From contig NW_027191461.1 in the NCBI RefSeq assembly GCF_011745625.1, positions 372,001 to 436,000 on the forward strand: a stretch of 64,000 bases of DNA, in the 5' to 3' direction. How positions within the stretch are numbered: the first letter of the stretch is position 1; every line of letters begins with the position of its first letter. The DNA comes from Cladosporium halotolerans (Eukaryota). Positions 1 to 64,000 of the stretch are shown here, piece after piece. Under the pieces are notes generated by a model. That model ran no database searches. It saw only the letters and a list, made by a program, of their open reading frames with translations, and was not told the DNA's origin. A program made the position numbers and the translations under genes.

Positions 1-983
1 GCGTCTCCTGCCACCCCGGGCAGATCCTCAGCCGCCCGGCGTTTGCACACGGTATAGACACACCCAAGACAGACTCATGTATGCATGTCGCAGACGCGCA
101 AAACTTTTCTACCCGCCCGACCAACACCGGCTGCACGCTGCCCCTCCCCCCAGCTTCGCGCATGAATGCAAGCTGCGGCCTTGACGTTAGCCGCAGACGC
201 GCTCCCAGACTCGCACAGCCAATCCAGCGCTCGCAATGCGGACGACACGCTGTCCGACGCGGCTACTGACAGCAGCGCTCCAGCCATCGCCAGTCTGTGC
301 ACACACCGCTCGCATGCCGGCCTGTTGTGTTTGACGCCGCCGACTACCGCCGGACTAACTGCGGGGCCATCAAATATTTTCTCGTCCTATCAGTTGGCGG
401 GGTCTCCGGTGGTATACGTGTGTCTCGACAGACAGCCCCTCCAGCGTGCCAGCGTACACAGGCGGATGGCGGGGCAGGTGAGGTCACACGCGACGGTGGC
501 ACGCAGCCCCACGAGCTCTCCAGCACGGGGAGCGTGCTTTAGCGAGTCTGCCGCCCCTGACTCGCGTCGCTATAGCGCCATGTCAAACCCGAGCTGCCAC
601 CAGATGCGCCATATCTGCCGAGCGATTGGGCCTTCGGCGAGCGGCCTCTGACGCCATGCTCGACGAAACGTGCAAGTCCCTTGGGCGGCGATGACCACGG
701 CTTCGACTTCACCACCACTAACACTGTTCTTGGCGCGACTGCAACCAGATCGTCCAAGCGCTACTGTGTCGTTCGACCGACATGGTTAGCTATGGCATCA
801 TGCTAAAGCGCGGCTTTAAGTCGACATACCGCCTCCAGCCTTGCCGCGCGATCACCAGGCGCTCTTTACAAGGCATCCCTGCGTATTACCACACCGATCT
901 ATGAGGCTCTGTCGACCCTGAACCTACGCTGCGACCAAACCCTAAGGAAGGCAAGGGAGTGAGAAAAATAGTAATATGCCTCA

Positions 984-1010
984 CAGCCAGCCAGCCAGCC
1001 AGCCAGCCAG
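984..1010. repeat. (CAGC)n tetranucleotide microsatellite, ~6.5 units
   Basis: cagccagccagccagccagccagccag read directly. Confidence 0.9.
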
Positions 1011-1847
1011 AGTGGATCTTGATGAGCGCATTCCACCTGCTGTCGATTTCGCGCAAGCCTCTCCTCTCGATGACACTTCCCAGACCTGACAAACAGAAAC
1101 CCGGAGAAATCTCTCGTCGCGCCCTGAAGACGCAGGCTCAGGCCCAACGTGGCCTTCGATGCACGCGTGACACCCCAGGCCGAAGATGCCCGGGGAATGT
1201 CGCGCTGGGTGGGTGTGCGTGTGCGGGTGGTGCTGACTCGTTTGCAGAGAGGTGTGCGCTGCGTGCATGCGCGACCGCTCGGCCATCACCGATCTTGGTG
1301 TGCGGGTTCACTCCGTGGTTGTGCCAACCATTGCGGACAATCGAGCGTTGGCAGATGTCTCTCTGCTCGTTCGCGACGCCACTGTATCGTGGAATTATGT
1401 ACCGCTGTTTGCGTGTGCGCTCTATCGATCGGCAGGCACAGTGCTCACGCAGCTGCGTCTCTACGTGGCTGCTCGGCAACAGTAGAACGCCTTGGTGAAG
1501 AAGAGCTCCTTTGAAGAAGCATCCTGGCATCGCTTGGACACGGAACTTGACCCATTCAGATATAGCCCTGCCTCGCCCGAAGGAAGTCAGACGGTCGGGA
1601 AAGCGCTAATTTGGTAATATCGACGACCTCGAAGCATACTTTCATTATACCAGTACAGACGGCCTCGTTGCTCTGAAGTGCAAACGTGAGCCTCGCTGCG
1701 GAAACCGTCAGGGTAGGAAAACAAGGACAACGGTATTCGCCTCAGATATCAAATACGTTAGCTTCCGGCAATTGATGACTATTCAAGCTGGGTATATCCC
1801 ATATTAACAACTTCTATCAAGTCAAAGTCAACGAACAACCACCAAAC

Positions 1848-3109
1848 TCACGTCGCTCTCTCCGACTTCCTCTCCGCAGCTCTCAACAGACAATCCCGCA
1901 TCCCACCACGCCTCGAATCGACCAACACCGAATCATGGTTCGTCCCCTCACACGTCCTCGTCTCAAAATCCACCCACTCACCCACCCCCTCCTGCCGCCA
2001 ACACTCCTCGAAAAACCCCTGCCCGCCCCTCCCAATCATCGCATCGCTCGCCGCAAAACACCCAAACACCCGCAACCTCGCCCTCCCCCCCGCCTCCTCC
2101 GCTGCGCCCCGCCGCTCCCCCTCCGCAATCGCCCGCACGCAAGCCCCGTAGTCCGCCCCCGCGCCCCAGTCGCCCTCCCCGCCTTTCCGCAAGCACAGCT
2201 TGGCCTCCTCGTTCGGCCCCGTCGTCTCCTCCGCCCGCGCGAACTGGACCGCCAGCGCGCGCACGAGCCGCGCCGTCTCGGCGTCCACGCCGTACTTCTC
2301 CGCCGCGTCTTGCAGCGAGCCGACGGAGGGCTCGCCGCTCTGCTGCTGCCCGAGCAGCGCCGCGGACGACGAGACCAGCCCGCCGGAGAACGCGAGCGCG
2401 GGCGCCAGCCTCGCGTTCACGAACCCTTGCACGCTGGACAGGGAGTCGAGCAGGGACGCCGGCAGCTTGGACGCGAGCGCCATGAGCGTGGCGTTCGAGT
2501 CGGACGTGGAGACCCAGGGCGCTGTAGCGAGGGCGAGGGCCGGGTCAGCGTCGATTGCTCTTAGCCTTTCGGCAGAGAAGGGGAGGGAGAGGACGGACCT
2601 ATGAATCCCACGAACGGCGCGGCGGGGTCGAGGATCGAGCGCTGCCGCGCGAGCGTCGCGAGCGTGTACGGGCCGCCGGCGCTGTGCGTAACGAGGCTGG
2701 CGTGCGGGACGTTCAGCTTTTGTAGTAGAGCCGGCGCGGTCTCGAGCCAGACTTGCATGCGGATGTTGAGGGCGACGGGCGTGGAGCCGCCCATGCCGGG
2801 TCTGGGCGCCGGTCTGGTCAGCGGGAAAAGCACAAAACGAAGTCCTTTGGAAATGCCGTACCGATCAGGACAGATCATCCGCACTCCGCACTCCGCGGCG
2901 AGCTTGTCGAACTCGAGCGTCGTCCAGCGGCCGCCGAACATGGGGCCGATGAACAGGACGGCTGGCAAGGCGGTGTTGTCGAAGTTGCTGGTGGTGCCGA
3001 AGGTTACGCGGAGTCTGGGGTGGTCGGGGGTTGCTGGGAGCCAGAGGCTTTGATGGAGGTGTTTGGCGCATAGTATCGAGATGGCCTTGTCGCGTTGCTG
3101 TTGTGACAT
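1848..3109 (-). CDS. Alpha/beta-hydrolase fold protein; 3 exons (introns 2802-2861 and 2522-2598)
   Basis: Splicing at GT..CAG sites joins the two ORFs and restores the DRPGMGGST and FIAPWV motifs; nucleophile elbow THSAGG; C-terminal GTNHDSV His motif. Confidence 0.85.
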
Positions 3110-3527
3110 TGTGGAGATGTAGAGCTTGGGAGTGTGAATCCTGGTATGATTTGATATGGGTCGTTGAGATCGTTAAAATGCGTTTGGAATGGGAGATTTT
3201 AGATCATAATGTCATTTGTGCATCACAAGGGAAGTTGAGATTATCGGACACGAGTCTTAAGTACATGTTAATTTTAGGTGAGGTGCCTTGCTTATGGTCC
3301 CGCGAAAGCCAATCTTTCAGCTGAAGCGCGAAGGATTCACAAGCTCCACCTGTGGGCTCGTACCCTGCATCCACCCGATGCGGCACTCTTACTGGCCCAC
3401 TCGTTCCTGGATATCCGCAAAGTAAACTTGCATGGTTCTAGACGGGACAATTGTATCTCTTGGATCGGGGAAAAGCTTCTGCTCGTTTATAGGGCACAGC
3501 GCGAGCAGCAGCTGTGATTCTGAAATC

Positions 3528-4667
3528 ATGACTGACCCGGTCATCGACAACGACGCGACCAGGAGGATAATCGACGCGGACTTCACTACGGCTCTACCAA
3601 AGACGGAACTCCACGCTCATCTATCAGGAAGCATATCGAGGGAAACTCTCAGCAGCATCTGGCAGACCAAAAAGTCCCAAGGCGACGATGGCGCTTTGGC
3701 ATTGGGAGATCCCGCAATCGCTCTGAAACCATCCGGCTCCTTCCCAACTATATTGTCTTTCTTCCAGATCTTCAACGAGTACATATACAACCTCGTGAAC
3801 GACCGAGAGAGCATATCTTATGCGACCAAATCCATCGCCGAGGATTTCCGCCGAGATGGAGTCAGATATCTCGAGCTGCGAACCACGCCGAGAGAGATCC
3901 CCACGGCCGGGATATCTAGGGAAAACTATGTACAGATCGTCCTAGATGCTCTGGGACAATACCGGAACGACCAAGTTCAGATGAAGGCTGCAGACCATAT
4001 CGGGATCCAGCTCATCCTGTCCATCGACCGAACCATGACACCCTCTCAAGCGCACGAAATCGTAGACATCGCGTCCAAATACATGTCTCGATCCAGGGCC
4101 CCATCCACAACAATCCCTCCTCCCTCAGTCATAGCCCTCGACCTCTGCGGCAACCCAACCAAAGGCGACGTCGGCACATTCACGTCAGCTTTCCGGCGCG
4201 CCAAAGCCTTCGGCCTGAAGCTCACCGTCCACTTCGCCGAAGTGCCAGCCTCGAGCACCGAGGAAGAACTGCGAACTCTTCTCTCGTGGCGGCCAGATCG
4301 CCTGGGCCACGCTATCCACATCCCTCCAGATTTGAAAGACGTAATCAAAAAGCAGAAGTTGGGATTAGAGCTATGCTTGTCGTGCAACGTGCTGGCCGAG
4401 ATGACCCAGGGCGGCTTCAAAGGGCATCATTTCGGCGAGTGGGCTGCGACAGAGTGTCCTGTTGCTTTGAGTACGGACGATGTGGGTGTTTTCGAGAGTA
4501 GCTTGTCGAATGAGTACTTGATCGCGTCGCGGGAGTTTGGACTTGGTAGGGAGGAGGTGGTACAGCTGGCGAGGGGGGCTGTGGCAGCTGCTTTTGCTGG
4601 GCGGGAGAGGATGGAGAGGTTGATTGGTGACTTCGAGCGCGTTGAGCAAATACCATCGTCTTTGTAA
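3528..4667 (+). CDS. Adenosine deaminase-like protein (ADAL/MAPDA-type metallo-amidohydrolase)
   Basis: LPKTELHAHLSGS, GVRYLELRTTP, LDLCGNP, TVHFAE, DRLGHA, ELCLSCN and STDDVGVF motifs; start placed at ATG 3528 (ATCATGA), though ATG 3432 is also in frame. Confidence 0.9.
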   Translation: MTDPVIDNDATRRIIDADFTTALPKTELHAHLSGSISRETLSSIWQTKKSQGDDGALALGDPAIALKPSGSFPTILSFFQIFNEYIYNLVNDRESISYATKSIAEDFRRDGVRYLELRTTPREIPTAGISRENYVQIVLDALGQYRNDQVQMKAADHIGIQLILSIDRTMTPSQAHEIVDIASKYMSRSRAPSTTIPPPSVIALDLCGNPTKGDVGTFTSAFRRAKAFGLKLTVHFAEVPASSTEEELRTLLSWRPDRLGHAIHIPPDLKDVIKKQKLGLELCLSCNVLAEMTQGGFKGHHFGEWAATECPVALSTDDVGVFESSLSNEYLIASREFGLGREEVVQLARGAVAAAFAGRERMERLIGDFERVEQIPSSL

Positions 4668-4973
4668 ATTCACGACGAGCGCGTCGTGGTCATGTGCTGA
4701 GAATATGTACTTGTACAGATATGATACAGGCCGATGTAGCTCGCGCACTGCAGGAGCCACCATCTGTGTCCTCTGTCCCTCCTTGTTGATCAGCGCATCC
4801 TCTTCCATTCTCTCAGGTAGCCCTTCGAACAACAATGTACAGATATCTTTCGGTCGAGCCAGAGAGAGCGTCGTTAGCCCTCAGCAGTCGCCGTAGCCAG
4901 GCCCAGCCCAAGGTGTGCATCCTCACCATGCCATCATATCTTTCAATCCCAAACCATCTTCCCCCCCACCCCC

Positions 4974-5633
4974 TCAAACAACATCCACCGCCCCCTTCTC
5001 CCTCCCCTGCTCCCTCGCCAACCCCAGCACGCCCTCGCCCCCCAACTTCGCAACAACCCCCTCCTTCAACCCCAGCCTCCGCTCAATCTCCCTCTCCCCC
5101 CTCCCCTTAACATCCCTCTCGAAAACCACCTGCCGCAAATCAAACACGTCCAGAAACTCCTTCCCCACAAACCCCCGCCCCTGCTTCGCCCTCGCCTCCT
5201 GCTCCGCCTCCGCCTTCCGCTGCAGCTCCGCGCGCGCCTCCAGCACCGCGATGGCGGGGTTCTTGCGCGGGTCCGGCGCGCCAGCGCGGCCAGCACCGCG
5301 CTGGCCGAACGCCGACGACGGCGAGAGAGTCGGGTTGGGCTGCACGGGGCCCAGGGAGCGCAGGGAGCGCGCGAAGTCCGGGTCCGAGGCGTCGAGGTTG
5401 ATGGCTTCGGAGCGGGCGGGGGCGGCGCGCGGCTGCGGTCGCACGGTCGGGCCGGCGGCGTGGTCTTGCGCGGGAGGGGGCTGGGGCGGTGCGTTGGTTG
5501 TTTTGGGGGGTGCTGGGGCGGTTGTTGTTGTGGTGGTGCTGGGCGGTGGTGGGCGCGGGCCTTTGGGGCCTTTGGGGTATTGGCGGGCGGCGCTGCCGGC
5601 GGCGCGCGAGGCTTTGGATCCGGAGGCGCCCAT
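4974..5633 (-). CDS. Conserved fungal hypothetical protein, Pro-rich N-terminus and helix-turn-helix-like C-terminus
   Basis: 219-aa ORF starting MGASGSK (myristoylation-like); C-terminal EIERRLGLKEGVVAKLG resembles an HTH. Confidence 0.75.
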   Translation of the reverse strand: MGASGSKASRAAGSAARQYPKGPKGPRPPPPSTTTTTTAPAPPKTTNAPPQPPPAQDHAAGPTVRPQPRAAPARSEAINLDASDPDFARSLRSLGPVQPNPTLSPSSAFGQRGAGRAGAPDPRKNPAIAVLEARAELQRKAEAEQEARAKQGRGFVGKEFLDVFDLRQVVFERDVKGRGEREIERRLGLKEGVVAKLGGEGVLGLAREQGREKGAVDVV

Positions 5634-6066
5634 GGTTTGTGTTATTTTTTGGTTTCTCCGGGTGACAGGAAGAATGCGTTGAGGATTGAGAAGGATTGTG
5701 TATTGTTGGTGTATGGGTGATCAATGACGATGGCGCATTGGACCTCGAGCTCTCCAAAAAGTTCCGGGGATTCATGAAGTCATCTCGAATCAGGGCCTCG
5801 GCTTGCGCTGGAGATCTCGAAGCCATGCATTTCATCAGGCCTACGACTTCGAAAAGTATTGCAAGTACCAGCGAATTCTTAATCGAATAGACGACCAGCT
5901 GACTGCATTTACATCGTAAACACTCCACTCTCCGCAGCAAACGAAAGCTCACGTCTGAGATTCTAATGACTTGCTTTTCATTCTAGCAGAGCGATATCCG
6001 CCTCTCATACCTCCATATGATCAATCATTACCCCCAAAGCCAACCCCCATCTTTCCCACATCTACC

Positions 6067-9000
6067 CTACGCGATCCCCAACCCAACCCTCGCCCCTTCG
6101 CCCATCCCCTCACTCCTCCCTCTCTCCCTCATCCTCCTCCCCTCCATCAACCCCCTCAAACCCCTCTTCTGCAACCCAACAACAGCGCTCAACGCGCCCG
6201 TCCAAACCTCCTTCCCCCTATCCCCTCTGCCCGTCAGACTCCTCGCGCTCAGGCTCGTCTCGCTCTCACTCATGCTCGTATCCGTCGCGGCGCTGCCGGG
6301 CAAGTCCTCCTCGTCCGTCTCCTCCGCGAGCGACTGGCCCGGGCGCAGGGTGTTGCGGGTGTTGCGGCCGTTGGCCATGTCGGTGTCGATGCGCAGGTTC
6401 GCGCTGGAGCGGCCGAAGCCGTTGGCCGTCAGGCTGTCGGCGTTGGCCAGGCTGGCGGTGCGCAGCGGGATGACGCTCTCCCTGGCGCGGCCGTTGGGTG
6501 ACTCGAATTGCACGCCGTCACCGCCGCCGGCGCCCATGGCGGCTGCGTTGAAAATCGCGGCGGCGTTGCGGCCGTCGAGGGATTCGTGGAGGCGCTGGAC
6601 GACTGCTTCTAGGAGGCCGTCGATTTTGTAAGGACGTGCGAGTTGGAGTAAAGAGCAGTAGATTTGAGGTGTAGCCAGCGAGGATGGCGGTGAGGGCAGC
6701 GTTCCAGTGTAAAGATAATGCAGCATTGCTTGCAGTGTTGGGGCGGTGTGCGGCAAGTAGAGTAGTCTTGGCCGTGAAGGCGGCGGTACCACGCGGACGT
6801 CGGGGACGTCGTCGCCACTGTTGTTGGTGGCGTTTGCGTTGTTAGATCCTGACGCAGCCGCCGGAGTGATGGTCAAGTTCGAATGGCGTTGTGCGTGACC
6901 AGAATGTCCAGCACGCAATGTCGACGTATCAGTATCAGTCGACATACCCACCAGGGATTCCCGCAGCAAGTGTGTGAAATATGGTCCCCATCTCCTTGCG
7001 ATCAGCCGAGAGTTAACTGCTATGCGGGTACCATCGATCGCCAAGAAATCCATATCCGCCATCTCTCGCAAAGACATGGACTGTACGCCCAGCGCCTCAG
7101 CGGCGTAAGGAAGGTGACGTCCGGCAAGAGACATCTCGTTTGGTATCTGCGGTGCAGGTGCGCTGCAGGAAACGTACGAAGAGCTTGGCTCCACAGTCCT
7201 CGGGTTGTCATAAAGACCAAACGACTCCAGCTCCACAAGGCAAATGTTTGAAAAGTTGATGCGGCGATTGTTGTAGTCATCAACAAGGCTACGCTTCCTG
7301 TTGCCAAGGATAACGAAGGAGTTTCGTCGGCTCCAAAGCACACCTCTATTCCAGCTTCCTTGGCTAAAAATGCTGCCACTGGCGTCGATTCGGCTCCACG
7401 ATAATGTGCGCAGGTCGAGCGCCCACAGCGCGTACTCCTGCTTAGAGGAGGTCAAGAAAGTGCCAGAGACAACAAAGTGATTGTCAATGACACCGCCGTT
7501 AGGGAATCGAAGACCTGGAGGTGAGATCTCAGTTCGCATAGGCTTTTCAGTAAGAGTTCCGTCAGTCAGCCTCACTTGCAGCTCAAGCTTGACGTCTAGG
7601 AAGTTGTAGTTCGAATAAATGAGCATGGGAGCTCCCGATCCGATTGGTGCTGCGTCGGTCTCGTCATCATCAGCATCGTCGCCGTGAGGTCCGGCGCCGA
7701 TCTGTTCCGCAGTCATTGTCGTGAGTGGGGCTACCACGCTACGATATGCACCACAGCTCCTTCCCATGCCGGTCGTGCCGGTCCACTTTAAGCTGCGCAA
7801 GTTGAAAATGCTAATCTGCTCAATATAGTGATTTGCACTGTCCTGACCGCCAACCACGATCATCTCTGCTCCACCCGTCCCGTCGATCGAAACGCCAAGA
7901 GTGCCGGAGTTGGGGTTGCTACCAGGCGCGTTGTGGTGCACAGCGGCCAAAGGTGCATTAGACGAGCTGAACACAGCGGACGAGGGCAAGATGGCAGTGC
8001 AGTGAGCGTAGCGACCTTGAGGCGCGTCTGTAGTCGCAACCTTCATCCAGGTACGGGTGGGCGCGTCGTAGATGTGGATATCAGACATCACAACGACCTC
8101 TGATTGTCCGTCTCCGGCGATATCAACACCTGGCGCAGGAGACATACCGCCGTAACAGACAAGCTTCGTGTCGCCTAATGCACACACACTGTGGAAGTAT
8201 CGGGGAGGCGGGATATCGCCCTTAGTCTCCAGCTTGGTCCAGTGTCGCCGGATTAGATCCAGCTCATATAGACTTGATGTCAACTGAGGCTTGGCCCGAG
8301 ATAGTCGTCTGCCACCAAAGACATAAAGCTTGTCACCAAGAATGGTGGTTGTGGCTCCAACCAGAGGGTGAGGCTCTCTGCCGGTGGTTCGGTGCACATT
8401 GCACACGAGGCCAGACAAGTTGGAGTTGGATGCAGGTGTTTGGGTCGGTGGTGTGTGGTGCATTCCTGGCATTGGTCCAGACAAGGAATGGCCAGGCGTA
8501 TGTGAAGGTCGCCGCGATTCGTCATGCGTCGATTCAGCTTCTGAAGCAGATTCATACTCTGCCCTCATGCCGACGAGGCTGGACTGGCTGCTGTGGGCGC
8601 TGGAAAGGTAGGCATTGGAGCCTTTGCTCGAAAGACTGTTGTATTGCCCGGTGGGCGAGGGCTCGGATTGATGAGTGTCCATGGTGTTGGTTCCGCTAAT
8701 CGCGGGTGAAGGAAATGATACGTCTGGCGGTGACAAAGATCCAACGTCTGCAAAGGTGTCGCCGAAAGTAGATTTTGCCAAACTCAAACGAGGAGGAATA
8801 TTCGGCCGTTTGATGACAGGCTGCGCCCAGTCTGGGATCTTTATCTCAACATGCCTTGGCCGTTCCCGGACAGAGTCAACAGAGGTATCACGGACAGTCA
8901 CCCCGTAGCCGCCAAAGTCAGTTAAAGCTGCCTGTGGTGAGCCAGGGTACGAGGATGCGAATGTGGAGAAAGGACCGTTTTGGGTTTCGTTGCCAGGACT

Positions 9001-9381
9001 CTGTCTACCAAAGGACCGGTAGTCGGGAATCACGATCGGGATATGTTTCGGCCGTGAAGTGCTCTTCCCACGTGGAGAAGTAGGTGGTAATTCGAATATT
9101 TCAGAAGGTGAGCAAGGTGACGGCACGGCTGACGGTGATACAGCTTCGTCTGCCTCGTGAGGCGGGGTTTGGGTCGTCAAAAGTGGTTCGTCGTTAGCAC
9201 GCTTCCTTGCCGCGAAGGGCTTGACCTTCTTTGTGAGCCTTGGCTTCTTGGGCGACTTGCGATCCGCAGCAGCTTCAGGTTTCTTTGGATTCTGAGTTTC
9301 ACCCGAGCTCCTGAAGCTCAACCGGGAGAACTGGGTGTTGAGACGAGGGCTGTGGGCCGGGACACCTAGAGGAAACGCCAT
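6067..9381 (-). CDS. ral2: Kelch-repeat/BTB regulatory protein, Ral2/Mds3/Pmd1-like; alternative start at 8682
   Basis: 1104-aa ORF; kelch repeats (LYVFGG, PPPRYFHS, LVCYGG, PQGRYAH, IVVGG); BTB-like region (LIARRWGPYF...LHYLYTG...LARPYKIDGLL). Confidence 0.85.
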   Translation of the reverse strand: MAFPLGVPAHSPRLNTQFSRLSFRSSGETQNPKKPEAAADRKSPKKPRLTKKVKPFAARKRANDEPLLTTQTPPHEADEAVSPSAVPSPCSPSEIFELPPTSPRGKSTSRPKHIPIVIPDYRSFGRQSPGNETQNGPFSTFASSYPGSPQAALTDFGGYGVTVRDTSVDSVRERPRHVEIKIPDWAQPVIKRPNIPPRLSLAKSTFGDTFADVGSLSPPDVSFPSPAISGTNTMDTHQSEPSPTGQYNSLSSKGSNAYLSSAHSSQSSLVGMRAEYESASEAESTHDESRRPSHTPGHSLSGPMPGMHHTPPTQTPASNSNLSGLVCNVHRTTGREPHPLVGATTTILGDKLYVFGGRRLSRAKPQLTSSLYELDLIRRHWTKLETKGDIPPPRYFHSVCALGDTKLVCYGGMSPAPGVDIAGDGQSEVVVMSDIHIYDAPTRTWMKVATTDAPQGRYAHCTAILPSSAVFSSSNAPLAAVHHNAPGSNPNSGTLGVSIDGTGGAEMIVVGGQDSANHYIEQISIFNLRSLKWTGTTGMGRSCGAYRSVVAPLTTMTAEQIGAGPHGDDADDDETDAAPIGSGAPMLIYSNYNFLDVKLELQVRLTDGTLTEKPMRTEISPPGLRFPNGGVIDNHFVVSGTFLTSSKQEYALWALDLRTLSWSRIDASGSIFSQGSWNRGVLWSRRNSFVILGNRKRSLVDDYNNRRINFSNICLVELESFGLYDNPRTVEPSSSYVSCSAPAPQIPNEMSLAGRHLPYAAEALGVQSMSLREMADMDFLAIDGTRIAVNSRLIARRWGPYFTHLLRESLVGMSTDTDTSTLRAGHSGHAQRHSNLTITPAAASGSNNANATNNSGDDVPDVRVVPPPSRPRLLYLPHTAPTLQAMLHYLYTGTLPSPPSSLATPQIYCSLLQLARPYKIDGLLEAVVQRLHESLDGRNAAAIFNAAAMGAGGGDGVQFESPNGRARESVIPLRTASLANADSLTANGFGRSSANLRIDTDMANGRNTRNTLRPGQSLAEETDEEDLPGSAATDTSMSESETSLSARSLTGRGDRGKEVWTGALSAVVGLQKRGLRGLMEGRRMRERGRSEGMGEGARVGLGIA

Positions 9382-10595
9382 CTTCGGTCAGCAAGAAAGC
9401 CTATCTGTCGGGTCATAGTAATAATAATAATATTTTGTAGCGATAGGGCCCCAAGGCATAAGAGCAGATCAGTGGGAAGGGATGCAGGCCTGGGGAAGCG
9501 AACGGCGGACGGGCTAACTTTTGGGTCGAAGCAGGTATTTGGCAATGGCTCGTGGGCATGCACTCGCGGGCTTGGAGCCAGGATGCGTCGCCGCTGGCGA
9601 TATTGGGTTTCGGATGGCAGCACGCCTGGCGCGAGCACAGATGTCGGACCGGGAGGCTGAGCTGGAGTTGGAGTCGACGTCTGTCAGACGGATGCAGCTG
9701 CCCTGCCGTGACCAGACCGCCGGGGCGTGGGCGAGTGCGCGGTGCAGCGCGGCAGGGCCTCCGGGGCCGACGGAGGCAACTTATAGGAAATAGAACGCCA
9801 CATATAGAGAGACCTTACCTTAGGCAGCGGTGTCCGAGGGCAGAGGCAAGGATGGGCGGGTTTGGAGGGGAGTGTCGGGTCCGCAGCGGAGCAATATGGG
9901 AGAGGGTGGTGGAGGCGGCGTGGGCAGGCAAAGGGTGAAGTGCTCGCGGCCACGGCACCTGCCAGGCAGAGCAGCGAGGCAGCGAGGCAGCCCAGCGGCG
10001 TGTCTGCGAGTTCTGCCTCTGAATTCGTGGCCGGGGATGCTCGCCAAGCCAGCTCGCCTGCGAGGACGATCCCTCAGCCTGATTGGCGCCGCCGGCCGTC
10101 TGCGCGCGCCCGCGCATTCTTGTGAGCATACAACACTGGCATGGCAACCCGGTTACCGAATTCCTTGACTTTCTGCGAGCAACCGCCATAGCAGGAATAG
10201 CAGGCGACGGAGGCGTGCAGCCGGTCTGAACCGTGCAGTAGCGTGCGGGCGGCCAGGTGTGTCATGTTTGGCGGTAGCCGTTTGACCCTGCGTGCACGAG
10301 CTGCCCTACATGCACGATGAGCGCGCAGAGCTTCGAGGCTGAAATGATTGCACGCGGACTCTGCCAAAAAGGTTTCAAGCGGCGTCGCGGAAACATCTGG
10401 TCGTCATTGACAAACATTGCTAATTGTGGAACAGTTCACATCTGGTTGGGTGGCATTGTATTAAATTGCTTCGATTTCTCATTTTTATCGTGTCCAAACG
10501 CTTCGCTCATAACTTTCATCTCAGTATCCTGAGTCCGTGACCGGGCGACCCCATTCGGCCTCCCAGGTCTCGCGGAAAATCATATTTTTCCAAAG

Positions 10596-11397
10596 TCAAG
10601 CGGACGCGGAGGTCTGGTCCTTGGGGAGAGGGGTGAAGCGCAGGTAGGGCTTGACGATGGTCATCTTGGGGAAGAGCTTCTCGGCCTCCTCGCCCTTGAC
10701 GGAGGGGTGGACAATCACGTCGTCACCTGCGCGCGTTTGTCAGCCTAGCCCAAATGTCAAACACAGTCTCTGCAATGACTCACCAGGAACCCAGTTGATC
10801 GGGGTGGTGACACGGTGCTTGTCGCCGGTCTGGAGAGAGTCGACAATGCGGAGGACCTCAGCAGTGTTACGGCCAGTGCTGGCGGGGTAGGAGAGGATGG
10901 TGCGGATGGTCTTCTTGGGGTCGATGACGAAGACGGAGCGGATGGTGAAAGCAATGCCCTTCGAGTCGACGTTGGTGGCGTCCTGGTGGTCAATCCTAAC
11001 CACAATAATCAGCCTGCTTCCTCTCCATGCTCTCACTTGGTTTATCCACTCACATGTCGTAGGCAAGAGCGACCTTCCTCTCCTTGTCACCAATGATGGG
11101 GAAGCGCAGCTTGGAGCCGGAGATCTCATCGATGTCCTTGACCCAGCCGCCGTGGCTCTCAACAGTGTTCGCGGAGAGACCGATGAGCTTGGTGTTCCTC
11201 TTGGTGAACTCAGGCTCGAGCTTGGCGAAGGCACCGAGCTCGGTGGTGCAGACGGGAGTGTAGTCCTCGGGGTGGGAGAAGAGGACGACCCAGTTGTCGC
11301 CAATGAACTCGTGGAAGTCGATGGGGCCACCGGTGGTCTCGGCCTGGAAGTTAGGCGCGACGGTGCCGAGGCGGAGCGGCTCAGGACGACCAGACAT
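10596..11397 (-). CDS. PRX1: 1-Cys peroxiredoxin (Prx6/PRX1 class); 3 coding exons (introns 10996-11053 and 10727-10783)
   Basis: FSHPEDYTPVCTTE active-site motif, YPASTGRN, C-terminal KPYLRFT; GTGAGT..AG introns restore the frame; TGA at 10596-10598. Confidence 0.95.
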
Positions 11398-11436
11398 TGT
11401 GGTGTTCTGTGAGATTTGTGAGAGGTTGGCGGGGTA

Positions 11437-11507
11437 CTATTGGGAGGGTATGGTCAGTTGCTGGATGCTTCAGGGCGACGTGCAGGAGCAGTGCAGGGAT
11501 ATCTTAC
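11437..11507 (-). other. Probable 5'-UTR intron of the peroxiredoxin gene
   Basis: GTAAGA donor, CTGAC branch point and TAG acceptor 39 nt upstream of the ATG. Confidence 0.55.
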
Positions 11508-12734
11508 AGATGAGCAGTGAAAGGTATAGCAGTACTATAGCAGCAGTGTGTCAAGTGTCGAGGGAGAGGAGGGGCAAGTTGTCAAAGAAATACGTGTGTC
11601 GAACAACCTGACAAAAGGGTGCAGCACGCCGCCCCACCATGGCCAGTCGCCGATGGCGTGCTCCCCTCGCTTGCCCCAGCAAGGCAAAGTAGCAGATGAC
11701 GCCAAGTGCCGTGGCTGGCCCAGAGCCTCTTGTACAGAAGTTTCGAGCCAGTGTGATTGAGCGAGCTTATATAAACATCTTGCGTCTCTGTGCCAGCTAC
11801 TCCGCGCCGTGTAGTGGTGGTGCTGGGGATGTGATGGCGTGCCTCAGGTTGGTAAGCGCCTCGCTGCAGCGCGTACGTCTGACGCAGCTCCAGTGATGTC
11901 TCTCCGACCTCGGCCACACCAAAGCTGCTCCCCGCCGACACGCGACGCCGAAAACTTTCCGGGCGCCGAGAAAAGCAGAGGAATCATCTACCCAAAAGGC
12001 TGCGGCAAGGCTGCGGAAGCCGGCAGCTAACGTACCTTGCTACTGTTGTATCGCTGCGACGGTTGTGACTCCTCCGCAATTTACCCCAACGGACAAGTTA
12101 CGTGTTCGTCCAAAGTAGTCGTTCGGATGGCGAAGCTGTGGTCGCCTCGTAGACGGAATTGAGTGCTTTCGACGCTTGAAGCAAGCACAAGGCACAGCAA
12201 TGATATTTCTCGTTGAAGGGAACGTCAGAAATGCAGCATCAGACATGCGCAACACTTCCGCTGGGACCTTGTGGAGAAATCGACGCCCTGCGGCTCGACG
12301 ACGAATGGCGATGCACCAATGCCAGCGCTAGGCATTCGGCACTGCTGAGCTGCATAGATGTCGCCGCCGCCCGCTCGCTAACACGGTTGAAGCCCCAAGG
12401 CTCAAGATGAGGAGAACCCCTTCCTGTTTCCGCGGTTCGATTCTTAAGCACGCTGCCATCCGCTGTTACTCGGACATCTGTCGTTGTTGCCACGGTAGGG
12501 CGCGCGTTGAGCACGGTAGATCCACGCATCCCTACAAACGGACGGTCCCATTGCGGGATGAATCGGGGAAGACTTACCGGACCCACCACCACATTCGCCT
12601 GGACCAATTGACTCGTGCTTGGAGTGAGGCAAGATAGAAGAAAAATATACAGGGAGAAAAGCGTCCATCTTGTTTCATTATTTCGTACTCCGTTGACGCT
12701 TTTCGCGCTTTCTCTGGATTTTTTTGCGCCAAGT

Positions 12735-14447
12735 ATGGCGGATCCTGAAATTCACTTGCCACCTGCGCCAGAAGACGAGGAGAACCATGAGTACAATCCG
12801 GACATCGAACGCGTCGAAAGTGAGAAGCGGCCTAGGAGGGATCCGTCCGTGAAAAATCTCGGCGGACTTGGAAGCCAGCATGAGATTATCTGCCATTACT
12901 TGACCTTCGAAACTCAATTGCCCTCGCCGGCACACCTCTCTCAACCGGCAGAGGACCAGACGCCTCCATCACCATGTCCGAGTCTGGAAAAGTACAAGTC
13001 GCCGTACCTCTGGAGCGCAAAGCGCAAGACCTTCATGACTTGGCTGTCCTGCATGGCAACCATGCTCACAGCTTACACTGCTGGCTCTTATTCTTCGGGC
13101 AGCTCTCAAATGCAAGAAGAGTGGCATGTGTCTGAGACCGCGATAGCGGTCGGCATTACAGTCTTCACGTGCGGCTTCGGCGTAGCGCCGATGGTACTTG
13201 CGCCGCTCTCTGAAATCAACGGAAGAAGACCAATCTTCGTCGTCACTGGAGCGCTATTCGTTGTCTTCCAGCTCATTTGCGCTGTCACGCCTACCTACGC
13301 TGGCATGATCGTCAGTCGTTTCCTAGCTGGATGCTGCAGCAGTACTTTCAGCACAATGGTCGGTGGCGTCGTCAGTGACATCTACCATGCTGAGGACCGA
13401 AACACAGCTATGGCCTTGTTTTCTGGATCAGCACTCTTCGGCACTGGACTGGGACCGGTAATCAGCGGTGTTCTCGCTCAGCATACGACCTGGCGCTGGA
13501 TTTTCTACCTGCAGGTGATCACCTGTGGCGTGATGATGGGTCTCGTCCTGATCTTCTTCAAAGAAACACGTGGCTCGGTTCTCCTCAGCCAGAAGGCAAA
13601 GACGCTCAACAAATGGATTGATCAGCTGGAATCTGAGGGTCACTACGGCTTCATGATGCCTGTATCCGAGACCAGCACGGCCGAAGGTAAGACCGCGCCT
13701 CAGAGGATTCGATGGAAAGTCAAGAGCGACGAGGAGCGGGCATCCCTCGGACGCATGGTCGCAATCAGCTTGTACCGGCCTTTCCATCTCCTCTGCACGG
13801 AGTCTGTCGTGTTCTTCTTCAGTCTGTGGATCAGCTTCAGCTGGGCTGTCCTCTATCTGACTTTCTCTGCCATCCCGCTGGTCTTCACCGCCAGCCATGA
13901 TTTCAACGTTGAGCAGAACGGTGCAGTGTTCACGGCCTTGTGCGTGGCAGCCGTTCTCAGCACGCTCATTAGTGTCGCGCAAGACCACATCGCACGGAAC
14001 TACTTCACCGGCAAGCGTCGCGCTATTTTCGACGGCCCCGAAGGACGTCTCTACTTCAGCTGCGTCCAGAGCGCTCTCCTTCCTGTCGGCTGCTTCTGGT
14101 TCGGATGGACGTCGTTCCCAAGCGATCACTGGATTCTGCCCACCCTGGGAATCGGATGCGCAACCATGGGCATCTTCAGCATCTACCTGGCCGTCTTCAA
14201 CTACCTCGCGGACACCTACCATAAATACGCCAGCTCTGCTCTGGCCGCACAGAGTTTCTGCCGAAATCTGCTTGCGGGCGCATTCCCCTTGTTCACACCA
14301 CAGATGTTCCGCGCCATGACCTTCCAGGGTGCCGGCAGCTTCCTGGGTGGCTTTGGAGCTTTGTTGACTATCGTGCCGTGGATTCTAGTCTTTTACGGCC
14401 CGAAGATCAGGGCTAGAAGCAAGCTCGCGAGCGAAGTCATGGACTGA
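12735..14447 (+). CDS. MFS transporter, DHA1 (drug:H+ antiporter) family
   Basis: WSAKRK before TM1, APLSEINGRRP motif A, GPVISG, WRWIFY, PEGRL, YLADTY..YASSALAA; about 12 hydrophobic segments. Confidence 0.92.
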   Translation: MADPEIHLPPAPEDEENHEYNPDIERVESEKRPRRDPSVKNLGGLGSQHEIICHYLTFETQLPSPAHLSQPAEDQTPPSPCPSLEKYKSPYLWSAKRKTFMTWLSCMATMLTAYTAGSYSSGSSQMQEEWHVSETAIAVGITVFTCGFGVAPMVLAPLSEINGRRPIFVVTGALFVVFQLICAVTPTYAGMIVSRFLAGCCSSTFSTMVGGVVSDIYHAEDRNTAMALFSGSALFGTGLGPVISGVLAQHTTWRWIFYLQVITCGVMMGLVLIFFKETRGSVLLSQKAKTLNKWIDQLESEGHYGFMMPVSETSTAEGKTAPQRIRWKVKSDEERASLGRMVAISLYRPFHLLCTESVVFFFSLWISFSWAVLYLTFSAIPLVFTASHDFNVEQNGAVFTALCVAAVLSTLISVAQDHIARNYFTGKRRAIFDGPEGRLYFSCVQSALLPVGCFWFGWTSFPSDHWILPTLGIGCATMGIFSIYLAVFNYLADTYHKYASSALAAQSFCRNLLAGAFPLFTPQMFRAMTFQGAGSFLGGFGALLTIVPWILVFYGPKIRARSKLASEVMD

Positions 14448-14572
14448 AGGCAACATACAGGATAGATGGTGTATAGTATTAATTATTAATTGTCCTTAGA
14501 TCATACGCATCTGCAAAACGCAAGCGACAACAGTCTCATCTCCCGTCGTCGACACCTCGCCCATCACCAATC

Positions 14573-16344
14573 TCAATGCTCCTCCCCCAACCCTCCCGAC
14601 ATCCAGTACCCACCATCACCACCATCATCACCCTCCGACTGCCTACGCCCACCGCGCCCCTTCGCCACCTTCCCACCATTCTTCCCACCAGCCCCCTTTC
14701 GCCCCCTCGACACCTTCACCTCCTCATCACTCACGTACGGCAATTCCCACATCGAGGGATAGCTCTTCAGCTTCGGCGGGCTGGCAATCATATCCATCAG
14801 CTTCGACGGCAGGCCCGACACCGCCTGCACGGTGCGCTGCACGAGCGACTGGCTCGTGCGCGCGCTCGCCTGCTCGGCTTCTCTGCCTGCGGAAATCGAA
14901 CCATCGTCAGCAGACACTCCATGGAACATCACAGCCTAGGGCCAGCGGACCACGCACCTTGCTGCAAATCCTTCTCGATCTGCCGCCCGATGTACTCCTC
15001 CATGTACGGCGTCTCTCCATAGACGAAGTAAGGCGGCATGCGCCGGTGCCACTGCTCCGGGCCCGGCAGCGTCTCGAAGAACGGGTTCGGCTTGTTGAGG
15101 CCCCTGATGATCGGCGGGTTCGTAGACGAGACTATGTCGCCGCGGCGGTTTTGGCTGCCGGGTTGGCCGCGGGAGGGAGAGGGCGCGCTGGTTTTGCGGG
15201 CCTTGGGGGTGGGCTTTTTGGCTGGGGAGGCGCTGCGGGCGCGCTTTTTGGAGATGGGGGCTGCGGCGGGTAGTGGGGTTTTGGAGGGGTTTTGGGAGCG
15301 TTTGGGTGGTGATGAGGAGGGTTTGTTTGTTGGGGAGGCGGCCCGTTTTGCGGGCGATGGGGTGCGTTTCTTTGCTGGGGAGGGGGTTCGCTTTGCGGGC
15401 GATTTGCGCGTGGCGATGATTCCTTCTTCTAGGGCTTGAGGGTGGTCAGTTTCTGGAACGCACTTTCTACGGGCGGAGCGGTCCTTACCAAGCACATCCT
15501 GCTCGTCTTTTCCCGGGCGATAGGGCCGATCCTGAGGACTCTTCGACCGGCTCTTTGCCCGAGACGTAGCTGCGTTGCCAGCAGCAATCCGCGCTGGCGC
15601 TTTAGCAGGGCTCTGAGACCTGGTCTTTGGCCGCTCGATCGACTCGACTACTTGAGCGACCTTGCGCGGCGACGCTTTTTTCGCAGGACTCTTGCTGCGA
15701 GAGCGCGCAGTCTTGCCGATCGGCGTGTCACCTCGGCGCTTGGAAGGACTCTTGGATCTGGATAGTGTGCGAGTGGAGGCTTTGGTCACTCGGCCGGTTG
15801 CGACTCTGTCTGCGGCGGCCGCTGGTTTGGAGGGAGACTTGCTGCGCCTCGAAGGAGCCGGTACAGGTGTTGCTTGCTTTGTGTTTTTAAATGCCGCTTT
15901 CGCTGGAGAGGCCGCTCGCTTCGACTTCGCTGGACTGACTGACTTCGAGAGCTTGGGAGTTGTCTTCTTGCCAGAGGAAGTTTTGGCCGGGCTGGGCTGC
16001 CTTGTCGGCCTTGTTGAGGTCACTTTTGCCGGAACGACAGCCACGGCGGCCTTGGAAGGAGAAGCCTTTTTCGCCGGCCTCTTAGCTTTGGCAGGAGAGC
16101 TCTTCTTTGCCGGTGTCGCTTTCGCAGGCGAAGCCCTTTTAGTAACTCTGCCAGACTTCACTTGCTCTAAAGACGTCTCTTGTACCTTTGAAGGGGAGCT
16201 CCGCGTCGTTCTGGTAGGGCTTTTGGATTTGGTTGCAGTGGCTTTAGGTTTGGCTGGTGATGCTGACCTGCGAGTGGTTTTGGCTGGCAACGGTGATTTG
16301 CGGCTGGCTTTAGCAGGCGTTCCGCCTGTGCGTGCTTTGGCCAT
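14573..16344 (-). CDS. Lys/Arg/Ser/Pro-rich basic protein with many SPxK repeats; intron 14887-14957
   Basis: Long ORF from MAKART; the GTGCGT..CTGAC..CAG intron joins it in frame to the 14573-14932 ORF (QQG|REAEQ). Confidence 0.75.
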
Positions 16345-16958
16345 GGTTGCGTGATATGGTGATGAAAGAGGGCAGAGATAGATATCAACGAAGATACACG
16401 CGCAGGCGACAGGTAGGTGGCTGAAGCGAGGTAAAGGCGTAAACAATGCTTGTGCAATCAAACGGCTGGAATGCGGTATGCGGCTTCCCGGGTCAAACAA
16501 TCCACCTGGCTTGCTGGAGCGACTTCAGACATATTAGAGCAAACGTCAGAAGAATCAGAATAATTTGGTGCGTGCATATCGCTGTAAGTCTCAGCCAAAC
16601 TGTCGCCCATCCATGACTGGCTCCTTCATCAACCGATCGCACTCGAGCCAGGCCGCTCTTTGTGAAGCACACATTTCCGAAATTTGCAGAGCTGACTGCA
16701 CCGTGTGTCACAGTCTTCGCTTGGTCAAAACGTGCTGAGACTGAGGATAGTAACCTTCGTCCCAGGAAATGTCTGTAGATTTGTGCGTGTTCCGCATATG
16801 CTCGGTCGTTAGTCTATGTCTATAAGCTCGTTTCCAGCGAGTCTAAAGTCCTCGTTGCTTCCTTTGCTAAGCCCGTCATCCGTCCGCTGGCCTTTCCACG
16901 CCAGGCCAGTCTTCAGTCGTAAGATGAAACTTCTCTCCACATGCAAAAAAAATACCCT

Positions 16959-17426
16959 CTACTGGCCGTACATGCCTCTGCCAAGAGCCTCGTTGATTCC
17001 CCTGACATTCCAGTAGAAAGGCCTGATCTCCTTGATAGTGCCAGCGTCGCGGTCAACCTTGACCCACTGGATGAGGGGGTCGACGAGCTCCTCGCCAGAC
17101 TTGCGGACGCGGATTCTGAGAGTGGAGGTCACGACGACCTCGTTACCGTTGTGCAGCACCTGGCGGTCGCTGACCTCCATGCGGTCGAAGCAGGTGGCCA
17201 TGGCCTCGCTCCACTTGAGGAAGCCCTCGTGGCCCTTGTACTCGCCACCGTAGGGCATGTCGGGGGACTGGTGGATGTGGACATCGGGCGAAAGAGTGTG
17301 GGCAAGGTCGGTGAAGTCGCGCTTCTCGGCGGGCGAAGCCATGTAGACGCGCTCGGCGGCGTAGAAGCGTGTCAGGACATCCTCAGCGGTTTGGGCACCC
17401 TTGGAGAGATCGTTGGTGGCAGCCAT
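16959..17426 (-). CDS. SnoaL-like / NTF2-fold protein
   Basis: 155 aa; RFYAA..LSPDV..H.SPDMPYGGEYKGHEGF and GTIKEIRPFYW pattern typical of SnoaL-like proteins. Confidence 0.85.
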   Translation of the reverse strand: MAATNDLSKGAQTAEDVLTRFYAAERVYMASPAEKRDFTDLAHTLSPDVHIHQSPDMPYGGEYKGHEGFLKWSEAMATCFDRMEVSDRQVLHNGNEVVVTSTLRIRVRKSGEELVDPLIQWVKVDRDAGTIKEIRPFYWNVRGINEALGRGMYGQ

Positions 17427-18900
17427 GGTAATTGGTGATTGGCTGGGTTAAAAAATTTCTTGGTGGCGAAGATACGAGCTGGCTGGTATGTCCTTTCTAG
17501 AGTGCGGTGAAGTTTGGTGGTGTGGTTGGTAAGGCGACAGCTGTTCCGTACGGTAAGCAAAGTATTAGAACTCCTTTTCCCGTTCGGTCTGGCAAAACGT
17601 GGTTTCGCCGTGGAATTATCGGCGACAGCTTCGCGCATCAGGCGCGCGGGCCCACATGGTACACGTCGGTGCTGCAAAAGTGGACCGCTGGCCTCACCCA
17701 GCGCCCGCCAGCGACGAGCCAGCCGAGCCTCACACGCTGAGCTCCAATCGGACTGGGCCGATGGTAGGTGTGTTAGCGCAGTCCGACGTCACGCTTTCGT
17801 GCGGCAGATGCGGTAGGGTTGAGCCCGCGCCGTGATGATGTGAAGCTTTGCCATGCGCTCTGTGCAATTTCAATGCGCCGAGACATCGCCGCTGCTTGCA
17901 GGATGCCCTCCCGACCACCACGCGCGTGTTTCATGTGCGAGCCTGACTGCTCCTCCTTCGTCTGGACTTCGGAGCAACGGCAGGGCTACGTTCGAACGGA
18001 AGGACACGGCATGTGATTGCCTGTGTCCCCGCGTTGATCAGACCTGCCACAAGAGCACGGAGGATATAGTACTCGCGGTAGCGCCGTATAGCTGTGGGCT
18101 GCCCGCATGTTCTCCACGGACGCCAACGGTGACCATGGGCTAACGAAGTGCCTTTGAGCCGTCGGGAACTGCTCCTGGTGAAGAGCTCGAGTTCATGCTG
18201 GGACAAAGGAGAAGTGGGTCGTAATCATCCGTCCCGTCAAAGGCCGAAACGCTTGTACGGTCACGATGTTACACTCCTAGGCTCCTAAAGCTGCCTAAGC
18301 TTATGATGGTGCATCGCGTGGCTAATCTTATTGGTAGGAACTCAAAGACAAGCTGCCAGCAATAAACCACCTGACGTTTACACATCTCGCTGGTGGTGCC
18401 GGACAGATATGGGGTCTCGCTCGGGTGGGTGGAAAAGCGTTCCATTCTACACCGTCTTGTTTCGTTTCCCGGTTAATAGCATACTTCGAGCGCGATTACA
18501 ATGAACCAGCCAAACACAATGTCGATGTAGCATTGGGTTATGGTATTCCGCAAAGGTTGATGCCTCTATAGGCCCAACTACCATGCGCAAATGCTATGAT
18601 TATACTAATGGAAACGCACTTGACTTCATACCTGGTCGTTCGACAACATTGGACTCCAAGGCTAATGTATGGCTAGACTTCGCATCGAAATTACCCGACA
18701 CATAATTGATCTCGCGTCTGGGTTGTCTTCAAAGACATGGTTAAGGATGTATTGCGCTACAACATCTCGATCGACTAGCGCTATGCCATCGAAAGCTCCT
18801 TAAGCTTGAAGGGTTTTCTAGGCTTCTCCCCGTCTCAAGCGTCTGTGACAGATGATGAAGTGGTCGTTGGAACAGTCCTCAACCAAGCCGATTTGGTATA

Positions 18901-18919
18901 TTAGGGTTAGGGTTAGGGT
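18901..18919 (+). repeat. Interstitial telomeric repeat (TTAGGG)3
   Basis: ttagggttagggttagggt read directly. Confidence 0.9.
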
Positions 18920-19386
18920 AAGATGAGGGCTGCTCTTGAATCGCCAGCTCTCACCGAGACCTTACCGATAGTACCTAGATCCTCTCAGTCGATGATAGTA
19001 CGAAAGCGATCGAAAGGACAAGTGTGACACGAATGTTGTTCTTTCGGTTGATTGACAGGAGTCTTTCAGGCCTCGGAACCTAAGGCCTGAGACCCGCCCT
19101 AGCATTTTGGCAGACATCACTGAATATTCTGCCTAGTCAGTGCGCGAGTACCCCCGCTATGCTCAATCGCCTTGGGTATCGCTCAGGAGGCTCGATGTAG
19201 CTCCTCCCAATAGTCTTGATTATGTCGGAGCATGCAGGCTTCGCACAGTATTATCGGCTGCCCTTTCCTGCCACCTACGTCTTTCACGCGGAAAAAAAAA
19301 GTTGAGACGAACTTTTCACACTTCACCCGTATCTGTTACGGAGCGATAACAATGTGAAAAAATGCTCTCGGGCACGTAAAAACAGA

Positions 19387-19483
19387 TGATGAGGGTGGGA
19401 TTCGAACCCACGAGGCAAAGCCACTGCGGTACGATGTTCAGGCTAACCTAAACGCAGCTCCATAACCACTCGGACACCTCACC
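19387..19483 (-). tRNA. tRNA-Leu(TAG) with 17-nt intron (19430-19446)
   Basis: GGTGAGG/CCTCATC acceptor stem, A box TGTCCGAGTGG, CTGCG/CGCAG anticodon stem with TAG, long variable arm, GGTTCGAATCCC T-arm, T5 terminator just downstream. Confidence 0.95.
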
Positions 19484-19958
19484 GAAGAATATGACGTGGA
19501 ATTTGCGTTCTCAATCCTATGTTCAGCATCAAAAATGGGGAGCTTGATGCCAGGCAGTAAGACGATGCTCGCCTCAATTTGGTACAAAAGAGGTAGAGAT
19601 TAGTTGAGGCATGATGGTAGACTGGGACATCGGTGCATCGCAAAATTTCGGGCATGCTCCGGGTTTGCGCGAACACCTTCACACAAGTAAGCGATGAGAT
19701 GTGATGAACCTGGCTTCTTGCACCTATGCGCGTTAATGGTGAGGGACTGCTGTGGCGTCAAGATAGCGCGTCTCAGCCTTTGATCCTATGAGGAAGTGAG
19801 GTCTGAATCACAACGAGCATGCCGAAGTTATCGTAGAGCTTCGCCGTGACCGCTATGGTGTACATGCCAAACCTGAGGTGTGAAAAGCGACTAATTCGGG
19901 CGGGGGGCATGTAGCTTCCTGTCGACCACACCAATGATTCGAAAGAGATCATTTCAGG

Positions 19959-21620
19959 CTACATGAAAGCCATCTCTCTGACCAACCCAGCCTTCGTCCA
20001 GCCCCTCGCAAAATTCCTCCCCGTAGTCAAGAGCAGCGCAATCCACCAGACCCTACCAACCCAAGCATCATACCACTGCACCGGGCTAACACCCCTGCTC
20101 TTCCTCAAGCGGCGCACAAAACCCTTGACAGCTTCTTCGAAAATAACAGCCACGCCGTTCATAGCGAAAAACTTCGCCTCACCCGTGGCATCCTTCCAAC
20201 TTCCGCCCAAAGTCCCTCTCACCGCGAAGGAATGCACGAATGCAGAGCTCAGGAAGCCGCCGAGGACTTTCCCGACGTCTGCTCGCTCGTTGGAGCTTTT
20301 GCCAGTGAGCTTGCGTTCAAGCCATTCGCCTGGCCAGACGCCCCAGACGAGGAAGAGGCGGGCGAATAGTCGGTGCCAGCCGTAGGACCAGAAGTCGCGA
20401 GCTGATTTGATGTCCCAGACACGGGTAGTGTAGAGCGGTGGAAAGAAGGCCAAGGGCGAGGGAGCCAAAGGAGCCAGCATGATTGCGAAGAGGGAGTGCC
20501 CGAGCGAGAAAGCCGCCATTAAGAATGCGCCTAACGCTGCGGTGAGAATGTATTGCTCGGGATAACTCAGCTCGTCGAAAGGCGAATTGGGTGGGTTTGC
20601 GGTTGCCATAATGGGGGCGATCCGCCTGGTGTATGCTGTCTTGATGATGCCAAAAGCAACTACCATGACAGGTCCGACATGGAACAAGATAGAATGCACG
20701 CGATTCGATACAGTTGGCAGCCATGTCTTCCTTGTGTGGCGTACGTCTGCTGTTGTCCACGTAAAGCCAACACCTCGCATAGAAAGCTCCAGCTCCAGCG
20801 CCCAAGACGCTCTGTCGGAGAAGCTATGAGGCCAATCGTCTTCTGTCTCGGCCGATTCAATGACCGGGACGGGTTTGGGACCTTGCATCAATCTATGCAT
20901 CAGCTCAGTGTAGCCAACATCGCTGCTTAGTCGTTCAGTGAACGACTCGTTGTTCATGTTTTCAACCATGTCTGATCGCCAAAGACCTCGTTGCAGACTC
21001 GCCCTACGAGGCTTCGTTGGCGCAAGCAATTCGTCTTCTTGTGCCTTCGTGTCCTCTTTCGTCGAAGCCAGTACCGCAGCCGCGTTTTGCAACACCTCGT
21101 TCTCTTTCGCCTTCTTAACAAGTCCAGGCTCTTCAGGCTTATTAAGCATGCCATTCTGACCTCCATCTGCCCAAGGCCTAGGAGCCGTCTCCCCGCGGGG
21201 CGTTTCTGGCCGAGGCTTGTGGACATAGCGGACCCTCCTGGGTATGTGGCCCCAGAAGTAATAGCTCACATAGAAGGCGTCCAGGACCCTCAACCCTCCA
21301 TATAAGCCTACCAGACCGAGCTGGTAGGTGAGGCCAATACTCTGTGGGACATGGTAGGCCAGCGGCAGTCTGAGGAAAAGGAATGCGGCAAGGATAGCGA
21401 GCACATTTCTCAGAATGTGGATTGATGTGGCGTCGATAGCCGAAGGTGGTGATGGAGGGAGGAACAGCAGTGCCAGGTAGTACAAGATGACCGGACAAAT
21501 CACTGCTTCGATAGTCAACGGGCTTGAACCCGGTATGGGCTGGAGGCCAGGCCTCGGCGTCGCTGTGAGAGTAGAATGTATTGCATGGCGCATGAATTCC
21601 GGTACAGGAATCCAGCTCAT
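19959..21620 (-). CDS. Membrane-bound O-acyltransferase (MBOAT_2 / wax synthase-like)
   Basis: 553-aa membrane protein; MRGVGFTW, FPPLY..SARDFWSYGWHRLF, FLSSAFVH, FFAMNGVAVIFE motifs. Confidence 0.85.
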   Translation of the reverse strand: MSWIPVPEFMRHAIHSTLTATPRPGLQPIPGSSPLTIEAVICPVILYYLALLFLPPSPPSAIDATSIHILRNVLAILAAFLFLRLPLAYHVPQSIGLTYQLGLVGLYGGLRVLDAFYVSYYFWGHIPRRVRYVHKPRPETPRGETAPRPWADGGQNGMLNKPEEPGLVKKAKENEVLQNAAAVLASTKEDTKAQEDELLAPTKPRRASLQRGLWRSDMVENMNNESFTERLSSDVGYTELMHRLMQGPKPVPVIESAETEDDWPHSFSDRASWALELELSMRGVGFTWTTADVRHTRKTWLPTVSNRVHSILFHVGPVMVVAFGIIKTAYTRRIAPIMATANPPNSPFDELSYPEQYILTAALGAFLMAAFSLGHSLFAIMLAPLAPSPLAFFPPLYTTRVWDIKSARDFWSYGWHRLFARLFLVWGVWPGEWLERKLTGKSSNERADVGKVLGGFLSSAFVHSFAVRGTLGGSWKDATGEAKFFAMNGVAVIFEEAVKGFVRRLRKSRGVSPVQWYDAWVGRVWWIALLLTTGRNFARGWTKAGLVREMAFM

Positions 21621-22106
21621 GGTGGTCGGAGGCGCGCGGAGAGTTGGAGTGACGGAAAAGACATCGTGGGCGGAGAATTTACACTCATAGTTGCCTATGA
21701 TTTAGTGCATATGACCCTTCTGTATGCGGTGGGCTTAAGATTGGTTCGGTGATGGACAAGCTAAGATGGATGACGTTACACAACCGACCTCGTGGACTTT
21801 GAAGATCTCATGACGCCGCGCTACGATCGACTTGTGGCTCAGGCTTGTGCCTTTTCGGCTAGACTGATCGTGTTAGAGATTATCTTGCACGACCAACTAT
21901 TTCTCTTCTTCATTTTATGGTAAGAATGTTTGTACGTATATAAAGACTGCACGCGGCTCTGTAGGAATGCAAGAGCGCAGCATCTCCGGAGCTATCGCCC
22001 CCAATTTTACCGAGGCTAACAATATGAGCAATGATGCCGTTCATTTACGTATCGACGTTGGTTACCTGTACATTACGAAAAAGATATGGAAGGTGCAAAA
22101 ACTGCC

Positions 22107-24053
22107 CTAAAGACCCGAATCGTCCATCTCATAAGGCCTGTTTGGATTCGCAGGCACATCCCAGTACTCTCGCCAACTGTCGCAGTTGCTGTTGAAGTCC
22201 GACAAATCGCCTAGCGTATCGAGGATCTCATCCTTACGCTCAAGGAACTGCCAGCTGAGGCCTTGGCCGACGTGCCATGGGATGTGGCAATGAACAAGCC
22301 CTACCATACTAGATTAGCCTCACATGTTCCGCCAAGATGGAGGCCTTCTGCAACTTACATGCACCGGGGTTGTCCGCCGGAAAGCCCATGATCAACCATC
22401 CTCCAGCTGGAAGCAAGGCTGTATCGCGGCGAGGTGGGTTGTTGAACTTTAACTCGGTGGTACTACCGTCCCAGACACCTGAGCCCTGGCCGATGACATA
22501 GTAATCTGCGACAGTGTCAGTCTTTATGTGCACTAACAGAAAGAGAGATCATCGTAGATTGAATTGGAACGGTTTTGAGGCAGGCTTACCATGGCCCTGT
22601 ATGCGATATTAGTATTGCTTGTGGACTGAGCTGGGGCCATGAAACTTACATGAAGATGCATTGGATGCGGCAAGTTGACAGGATCGCCCTGCACGGTTTG
22701 CACGAGCCAGAACGTCCAGGCGTCTTTCTCATTGATTTCAAAGACATTCATCTTGCTCTCGAATGTGTAATTGCTGTCTTGCACGTATTCGAGCGTAGGC
22801 TTGCTCCAGTCAACACGAATGTCCGATCCATTGATCAGCCATTGGATCAAGGGGCCGTTGACCGTGGATACGTTGAAATCCATGGTGAAGCGCTTTATGG
22901 CTTCGTTGAATTTGTCTTGTGGGACTTGGTTCGGGGCGTAAGGGGCTACGCTCTCATCGAAGCAAGCTATAGACTTTGTGATCGTGTTTTGACTCGTCGG
23001 TTCTTCGTCCGGTGCACCTTCGTAGCGGATGATTGACTTAATGTTAGTAGGGTTTCGGTTACGTCCGCAGTTGGTAGCAACATCCGCACGCAGCCAGTAG
23101 TTGCCCACAGCCTGGTTGGCATTGATGATGATGTCGTAGCGCTGGCCGATGTTGATCGAGATTGAATTGGTGACGTAGGGCTTGATAGGGACGAAGTCCG
23201 AAGTGATGACGGTGAAGTTATGGCCGTCAATAGACACGTGGAAGTTGTTGTCGATGCCGGTATTGATGAGACGCAGACGATGCTTCTTGCCCTTCTTTAC
23301 GGTTGCGACGTGGTACTTGCCACCAAACTCGCCCTTCATTGTGCCATTGATGAGACCAGTATCGGCAACGGGTGGTCCAGTAGTACTGTGCAGGGCACGG
23401 ACGTTGAGTGCAAAGACGGTCTCATGGAACCAATCGGTCAGAGTCATAGGTCCCAAATCGTGGTCATAGTTGGCAGACGCTGGTCCGTGGATAACGAGTG
23501 CGCCGACGATACCGTCTCCATACTGTGCAGAGAAGTGCGAGTGATACCAGCTGGTTCCATGCTGAGTGCATCTAAACCTATACTGCACAGTGCCTCCAGG
23601 CGGGATGGGACATTCTGTCACGCCGTTCACGCCGTCGTGCTGACAGCTGTTGAGCATTCGAACGCCGTGCCAATGCATCGAAGTACCATTGTGCTGAAGG
23701 CTGTTCTTCACATTGACAACCATTGTGTCACCCCAGTTGGCTTCCAGAGTGGGGCCGGGATACTGTCCGTTGATTGCCATGACCAATCTTTCGAAGCCAT
23801 CCGGAGCCATTGTCGTATTCGTGATTTCCAAGTCGTAAACCCGTTCGCGACCATTGGGAGGGACCTTGTTGTCAAAATCTGTAGCAATGCTGTAACCAGA
23901 CTGCCAACAGGCTCTGGAGAACGGACCATTCCTGCAAGCCGAATCCGCGGTTTGTCTGGACTCAAGAGCAAAAGGGTTCGGAGCAGCAGATACGAGGCTG
24001 CTCAACGCCACAAAGACGGCGCTGCCAAAGCGGCAGGCATGAGAGAACTTCAT
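22107..24053 (-). CDS. Laccase (multicopper oxidase, AA1); introns 22597-22649, 22506-22589 and 22301-22358
   Basis: Signal peptide MKFSHACRFG..; copper motifs HWHG, WYHSHF, HPMHLHGH, HCHIPWHVGQGL; C-terminal DSGL typical of ascomycete laccases. Confidence 0.95.
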
Positions 24054-26037
24054 GGTGGGATATTGAACGACAAGAAGAAAAGAGATCGCTGCGTAGGACT
24101 GGGAGATGGAAGTCTTCAAACATGATATGTCCAAAGTCATATATGGAACACACACACCGGCTCGTACGATGGATGCCACCGTATTCCGTGCACTAACATG
24201 CTAGACTGCTTCTCTCGGCGATGGATGCTCCTCAGCTGCAGCGGGTGGACGTCCATCGTGTCCGAGCTCGTCTACAATTACGAGCACAATTGCCTGCTAT
24301 CAACGTTTGCTTTCGCGCAGGCCGTTGGAGGTCTTGGTGTACTTGCCATAACGGGGAGACAGTAGCCGTCAAGTCCACAATTAGAGCCTTGGACGCGCCT
24401 TGGCTATAGACGCAAAGCGTCGGTAATTGGAGCTTGCGGGTGAAGACGATTCGGTGCCCACAGCGGCTGTGTGGTTTGCGGCTCAACTCAAAGCACGCCT
24501 GGGCAGGAACTGCGGAGTTCCGGTCCTGGGCGAAGTCTTGGTGCCATGAAGTTGGTATTTCTGTCGCGTGAACAAGCCGCCCTTCCCGCGCGATAACATC
24601 TCAGCCACGTGCCGAATAGGTGGTTTCGTGGCATAGGAGAACCTGTACAACGACAGATCCGGGCTGTCGGAAAGTGATGGGCGCTGAGGACCGCACCTGG
24701 CCGAACATCTGGACTCCTCAGCCGGCTTGGCAAGATCGCATTGTGGATAGGAGCGCGAGTCGTCCAAGCCTGGGTACATACGCTGACTACACCAGCTTGA
24801 GGTGACCGGTGACCATACTGGACTTCCGGTGCTAGGTCAAGTAAAGTTCAGCCTTTTTTTGGAGGCAGCTGAAGTGGAAAAAGTCCTTCGCATCGAAAGA
24901 ACGGCCATAACTCAAGTTCTCACTTGACGGGAAGGTCGCAAAGCTCTATCCGACGTGATAACCTGCAAGTGCGCCACATGCATAGCCAGGACGCGCCCGT
25001 GAGCTGGCGATAGTCGACTTCAAGCTATGGAGATGGAGTTTCGATGGCGGTTGTGGAGCTTGGGGAATAGCGCGATGGATCTGCATGCAATAGGAGAGAA
25101 TTGGCATGAGATAAATATAACAGTCCGTTCCTTGGCTTACGGCTATGCCTACAACATCTCGTAACGCTTTCAGACCTTTCGCTTCATCCATGCCCCAAGC
25201 TTGAATATGGCTGCCGCCACCGGTGAGCATTCGCTTCCTAACTTCTGGGTTCTCAGGCCGCCTAACAGCTGGATCCTCACAGAACGCACCTCCCCTTGGC
25301 GACGCTAGGTCTAATCCTTTAAGTGAGAGCATACCGATTTGCGATACGAGTTGCCGCCTCGTATGACAGGAACAGAAAAGTGATTGGACATGCATCAAGC
25401 CACGCGGTTAGTTCTATGGACTCCCCGACAAGAAAATGTTAGCACGCGTCAATCAATACCTTGCCGTCTCTGAAGGGTGTTTTCGTCTGAGGTACTCTGG
25501 GCATCATTGCTATCCTTACTCTGATGTGACGAACAATATCTGCTACCAATCCCCATGCATGATGCCTTGCTTACCCCGACACTCTGGCCTAGAAAGACCC
25601 GCAGCTACAAATCCACCTTCCACGACATGCTATTCGCCGCTGCGTGGTTTTGATCTTGGGCCAATGTTTAACTCCGATGTCGCATGCAATGCTGGCTAGC
25701 GCATATAACCAAGAGCATCAAATCTTCATACCATCAACAATTACTCGTCACTAATGGGTGCAGCGGTGCGTGCTTAGTCATGCGCGACTGCTTGCAAGGA
25801 GGCCCTGAACCGGCGTACGCTCTCGAATCTCGTGCCTCATCATGGCACCACTCAGCGTTCGATCAATGGTAAGGGCGATGTGCGTAATCACGTCTCTTGC
25901 TGATTAGCTTCTCGGAAGGAGAGTACTATTTTCTCTCGCCCTCCAAAGGCTTATACTCCTGCTCCTGGAGTTTTTGCCATCCATGGCCCTCTACTGTTCG
26001 TGCCTTTGAAGTCTTTCTCATGATCGCAGCAGCAACG

Positions 26038-27304
26038 ATGTTGTGCCAAATTTTGTCAGCCTTCGTCGGCATATTCGTTGGTGTATCTTCGGCAGCAGTC
26101 CTAGGGAATCAAGTCTCCCGGAACGATGCGACGCAAATAGTGAGACGGCAGATGGATCCCAACTCTGTCTGCACTACATACGGCGTGGATTTTGAGGACG
26201 GCGGATCTTATTTCATCGACACCAATTCCAACGCCAGCTTCACCTTCGTCTCCAAGTTTGAAGGGTGCAACAACGATACCGCTAGCTTGCAGTTGGTTAA
26301 CCAAGACACGAGCGACCAATACGATTGCGGCGAAGTGCCAACGGTGCCGAACAACGCTTCTCAAACAGCAAGATGCCAGATTCGCAAAGATCAGTTGGTG
26401 TCCGGCAAATACTTGATCATCGCCATCGGCAACAATGGAAACGGACAGCCCTTTGCTTCCCAGAGGCAATTCACCATCGAAGTTGGAGCGCAGAAGACAA
26501 CCACATTCCGCCCCACGGCAACCATTACGACTACTCCTGTTGTGACAAAGACTTGTAAGTGGCGCTCAAATTCGGTCTCGCACTTGCTCTGACATTTATG
26601 CAGCGATATCATATTTCAACACGACCGTCACAGCGCCTAACAACCTGACGACCACCGAACCTGGGCAGACTCAAACCACCAGGATAACTCCCGGTGAGGT
26701 TTACATCACGACGACTCAAACAATTGCTCAAACCTACCACCGCTCGAACGACTCCACTTCAACCACAACGATCACCGTCACACCAACCTGTCGCCTTCCA
26801 ACGCACTCGCAGCGCCCGTATTCAATGCACAGATATCGGCCGAAATCAAGAGAGCAACCCTGGATTTCCAGTGTGCACAACCCCGGAGGCCCAGGACGTA
26901 TTGTTATTAGCAAGCGCTCGGCGCAACCCGGGCCTTCCAGTGTACATAATCCTGGAGGTCCAGGACGTATCGTCATAAGCAAGCGCTCGCCAGACTCGCG
27001 TATCACAACCGTCACCGCGTCCGGCAACGACACTGTGACCGTCACGGCTCGGGCTTCAACTCAAACGACCGTGGTCGCCACCACCAACACAATTCCGATC
27101 ACGGCGCCGCCGAAGACCGTGAACGGAAACAATATCACGCAGACGGTGACGGAGCCGGCACCAACGAAGATGATAACTGAATTCGTCTACAGCCAGAAGT
27201 ACGTCCTCGAGGCGCTTGGAGTGGTTTGCACCAGCACGGTGACTTCGACGCCTGCTGCTGAAGCGACGGAGTGCCAGAGGAAAGGAGGGCATCTTGAGTT
27301 CTGA
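26038..27304 (+). CDS. Secreted Cys-containing, Thr-rich protein with Kex2 sites; intron 26555-26603 (alternative start 26020)
   Basis: Hydrophobic signal peptide, pro-region ending VRR, 4-Cys N-terminal domain; GTAAGT..CTGAC..CAG intron joins it in frame to the 26825-27304 ORF. Confidence 0.85.
26852..26989 (+). repeat. In-frame 69-bp coding tandem repeat (2 copies) encoding xQPxxSSVHNPGGPGRIVISKRS
   Basis: Core copies start at 26867 and 26936. Confidence 0.92.
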
Positions 27305-27584
27305 TGTCAGGCAAACTGCTTCTCCAACGAGGCCTGGAAAAGTGGATCTTGCAAGAATCTTTGGTTATTAGACAGCTAATGCTACATGATATTTCTCAAG
27401 AACACAAAGAAAATTTTATACACTTCGCTTGCTAGAACGCAACAAAAAAGGCAAATCAAAACTCCACTTTTCTCACCGAGAGCCGCAAGGCCTCCGCCCG
27501 ACTGCAATTTGACCACAACGTAGCTCTCTCGAATTAACGCAGGCTTCTGCAGCTCCGACGTTCTTGATTTCCTTTTTGATTAGA

Positions 27585-29169
27585 TTACACGGAAGGCTCC
27601 AAACCTTCCTTCTTCCGCTTCTCCATCAGTCGTTCTGAGACACCAATGATGTTGCCCGAAGGCAGCTTGGCCCTCAAACCATCATCCCTAGGATCATCCG
27701 AACCGAAGTGGAACGGATACGTGCCTTCGGCATCGGTCTGAAGAGTCGGAGGGTGTACCCACCATTGCTCTTTGACAGGATGGCCTTCGGGGCTGATGTA
27801 CTCCTTGTCGTCGCCGTCGGTGCCAGTAAACTTTCTTGCGGAGAATTGTCCGCGTGCAGCGGCCTGTTGTGTCGCCGGCGTGCTGTTTGACACCATCTCC
27901 GCGATCGCCCAGTTGGTCTTGTCTCGCGTGCGACCCGGCAAGTCTTCTTCCGCGACTTCCACGTAGCCATCTTGGATTGGAACGAAGTGGCGCGCCGGCT
28001 TGACCTCGATATCCTTGATCGGCAGAATGCGATGGTAGACATGGTGCTCGTGCGTCTCACGCGTAATCATCTCTTCCCTGATTTCATGTCTGTCCTCTCT
28101 TATCGTCTCGTGTGTGACTGGTGGCGCATATTGCTCGTGCAGAGACACCGTCTCTGGTTTCTTTTGCACGTCAACACCATTGAGGTCGAATGGACCTGGC
28201 GTGTGCGGGGGAGTAGAATCCGCGAGGGCTGAATTAGTATCAAGAGTTTTCCTTTGATTTGTATCCATCGCTGTTGCCGATGGTGCAGGTGGCAGTGGTT
28301 TGTCAAGACTGACTTTTCGATTGTCAAACCACGCATCCATAGGCGCACTCCCGAAAGCATAGTCATCTCTGCCTCCCTCCATAGCCAATGGTGTGAAAGT
28401 CCACGATGCTCCTCTGGGGTCCGGGACACCGTTCGTTTGCGGATCCACGGTGGTCTTGTGCAAGTTCGAATCCCGTTTTTTGACCTTCAGAGGCATCGGG
28501 GCCTGGTCTTGATCCTCCATGGCCGGATCATCGTTGCGCACGATGTTCCAGTCCGCAACATTGCCAGAATGTTGGTCAACGTGGGGAATCAGTGGCTGGC
28601 TTTTGACAGCTGATGCTGAAGTATCCTTGGACAGTGGAAGAACGGAGGATCGGTTCTGGGCTGTGATTGCAATATTTCGATCCGCGATATGCTCGCTATT
28701 CCGCCCCTCGTCTAAGCGGGTGGAAAGATTGCCGTCAGGACTAGAGTTGCCATTGGGCGATTGTAGCAAGGGACTCAGTGTGAGGTTCTGAAAACTGGAT
28801 GAAAAGTCGCGTCCGTGAGGAACTTGAGGCAGACTGAAACTCGGATCGCGAGGTGCCGCTGAAGCTGTGCTTATCGCGTTTGGTTGAGTATTTTCCGGAG
28901 AGAAATTCTCGAAATGCGGCGTGGATCTTGCTGCTTTCGATGCTGTTTCGAGGTCAGCAGATGTTTCCAATACCGTCGCGGATTCCTGTAATGTCCTTAC
29001 CTACTGTATCCTGTCGGTTACGTGGCGCACCACCAGAAGCGGATCTGCCATGGTTGCCAGAGACTTTAGGCGATCCAGTCGAAGAATTGCCCGAGGCGCT
29101 GCTATTGTTGCCCTTTGATCTGTGGAATAAGTTGAGAAATCGGCTTCTGCGACTCTCATCCAGCGCCAT
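27585..29169 (-). CDS. Hypothetical protein with C-terminal His/Glu-rich 'allergen-like' domain; intron 28943-29000
   Basis: GTAAGG..CTGAC..CAG intron joins MALDESRR.. to the 461-aa ORF; APPVTHETI..HEHHVYHRILPI motif. Confidence 0.8.
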
Positions 29170-30723
29170 TTGGGAGATAGAAGTCCAAAGTAAGAAAGAC
29201 CTGATCGCGCGACAGCAGCGCAGTGGGACTATGGATCATCAAACGGCGTGACAAATGGCAGGACAACGTCGATGAACGCCTGATGATAGCTGTCGCGTAA
29301 GGTACTCTTGTTTCGATGTATCGAAGATCCATTGTTGGTGAAATGTTCCGCCGGCTACGTCATATGCCCGTTGCTGCGTGCGAGCCGCACGAGCATAGCA
29401 GATCATGATGACAGTTGAGCCACCACAAGCTCGCGGTAGGGTCTCAGGGCGGCATATCCGAGGATCCAGAGCGCTCGAGCTCCCTGCAGGCGTGGCCTCG
29501 GTGGCGTGGCGTGGCTAGACTGAGCTCCACACTCGGTCAGGTCAGAGGTCGGGCTCTTTTGAACATGACGCACGCACATCGAGGGCAACCTCCACCACGT
29601 ACGTGTCAAGCATTACGAGCCTCCGCGGTGAGAGGTCAACAGCCACCACTACATACACGCCCAGTACTGTAGCCACGCGAGAATATACTGGTTTTCTCCT
29701 GCAACAAGCTCCCTCGTCAAGGATCGACTGCTACGAAAGCGCCGCCGACGATAGGGCTGCGGGCGGGATCATGTAGGTAGAGCCAAGACGAGATACGCGA
29801 CAGTGGTCCAGGGTAATGCTGCAAGGATCTACAATTCTCAAATCAAAACGAATGCCCGCGCGGCTCAGAATCCCTGGCGTTGAACTCTGGCCCGGCCGAA
29901 GGATGTAGCGAGCCACGCAGTGCCAGGGTACTTGCTGGTATTGTGTGCAGTGGTGGTAAACTCTGGTGGTAGACTTCGACAGACGGATGGCCGCGGGTTC
30001 GAGATCCAGATAATTGTGGCGTACATGATGCGAAAGTGTCGACTTGCCGTCATAACGTTGCGCCTCTCCTTCCTCCGTCTCTATTGCCCCTCGGCACGGC
30101 CGCCTCCCGCAACCGTGCCGTCACTCTAGCGCGAGTTTGCTTGCTTCTGCCAACGTCGACAACCAACGACTGTCTATCACTCTGTGCCGCGCGCCCTCCT
30201 CCACGGTCTCTCCCTCGGCCGCTGTGGCAGCTTCCACGCAGTATGCGCTGGCCCACCTTATGTGGCTGCTAGCTCACAAGGAAGCCACCGACGCCGTTCT
30301 GCTTCTCACCAAGTCTTATCCATCATTCCGCGGGCACGGCATCTCCCAGAACTCTCCGGTGTTCTAGAAAGTCTCGAGTCCACCGATGATGAAGTACGAG
30401 CGGCTCAGAATGACGGGATCCTTGCGAGTGCAGATCTGCTAGCCAGCTGCTTGCCTAATGATGCAGATCTGTCTCTTACCTTGACCGGCAGCTTCGGTGC
30501 TGGGTGGTGGGTACACTAGGCCTTGCTATGCTTGTGATGTGTGTCGAGGTATGACGTTGCTTGTCTCTTCATCCTAAGAGGGTTGTGTATATATTCATTC
30601 ATACCAACAATGACCCTCACTTTCCTCTATTCACTCTTCCACATCACCATCCAATCAAACGCCTGACCCCATTGATCACACAACACACCAGTTTAATCCA
30701 CTCCTACAACAAACAATTACACA

Positions 30724-31359
30724 ATGGACTCTGCCAAGGCCGCCGTCAAGGACTTTATGTCCAAGTCTGGTCACCACGACACCACTGTCCACGAGAAGGT
30801 CGCCCCTGCCGTGCAGCACGAGAGCATCGAGAGGCAGAAGCATGAGCAGTACACCTCCGCCATTGACAAGGAGGTTCACCAAGACCACTACCACACCACC
30901 GAGCAGCCTGTGGCGGACCGCGAGGTCCTTCCCGAGCAGCACCACGCCAACGTTATTCCAGTTGAGCACCGCAGCTACGAGCATGGCAGCAACGACGATG
31001 TCGAGAAGCGCCTGGCTGCCGAGAGAGCTGGCTACGTTGACACCACTGAGCGTCACGAGGGTCAGACCACCCGCGACATCAACCCTGTGATCGCTGGCGA
31101 GCACAAGCACCACCACGTCCACGAGACTATCCAGCCCGTCATCCAAAAGGAGACCATTGAGCCTCACGTCACCCACACCACCGTACCCATCCATGAGGTC
31201 CACCACAACTCCGCCCAGCACCACCAGGCCTCTGCCCTGCCCGCTGTCTCCATGGCCGAGTTCAAGCAGCAGGGTGGCTCCCTCACTGGCCGTGATGAGC
31301 GCCAGGACGGCTTCAAGGGCGAGCCCCGCTCTGCTCACTCCACCGAGCCCACTATCTAA
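30724..31359 (+). CDS. His/Glu-rich fungal 'allergen-like' protein
   Basis: 211 aa with strong codon bias, ACAATGG start context; APAVQHE..EVHQDHYHTTEQPV.DREVLPEQHH and HHHVHETIQPVIQKETIEP motifs. Confidence 0.88.
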   Translation: MDSAKAAVKDFMSKSGHHDTTVHEKVAPAVQHESIERQKHEQYTSAIDKEVHQDHYHTTEQPVADREVLPEQHHANVIPVEHRSYEHGSNDDVEKRLAAERAGYVDTTERHEGQTTRDINPVIAGEHKHHHVHETIQPVIQKETIEPHVTHTTVPIHEVHHNSAQHHQASALPAVSMAEFKQQGGSLTGRDERQDGFKGEPRSAHSTEPTI

Positions 31360-34300
31360 GCGCGTCAAGCTTTTCCGGAGTCTAATGTCTTACAACCCAC
31401 GATCCAGCCACGGCTGGTGGACCTCAAAATGTTGGAATGAGGGATGTTGTTTGGCTTAAGTAAAGGTAGTCACGACATCTCGCGCTACGAAAGATTCACG
31501 ACTTGTTTACATAATTCTTTGAATTCGAATAATGCCCTCCCAAACAATAATAACCTCCAATAAATCTTCAGCCTGCTCAAGCGCAAAGCGCACGCCCATA
31601 TAGGACTTGATTATATTTACCCCAAGGCGGCTCATGGCTTGCGCAAAGCTAAACCACTTCACTCATCGGCGGTGCATACAGGCAGTCTGTATGCACCGCC
31701 GATGTGTCGAAATTCATATGTACTGTAGGTACCTTTCAACCGCCTTCGCACCTGCGTTCTATCGCCTTCGCTCCAACAGAACATGCACATGCCAACAGCA
31801 GGTGGTACTCTATGTAACCATATTCCCTTTTGCATCTACCGCCACTTTTCAATTCAAGTCTACCAATTCGGATGCCGTGAATGCTCCACTCCAATGAGAG
31901 TCCACGTTAACCACACGCTGCATCTAATATGAACCCGTAGCACCATCTCGCTTGCAATCGATGTCCACTATAAACCCAGACCTGTACCCTGGACTGAGAC
32001 ATCATCACACGATTCGCTGCCACGCTGTGCTATGATATTTGCACTTCAACCCAAATTGTGCTTTCTCAAAGGCGTTGCAGAGCCACTTTTGGTCATGCTC
32101 GTCCACGACAGAATAGCCTTTTTGTTGTCCCGCTCTAGACCACGACATGCAGGAATGGGAGGCACAGAATGAGCATTACGCTCGCTTTGAAGAGCGTGTG
32201 CAGCGCTTGAAAGGCCCGTGAAAGCGCGTACGTAGTGAAAGATTATGGTAGACATCTCCGGGCGTAAATGAGCCTCGTGAGAATGCATTGATCAGGCGCA
32301 TAATCAGCTCATACAATCACAACCACTGCTCAGGGCAGACAGCGGTATAACGAAACGCGCGCTTGCTCAGCAGTCAGATACATTCTGTTAGCAAATTGCG
32401 AGACAATCCAAGACTACTTGACAAATCTGTTCGAAGGAACGGTCGCGTTCAAGGTTATCAAAACACGAAACGCTATGCACTCGTCTTGGAAAGCCAGAGA
32501 GTGAGAGCAAGAGCAGTTAAACCTTCAGCGGAGCCAGTTGCTCCGGGCGCGCGGCCCCGACACATGACGCTTGCGGGAAAGACATCGATGATCCAACCCA
32601 GGCTGGGAAGGTACCAAGGCACTGAAAGTCTCGATTTGCGGCTGCGACGATTCGCCCGCTTTCGGACGCCCTGCGCATGCAGATTGTGTTGCTTTCGAAA
32701 TCAATCCTTGGATGGGCTCGAGCATCGAACGTGCAACACCACGAGTACGGGGTTAAAGGGAGCATTCAATTTTGATGCTTCGAAGAAAGCGAACGGCAAA
32801 ATGCGGCTCTACAAACCCTCTGTACATAGCTCATTCGGGAGCAGACGCTCGCGAAACTTGCCCTGACGATGGCATTTTCTGAGAATGGTCTGCTCGCTAA
32901 ATTTAAGTTCCGTGATACTCGCTCAAAGCGGCAGCGGAGTGATCGGCATGCGGCGTCGGCGTGACTTTCACCAGGAAAGATCTCGTCTGGCCGGCAAGAG
33001 TCTCAAGCCTGACACCGCTTGTCAACCCTTCCGAGCTGTTTGCATGTCATCGTGGGTCAAAGTCGAGAGTGAAGACTATCAGGTGGCTTCGTGAGCTTTT
33101 CGCATTGCGACCGGCTAGTTCTGAGCAGCAATTTGCTCGGCGTCGCGTAAGATGATTGTTATGGAACGTTATCGCCTTGATATCAAGTATCGCGCTCTCT
33201 TCATGGATTTGTAAGATCAGGCAATCAGATGTCTACCATTCTGCCAGCCGACGCACACGGAAGATGAGCTCTAATTCCATGCCTCGCGAACCTGGCAGAA
33301 TGACAGCGACATGCTTCTGCTCAACATTGAGTTACAATTTAGGGAGTTACGATGAGACATAGGGAGGCAAGCAGGTTCTTATCCAACATTGCTTTTGTAG
33401 GCATGTGCGAAGAGCTATCTCCAGGCTGAGACAGCAGGACCGTCATACATGTTCGAGCAATCACTAAGGCAGGACAGTTTTTCACTAACTGAATTCTGAT
33501 CCTAATTCTGTGGGCTTTTCATTTCACTTCGTCGACGTCTTTGCGGTTTTATCCGAACGCTTGGTCTTTGTATACGTGGCGGACTCGATGATTAATTTTT
33601 GTTTGGTTGATTTTGCGGTCCATGCTCAACAGTCTTCTTGCCAATTTTTCCGACTTGTGTCTTTAGAGAGCTATGGAGCGCGACCTGCTTGGATGCAGAG
33701 ATCAAAAGCAAGGGCTAGACCCCTCCATTGGCTCTGGATCTGATGCATGCATGAAGGAATGACATTTGGCGAAAGAGCCTCTGTGCGCGCCGCGCCTCTC
33801 TCAGGTTCGCCGTCTCCAGCAGCTTCCCGCCGAAACATCGAGACAGTTATAATGTTCTACACCGAGCTGGTAACGTTCGCATATCGTCGACGTCATGGTT
33901 CAGCTTCAAAGTTCGCGGTGTGGTTGAGTAGAGCGATTGAGTGTTCACCCGCAGGAGCATTGCAATTTTGGTTTTCTTTCCGTTTTCGTGGCCCGAGTGT
34001 GTGAGCTGACTCGGAGATCAGGTCTTCTGGTTGAGCACCACGTTTTCACGTCTACTTTCGATTTTCAAGTTGATACCATCGATGTGATGCGTACGTCCGT
34101 AGTGTTTGTTGTGTGCATTGTAGACCATTGGAAATCTTCAGCGGTCTCTTTTGTGTCTTCGTCACAGTGATTTGCAAGATTCAACTGTGCACATTCAGGC
34201 AGCTCAACCCCCCACAGAGCTCGCAAATGAACAAAATCTGGACAACTAGGCCCACACGGCTTGTGCCTTCGTTCTCATAGCAGTCTTCCACTGATTCTAT

Positions 34301-34792
34301 GAGTCTTCACCAAGCTCTGGACCTCATTCTCTGTGCAGCAAATATTTTCGGTCGCAGCTCCTGCAGGTCTTGGAAGTGGACGACGATCCAGATTACAAAC
34401 GGCTATCGAAAAGATAGTTGCGCTTAGTAGAGTATGTATGGATTCTGGGCGTTCTTTATTATTTTCGACTTCGATATAGAACATGCTCAATTACTACGCT
34501 CTTGTACAATTCCAGAGGTCCATATTCAGAAATATAAAGTATCTATACACGATCATATGTGCTCGATTACTACGCTATGTACTATACTAGAAGTGCATTG
34601 TTTCTATCATACTCGGCCTCGATGAAAGACGTCGTGGTTTCCACGTGGCTTGATCACTACGCTCCTTACTATGCTATAAATGAGTATCTTCAATAGCACT
34701 CGGCGCTATCTAGGAAATGTTCGATCACTGCGTGCACTGAACATTGCCTTGATTGAATCATGACATACTGCGATCGCGTGCACTTGCCTTCT

Positions 34793-34943
34793 TCGTCTGT
34801 GGCAGAGACTGAGCAATCCATTCTAATGAGCAGCAGAAGTGCAACCTAATGTAGAAGAAGCTGTTGATCGTCTGTGGCAGAGACTGAGCAATCCACTCTA
34901 ATGAGCAGCAGAAGTGCAACCTAATGTAGAAGAAGCTGTTGAT
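34793..34943. repeat. 75-bp direct tandem duplication (2 copies, 1 mismatch)
   Basis: tcgtctgtggcagagactgagcaatcca(t/c)tc...gaagctgttga at 34793 and 34868. Confidence 0.95.
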
Positions 34944-37408
34944 AGAGCTGCACAGCATCTCGACTTATGAAGCTCAAGTAGGGAGGCTTCTGGGAAATTC
35001 AGAGTGATCTGAAGATAGCCGGCAGACCTGCTGAGCGATGGCGTCTATCTATATTACGCCTGACGTGAAAGGGGCAGGCACGGCATACTTCCTATGGTAT
35101 ACAGAAGTTACGAGAGCGACTTCATGACAGTAACAGCAGCGTCACATCAGCGGAGGGCGACGTCTCACCGGCGAGTCTCATCGGGAATGGTTTGCCTGTA
35201 TGTCTGAGCCGAGTTACTCTTAGATGCATGTCGCTATTTTCGGGCATCACCATGTCGGGTTTCTTGCAATATATGTTCATAGTTTGCATACTATCTGCGG
35301 TGCACGCGCGGCGGATGGCATCCGGTTGGCCGTCGCGGAAGCGATGAGCAGGTCCTCAGTCGCATTTGTAACCTCTCAGCGGCACTATACTGCAGAAATG
35401 GTGTAGTGTATCCTGCCATGGGTGGAAGAATACGCGATCACATGACTGATTCATCATGCGGGTGCTATTTAGCGCGGACGACTGAGAGCCAGTAGATGGT
35501 GAATCGCCAGGCGTGGGGCTTCGTCAGCGCTTGCGGTAATGCGGGCTGCTGCACTTACGGTACGGGGATGCATGAAGCACACAGTACAGGTGCTGAGAGA
35601 AGCGGTTGAGGCTATGGGTATTCATGGTCTTTCCCCCTGCGTTCCTTTGCAGGTAACTTCAGCACATGGTCCAGACGACGAGTATGTACGTCTGCGTGGA
35701 CTGGGAGGTATCGCTTGCATTTGCGGTAATCTGAGTTGGGCGCATCGTGTGTAAAGCGGCAGTGGGATGAGCACAAAATGCTCCAAAGAGAGTGTCGGAC
35801 TATGTGCCGCCCATCCAAGTGATGCGTGTTTATAGTTCCAGGGAAGTATTGAGACGAATACCTCGCTATTGGGGCTAGGGACTGCACGCGGAACCCGGAG
35901 AGGAAAGACGCCTGCTAGGGAAGGGCATAGACGAGTCGTCTTGAGATGCGGACCTCCTCCTTTCAATGCATGTTTATATAAGGTGCGGACCGTTCTAGTC
36001 TTCCAAGATACAAATGAACGCCATGATCGTGGATGCGACAGGGTTGATACGGCGAGAGCAGTTTGGTAATCTGGCGGGCCGCAATCCTGAAGGGCGGCCC
36101 TAACGTTCCGCGACCTTAGACTTTCTGTGGCTTGAAGAAACTCAAGTCGAGGCGAGCGCGTAGGACTCCCCGCGGCAGATGTACACTGTTGTAGTACACG
36201 GGTGTGGGAAGGGCTCGTCCTGACATGCACGTGCTATTGCCATCAAGCCGTCAAGCAGCAGGGGTGAAGAAAACACCAACGAAACCAACATGGACAGCCA
36301 TCCTCATGGCTGCAAGTGTCCGGCATGGTGGAGGCACTTGGCAGCGAATGGGCGAGCGTGGAGGCAGATCCCGCACGAGCACTGATTCCGGGTGGCAAGA
36401 CGGCGACCTCTGCTTCGTCCACTGCCATGCAGCTGGCACGAGGTCAAACACTCGTTGGAGACGCCATCCTCCCGCGCTCCATCCTTGGGCGGGCGTCTAT
36501 GCAGGCAGCCCGCTGGCGCCTTCAGCTGTGCCACCAGCACCCTATGATCCCTATCCCGCCCGGGGCTGCCATCGGCGACATTTGCCTCGCCCATGTCAGA
36601 CTGCGATCCGCTCTCCTTGCTCCTCCCTACCTTTCCTCTCCTCAGACAACACTTCTGGAGAACACCACAAATGATTATACCACGCCGGCCGGCCACCCGC
36701 ACACCCTCTGGCGATCGAGACGCTAGGGAAGTCTGAGACCCTCCATCGACCAAGTCCGTGGTTCGGTAGCAGGAATCCGTCCGCAGCCGCCCGCCCGTCG
36801 CTCTTTTCCCTTGCTCCCATCCCCCACAAAGTCACACGGACACAGCGGCGCAAGCAACTTTCACACTCCCACCAGACATCCTGGACGGCAGGCCGGCGGG
36901 CTGCCCAGTATATGTCGTCCACGTAGCAAGCATCGCCACTCGAGGCTCGTCGCTGCGTCGCGCTGCCCGCTGAACAAGATCTGCCCTGCGTCTGCCGGCA
37001 GAGACAGCGCCAAAGCCCATCGGGAACTCCGTCTGCCTTGCGGTGGCGGTGCACACGCGGCTGCCGACCACTCTCCACTGCCTGCAACGGCCATGCAGGT
37101 TGTCGTGCTGCTCGGCCAGGAATAGCATACTGCCAGAAGGTGCTTTCTTTTCTATTCCTCGTTGTCGTCGTGTTCCTTGCTTTTCGTACATCATCTAAAG
37201 GTAGCTCTGCGCTGGACGCTGACTATCGCCGTTCCCCAGTCCGACTGCCCTCTGAAATCAAGCCGCTCACGCCTATCAAGCGACAAGACTCAAAGAAAAC
37301 GCTTGCGCTCGTCGTACGCTCGGTCTTATACATGGCCAACAATCACATTCTCGCATAGTGTTCTTGCGGCGCCGTGAAGACCGGTCGTTGAGCGCTCGTT
37401 CTCCAACG

Positions 37409-40400
37409 ATGTTGCCTCGAACCAAATCCTTCGATGAACCACCTATACAGCCTACTACGCAGCCCACACCTCCCGTACACCGACAGAATCGCTTTGCGAC
37501 CAACATCCGCCATGATCTACCAAGTCGCATTCCTACGAAAGCCGGCACACTGCAGCAAGCATCAAGTAAGAGCGCGCAGCACATACCAAGATTAGCGAGC
37601 AAGTCTGGTCGGAGCATTTCATCTTCAGATCATGCCGTTTATCAAGGCGAGCCCGGCACAGCGACACCGCCCGCCTCGTTGACAGCCGCGCGTCAGGATG
37701 CGCTGGGCGCACAAGAAGACCGTGTGCGACCACACTCTAAGGCGGCTTCGCAACCACGAAGACGACTGAGTCGCACTACGAATCTTCAACCACCGCCCAC
37801 TACTAGGACACCATCACTTGTCTCTGGCTCATCCCTCCAGTCATTCGAAAGCCCAAGATCGCATGGCCTGCGCAGAAAACCGTCGACAATCAGTTCATTC
37901 ACCGCGCAACGGCGAGAACAAGGGCCAAAAGTGGAGGTGGAAGGCCATGTCGCAATGGATTCTCGCGGCAGAGGAGATCAGGATTCTCTTCACGATGACG
38001 ATGCCGTGCTGGGTATCCAACTGCCACCGACCAGCAAATCTGGATATCAGGGTGCCTTTCTCAAATCTGCTACCCCAGCGGCCCGATTGCCCAACCTGGA
38101 CACACAGAACATAATCGCAACACGAGATCTCACGCCACCCGTCCCTGGTCTTTCGCATTCGGCTACGCCGTCATCTAGATATGCAGACTCGCCGTATAGT
38201 CACGTTCCCACGCCGAGCTCCGCATCGTCTTACTCCAACGGCGTTGCTGCAGTCTCTACCGATAACACCACATATTCATCTTCTACTTCATCACCGTCTT
38301 GCCCAGCGCGTACAGCGAAGACGGTCGGGACGGACGCTGATTCACGGGCCCTGCCGCCAGTCCGCGAATCCTCAACATCCTCTTCCAATTCAACTGTCAA
38401 AGCCAGGGATCATCGAAAGCCAAGCAATGTCGGCAAGGTGCTTGCTCCGTCTCATCCATCTCACACGGCGAAAGCAACGGGACAACGACGAGGCTTAGCC
38501 TCGCGAACCATATCTACGAATAGTAATCACTCAGATCGAGTGTCTCCTCAAGTCCCACCCGAACTCGCGCACCTGAACGTTGACATTCCACCTGGACCGA
38601 GAATGAGCACGACACTCCCTCCGAGAAGGCCGAGCCGAAGTCGAACACCCAGTCTCAATGATGTAAACGACCCTTCGCCGGTTGTGCAAAGTGATTTGCC
38701 TCCGCATTACGCGACATACCACAAGCGAACGCCATCACAGGACACGAACGGCTCCGCCACGTCAACAAGCTTCAGAAGTCGCTTCGGGTTTTCTCCCAGG
38801 TCTTCGTCAAAGCAAGGATCGCCTCGGGTCGACTCGGCTTTCTCGCCTTCTCCAACAATCAATAAGGGAGCCCGGTTCCCGACACCGGATTTGGCAACAT
38901 CGCAGGGCCCGAAAGTGTTGCGCAAGGATTCACCTGCCATAACCCAGTCGCCATCCCCATCACCAGCTCCTTCCAAGTCGCCGCGGTTCAGTTTCTTGTC
39001 GCGAAAATCAAAAGCCAGTATCGAGAAGTCAACGGAGAAGCCCAAGCGGGAACCTCGGAAAGGGCCTGTCGCCGGTACAGGTCATGAAAAATATGCCCGA
39101 TTCGGGTTCCGTGGCCGCAGCGGCAGCACAACAAGCTCCCAAGCAAACAGTCGTACGCCGAGTGCAGACAGCAGCGCAAGTGGTGGTTCGAGATTCGGAT
39201 TCAGGCGGAAGGGCAGCAACACTAGCGAGGAAGGATCAGACATGGACGAATTCCTGCGGGAACGCTTAAACCCTGTCGTGCTGCGGGGAAGTGGTAACAC
39301 ATTTGGGACACAGACCTCGATATGGGCTTCTCATGGCGAAGAGTCAAGCAGTTCCCAGTCCTCGGACAACATTCCGCAACCACAACTACTACCCTCCGAA
39401 ATGTGTGCTGAGCAGGATCGGGTCCCCGTTGGCACGATGCCTTCCAAACAACGATCGCGGTCTGACAGCCATTGTAGCAGCGTCTCTGCCAGAGGCTCTG
39501 CTGCAAACGATTCAGCGCTAAGGCAGCCTTCTGCACAACATATCAAAGCTCCCCACGGCGACTCCCTTGCGGAGACGACCATCGGCACTCAAGGGTCTTC
39601 ACAGACATTGCCATTGGATAATGCTGAGAGTGGAAAAGCAGCACCACGGCGTCAAGATACCACCCCCGCTCCAGAGGTATCAAAGGAAGGCAAAGAGGGT
39701 TTGTGGCTTCGTCCTCTGAAAAAAGAGCAACGTTATCATTCTGCACAGAAGCTACAGCAACCTCATCATCCTGCGCAAGCTCTGGAGTACCCAAGTCATC
39801 CGGCACAGAGGCTTAGGCACAAGTTCAACTTCTTTCAGCGTGCGCAGCATGACAGCAAGTCTAAAATCAGCTCTGATGGGACGGCGGTGCCACCGCAAAA
39901 TACATATCAGGACGCTGTGCACCTTGGTATCATCGATGCGGTAGAACCGGTGGACCTGTCAGAGGTCGAGCGGATTGTCCAAGAGCACGACAAGTCTAAT
40001 ACAAATTCGCCCGCCCGAAGGAAGCGTTTGTCACGTATGCTCTCCTCCGAAAGCAAGCGGAGCAACCGGTGGGCGTCGCCAGGGATTGATCCGTTTCGCG
40101 TGAGTGACAGCTCAGATGCCAAAAGACTTTCGCCCAGTGTGATGGCCAGTCAAAACTTGTGGGAGTCTCCGGAGCTGCTCCAGGCGCGGGCAGTCGTATC
40201 AAAGCATCCCGCCCAGATCGTTCAGATGAAGGTAGCTCCGCCGCCCATGACGTTGCCTGACACGTCTAGAAAGCAGGCGCAAGATGTCACTCAGACTGTC
40301 TCTACGCCTGAACTTGTTCACGACACAGGTGACACCCCTGAGACCCCACGATCAGTCGACATAGCTCGCCAGCCCCGGCTCTCACCAGTGGGTAGGATAC

Positions 40401-42412
40401 CCGCGGTGGTTTCAAAACGTGATCGAGACCGGCGTCTGCCCGACAACTCGTTCTCGCGACCGTTCGCCACTGGTCAGCCTCGTCCGACCGTCCGTCCGCC
40501 AGGCTCGCTTTACAATCAAATCCGAGACCTTGCGAGTCCAGTTGAGCTCGCCTCGCAACCAGTGTCAAGTACCAGCGGCAGATCCGACAGCGCTTCGGTG
40601 GCAAACCAAAGCAGTGTCAACGCAGATCAACCTAGCGCCTCAACCAACCGGTCTAGCTTTGACTTCTATGCCGGCAACGACTTCATCACGTTTGCGCCTA
40701 GGAAGGACTCGGATCTGACTTATTCCTCGAGTAGCTCTGGGAACTGGAATTGGATGTCTTCCATGCCTGCTCATGCGCAGGAGGACGACATCTGGAACGA
40801 GTATAATGATTTGATGGACGATGTAATGCCTGAAAAGACGCCTTTGTCTGCGGGCTCGTCTCTGGGAGCGCCATTTCAATATGCTGGCATGCTGCACGAT
40901 CAACGGAGCCCAGCTATGCCTGCTCCGTTGAACGTGGAGCGACAGCCTTCGCAGCAGCACCAGAATGAGCCACCTGTCTCTCGACAGATCGGTGGCGCCC
41001 GTGACTCCCTTGCGCCACCGGATCAAGACTGCAGCCTCACGCAATTGCCAGTGTCACCTATGGCCCCAGCAGAGTTCGAAGCGGTGGCTATCGCCGAATC
41101 ACAAAACGATGACCGCTTCACAAGCCGTCCTGTTTCACCCTTGACTCCAGACACATTGGCTCGTTTCGTCGGTACATACGGCGACTGCAGTGCAACTTCC
41201 TCGATCCTGCAGCATCGACTCAGCATTCCCCAATCAAACATGTCCGGCTTGCCTATGGCAAATGGCAGCATCTCTTCTCGCCATAGCCGAAGCTCCAGGC
41301 ACTCCAGATCTACATCACTTCCGGAAGCCAATGCCCGCGACTCCCAAATCAGCGTGGGAACGGCCGCTCCATTCAACCGTGATACCCAACTTTTGGACAT
41401 TCCTGAGTATCATACTGGCCAGAAGTCGTCAACACCAAATCTGCGTTTCGGCGCACTCATGACCAGCAAGTGGCTCTCCTTTGGACGTGTCCTATTCAGT
41501 CCGGCTCACAATGAAGTACGCTTGGCCGACGAACCGCGCATTCTGGTCGTAGACGGCCTTGGAGATGACTGGTCGCATTACGTCGCAGCCTCGTATCCGA
41601 ATGCCGCGGTCTGCAATCTCAGTGTCTCCCCGGCCGCTTCTGTTGAGTCCTCTGGCTGGGATGCTCTTCCCAACTACCGCCACTACGACCACACTTCGCT
41701 CTCTGCGCCTTTCCCGTTCCCCAAAGGCTTTTTCACCGTCGTGGTGTTTCGCTTTCCGGTCGCTACGACCGAGTCCGCTTACCAAGCATGCATCTTCGAG
41801 AGCAAGCGTGTGCTGCGCCCTGGCGGACACCTCGAGGTCGTGGCCCTCGACATCGACATGATGAACATGGGGATCCGCGGACGCAGGGCTCTTCGAGGCC
41901 TAAAGACGCGGATGCAACAGCGCGATCAGGACGTTAGCCTTCGCAATCTGAGCGATGTCATGGTCCGCATGATCGGTCGCCGCGGCTTTGAGAGCGTGCA
42001 GCGCTGTATTGTTGGCGTTCCCGCCGCAGGTCGAATTCCACGCAGCGACGACGTCCGCAGCTCCAGCTGCTCTTCGAGGTCTACCGGCGGCCGCCCGCAC
42101 AGAAGCGACAGCAGCAGCACCGACTCGCAAGATAAAGACTTCAGCTTCGCCACGCTCTTGCAGAACAACCGCGAAAGCCAGCTCGTCGGGCCAGGCCGCG
42201 CCAACGACGAAGGCATCACCAAGATGGTGGCCAGAGTCGGCCGCTGGTGGTACTCGGCTTGCTACGAGCAGCAGCTCCTCGAGACAGACAAGAGCGTCTG
42301 GCAGGAGCCGGGCTTGCTGCGCGAGTGCGAGAAGCAAGGAACCAGTTTCCGCCTGCTCATATGCTGCGCCCAGAAGCCTCTCCAAACCCGCAGGCGGACG
42401 GTGAGTGTGTGA
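37409..42412 (+). CDS. Large Ser/Pro-rich protein with C-terminal SAM-dependent methyltransferase-like domain
   Basis: About 1667-aa uninterrupted ORF; RILVVDGLG..DWS, FPFPKGFFTVVVFRFP, ESKRVLRPGGHLE motifs; exact start uncertain. Confidence 0.85.
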   Translation: MLPRTKSFDEPPIQPTTQPTPPVHRQNRFATNIRHDLPSRIPTKAGTLQQASSKSAQHIPRLASKSGRSISSSDHAVYQGEPGTATPPASLTAARQDALGAQEDRVRPHSKAASQPRRRLSRTTNLQPPPTTRTPSLVSGSSLQSFESPRSHGLRRKPSTISSFTAQRREQGPKVEVEGHVAMDSRGRGDQDSLHDDDAVLGIQLPPTSKSGYQGAFLKSATPAARLPNLDTQNIIATRDLTPPVPGLSHSATPSSRYADSPYSHVPTPSSASSYSNGVAAVSTDNTTYSSSTSSPSCPARTAKTVGTDADSRALPPVRESSTSSSNSTVKARDHRKPSNVGKVLAPSHPSHTAKATGQRRGLASRTISTNSNHSDRVSPQVPPELAHLNVDIPPGPRMSTTLPPRRPSRSRTPSLNDVNDPSPVVQSDLPPHYATYHKRTPSQDTNGSATSTSFRSRFGFSPRSSSKQGSPRVDSAFSPSPTINKGARFPTPDLATSQGPKVLRKDSPAITQSPSPSPAPSKSPRFSFLSRKSKASIEKSTEKPKREPRKGPVAGTGHEKYARFGFRGRSGSTTSSQANSRTPSADSSASGGSRFGFRRKGSNTSEEGSDMDEFLRERLNPVVLRGSGNTFGTQTSIWASHGEESSSSQSSDNIPQPQLLPSEMCAEQDRVPVGTMPSKQRSRSDSHCSSVSARGSAANDSALRQPSAQHIKAPHGDSLAETTIGTQGSSQTLPLDNAESGKAAPRRQDTTPAPEVSKEGKEGLWLRPLKKEQRYHSAQKLQQPHHPAQALEYPSHPAQRLRHKFNFFQRAQHDSKSKISSDGTAVPPQNTYQDAVHLGIIDAVEPVDLSEVERIVQEHDKSNTNSPARRKRLSRMLSSESKRSNRWASPGIDPFRVSDSSDAKRLSPSVMASQNLWESPELLQARAVVSKHPAQIVQMKVAPPPMTLPDTSRKQAQDVTQTVSTPELVHDTGDTPETPRSVDIARQPRLSPVGRIPAVVSKRDRDRRLPDNSFSRPFATGQPRPTVRPPGSLYNQIRDLASPVELASQPVSSTSGRSDSASVANQSSVNADQPSASTNRSSFDFYAGNDFITFAPRKDSDLTYSSSSSGNWNWMSSMPAHAQEDDIWNEYNDLMDDVMPEKTPLSAGSSLGAPFQYAGMLHDQRSPAMPAPLNVERQPSQQHQNEPPVSRQIGGARDSLAPPDQDCSLTQLPVSPMAPAEFEAVAIAESQNDDRFTSRPVSPLTPDTLARFVGTYGDCSATSSILQHRLSIPQSNMSGLPMANGSISSRHSRSSRHSRSTSLPEANARDSQISVGTAAPFNRDTQLLDIPEYHTGQKSSTPNLRFGALMTSKWLSFGRVLFSPAHNEVRLADEPRILVVDGLGDDWSHYVAASYPNAAVCNLSVSPAASVESSGWDALPNYRHYDHTSLSAPFPFPKGFFTVVVFRFPVATTESAYQACIFESKRVLRPGGHLEVVALDIDMMNMGIRGRRALRGLKTRMQQRDQDVSLRNLSDVMVRMIGRRGFESVQRCIVGVPAAGRIPRSDDVRSSSCSSRSTGGRPHRSDSSSTDSQDKDFSFATLLQNNRESQLVGPGRANDEGITKMVARVGRWWYSACYEQQLLETDKSVWQEPGLLRECEKQGTSFRLLICCAQKPLQTRRRTVSV

Positions 42413-43264
42413 GCAAGACGCTTCACGGCGATTCTTCCCCTCCTCTCTCCTTGTTTCTGAAACGTTTTCACATTTATTCCTGTGAGATTTACGATTGATA
42501 CCACACAGGTAACGACAGGCTGGACCTATTGGATTCTCGTATTTCTTTGCTCAATGAGACAGGATGATATGGCGTTTGTCTTGTTATGGATGGACGGATT
42601 TATGATCATTCTTCTTGCGTACTGCTAAGGATTCTCGAGCATCTATTGCGGCTCTCCATTTTAATTCAGCCTTAGAATCGGGTTTCTTGTTTGTCTTTGC
42701 TGTACAGCCGATGTGGAAAGAGACTCACGACAGACAGAACAGACGCATCGAGGCCTCGCGGCCGCATGAATGATAACGAAGTAACGTTCTTCCAACATCT
42801 ATCTGTGTGGTACCAGTGAGACCCGTGCAGACCTGCAGTGCGTGATGATCGTGACGCGTTGGTGTCCTGAGCGTCTGTTGTTTGTCTCAAGAACGCTGCG
42901 GCCTCGCGGCGCACAGCCGGCGCCGCGAAAGCCGCATTCTTCTCCTTCCCTGAACCCTGTCATCAAACGCCCCGTCTGCCCGCCATTGCCTGCAGGAAGT
43001 CGCGCCAGCCGCGACTTTGTTGTCCACCTCACACCCAAAATCAACAAATACACAGATACAGCACCACACGACCAATTGCACTCTGCCAGCATCATCCGAC
43101 GTGCGCTGACCAAGGAAGTCTATCGCTGATGACGCAGCCTTAAAAGCCGGCCTTCCAACGCACCAGCCTCCCCCTCCACACCGGGGAGCCTACACCGCAA
43201 GGACCAGTCTGGACGGTCACCACCACGAACATCGCAATTACGAACCACCCGTGAGCTGCACAAG

Positions 43265-44398
43265 ATGTCTTCATCACCTCCTTTATCGCCTATACGGAAC
43301 TACATCAGCCCCATAGACACATCGCCCACGAATTCCTACCGCGAACAGCGCAGGAGACGCAACTCTAGCTTCTCGTCGAACCATGACCGAAGTCCCGTAA
43401 CTCCACGCTCACGACACCGTTCATCAATCGCCTCGAACTACTCGCAAAGCTCTCAAACAGCCGCGGACGGCGCTGGCGGCGGGGGCATGGGCAACCTGGC
43501 AGACGAGCTCGACCAGCTCTCCGACGACGAGGAATACGAGGAGGGAGCGACGGAAGACGCCCTGGACAACGCCGACAAGCAGCACGAGACGCAGGGCGAC
43601 GCAGCCGAAGGTGCCCGCGACTCCGGCATCGACGTCTCCTACTCGTCGAAGAAAAGCTCCCCGCGCTCCATCCGGAACTTCAGCAAACCGTTCGCGCAGA
43701 GCGAGAAGCCGCCCGACGAGGCCGAGGAGGACGAGCTGCAGGAGCGCCTGTCGCCGGAGCTGGAGGACTGCATCAGCGCCGTGCACCGCATGGCGCAGTA
43801 CTCGGACGCGACCGCCGACCCGCTCATCCCGCGCGTCGTCGCCCTCATGCACGACCTGGGCAACCAGTCCGGGCTGGAGTCCGGCGCGCAGCGCCTCAAC
43901 ACCAGCGCGAACAGCATGTCGACGCACCTGGGGAAGGAGACGAAGGTCCTGCAGGCGCTGGCCGCCAGCCTGTATTCGCCGTTCATCTTCTCGACGCCTC
44001 TGGATCTTGCGTCTGTGGAAGAGTCTCTGCCGCTGATCGAGGCGCTGCTCACGTCGCTTCCGCGGCCGGACACGGCTCCCCTGGTCGGGATCCAGAAACT
44101 CGGCCGCGAGACGGAAGCAACCGTGCAGGCTCTCGCGGGCCTGACGGACACGCTGCAGATGGGTAAGCAGACGACGAATGCCGCGTCACGGCACCTGCGC
44201 ACGACGCAGACGATGGTCGCGGACCTGAGGCGGGAGAGGGAGATGGCGGAAACCGCGCGCGAGGAGCTCTCGCGGAGCCCATGGGAGGAGCGGATAAAGG
44301 GCGGATGGTGCAAGAATGAGTGTCGGGATGTGGTCAGTGGGTTCGACGATGTGTGCAATGCGCTGCGCGAGAGTTTGGCGCGGAGCGTGGAAGCGTGA
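43265..44398 (+). CDS. Conserved fungal hypothetical protein, disordered N-terminus and helical/coiled-coil C-terminus
   Basis: 377-aa ORF with coding-like codon bias; GNLADEL and LGNQSGLE segments. Confidence 0.8.
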   Translation: MSSSPPLSPIRNYISPIDTSPTNSYREQRRRRNSSFSSNHDRSPVTPRSRHRSSIASNYSQSSQTAADGAGGGGMGNLADELDQLSDDEEYEEGATEDALDNADKQHETQGDAAEGARDSGIDVSYSSKKSSPRSIRNFSKPFAQSEKPPDEAEEDELQERLSPELEDCISAVHRMAQYSDATADPLIPRVVALMHDLGNQSGLESGAQRLNTSANSMSTHLGKETKVLQALAASLYSPFIFSTPLDLASVEESLPLIEALLTSLPRPDTAPLVGIQKLGRETEATVQALAGLTDTLQMGKQTTNAASRHLRTTQTMVADLRREREMAETAREELSRSPWEERIKGGWCKNECRDVVSGFDDVCNALRESLARSVEA

Positions 44399-45716
44399 GG
44401 GCTGTGCGCTTTGAGAGAGTTTCGTTCGTTCGTTCGGTCTAATCAGGACCGATTCATGATGGCGATGGAGATTGGGAATACCCTTCTTTTGTATTTGGGG
44501 ACGGCGTTTGCTGGGCATTGGGATAATACACGCTGCTTTGGCGGTTGGGTAACATGGGAATCTACACTAGAGTAGGTGGCATAGAGTGGTACAGGAACTC
44601 GAATACGAAATGCCACACGGCTGCATTGAATGGTAATGTTCCATTTCACACTTGGTCTTCTCCCAACAGGCTTCATAGGCTCTTCTTGAGTGCTCGGGAA
44701 TCGAACTAGGTCATCAGCTATTGAACACTAGGAATAATTGACGCATCAATTGCAACGCGAAGGCGCGTCAAGACGGCTTAAGGAAGTGTTTGGCTGAAGA
44801 TCAATAGCGTATCTAGCGTTGGTGGCCTTGCGGCTCGGTGGACTCTGCACAGCCGCTGAACCAAAGTCGCAACTTATGATGTGGTTCAGCGACGGATCAC
44901 CTTCCGCGCGACGACTACAAGTGTGATCATGCACGGTGTGGGCATGTCCTTGCGATGATTCCACTTTAGACGCAAAGTTAACTCGATCCTTCGAAACCTT
45001 TCTCACGGCGCCCATTGCGCCTTCACGACTTCATCGTCAAGGTGCGTTCTGTCAGACATAACTCCATTCTTTGCCATACCCACACATGCTATTTACAGCT
45101 ATGCCTTAGCGGAAACCGGATACATCGGATACTATTATGCTGGAGCACAATTTGCACGAGGGCACAGGTCTGCGGATGTGCGTAGGGTTCTGCGCAATAG
45201 CATTCTCCTAAAGTGAGTTCGGATCAGCGAACATTGGGTGATCATCGGCACTGCACAAGTGACATGCAGGGCAAACCAGCGCTCAGACGCTGTCAACGAC
45301 CGTGAACCTTACAACATGCACCCCAGTGCCCTCGTGCCGCTGCTCTGGAAGCGGACTGACGGTGTGAAGCCCGTAACTGTTCTGGCACGGGCCCTTCGAC
45401 AACTCCCTAGCGTGTTTGATATTGGCATGCTGCAAGCGAGTCGGAAAAATTAGAGTACCACCGAATAAGCCTCGGTGGCTCGCCTTGCAGCGATCCAACC
45501 CCGTCCCCGCCCAGCCCTCGGCCTTATATTGCACGAGGCAGGCGGACTAATAAGCCTAGCGGTATCTAGGCAAGCGAACATACCTTAGGTCCAGTGAAGG
45601 CTTGACTTCGAAACACCCTGGCTGCGCACCTTTGTATGGTGATTGAGTTCGTCCATTGGGCCCTAAGAATCGCCATGGCCTCATCTCCGAATGATACGAT
45701 GCCTTTCGTTGTTGGC

Positions 45717-45723
45717 TATATAA
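45717..45723 (+). promoter_or_regulatory. Putative TATA box of the pectin lyase gene
   Basis: TATATAA about 100 nt upstream of ATG 45820. Confidence 0.4.
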
Positions 45724-45819
45724 GTGCCGGCTTGATGCCAGTGGAAAAGTTCTCAATCATCGCTCATTCCCTCGTCAAGATTTCGTTACATTTCTTCGAA
45801 GAGATTCCGTTACATTAAC

Positions 45820-47019
45820 ATGAAGTTCTCTACTTTCGCGGCTGCGCTTGCCGGGCTGGCCTCCAACGCAGCAGCCATTGCTGTCTCTGGTGCCGCTGAG
45901 GGTTTCGCCAAGGGTGTCACCGGTGGCGGTTCTGCCTCGCCGGTCTACCCCAAGACCAACGCTGAGCTGGTCTCTTACCTCGGCGACTCCTCCCCTCGTG
46001 TCATCGTCCTGCAGAGGACCTTCGACTTCACCGGCACCGAGGGCACTACCTCAGCTACCGGCTGTGCCCCCTGGGGCACTGGCTCCGGTTGCCAGTTGGC
46101 GATCAACAAGGACAACTGGTGCAAGAACTACCAGTCAAGCGCTCCGAGCGTCAATGTGAAGTATGACAACGCCGGTCAGCTCGGAATCACCGTTGCCTCC
46201 AAGAAGACCCTCCTCGGTCAGGGCAGTGCCGGTATAATCAAGGGCAAAGGTCTCCGTATCGTTTCTGGCGCGAACAACATCATCATCCAGAACGTTCACA
46301 TTACCAACTTGAACCCTCACTACGTCTGGGGTGGCGATGCTATCACTCTCGACGGTGCTGATATGGTTTGGATCGACCACGTCAAGGTATGGATATCGAA
46401 GAGACGATGAACTTTTCGAAATAGTACTAACGAAACGTAGACCTCCCTCATTGGCCGCCAGCACATCGTCCTCGGAAACAGCGCCAGCCAGCGTGTCACC
46501 ATCTCCAACTCTGAGATCGACGGTTCCTCCACCTGGTCCGCCACCTGCGACAACCACCACTACTGGGCTCTGTACTTCACCGGCTCCAGCGACCTCGTAA
46601 CCCTCAAGGGCAACTACATCCACCACACCAGCGGCCGCAGCCCCAAGGTCGGCGGCAACACGCTCCTCCACGCCGTCAACAACTACTGGTACGCCAACAG
46701 CGGCCACGCCTTCGAAGTCGGCTCCGGCGCCTCCATCGTCGCCGAAGGCAACGTCTTCCAGAACGTGGCCTCTCCCATCGACTCCGGCACCACCGGCGGC
46801 CAGATCTTCACCGCCCCGAGCCCCAGCGCCAACGCCGTCTGCTCCTCCACTCTCGGCCACACTTGCCAGGTCAACGCTTTCGGCAGCTCCGGCTCGTTCA
46901 ACAGCATTGGCAACACCAACTTCCTGTCCAACTTCAAGGGCAAGAACGTCGCTTCTGCCGCGCCTGCTTCTGGCGTTGTTGCCAGCGTTGGCAAGAATGC
47001 TGGTTACGGCAAGATCTAA
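45820..47019 (+). CDS. Pectin lyase (polysaccharide lyase family 1); intron 46387-46440
   Basis: Signal peptide; [39 protein letters not shown] motifs; GTATGG..CTAAC..TAG intron. Confidence 0.95.
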
Positions 47020-47430
47020 GGGTTGAGCTTTGGGATTTGCTGGACCTTTTATCATTCGCTTGAGGATGCAAATTTTTGGGGTTCTTAGGGTAAGGGTTGG
47101 GGTTGTCAGCCCTTTCATAGCAATTATTACTTATTATTTGGGAATCAATATTTCTGTTCATTGTTTGACGTTTGGCTGTTGGTGCTAATGCGAGACTTCA
47201 TTTGAATGCTTTGTGCGTCTTGAATCATTCCACGGCCCGAAAGGTGAAGTGGTACGTGATATTGTGAAGCTGTTGTGTGAATGTGGTAAGACGAGGCTTT
47301 TTCGTTCATGCTGACACCCCACGTCAAGCTCATACTATTGACCCTAAGCATCAAGCGACACGTTTGATCTTACGGGTTCGAAGGACCTCCGCGGAGATGA
47401 GCATTCGCAGCTTACGCAAAATGTACGCCC

Positions 47431-48030
47431 TCATCCCGTCCCTGCAGCTACAACATTCGATTCTACTCCAGAGGCGACGTTCCTGCCAGGTCCGTCAGTA
47501 CACACGAAAGAGGTCCGACGGTCTGGGTGGCCTGCCGTGAAAGATCGTGCCGCTATGGTCACAAAACGAGCTACGTGTTCTGGCCTACCGGTCCACAGAA
47601 TCATCCCACCCTGTACGAGCGATAGCTTGACTTTGAGGGCGTTGGGTCGCAGCGGCATGTCACTGATCGCAGCTTACATATCCCTCATCGCTGTCGTTGG
47701 CGCATATCCCTCTTTGCGAGTGTAGAACGGGTCCAAATGATACCAATCCACGCAAAACCTTTCCCATGTCCGGATCTCGGCGATCAGACCTCTGCGTTGT
47801 TGAGGGAGGCTGCGCAGCGACGCTGCGAGGACGTCTTGGGCTTCGACGTGGAACTGCGTCGTTGCGTAGTATAAGCCGTTCGATTCTGCATAGATTTGCC
47901 TGCACAGGAGGAGCAAGTCAAGGCGATCGCGCCCGACACGGACTGGCGTCGAGAGAAAAACGAGGTTGTAGACGCGGTTGCGGATCTCTGGCAAAGGCGC
48001 AGAAATGACACGCGGCGATTGTGGGCTTCT
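47431..48030 (-). pseudogene. Degenerate 'LP.EIRNRIY' family gene, copy B; in-frame TAA at 47674-47676
   Basis: LPEIRNRVYNLVF..LLLLCRQIYAES..YYATTQF; the same frame continues past the stop into the 47431-47658 ORF; no clear start codon. Confidence 0.6.
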
Positions 48031-48267
48031 GCAACCTTTTGCTGTTTTGCCCAGATGGATCGACAAAGTGACAGGAAGCTGTCTTCTGAAAGTCTCAAAT
48101 GATTTTAGATCGACGGGTAACTCTTCCCTGTGTGGTGCGAGAGTGAACCAGTTACGCTCTCCAGGAAGGCGTGGGACTGTCCGCATGTACTTCAAGAGCC
48201 TCTCAGCGAACAGTTGGCTTCCTGCTTTGGCATGGCTACGGACATATTTCCCGTGAACCTGGGCGCG

Positions 48268-48802
48268 TCAGAACGAAAATGTCGTCAAGAGGACGGATGA
48301 TTTACAGACGGGCGCGGCGCAATAGTCAACCAGGGCTGGCTCCGATGTCCAGAGAGTGGAGCCGTTACCGGTACCTATTCGGACCCTGAGGACGCAGGGA
48401 TGGAGTTCGAGACGTGCGCGTCTGCTCAAGAGGTATCTGATATTGTAGAATCGTGAATGTAGCTCTGACCCGTTCTCTCGAGGAGCTCGCAACCACCCAC
48501 GGCGTTGCGAACCTAGACCGTTACATCGGATCTCACAAATCGCGTTCCGATGCTTCTCTGGTAGCATGTCAAGCCATCTCACCAGGCTCGTCATACAGTC
48601 GACGTAGAAGCAAGCATTAGCATACAAGTCGTCAATAGATTCGAGATAGATTCGCTTGCAGACAAGCAGGAGTCCAGGTGCCCCAGATCCAATGCAGATG
48701 GCGCACGAGGAGTAGACGTATTCACAAATCTTGTGGCGTACATGCCTAGGGAGACCAAAGAAAAGAGGGGCATTGGCCAGGTGCGATGTGGGTGTTTGTC
48801 AT
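48268..48802 (-). pseudogene. Degenerate 'LP.EIRNRIY' family gene, copy A; 1-nt frameshift near 48767-48770
   Basis: MTNTHIAPGQCP then shifted frame LFFGLPRHVRHKICEYV..LLLVCKRIYLES..LYANACF; homologous to copy B. Confidence 0.6.
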
Positions 48803-49099
48803 TATTTGCAAGATTTTGTTGCTCTCTGGATGTCGTGCTGAGGGGAAAGGATTTCTGTGAAGTCCTGCGTATCTGCTTGGGGGGCGCTGCTTTAGCGAGT
48901 ATGCTGTGTCACCATCAACGGCAGACAATGGAAGCTAAAGCTCAGAGCTGCGGATATAACTCATCCCGAGTTATAGGAACATGCTTCTGCCAGCCAATGA
49001 AGCCAGATGTAGAGAGAGCTTTGGAATCAGTTACCACGAGTCTGTCATGAAATCGTTCTGCCTTGGTAACTCGGGACATAGGCCGCCTCTACGGACACT

Positions 49100-50557
49100 C
49101 TATGTAACCAAGTCTGCCACTGGCTCAGGCAGACTGCCCCACACCAGCGCGCGGTCGCCCCATCTTTGTGGATGAGGTGCTAAAAACCTCACACGTTTCT
49201 TTGTCTCGTCGACATCTGCTACATATAAGTACCCCATGACCGCGCTGTCTCGAATCTCCCTGTCGTCGACGTGTGTGCCTGGACACAGCTTGATTGCAAC
49301 GAGGGAAGCCATCAATGCTGTACTAGGCTCTATCTTCTCGTAGAGCGCGCCAGGGCTATCATGCGAAGCGCCATCGGGTTCGTAATCGTCGTCTTCTGCA
49401 GCTGCTCCCGACTTGAAATCCTGGTCGTCGGATGTTGAAGCAGACTTAGCTCGGTAGATGTTCAATTCGCTGAATGGAACAGAATGCGAGTGAGGATTTA
49501 ATGGTATCTGTGGTAGTCCGAAAAAATATTGTCGCACATTCTGAGCTCGCGCTTGTTTGAGGAATGAAGCATCGCTTTCCACAGCACCTCCGGGTTTGGT
49601 CAGGCGGAGGACGGGAATTGCTTTGTCATCGCCTCTACTTTGGTTGAAGCGACGATTCAGATCGTTGTACAGACGTTCTGAGCCGATGGTTAGAATGAGG
49701 GTGATGCTGAACTCGCTGATGATATGGCTGAGAATGTCGTAGTTGCTCTTTGGGTCGTTCAGCGATCCAGGCGTATCCACAATCAGGCCGCTGCGCTTTG
49801 CGTCCGTGTTTGCCTCCAACTTTCCGGTGACGTGTAGAGCGGCGTGTGTTAAAAGAGCTTTGAATGCTTCAGAGTTTTCTGTGGGAGATGGGAAAGGCCA
49901 GCCGTACACCAAAGGCGTCTTCACAGGCGAGGCGGTGGGACCAGATACTGGAGCAATGCCATAACCGCTCTCGACTTCAGTCTGGCTGCTGGCAGTGACA
50001 GCCGTGAGACTGCCTGCCGGTGCCAGAAGGCCTTCTCTCGAGTCCAAATTAAGAACTGTGGGTGTCCTTCCGACCTTCACTCCCCAAGCCGTCAGACTTC
50101 GCACCAAACTGCTCTTGCCCACTGCATCTGGCCCAACAACAAGTACTCTCGGGCCTTCGCCATGCACTCCGGCAGCTGCAGCTTCGTCGCGCAGCGTCTC
50201 AAGCATTCCATGTACGTTCAGCCATTCCACTGCATACTCCGTCTCTTGACCGACGTATTCGCTTTCCGCCTCACCCAGCACCTCGAGACTGCATCCTTGC
50301 CAGGTAAATATCGCGCCCTTGTACCCAGAGAAATTGTATGTCTGACTCGGTGCTAGCTCAGTGCCCCAGAGCTCCGCCTCACCACTTGTGAGTTTGATGC
50401 TGTAGTTTTTCCCGAACGCGACCTCGAAGCGCCATTCCGTCCTCTCGCCTAGCCTCTCCGTGCGCGCGACCTGCGACTTAGCGGAGGGGAGATCTGCTGA
50501 TGGCGCTGCGAAGGAATTGTCTGCTGCGAGCCCAAGGCCGGGAAGTGAGAAAGCCAT
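49100..50557 (-). CDS. CLP1: mRNA cleavage and polyadenylation factor Clp1
   Basis: EWRFEV..GEAELWGTEL N-terminal domain, P-loop GPDAVGKS, IVDTPG, GSERLY, GYLYVADVD. Confidence 0.93.
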   Translation of the reverse strand: MAFSLPGLGLAADNSFAAPSADLPSAKSQVARTERLGERTEWRFEVAFGKNYSIKLTSGEAELWGTELAPSQTYNFSGYKGAIFTWQGCSLEVLGEAESEYVGQETEYAVEWLNVHGMLETLRDEAAAAGVHGEGPRVLVVGPDAVGKSSLVRSLTAWGVKVGRTPTVLNLDSREGLLAPAGSLTAVTASSQTEVESGYGIAPVSGPTASPVKTPLVYGWPFPSPTENSEAFKALLTHAALHVTGKLEANTDAKRSGLIVDTPGSLNDPKSNYDILSHIISEFSITLILTIGSERLYNDLNRRFNQSRGDDKAIPVLRLTKPGGAVESDASFLKQARAQNVRQYFFGLPQIPLNPHSHSVPFSELNIYRAKSASTSDDQDFKSGAAAEDDDYEPDGASHDSPGALYEKIEPSTALMASLVAIKLCPGTHVDDREIRDSAVMGYLYVADVDETKKRVRFLAPHPQRWGDRALVWGSLPEPVADLVT

Positions 50558-51167
50558 GTTTGCGATGTGGTAGCAAGCTCGGTTGCGCCTGGCGCGACTT
50601 TGATGTGGGGACTTCAGGCGTTTGACGCGGTTCGAGAAGCGCGGGGAGCTGCACAGAGAAGGGAGCTTGGGAGACGGATGATGCCAAAGATGCAATGCTT
50701 AAAGTCACACTTCACATACCACTTATTCTGGTAAACCGCCATTATCGATTCCCGAAGCGGTGACGTGCGCAGTCTGGGACAAGGACGGCACTCTGAGCCA
50801 GGATGCAGCTTGCCGAACCGGTCCATGCATGATCAGAAGTCCTCTGTGACATGGGCGATGAATGGGGATGATTCTGTGACACCATGTCCCTGCGACTCCT
50901 TGTTTCTGTAAGACGTTGTTTGTTTAGATGCTTGTTCAACCAGGGTGTCTTTCCAGTACATCGTGGGTCTTGTCCATCTTCAACCAACAAACAAACATTC
51001 AAAGAGGTGAAAACAAGTTACACTTTGCGGCAACTGCGATATGTTTAAAGATAATTAAGAGTGGTTGGACATCACTTGTTCATCTCATACAACGAGGATA
51101 TTGACAGAGGAGATCTCGCATCTCACTGATCAAGATCACATCTTTGAAGACGAAAGCCAACACCACC

Positions 51168-51866
51168 ATGCCAGCGAAGATAGATGACGCCGAGAACCTC
51201 CGCTTCCTCTTCGCCTGCTTCCAGTCTGTCGAGCCCCTTCGTGTCGACTATGCCAAAGTGGCTAGCCAATTCGGGATCCAGTCAGCCGCTGCTCGCATGA
51301 GGCTCCTCCGTCTGAAGGAGGCCTTGGGCGGCAAAGAGATCCCGAAAGAAGGACGCAATGTCGATCCCAAGGACGGATACAAGAAGCCGCGCAAGGGAAA
51401 GAAGGCTGCTGCGAAAGAAGGGCTAGAGACCAATTTCATGGGAATGGGGAAGCCGGAGGATGACGACGACGAAGTTATCATGGTTGGAGGAGGGGCGAAG
51501 AAGGAGGAAATTAACTTGGAACCTGATTGGAAATCCTTGCCTGAAGCAAAGATGCCTCTTTCCCCTGTTGTGAAGCAAGAGTCCAGATACGGGATGGATG
51601 GGTATGGTGCCACTGCTGGTGCTTCGCCGCCCTATCATGAGCCTTTCTCCTACCAAGCATCAATGCACCCACAGGCCACTGATCGCAAGCCAATATCGTT
51701 CACGAGCTATTTCCCGCCTCAACCTGCGGCACCTCAGTCCATGAAATTCGAATCAGCACCTGTCACTATCAAGTCTGAGCAGAAGGAGCTGCAGCCTGCT
51801 CCGTCGCCGTTCCAGACGGGTGTTGTTACGAAATGGGAGGACGAAGACATCGACATCAAGTTCTAA
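51168..51866 (+). CDS. Hypothetical protein with N-terminal Myb/HTH-like domain
   Basis: ACCATG start; FLFACF..VDYAKVASQFGI..AAARMRLLRLK pattern followed by a low-complexity tail. Confidence 0.75.
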   Translation: MPAKIDDAENLRFLFACFQSVEPLRVDYAKVASQFGIQSAAARMRLLRLKEALGGKEIPKEGRNVDPKDGYKKPRKGKKAAAKEGLETNFMGMGKPEDDDDEVIMVGGGAKKEEINLEPDWKSLPEAKMPLSPVVKQESRYGMDGYGATAGASPPYHEPFSYQASMHPQATDRKPISFTSYFPPQPAAPQSMKFESAPVTIKSEQKELQPAPSPFQTGVVTKWEDEDIDIKF

Positions 51867-52235
51867 CAGCATTGGGGGGCGCGAAAGAGAATATGTATTT
51901 GCTATTCACAATAACAGAATGTTGAAACGGGTCGGAGATCTATCGAGAGTTGATCACGTATGTACCTACCATTGAACAATATGGCAGCATGAACGAATTT
52001 GATTGACCTCAAAACTCACCAAGACAGACAGATGTGATCGTAGGACGCATTTGGCGGTAAGAATGTGGTCAAAAATCTTTCATCTCTTGATCTACGTTAT
52101 CGTTTAAAGCTCCCTCCTTGGAGTAATCTCATGCTTGGTAGAAGACCAATGCTTGCACCGGCCCTTATAGCCGTACCAACCCCCAACACCACGCTCATCA
52201 ACCCATGCAAAAGAAATCGTCGCTCGCAACCGCGT

Positions 52236-53984
52236 CTAGTAGCTGCGGCCGAACATGACCCACTCCTTAGCGTTCTGGCTACACTTGGGGTTGATACACT
52301 TGGTGCCCTCCTTGATCTCCTCGGGCTGCTCGGCGGGAATACACAAGCTCTTGGCGCCCATGCTGGGAGCCCTGGCGTCGACCTCCTGGCCCTCGACGGT
52401 GGCCGCGGAGTCCTTCTTGATCTCGTCCTCGCACTCGCCACCGGCGCAGTGGGGAACGAGGAGCACGTTCTTCTCGTTGAGCGTGGGGACGAAGTCCTTC
52501 CACTCGCGCACGATCTTGCGATGGGAGGCGTAGATGTCGGAAGCGCGCTGCAGCATCTCCTTCTGGATGGTCTCGAGACGCTTGGGGACTTCGGTGGCAA
52601 GGTCGGCGATGGCGATGGTGAACTTCTCGCCGGTGTCACGGCGGACGGCCAGGACGGACTCCTTGGCGAGATCCTTGGGACCGCACTCAAGACGGAGGGG
52701 AACACCCTTCATCTCCCACTCGTTGAACTTGTAGCCGGCGGAGTAGCCGTCACGGTCGTCGAGCTCGGTACGGACGCCAGCGCCCTTGAGGGTCTTCCTC
52801 AGCTTGTCGACCTCGTTGTTGATGTGCTCTTTGTCTTCGGGAGTGGTCTTGTTGTTAATGCCGACGGGGATGAGGACAGCCTGAACGTTGGAGACGCGGG
52901 GCGGAACGACGAGACCCTTGTCGTCACCGTGGACGAGGATCATGACACCGATAGAACGAGTGGTGAAACCCCAGCTGTTCTGCCAAACGTGCAGCTTGTC
53001 TCTCTTCTCGCCATCCTTGACCTGCTGGTTCGGGTCCTCGACCGTGATGTCGAACATCTTCGCGAAGTGCTGACCGAGACAGTGCGATGTCGCAGCCTGG
53101 ATACCTCTGCCGACAGCGGGAATGAAACCCTCAATGGTGGTCGTGTAGTGTGCGCCAGGGAACTGCTCGTTGACGGTCTTCTTACCCTTGACAACAGGAA
53201 CAGCGAGCAACTCCTCGTAGATGGCAGCGTAGTGGTCCAGGATCTCCAAAACCTCCTTGCCGGCCTCTGCCTCAGTCATGTGTGCGGTGTGACCCTCCTG
53301 CCACAAGAACTCTCTCGAGCGGAGGAAAGGAACGGCGTGCTTGAACTCCCATCTCACAACGTTGTTCCACTGGTTGAGCTTCAGAGGCAAGTCACGGTGA
53401 CTCCTGATCTTCTTCGAGTAGTAGCTGTACATGGCGGTCTCACTGGTCGGGCGCACCGCAAGCTTCTTCTCCAGCTTGTTCCTGCCACCCTCGGTAACCC
53501 AGGCGACCTCAGCCGCGAAACCCTCGACGTGGTCCTTCTCGCGCTGCAGGTTTGCCTCGGTGATGAAAAGCGGGAAGTAGGAGTTCTCGACACCCATAGC
53601 CTTGATCTTGGCGTCGAAGAAATCGCGGATCTCCTCCCAGATCATGTACGAGCGCGGCAGGTAGATGTAGCAGCCGGGGACGTCGGTGAACTCGAGCATC
53701 TCAGCCTTGAGGATAACCTGCTGGTACCATTCCGAAAGATCCTCAGCCTTGGTGACCGTGATACCCTTGGTGTCCTGGTCATCCTCCTTCTTCTTGCCCT
53801 GACCCTGCTTTCCCTGGCCCTGCTTGCCCTGGCCCTGCTGCTGCTTAGGCTTCGCGGCCTTCTTCTGATCCCTCCTCTCCTTGTCCTGCTTGGCCGGCTT
53901 CTCGGTCGGCTCGCCCGATTGCGAGGTGGAAGGCTTGGTAACGTTGAGGTCTTCCATTTTCTGCTCGATACCCTCAGAGGCCAT
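52236..53984 (-). CDS. Cytosolic prolyl-tRNA synthetase (eukaryote/archaea type)
   Basis: EKDHVEGFAAEVAWVT, RPTSET, QWNNVVRWEFK..PFLRSREFLWQEGHT, QNSWGFTTRSIG, C-terminal FGRSY. Confidence 0.97.
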   Translation of the reverse strand: MASEGIEQKMEDLNVTKPSTSQSGEPTEKPAKQDKERRDQKKAAKPKQQQGQGKQGQGKQGQGKKKEDDQDTKGITVTKAEDLSEWYQQVILKAEMLEFTDVPGCYIYLPRSYMIWEEIRDFFDAKIKAMGVENSYFPLFITEANLQREKDHVEGFAAEVAWVTEGGRNKLEKKLAVRPTSETAMYSYYSKKIRSHRDLPLKLNQWNNVVRWEFKHAVPFLRSREFLWQEGHTAHMTEAEAGKEVLEILDHYAAIYEELLAVPVVKGKKTVNEQFPGAHYTTTIEGFIPAVGRGIQAATSHCLGQHFAKMFDITVEDPNQQVKDGEKRDKLHVWQNSWGFTTRSIGVMILVHGDDKGLVVPPRVSNVQAVLIPVGINNKTTPEDKEHINNEVDKLRKTLKGAGVRTELDDRDGYSAGYKFNEWEMKGVPLRLECGPKDLAKESVLAVRRDTGEKFTIAIADLATEVPKRLETIQKEMLQRASDIYASHRKIVREWKDFVPTLNEKNVLLVPHCAGGECEDEIKKDSAATVEGQEVDARAPSMGAKSLCIPAEQPEEIKEGTKCINPKCSQNAKEWVMFGRSY

Positions 53985-54713
53985 GTTGATATTAGTCCCG
54001 AGAGTTTCAATGGCAAGTGTTTGAGTATTGGAGCGAGCGCAGATAGGGCGGAATGTGAGTCGGTCAACTTTTACTCACATTTAGACTCATGTGCTTCGCG
54101 GGGGCTGTACGACCCCGCGTTTGGCGTATATCACAGCACGCTGTGTGCATATCGGGGCCTGCAGGTCCTGGGTCCGAGCACCCTTTCACTTAACACTGGC
54201 GATTGCATGTGCTCACGTGGGTCGCAACTGTTGATGAAGGACGGTTCATGGCGATAGCTCTTCATGCTAACTCGATCAGGTCCTCCTATCCAATGGAAGT
54301 CTTCTCGGCTAGTTTGATGCCCGGCGTTGAAGCCTTTAAACTACGCTGGATTATCAATCGCAAGATTGTGTTTGTAGCTGTTTGGTTCCGTCCGGAAGAT
54401 CATTTCACAGTATCGGTACATAGCAATCGATTCAAAACGACGATTACAAAATAAGCTATCCCAAAAGATTCCATGTCAACGTCCATGGTACGTAGATCGA
54501 TCACGACGTGTAACCAAATCGTCAAACGCCAAAGCCTCCCGCCGCTCAAGTCCATCTCTCCCGCGCCTTGGCGCCGAACCTCCGAGATCTCGCGCGCGGA
54601 CATCTCCACGAAGTCACGGACGTTGCCATTGAAACCCACCAGCAGCACCAGTCCTTCCTCCAGCCAAGTGCTCCATCCTCGGAAAACCAGCGCCACACGA
54701 TCATGCGGAAATA

Positions 54714-56660
54714 ATGCAAACACTCTGGACCCGCATCGCGCAATCCGGCGGCGGAGCGGGCAGCGCCTGCAAATGCCCGCAATGCCTCTCGTTCGCCGGC
54801 GGGCTCACGAAGCGAGTTGGCTCCGCGGCCGCCCGGCGCCCGCAGAAGTACCTGACGAGCTCGACGCTGTGGTATTCTGGGATCTTCGCTGCTGCGGCCA
54901 CGCTGGATGCTTCGGTGAAGTTGCAGAGGAGGGAGAGGTGGGATAGGGCGATTGCGGAGGTTAAGAAGGAGCTTGGGAAGGAGGAGACGGCTGGGGCGGT
55001 CAAGGAAGACCAGGTGAAGGGAGGGGCTGTGGAGGACGAGGCGGATGTTCTCTACAGCCTTGGTGCATTGGAGGAGGCTCTTGGTGGGGTTGGTTCGTCT
55101 TTCAAGACCCAGCGGTGGCCTGCGAACACAGGACCGCCGTTGCAGGAGTACAACTTGGCGCCGGAGTCAGTGTACGCGGGCAGGACGAAGAAACATAAGG
55201 GAGAATTCCGGGCATGGACGCCTAAGAAGATTGAAATCATCAGCTTGTCCGTGGACATCCTGCAGCTGCGGATTCTAATTTCTCTCGTCAAAGGCGGATA
55301 TGGCGAAGAGGCCGCGCGCGCAGTGCCGGAAGGATATGGTGCGATGTTCTCGCGCTCTCTTGAAAGCTTGTACGAGCACAAGCAGATGCTTTGGGCCGAT
55401 CTCAGAAGGGTTACCCACGCACCGCCCACACTGGAGGGGTACGAACGGACGGCATCGCTCCAGGCTTTGAACTTATTCGGCGCTGTGGAGGTGAATGGGC
55501 AACCATTCGAGAGTCCACGGGAGCTTAACACCAAGCTCCATTCCCTCATGAAAGAGCACAAACGCCAGAACATCTCTACACCAGCCCTGCTCGCCCGCAT
55601 TTGCTACGACCTCTCCTCCACGCCCACGCCACCCAACCTGGACACCTTCAACACCCTCCTCGTCGGCCTCTCCGCGGCAAACCAAACCCACGCCGTCTCG
55701 CACGTCATTCGCTCGCTAAACATGTGCAACCTGCGGCCCAACGAAACCTCCATCGCCGCGATCCTCAACCACTACACCGCCACCGACGACGCGCCCGCCT
55801 TCCTCAAATTCGTCGAAACCATGCGCGGCAAGCACCGCGGCCTCGCGCTCGCCCGCCCCGACATCCGCATCACGGCAGCCAGCAACGGCCGCCTCGTGCC
55901 GAGCGAAAGCGACCCCACCAAGATCATCCAGCTCCCCTACCCGACGCCCAAGGTCTTCGCGGCGCTGATCGCGGGCGTCGTCAAATTCTCCGGCTTCGAC
56001 GCCGCGCTGCAGGTCTGCCAGAGCCTCGGCGAGCAGGGCTGGGGCCTGTGCATGAACGGGCTCGCGCCGCTACTGGCGGACTGCGCGGAGCGCAGGGACC
56101 AGGAGTCCGGGCTGGAAGTCTGGCGGCAGGTCAAGTGGTTGGAGAAGAAGGCGCGGAGTCAGAGGATGGATGGCGGCGGGCGGGGGGCGGATGTGGAGCA
56201 GGTGCCTGTGGGGGTTTATGTGGCGATGCTGAGGCTGTGTCTGAGGACGGGGGACAAGAATCTCTATGATGAGGTTTGGGAGCAGGCGAGCAGGAGCCAC
56301 AGGACGAGCGCGGCGGCGATCGTGAGGATGGTTAAGGAGCAGATGAGGGAGGAGGAGAAGCCGGTGGATATCACGGCTGAGGCGAAGCGGTCGTTGGATC
56401 ATGAAGCAGCTTCAGAAGTCGAGACTGCTGTGGAGTCTCCGGGCTTGGACGAGCGAGTCGAGGGAAACGTCGCGGCCGCCAGAATCTACCCGCAGAGCAA
56501 CGTGATGCGCGAGTTGCGGTCGACGCGACGGAGGCCTGAACACGTACCGCCAGACCGGCGGTATGAGGTGCTCCAGGGACAGCTGCATGGCTCTCTGCCG
56601 GCGAGCGCTGAGCTCGAGGAGTACGAGGTTGCGGAGCGGCCGATGTATGCGTCTGGATGA
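54714..56660 (+). CDS. Pentatricopeptide-repeat (PPR)-containing protein, probably mitochondrial
   Basis: 648 aa; PNLDTFNTLL..MCNLRPNETSIAAILNHY PPR-like repeats; N-terminal CKCPQC. Confidence 0.75.
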   Translation: MQTLWTRIAQSGGGAGSACKCPQCLSFAGGLTKRVGSAAARRPQKYLTSSTLWYSGIFAAAATLDASVKLQRRERWDRAIAEVKKELGKEETAGAVKEDQVKGGAVEDEADVLYSLGALEEALGGVGSSFKTQRWPANTGPPLQEYNLAPESVYAGRTKKHKGEFRAWTPKKIEIISLSVDILQLRILISLVKGGYGEEAARAVPEGYGAMFSRSLESLYEHKQMLWADLRRVTHAPPTLEGYERTASLQALNLFGAVEVNGQPFESPRELNTKLHSLMKEHKRQNISTPALLARICYDLSSTPTPPNLDTFNTLLVGLSAANQTHAVSHVIRSLNMCNLRPNETSIAAILNHYTATDDAPAFLKFVETMRGKHRGLALARPDIRITAASNGRLVPSESDPTKIIQLPYPTPKVFAALIAGVVKFSGFDAALQVCQSLGEQGWGLCMNGLAPLLADCAERRDQESGLEVWRQVKWLEKKARSQRMDGGGRGADVEQVPVGVYVAMLRLCLRTGDKNLYDEVWEQASRSHRTSAAAIVRMVKEQMREEEKPVDITAEAKRSLDHEAASEVETAVESPGLDERVEGNVAAARIYPQSNVMRELRSTRRRPEHVPPDRRYEVLQGQLHGSLPASAELEEYEVAERPMYASG

Positions 56661-56851
56661 GAGCGGGACGCGACTCTTGCCTTCAACATAGCGACGGTGT
56701 TTTGATTTCGGGATTTGAGATTGGCGTTCACCAAGGGCAAATGGGATACCATGGGACATTGCATTTTCAAAGGAGGATTGTACGTATATGAGCCTGCTCT
56801 GGGTCATGTGCGAGGCGAGGAGGTACGCCACGGAGACATAGACATAGATTA

Positions 56852-56886
56852 GTAACTCAACTACGAATGTAACTCAACTACGAATG
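56852..56886. repeat. 17-bp perfect tandem duplication
   Basis: gtaactcaactacgaat x2. Confidence 0.9.
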
Positions 56887-58048
56887 GCAATATCGGCACG
56901 CCGTACCTAGATATGCTTACCTAGGTCATGATACTTGACCGATTAAGACGATCACCCATCACATTTCCAGAGTCGTGTGAGCTCGTCCAAATCCGGTAGT
57001 TCGGACGCTTACCTTTCCAATCCCACCGTGCATGTCACCTAATCTAGGACATCAGAGACTCCACGCGCCGGCGAGGCGAGTGCAATTCTCACAGGGCTCG
57101 AGCCAGTCGGCTCGCAATCCTCGCAAGGATCCGCCCGGGGCATGGCAGCCGTCGGGGACCGTTGGAAGAGTTGCGCAGGGTTGTCAGGGCTCGTGCGCGT
57201 CGTTCGCGGTTTCGCGCTGATACCCGGGTATACGCGATGTTGGGGTGCGTTGGTCGATGAGGGTGAGAGCTGGCTGCGAAGATGGTCCCGTTTGTGAAAT
57301 AGGTGCACCGTCAAGAGCGGCAGGGGATGGGTATCTTCTGACTTCAATACCTTACTAGCTGGCCGCCGGCTGTAGGCTCGATGCGTGGCTGCGAGCGGGT
57401 TGGTGAAGCGAGGCGACGCCCACGCCCGGACTCCATCGCAATTTCCCGCAGGCCAATGGCGCTCAGGGCGGCGGCGGCGCGGGACGTCTGGGCTGGGAGC
57501 CTCGAGCGTGGCTGTCGTGCGCAAAGAGGACAGGAGGCCTCGCAGCAGCAGCGGTGGCACATCTCTAGCGCACGCCATCGCGAGCTTGCTTGAGGTAGCC
57601 TGCTCGTCCCGCTTGCCGTGTGTCGTTGCGCTGCAACCGGCAGTGGCGGTAGGACCTTAGTGCAGTGCGAGTCGCACCGTTTTCGAAGGGCTCGCTGCTT
57701 CCTGGGCGTTGCAACCTGCCTGCGCTTGCCGGCCCGTGAAGACAGCGTACCACTCCTCGCCCTCTGCCCTGGCGCGCCGCCTGCCCTCTCGACACCACCG
57801 CCTGCGACGTCGCTCGTTGCATGCGTGTTTCCACTCAGCCCTCCGTGGACGAGGCGCGGCATGCCGACCTCGCCATAGACCAGGATCTCCTTTCTGCACG
57901 CACTCGGCCGGCCATTGAGCGTCGGCGATCACGAACGCGCGTGGCCCCAGGAACGCCAGGGACGCCGGCCACGCAAGGGACCTATAACACCCTCCGCCTA
58001 TACGGTGATCAAACGCACAATCTCTCGAGCCGAGTCAAGGAGCGGAGG

Positions 58049-59995
58049 ATGGACGTCGGCGCCCGTGTGCGCACGGCGGGGGAGCACAACGCAGGCGAAG
58101 GGGATGTGCGACGGCCAGCGTCTGCGAGCCTGGCCTGCAGACACGGCCACGCCGTGCTGGGCCATCTGCCGCAGGACGAGCCTCGAATGCGCAAACGCCG
58201 CGGGCTGCAGCGGACAAAACCTACACGGCGACAGACTGTCCAATTGACCACGACCGCTGCGTGTGCGCTGCTTGCGACCGTCGTGCCCATCGCAATGGCA
58301 CAGGAGAGCTGCATCTCGCTGGCCGAATCCACCGCCTGTCCCGCATTCAACGCTTCCTCCATATCCACCAACTCCGACCTGACCGGATTGTTTCCTTTTC
58401 TTTCGGACGTCACGGACGTTCAATCTTTCGACTCTGAAATTCAGAATTATGTATCCGGCGACTTTGCGCGCACAAAGTAAGTAGTCGACGTGGGTGCATG
58501 CGCTGTGTTTGTTTACTAACAACAAGATAAAAGGTACCAACAGCTCCTGGGATGCGACGACTTCAACTCTGATAACACGACAGCTCTCTACGCACGATAC
58601 ACCACGAGCGTTCTATGCAACGCTATAATTCAGAACTCAGCCGAACCTTGTGGCCTCCAAAATGATGCCGCTCGGCCGCTCTGCGCCGACTCATGCGCGG
58701 AGTATGCATTGAGCGAGCAAGAGATCACTGCGAGCGATGTCTGCGGGAATGCAGACTCGAATGCGCTCACACAGATCCGCGCAGATTTCACTAATTGTGC
58801 ACTTCCGGCCAACTCTCTTAGTGGCGCCTGCATACCTGCCGTGGAGAATCAACCTGACGATTGTGGCTTCAGCTCTAATCTAGGGTCTCTGTGCATGTAC
58901 TGCTCTTCAACTTCACCCAACGCGACGGACTCATGTTGTGTCTTCTCCAACACCGAGGAGCGTTGCGACAATGTGGCCCTGCCGGTGATAGCATCGTCGT
59001 CTCTGTCGCAAATCGTTACAACTTTCACGGCTAGCGGAACTGCCAGCCCAACGGAAGCGGCATCTTCAGGTTCTGGAACCCACCGTGGCCTCACAGGAGG
59101 CCAAATCGCAGGAATCGTCATTGGTGCCGTCCTAGGCGCTTTGGCGCTCCTGGCCCTCATCATCTTTGGTTGCCTCTTGCTACGGAAACGACGCGCGAGC
59201 AGTCCTGCTACCAGCATCTTCAATCAACCCTCGACCATGAAGCAAATGCCACCGCCTCCGTCTGGATATACTGATGGACTTGCGGACGACAAAGATCGCG
59301 GTGGCCTATCTGTGTTGGGAGGTGGGCGTGTTGCCAGGATGTCAGCTCTAGAGCATTCTGGCAGCCCAAGCCCTACTGAAAACTCTCCAATACTTGCAAC
59401 AGGTGCAGCAGGCCCAGGAGATTCGGAAGACGACACACCAGGACCACGTCGGCGTACGGAGCCACCGCGGACCGGTACTCGCAATGGATCGCTCTCCAGC
59501 ACATCACAGCTCACGCCGGGTGCGACAACAGCTACGGCCGCCGCCAAAACCCCCGGCAGCGGCAACGGTGGATTCGACTCTTCATCTCCCGATTGGACCT
59601 CACCCGAATCCGGCGGTCAAAGCGAACAATTGGCCTTCTTCAAAGACTACTACAGCTCGGACGAAATCCACCCTTCCGACGTCGTCGCAGCGCTCTGGGC
59701 TTACGAGCCGCGCGCAGCGGACGAGTTCCAGCTCGAGCGCGGAGACATGGTCAAGGTCGTCGGCATCTGGGACGACGGATGGGCGACGGGCATCCGCGTG
59801 CGCGGCAAAGCAGAAGACTGGAAGCCCAGCTCGCAGCGCGACTCGGGCATGACCGATGCTGAGTCGAAGGCTCAGCAGTCACAGGGGGAGAACGGGGGTG
59901 AAGTCAAGGCTTTCCCGCTCGTTTGCGTTTGTCTGCCGCAGCATTGGCGGAAGACGATTGAGGGCGATTCGACGGGCGAGATGAGCGGGTACTGA
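58049..59995 (+). CDS. Single-pass membrane protein: Cys-rich ectodomain, TM helix, C-terminal SH3 domain; intron 58477-58533
   Basis: GTAAGT..CTAAC..AAG intron restores the frame (RTK|YQQLLGC); TM GGQIAGIVIGAVLG..; SH3 ALWAYEPRAADEFQLERGD..WDDGWATG; start uncertain (57821, 58049 or 58187). Confidence 0.85.
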
Positions 59996-60882
59996 GTTTC
60001 CCGCACGGAGGGCTTCCATCAGCTCTCGTCTGAGGGAACTTGATCATCACCCCTATGTCCTCCGACAGCATCAACATCAGCATCCCGACGCGCAGCATCA
60101 TCTTACGGCTTTTCCCGTTCATGGCAGCATTGGAAACCACGATTCTTGGAAGACGTCCCCCCGTCGTCGTAATTTGGGCCCGCTTCGACTTCAACCAACA
60201 AACCCCTCAATTGACGCAGCTTCACGCAGCTACCTTTTTCGTTTTTTGCATACAGTTTGCATGATTTTATTTTTCGTTCTATGGAAATCCGGATACCCCG
60301 CGCGGCATTAGAGTCTGCGCGCTTCGTTTTTTTGGAAGAGAGGAGAGAGAGAATTGGATTGGAAGAGAAGAGGCGAGGTAAATTCTAGAGTAATGTAGAC
60401 ATCGAATGCAATGATATGTGAGATTCATGATGCGCTTGTTTCGGTCTTGTGTCTGTCTCTGCTTGTCGAGATGTGACGTCGAGCTTGCTTGTGCGCTGAT
60501 CATACATGTATGCATGGCTCAATGCGGATAGAAGTCGTCGGCTCAATGCACATGAAGAATATCATCATCGCCTCCCGTCATTCCGTAGGATAACCCATCA
60601 ATACCGAGCACGCGATCCAAACACGCCCACAGCACAATCCGGCCACGTGCGGGCCTCAAACTCCAGGCCGATCTTCAAGCCCTGGGGCCCGGCCCGCGCC
60701 TCCCAATCCGCGCCCCGATCGGCAGTTGCCTCCCCGGACGCGCTTGTTTGTAAACAACGACGCCGTCTTCACAGCTCAGCCCAGCTCTCAAAAGCAGCTA
60801 ATTTCGTGGACTTACCATCCCGTCCACGACCTATCACTACTAACTAACCACGCACAGCACGACAAAGAGCACAGCACACGAC

Positions 60883-63800
60883 ATGGTGGCGACTCGCGGA
60901 GGCGCCCGCACGGGCGTGCAGGAGGAGAATAAGGTGGTGGAGGACAAGGGCTTGGCGCTGAAGAAGAAGCCTGTGAGGCGCGCGACTGCGAAGACGGCGC
61001 CGGCGGCGAAGGGGAGGGCGACGCGGTCGAGGAAGGTTGAGGTTGAGGATGAGCAGGACGATGAGCTTGCTGGAGCACAAGCGGCTGAGGAGGAGGCTGC
61101 CGAAACGCCCAAGACGACCACGACGCGAGCGACGAGGTCGAGGAGGGGAGAGACTGCGGAGCCGGAGCCGGAGACGAGGCCTGCGAAGGCGGCGAGCAGC
61201 ACACAAGCGAAGAGGCCGGCGAGGACACGGTCTACGCGAGCTGCTGAGGCGGCGCCGGAGAAGAGTAAAGCTCCCGCGCCACAGGCGAAGCCTGCGCTGG
61301 CTGCTAGACCGACGAGACAGACGCGCGCGAAGACGCCGGTTCCTCAGACGACGACTTCACCTCTGTCTCCTAAGAAGATCACGCAGGTGTCGAGAGTGCG
61401 CACGAGGAGCACTAGGAGCGCTCAGGACGAGAAGCCGAAGTTGGCGCCCAGCAACCGCGCGGCGCCCGTGGCTTCGAGGACGACACGCAAACGCACAGTT
61501 TCGGACGAGAACGCTGAGGTTCCTGAGCTCATGGCCAGGAGGTCTCCGGACTGCGAAGTCATCGAGGAACTCTCAGCGCCGCCCAAAGCGCCATCCCCTC
61601 GCAAAACATCGCCTGCCAAAGACACCAGGGAAGACGACGAAACGCCCATGAGCTCGCGAGAGACCACACCCTCAGACTCCCCAGCTCCCACATTCGAGCA
61701 ACCGAAAAACTATACCGAAGACTACCTGGACGCCCCCTCCACCGACAACACAGAAGACGAGGCGGAGGCGGAGGAGCAGTCGGCATCAGACGACGAACTC
61801 TGCGGCCCCAAAACGCCCATGCGCCGCTCTCACAGGACCGGCCAGCGCTTCTACACTTCTCCGCAGAGGACCGCGAGGCGGTCGGACCCGCGTGTTCCGG
61901 AGCAGACGCCGCCTAGGCGCATCGGCGCGGAGGGCGCCACGCGCGCTACGCCTCGGACGATGGCGCCGCGGAGCCAAGCTGCTGTGCCGCTGTCTGCTGT
62001 TGAGCCGATGACTGTCTCGCGGGCGGCGGATCGAGCGTTTGTTTTCAGGCCGCTTGAGCGTGAAGAGGCTTCTCCTGAGCCACATGTCTCGGATGATGCT
62101 GAAGAGGAGATGTCAGGCAATGATGACGAGGTCGAGGAACCAGACGCGACACAGAACGAGTTTGAGGATGCCTCTGGAGCCAGCGAAGATGAAAATGAAG
62201 TGCCCGCCGACGATGCAGAGACATCTGCAGTGGATCCCAACGAGACTATCGTCGTGGATGAGGATGAAGCCAGCAACGTGGATGAGTCGGAGGTGGCAGA
62301 TTCGCCCACCGTCCAACCACCCGTCGCTTCCTACGAAGAAGACGACAGTATGGTCGATGTCGATTCATCCATGGTGGAGCCTCCGGTTGCATCCTACGAA
62401 CCCGAAGACAGCACACTAGAAGCAGATTCGCCGACCGCTGAGCCACCCGTGCCGGCTTATGAGTTTGACGAAGACGACAGTGTCGTGATGCACGAAGTCG
62501 AAGAAGACGATACGCAGATCGCTAGTGACCACGAGGATGACGATGACGCCCCAGACGCAACCATGTTTGGCCTGCAGACTCCACGCCATCAGACTATCCC
62601 ATGGCAAAATCTCCGGGACGATAACACCATACCGGTGGACTTCGACCTGCATTTCGCCGATGTTCGCAGTCCCACTCGCATTGACGCAGAGGTGCCGTTC
62701 GCCGGTGAGGACATCGTCTCGGAGACTCAGGCTGACTACACAGACGCCGATTTCGAGATGGACAATCAGACTGGTGGCTATGCTGCAGAGCCGACAATGA
62801 CACTTAACGACTTCATCGATGTGGATGCGCTCGCTGAGCCAACCATGCAGGCGGATGCGTTTGCTGGCGCGGAAGATGAGGTTATTGATGTCGAGCAGGC
62901 TGAGGCAGAGCCTGTGGAAGCTGCCGATGAGCAGGACAATACAGTTATCATCACAAGGCCGGAGGCGAGCTTGTCCAGCCCGGTGACACCCCGGGACAGC
63001 GAGCCAGTGCAGGCCGTAGCCACGCCGCCTCAGCACGTGGACGATGTACTGGAGGTCGTCGACGACGAGCTGGTGCCTCACTATGCGTTGCCCACCCTGT
63101 CTTCCAGGCGCAAATCGCTCCCTGCTTTGTGCAACCAGACTCCTGTTCGATCCGCCTCAAGGCCTACGACTTCAGACGGAGCCAGCATTGCGAGGATCGC
63201 CCGTCCATTCGACGAGCCCTGGTGGTCTAGGTCTCGTAGGTCCTCGATGGCGGAGCTGGCAAACTCTACGACGCCCAGCCGCAAGCACAGCACTCCTGCG
63301 AGCAAGGGAACGCCGAAGGCTGTTGACCAACTGCCGTCGTCTCCTCTCGCAGTCAAGACGCCTGCTTTCACACCAGCCAAGCGCCTCGCTCGCATTGCAC
63401 CTGGATCTGAAGCCAACAGTCAGGCTCAGACTGTTGCAGCACCTGTACGCTTCCGCACGCCTGCTCCTTCGAGCATCAAACACGCAGCAATAATTCAAAG
63501 GCTGCCATCTCAGCAGCACGAGCTTGAGTCCAAGAGAGTTGCAACTCCGACCTCGGCCCGCCGGCCGTCAGGCCATGAAGGTCCGTCGGAGCAAAAGAAT
63601 ACGAGCGTTGTTCCTCTGCGTCTGCGCACGCCGACTTCGACTCGTGCTGCTCGCACACCTTCGACTAGTGCCACGCCGCTTGCAGAAACCACTCCCGTCG
63701 CGACGCCAAAAGAGCGTTTCCCTCGTCGTTCAGCAAGACAGCCGGCCGCCAATCATGCAAGTACAGTTGCTGCTCCCGCCCGCTTCCATACTCCCATTCA

Positions 63801-64000
63801 AGGAAAACCTAAGCGTCCTGCTACCGCGCAAAGGCTCGCCTCGCAGAATGGCACGCCCAAGATTCAATCCGCCACGGTGACTCCTACCGGTCGTCCGGGC
63901 GCTGCTTCTCAGGAACCACCAAGGCGGACACCTTCGCCAATTAAACCAACAGCTGCAGTGACGCCGCAAGCACGTTACCCTCGGCTGCCTCCAAGACAAG
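60883..64000 (+). CDS. Large low-complexity protein (basic N-terminus, acidic middle, S/T-P-rich distal part); runs off the window end
   Basis: ORF from ATG 60883 (MVATRGGARTG..) with no stop seen through 64000; absent from the ORF track, presumably because it is unterminated. Confidence 0.8.
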   Translation, partial: MVATRGGARTGVQEENKVVEDKGLALKKKPVRRATAKTAPAAKGRATRSRKVEVEDEQDDELAGAQAAEEEAAETPKTTTTRATRSRRGETAEPEPETRPAKAASSTQAKRPARTRSTRAAEAAPEKSKAPAPQAKPALAARPTRQTRAKTPVPQTTTSPLSPKKITQVSRVRTRSTRSAQDEKPKLAPSNRAAPVASRTTRKRTVSDENAEVPELMARRSPDCEVIEELSAPPKAPSPRKTSPAKDTREDDETPMSSRETTPSDSPAPTFEQPKNYTEDYLDAPSTDNTEDEAEAEEQSASDDELCGPKTPMRRSHRTGQRFYTSPQRTARRSDPRVPEQTPPRRIGAEGATRATPRTMAPRSQAAVPLSAVEPMTVSRAADRAFVFRPLEREEASPEPHVSDDAEEEMSGNDDEVEEPDATQNEFEDASGASEDENEVPADDAETSAVDPNETIVVDEDEASNVDESEVADSPTVQPPVASYEEDDSMVDVDSSMVEPPVASYEPEDSTLEADSPTAEPPVPAYEFDEDDSVVMHEVEEDDTQIASDHEDDDDAPDATMFGLQTPRHQTIPWQNLRDDNTIPVDFDLHFADVRSPTRIDAEVPFAGEDIVSETQADYTDADFEMDNQTGGYAAEPTMTLNDFIDVDALAEPTMQADAFAGAEDEVIDVEQAEAEPVEAADEQDNTVIITRPEASLSSPVTPRDSEPVQAVATPPQHVDDVLEVVDDELVPHYALPTLSSRRKSLPALCNQTPVRSASRPTTSDGASIARIARPFDEPWWSRSRRSSMAELANSTTPSRKHSTPASKGTPKAVDQLPSSPLAVKTPAFTPAKRLARIAPGSEANSQAQTVAAPVRFRTPAPSSIKHAAIIQRLPSQQHELESKRVATPTSARRPSGHEGPSEQKNTSVVPLRLRTPTSTRAARTPSTSATPLAETTPVATPKERFPRRSARQPAANHASTVAAPARFHTPIQGKPKRPATAQRLASQNGTPKIQSATVTPTGRPGAASQEPPRRTPSPIKPTAAVTPQARYPRLPPRQ

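Follow-up and report, generated by a model that had tools for sequence, protein, structure and literature searches.

A lineage-specific duplication of a conserved Kex2-type cleavage cassette in the linker of a predicted secreted ascomycete protein

The window, by which we mean the whole stretch of 64,000 nucleotides of Cladosporium halotolerans DNA that was analysed, contains a gene of two exons on its forward strand. The features of this gene and of its product are the following, with positions counted from the first letter of the window:

26020..26554, forward strand: exon 1, residues 1-178 plus one base (open reading frame, and a splice joint of 26554 to 26604)
26555..26603, forward strand: intron of 49 nt, GT..AG; the reading frame requires its removal and contigs of the runs X9 and X19 skip it
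26604..27304, forward strand: exon 2, ending at the stop (open reading frame and splice joint); the spliced product has 411 aa
26020..26094, forward strand: likely signal peptide, about residues 1-25 with an approximate end, from hydropathy only
26143..26148, forward strand: RR pro-site in the sequence IVRR, with an aliphatic P4, ahead of the folded domain
26149..26493, forward strand: four-Cys beta-sandwich domain of Ig-like fold, residues 44-158, eight strands in the AlphaFold model
26494..26791, forward strand: first Thr-rich half, ending in Cys241 (placed by Cys conservation), with a predicted long strand at 211-237 (pLDDT 80-95)
26852..26920, forward strand: first 23-codon unit of the repeat, with its invariant core at 26867-26920 and without a KR/RR ahead of it
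26912..26917, forward strand: KR site 1, K282-R283, the duplicated site, read from the sequence
26918..26935, forward strand: SA-QP-GP, three X-Ala/X-Pro dipeptides, a Ste13-type spacer by sequence and published rule
26921..26989, forward strand: second 23-codon unit of the repeat, with its invariant core at 26936-26989
26936..26980, forward strand: predicted trimmed 15-mer SSVHNPGGPGRIVIS (monoisotopic 1475.78; untrimmed 21-mer 2013.04)
26981..26986, forward strand: KR site 2, K305-R306, which is the conserved [KR]R-x-[PA]-D site of the family alignment
26987..27301, forward strand: second Thr-rich half (C-terminal chain, 105 aa), with a predicted strand at 366-392 and a helix at 396-404 containing conserved Cys402, then GG

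A Pfam scan of the 20 long open reading frames of the window returned Kelch, MFS, MBOAT, multicopper oxidase, Clp1, SH3 and adenosine deaminase domains. The laccase-like multicopper oxidase (22533-24200, reverse strand) is divergent from the studied gene at a distance of about 1.9 kb. Two neighbouring open reading frames without a Pfam match (27585-29000, reverse strand, and 30724-31359, forward strand) have in common the His-rich motif H-[EK]-H-H-x-x-H-x-x-I-x-P, by which they are possibly distant paralogs. Further along, an open frame of 1718 codons (37256-42412, forward strand) gave no Pfam match at E <= 0.001.

The initial annotation of this locus had counted on the gene being expressed, and this is borne out by spliced contigs in two runs. 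The 49-nt intron is skipped in two of the four runs, namely X19 (255 letters on the shorter side of the joint) and X9 (22 letters). These two runs had been taken to be RNA by guess, a view supported by the spliced joint itself. One X9 contig spans the whole repeat; X19 and X20 cover it in part, and their repeat alleles are outside the comparison described below. The intron is found at the same position in the orthologs L005-L008. In L008, about three tandem copies of the last codons and the stop form a short array just past the ortholog's stop.

The six most hydrophobic windows of 19 residues all begin within residues 1-11, and this N-terminal stretch is the sole hydrophobic one, there being no hydrophobic tail at the C-terminus. 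The Ig-like domain was matched to known folds with a best Z of 9.7 (rmsd 2.3, 95 residues aligned) and a best Foldseek E of 3.9e-4. These matches are generically Ig-like and, therefore, do not indicate a function. The studied protein resembles the Kre9/KNH-like secreted proteins of fungi (PF10342) in that its Ig-like head precedes a Ser/Thr-rich region. However, the match was rejected as weak and below the cut-off (E 0.041, 15.1 bits versus a gathering cut-off of 24.6), and none of 71 family members match PF10342 at E <= 0.05. Indeed, Pfam offers no family common to more than 1 of these 71 members. The UniRef labels 'AA1-like domain' (one Zymoseptoria fragment) and 'P-loop NTPase' (another member) were rejected as well, since the fold and Pfam searches give them no support.

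A search with exon 1 yielded 16 relatives among 1025 candidates, with identities of 41-61%, and those that carry a name are annotated as hypothetical proteins from Dothideomycetes. A profile search yielded 620 representatives at E <= 0.001; among the 150 matches listed, the named members include Pleosporales, Zymoseptoria, Cadophora and a member of the Xylariomycetidae. In an atlas look-up, the repeat region reached at best 0.77, which is noise level, and a full-length homolog led only to unnamed ascomycete clusters. The studied protein has the four-Cys Ig-like N-terminal domain of this ascomycete family and fits its architecture, which consists of the Ig-like domain, a Thr-rich half, a Cys, a variable linker, [KR]R-x-[PA]-D, a second Thr-rich half and Cys-x3-GG. 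The initial annotation had placed the putative peptide between a Cys domain and a Thr-rich tail; this needs correction, as it actually lies between two Thr-rich halves and 83 residues downstream of the Ig-like domain.

The conservation of this architecture was assessed in an alignment of 73 members, comprising the query and 72 proteins of 330-620 aa from 164 that were fetched (P0001 was left out as unspliced). At the position of the second KR of the studied protein, 62 of the 73 members have KR or RR, 68 have R, 63 have P or A at +2 and 64 have D at +3; with fragments added, KR/RR is found in 84 of 105. Six of the 11 members without KR/RR at this site have [LI]-x-x-R, which the available text of PMC8528282 describes as a wider Kex2 motif. 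The P4 residue is L, I or V in 49 of 62 members, and an XA/XP dipeptide follows the site in 54 of 61, compared with about 22% of arbitrary linker positions. A [KR]R near the N-terminus, such as the RR pro-site, is rarer, at 11 of 59 members. Of the 73 members, 72 have Cys241, and it occurs together with Cys402 in 60 of the 61 that reach the C-terminus.

The linker is the least conserved region of the family (identity 0.23 versus 0.31-0.44), with lengths of 13-257 aa and 0-7 dibasic sites. Its [KR]R density is 2.3 per 100 aa versus 0.07-0.10 elsewhere. The 113 observed [KR]R exceed the 72 +/- 7.5 found in shuffles, none of 1000 of which reached 113, and the enrichment depends on residue order: KR is doubled (58 versus 27.8 expected by shuffling) and RK is not (29 versus 27.6). 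A further dibasic site upstream of the family site is present in 48 of the 73 members. Given the frequency of both sites, removal of a linker from within the protein seems to be usual in the family. This view runs counter to the suggestion of the initial annotation that an excised internal peptide sets the studied protein apart, since those 48 members likewise have at least two dibasic sites around a variable linker. It is conceivable that the KR sites escape cleavage in vivo, for instance because of shielding by O-glycans or structure, leaving an intact single chain in which the repeat serves as a loop motif. We consider this very improbable. Four of the 73 members indeed have no [KR]R anywhere in the linker, and experimental evidence of cleavage was found for none of the family members. 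Against this, the order-specific KR enrichment, the aliphatic P4, the XA/XP at P1'-P2' and the predicted unstructured linker together have the look of a used Kex2 site. The genome encodes a kexin-type P domain and has two genes of the DPP IV family.

In the model of exon 2, two strands of 27 residues each (211-237 and 366-392, pLDDT about 90) flank the unstructured linker. A low pLDDT in the repeat was to be expected regardless of its actual structure, because the homologs lack the repeat. As judged from the secondary-structure assignment, no other long strand is available, and the two strands are most likely to pair with each other in the model. The covariation between the Thr-rich halves (80 sequences) gave, as the best of 280 registers, an antiparallel one with z 3.3, and the parallel offset of 155 that is suggested by the model ranked second with z 2.3. 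A complex prediction for the N- and C-terminal halves of the homolog P0007, made without an alignment, scored 0.04, which speaks neither for nor against a pairing. A fold search with the exon-2 model gave no Foldseek match at E <= 10 and a best VIA Z of 2.2, which does not imply that the fold is novel, and a sequence search of the PDB gave no relative (best E 0.53).

A pairing of the strands 211-237 and 366-392 would create a long stalk below the Ig-like head, which a disulfide between Cys241 and Cys402 is predicted to clasp. In a stalk clasped in this way, the linker would act as a connecting peptide. Dibasic excision of a variable connecting peptide to give two disulfide-linked chains is known from the proinsulin C-peptide and the precursors of yeast killer toxins. 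The likeness to these precursors is one of logic only, and the studied protein bears no sign of a toxin or hormone activity. A further likeness in processing is to Candida albicans Ywp1, where, according to the available text of PMC6258133, Kex2 is needed for cuts at a pair of multibasic sites close to each other, the short spacer between them is lost and the parts remain strongly associated. However, Ywp1 is a wall-anchored protein with an N-terminal propeptide (PMC6258133), whereas the studied protein lacks a hydrophobic C-terminal tail.

Within the linker of the studied protein lies a tandem duplication of 69 nt, for which TRF reported a period of 69, 2.0 copies, 83% matches and no indels. 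An 18-residue core, SSVHNPGGPGRIVISKRS, is encoded twice, at 26867-26920 and at 26936-26989. The two copies are identical in protein, as the initial annotation had stated, and differ at 8 of 18 codons, these being the same eight codon pairs as claimed, with 8 synonymous and 0 replacement changes (omega = 0 over the core). Equally accurate were the KR that it described in each copy (at 26912-26917 and 26981-26986 in our analysis), its RR pro-site (26143-26148) and its 21-mer, which lies between the two KR sites at 26918-26980. The first five codons of the unit contain 3 amino-acid differences (4 nt) between the copies. Over the whole unit of 23 codons, 8 synonymous changes are thus seen versus 4 replacement changes, corresponding to a dS of 0.72, a dN of 0.08 and an omega of about 0.11. 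A decayed third copy was rejected, since identities are only 15/69 nt upstream and 20-22/69 nt downstream. Gene conversion does not explain the pattern either, because it would have homogenised the synonymous sites too. RIP is known to have a size limit that usually exceeds 69 nt. It was also rejected as the source of the synonymous pattern, since it would not spare codon positions 1-2 and since only two of the changes are in a CpA/TpG context, even though 7 of the 8 are transitions.

Based on site counts, the probability that all 8 of 8 changes are synonymous under neutrality is 2e-5. Because the core boundary was chosen afterwards, we also simulated the divergence of duplicates (transition bias 5) and scored the best run in a manner that allows for this post-hoc choice. 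An identical run of 18 residues with 8 synonymous codons had a simulated P of at most 0.0002 at an omega of 1, 0.0008 at 0.46, 0.0045 at 0.3, 0.015 at 0.2 and 0.08 at 0.1. For the whole unit, the corresponding values were 0.0002, 0.008, 0.037, 0.10 and 0.37. In the related orthologs L005, L007 and L008 (L006 was left out, being truncated and near-identical to L005), omega is 0.08-0.10 for the Ig domain and 0.28-0.56 for the linker. Purifying selection on the two copies, as claimed by the initial annotation, is therefore supported by the site counts, the simulation and the omega of about 0.11, and its strength is about that of selection on a folded domain.

Both copies are intact in the sister strain X5. 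Compared with the reference, the repeat of X5 has 2 changes that are synonymous and none that replaces a residue, versus 10 and 13 codons elsewhere. This count, which covers 39 of the 41 differences of X5, is too small to establish a contrast (Fisher p about 0.22 by hand). The synonymous divergence between the strains is about 0.04, and the copies have been kept over a dS of 0.7-1.1. This implies that the duplication is much older than the split of the strains.

These figures bear on a simpler interpretation, according to which the repeat arose by ordinary tandem duplication of a cleavage site: selection would act only on the Kex2 context (about IVISKRS), the remaining identity would reflect coding constraint and luck, and the shed peptide would be waste. 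We regard this interpretation as unlikely. The whole-unit omega is close to that of the relatives' Ig domain and, hence, not extreme, and the whole-unit P values at omegas of 0.3 and 0.2 are modest. Moreover, the family tolerates the wide range of linker lengths and dibasic-site numbers given above, and the nearest relatives do without the repeat. However, the eleven core residues upstream of IVISKRS contain 5 synonymous and 0 replacement changes, the 18-residue run remains improbable at an omega of 0.3, which is the low end for the relatives' linkers, and both copies were kept for far longer than the time separating the strains. If the peptide is indeed waste, the finding would amount to an ordinary short duplication in one mould lineage.

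The initial annotation had named absence of the repeat from relatives as a refutation of its claim, and at the level of the family this absence is seen, though the repeat is intact in the sister strain. A comparable repeat with a KR is missing from all of the 72 other full-length homologs and from the nearest relatives, and the longest internal repeats in their linkers are one Gly/Ser low-complexity run and others of <=5 residues. A quick tree, without P0163 and P0152 and with L007 entered as its exon 1, places the query in a group with P0002, P0136 and L007 (support 100), all three of which lack the repeat. The genome also contains two paralogs (L002:1411-2601, forward strand, on contig C79, and L003, reverse strand, on C489), which have the usual basic linker with several dibasic sites and a terminal KR, and no repeat. 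A search of 5.8 billion proteins for the core returned nothing beyond the sister allele P0017 (1 match, 37 candidates), and no match was found elsewhere in the genome. P0017 is an exon-2 fragment of 182 aa that is near-identical to the studied gene, with the same repeat protein, and is filed in NCBI under Cichorium endivia. It probably represents fungal contamination of a plant assembly.

An exon-2 search for sister species gave 4 matches among 1245 candidates, none of them between 40% and 93% identity, which means that changes in the spacer cannot be polarised. We also considered whether the core derives from the P-x-x-G-x-x-I...KR linker end of the family. This was rejected, as the profile scores were no better than those of shuffles (386, 983 and 620 of 1000 shuffles reach them). 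Since the core is unlike the family linker profile, it is not an inherited docking element. With the repeat missing in relatives and the second KR conserved in the family, KR site 2 is the inherited site and KR site 1 its duplicate. The repeat is therefore a lineage-specific duplication of a family-conserved cleavage cassette, under selection and found only in this species' lineage. The literature covered, mostly outside subscription journals, contained no mention of the peptide motif, of two member identifiers or, by keyword, of the architecture. The core was likewise absent from the searchable part of the supplements of two KEP surveys, which were covered in part and may list it.

The known enzyme rules allow the maturation of the protein to be predicted. 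Kex2 would cut after R43, R283 and R306, and a digest at KR/RR in silico gives fragments of 18, 240, 23 and 105 aa. Kex1 would take off the KR, and a Ste13-type dipeptidyl peptidase would shorten the inner peptide by SA, QP and GP, and the C-terminal chain by SP. The latter step follows from the rule that, after Kex2 cleavage, Ste13 takes off XA/XP dipeptides (PMC6339444, PMC9769878, in the available text). Removal of SA, QP and GP from the 21-mer would leave SSVHNPGGPGRIVIS, which starts exactly at the start of the invariant core. The Kex2 processing proposed by the initial annotation thus finds support in the Kex2-type sites with an aliphatic P4 and the in-register Ste13-type spacer, and release of the inner peptide is likely as judged from these sequence features. 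Less well supported is the emphasis on the free peptide as the thing that matters, since copy 1 has no upstream KR/RR and would stay on the N-terminal chain. The nearest candidate site before copy 1 is PKSR with Ser at P2, which is not among the preferred Kex2 P2 residues in the available text of PMC8528282, and the residues that follow it, EQ, are not a Ste13 dipeptide.

The released 15-mer could still be a true secreted signal or effector peptide, in which case the linker of a structural secreted protein would harbour a young pheromone-style cassette (KR, Ste13 spacer, core, KR). This is the main rival reading, possible but doubtful. It gains from the exactness with which the three in-register XA/XP dipeptides stop at the invariant core, given that runs of three or more such dipeptides are rare, being found at 1.7% of linker positions (78 of 4473) and behind 3 of the 105 internal dibasic sites in the family. 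Indeed, so exact a fit of the spacer to the core points to a peptide made for release. Furthermore, all 4 replacement changes between the units are in the spacer and none in the core, and Ste13 signatures are taken as marks of hormone-like peptides in the available text of PMC6339444. A single Kex2-flanked peptide has been detected from a GH128 precursor, and cleavage after a single Arg, also reported, could free copy 1 as well (PMC9769878, available text). However, the spacer fit was spotted post hoc, XA/XP after KR is a family habit, and only one free copy would be made per precursor of 411 aa. The lack of a KR/RR before copy 1, the unfavourable PKSR site and the absence of the core from everything searched beyond the sister allele also speak against a free signal.

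Comparisons with known peptide precursors lead to a similar picture. In common with KEPs, the studied protein has near-identical repeats that both end in KR, so that the repeats are separated by KR/RR, and a Ste13-type spacer after one site; judged from hydropathy, it also has a putative signal peptide. However, KEPs are defined by three or more repeats (PMC6339444, PMC7329392, as far as their text was available), and membership in this class, as proposed by the initial annotation, is not supported: there are two copies, and copy 2 alone has a KR at either end. In addition, unlike in KEPs, one released unit is predicted, and the cassette takes up 46 of 411 residues in a folded, family-conserved protein. 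The proposed RiPP core fared no better, as no UstYa/DUF3328 match lies on the studied contig C2, and the 4 matches are on C46, C276 and C196. A dikaritin (ustiloxin-type) precursor was rejected, since the dikaritin core has a conserved Tyr for cyclisation (PMC6339444, available text) and the 21-mer has no aromatic residue. Like an alpha-type pheromone, the protein has a Ste13 XA/XP spacer after a Kex2 site, namely SA-QP-GP after R283. Nevertheless, a Dothideomycete alpha-type pheromone was rejected, because the available text of PMC6339444 describes either a core with two Cys or, in Pleosporales, the motif PYG[L/M]P[I/V]G, and both are absent from this core, which has neither Cys nor Tyr. As a separate observation, the genome contains a single STE2 match (G000:C394:922857-923786, reverse strand) with one in-frame TGA, which may be an intron.

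A closer parallel is Coprinopsis cinerea 365456, a GH128 precursor in which one short peptide, with a sequence that varies among homologs, lies between Kex2 sites of a folded secreted protein and which, in the available text, its authors do not class as a KEP (PMC9769878). The peptide of 365456 precedes the domain and was detected by MS (PMC9769878, same text), whereas the studied peptide is internal, duplicated and predicted from sequence. Kex2-separated repeats are also found in Ustilago maydis Hum3 and Rep1, and in Hum3 they are joined to a folded domain, a hydrophobin; these proteins have 12-17 amphipathic repeats of 31-55 aa (PMC4617103, available text), as opposed to the two Gly/Pro-rich repeats of 23 aa in the studied protein. 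With Hum3 as a precedent, a hybrid precursor is not a new kind. Indeed, Kex2-released peptides from folded secreted proteins are already known.

Taken together, we favour, with about even confidence, the explanation that the studied protein is a secreted member of an ascomycete family that is cut by Kex2 into two paired chains, and that its duplicated linker end sheds a 15-mer which most likely represents a short motif for binding, active in the attached state and not as a free hormone. Copy 1 would remain as the C-terminal tail of the N-chain and copy 2 would be shed. The weakest step is the proposed constraint on the 15-mer, which in both copies may be imposed by binding, tethered or free, to the precursor itself, to a processing or sorting factor, or to a wall partner. 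The identity of copy 1 with copy 2, despite its lack of an upstream KR/RR, favours a role for which release is not needed, whereas the spacer fit discussed above argues against the motif working in the attached state. A bolder version combines a proinsulin-like maturation of the whole family, as a disulfide-clasped two-chain beta-stalk, with a connecting peptide that has here been turned into a cassette releasing a bioactive peptide. We regard this combination as improbable. If true, it would show a KEP at its very origin, with too few repeats to pass the threshold of three that the genome surveys apply.

For the family as such, which has at least 620 divergent representatives, no Pfam family and mostly 'hypothetical' members, the conserved Kex2/Ste13-type site and the Cys pair predict a two-chain maturation. 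The duplication provides a concrete case in which a disposable linker may be becoming a source of peptides, a step that KEP surveys miss since they require three repeats.

Lastly, a second two-copy tandem repeat is present in the window at 34793-34943. It has a period of 75 and 98% matches, which indicates that it is much younger than the 69-nt duplication.
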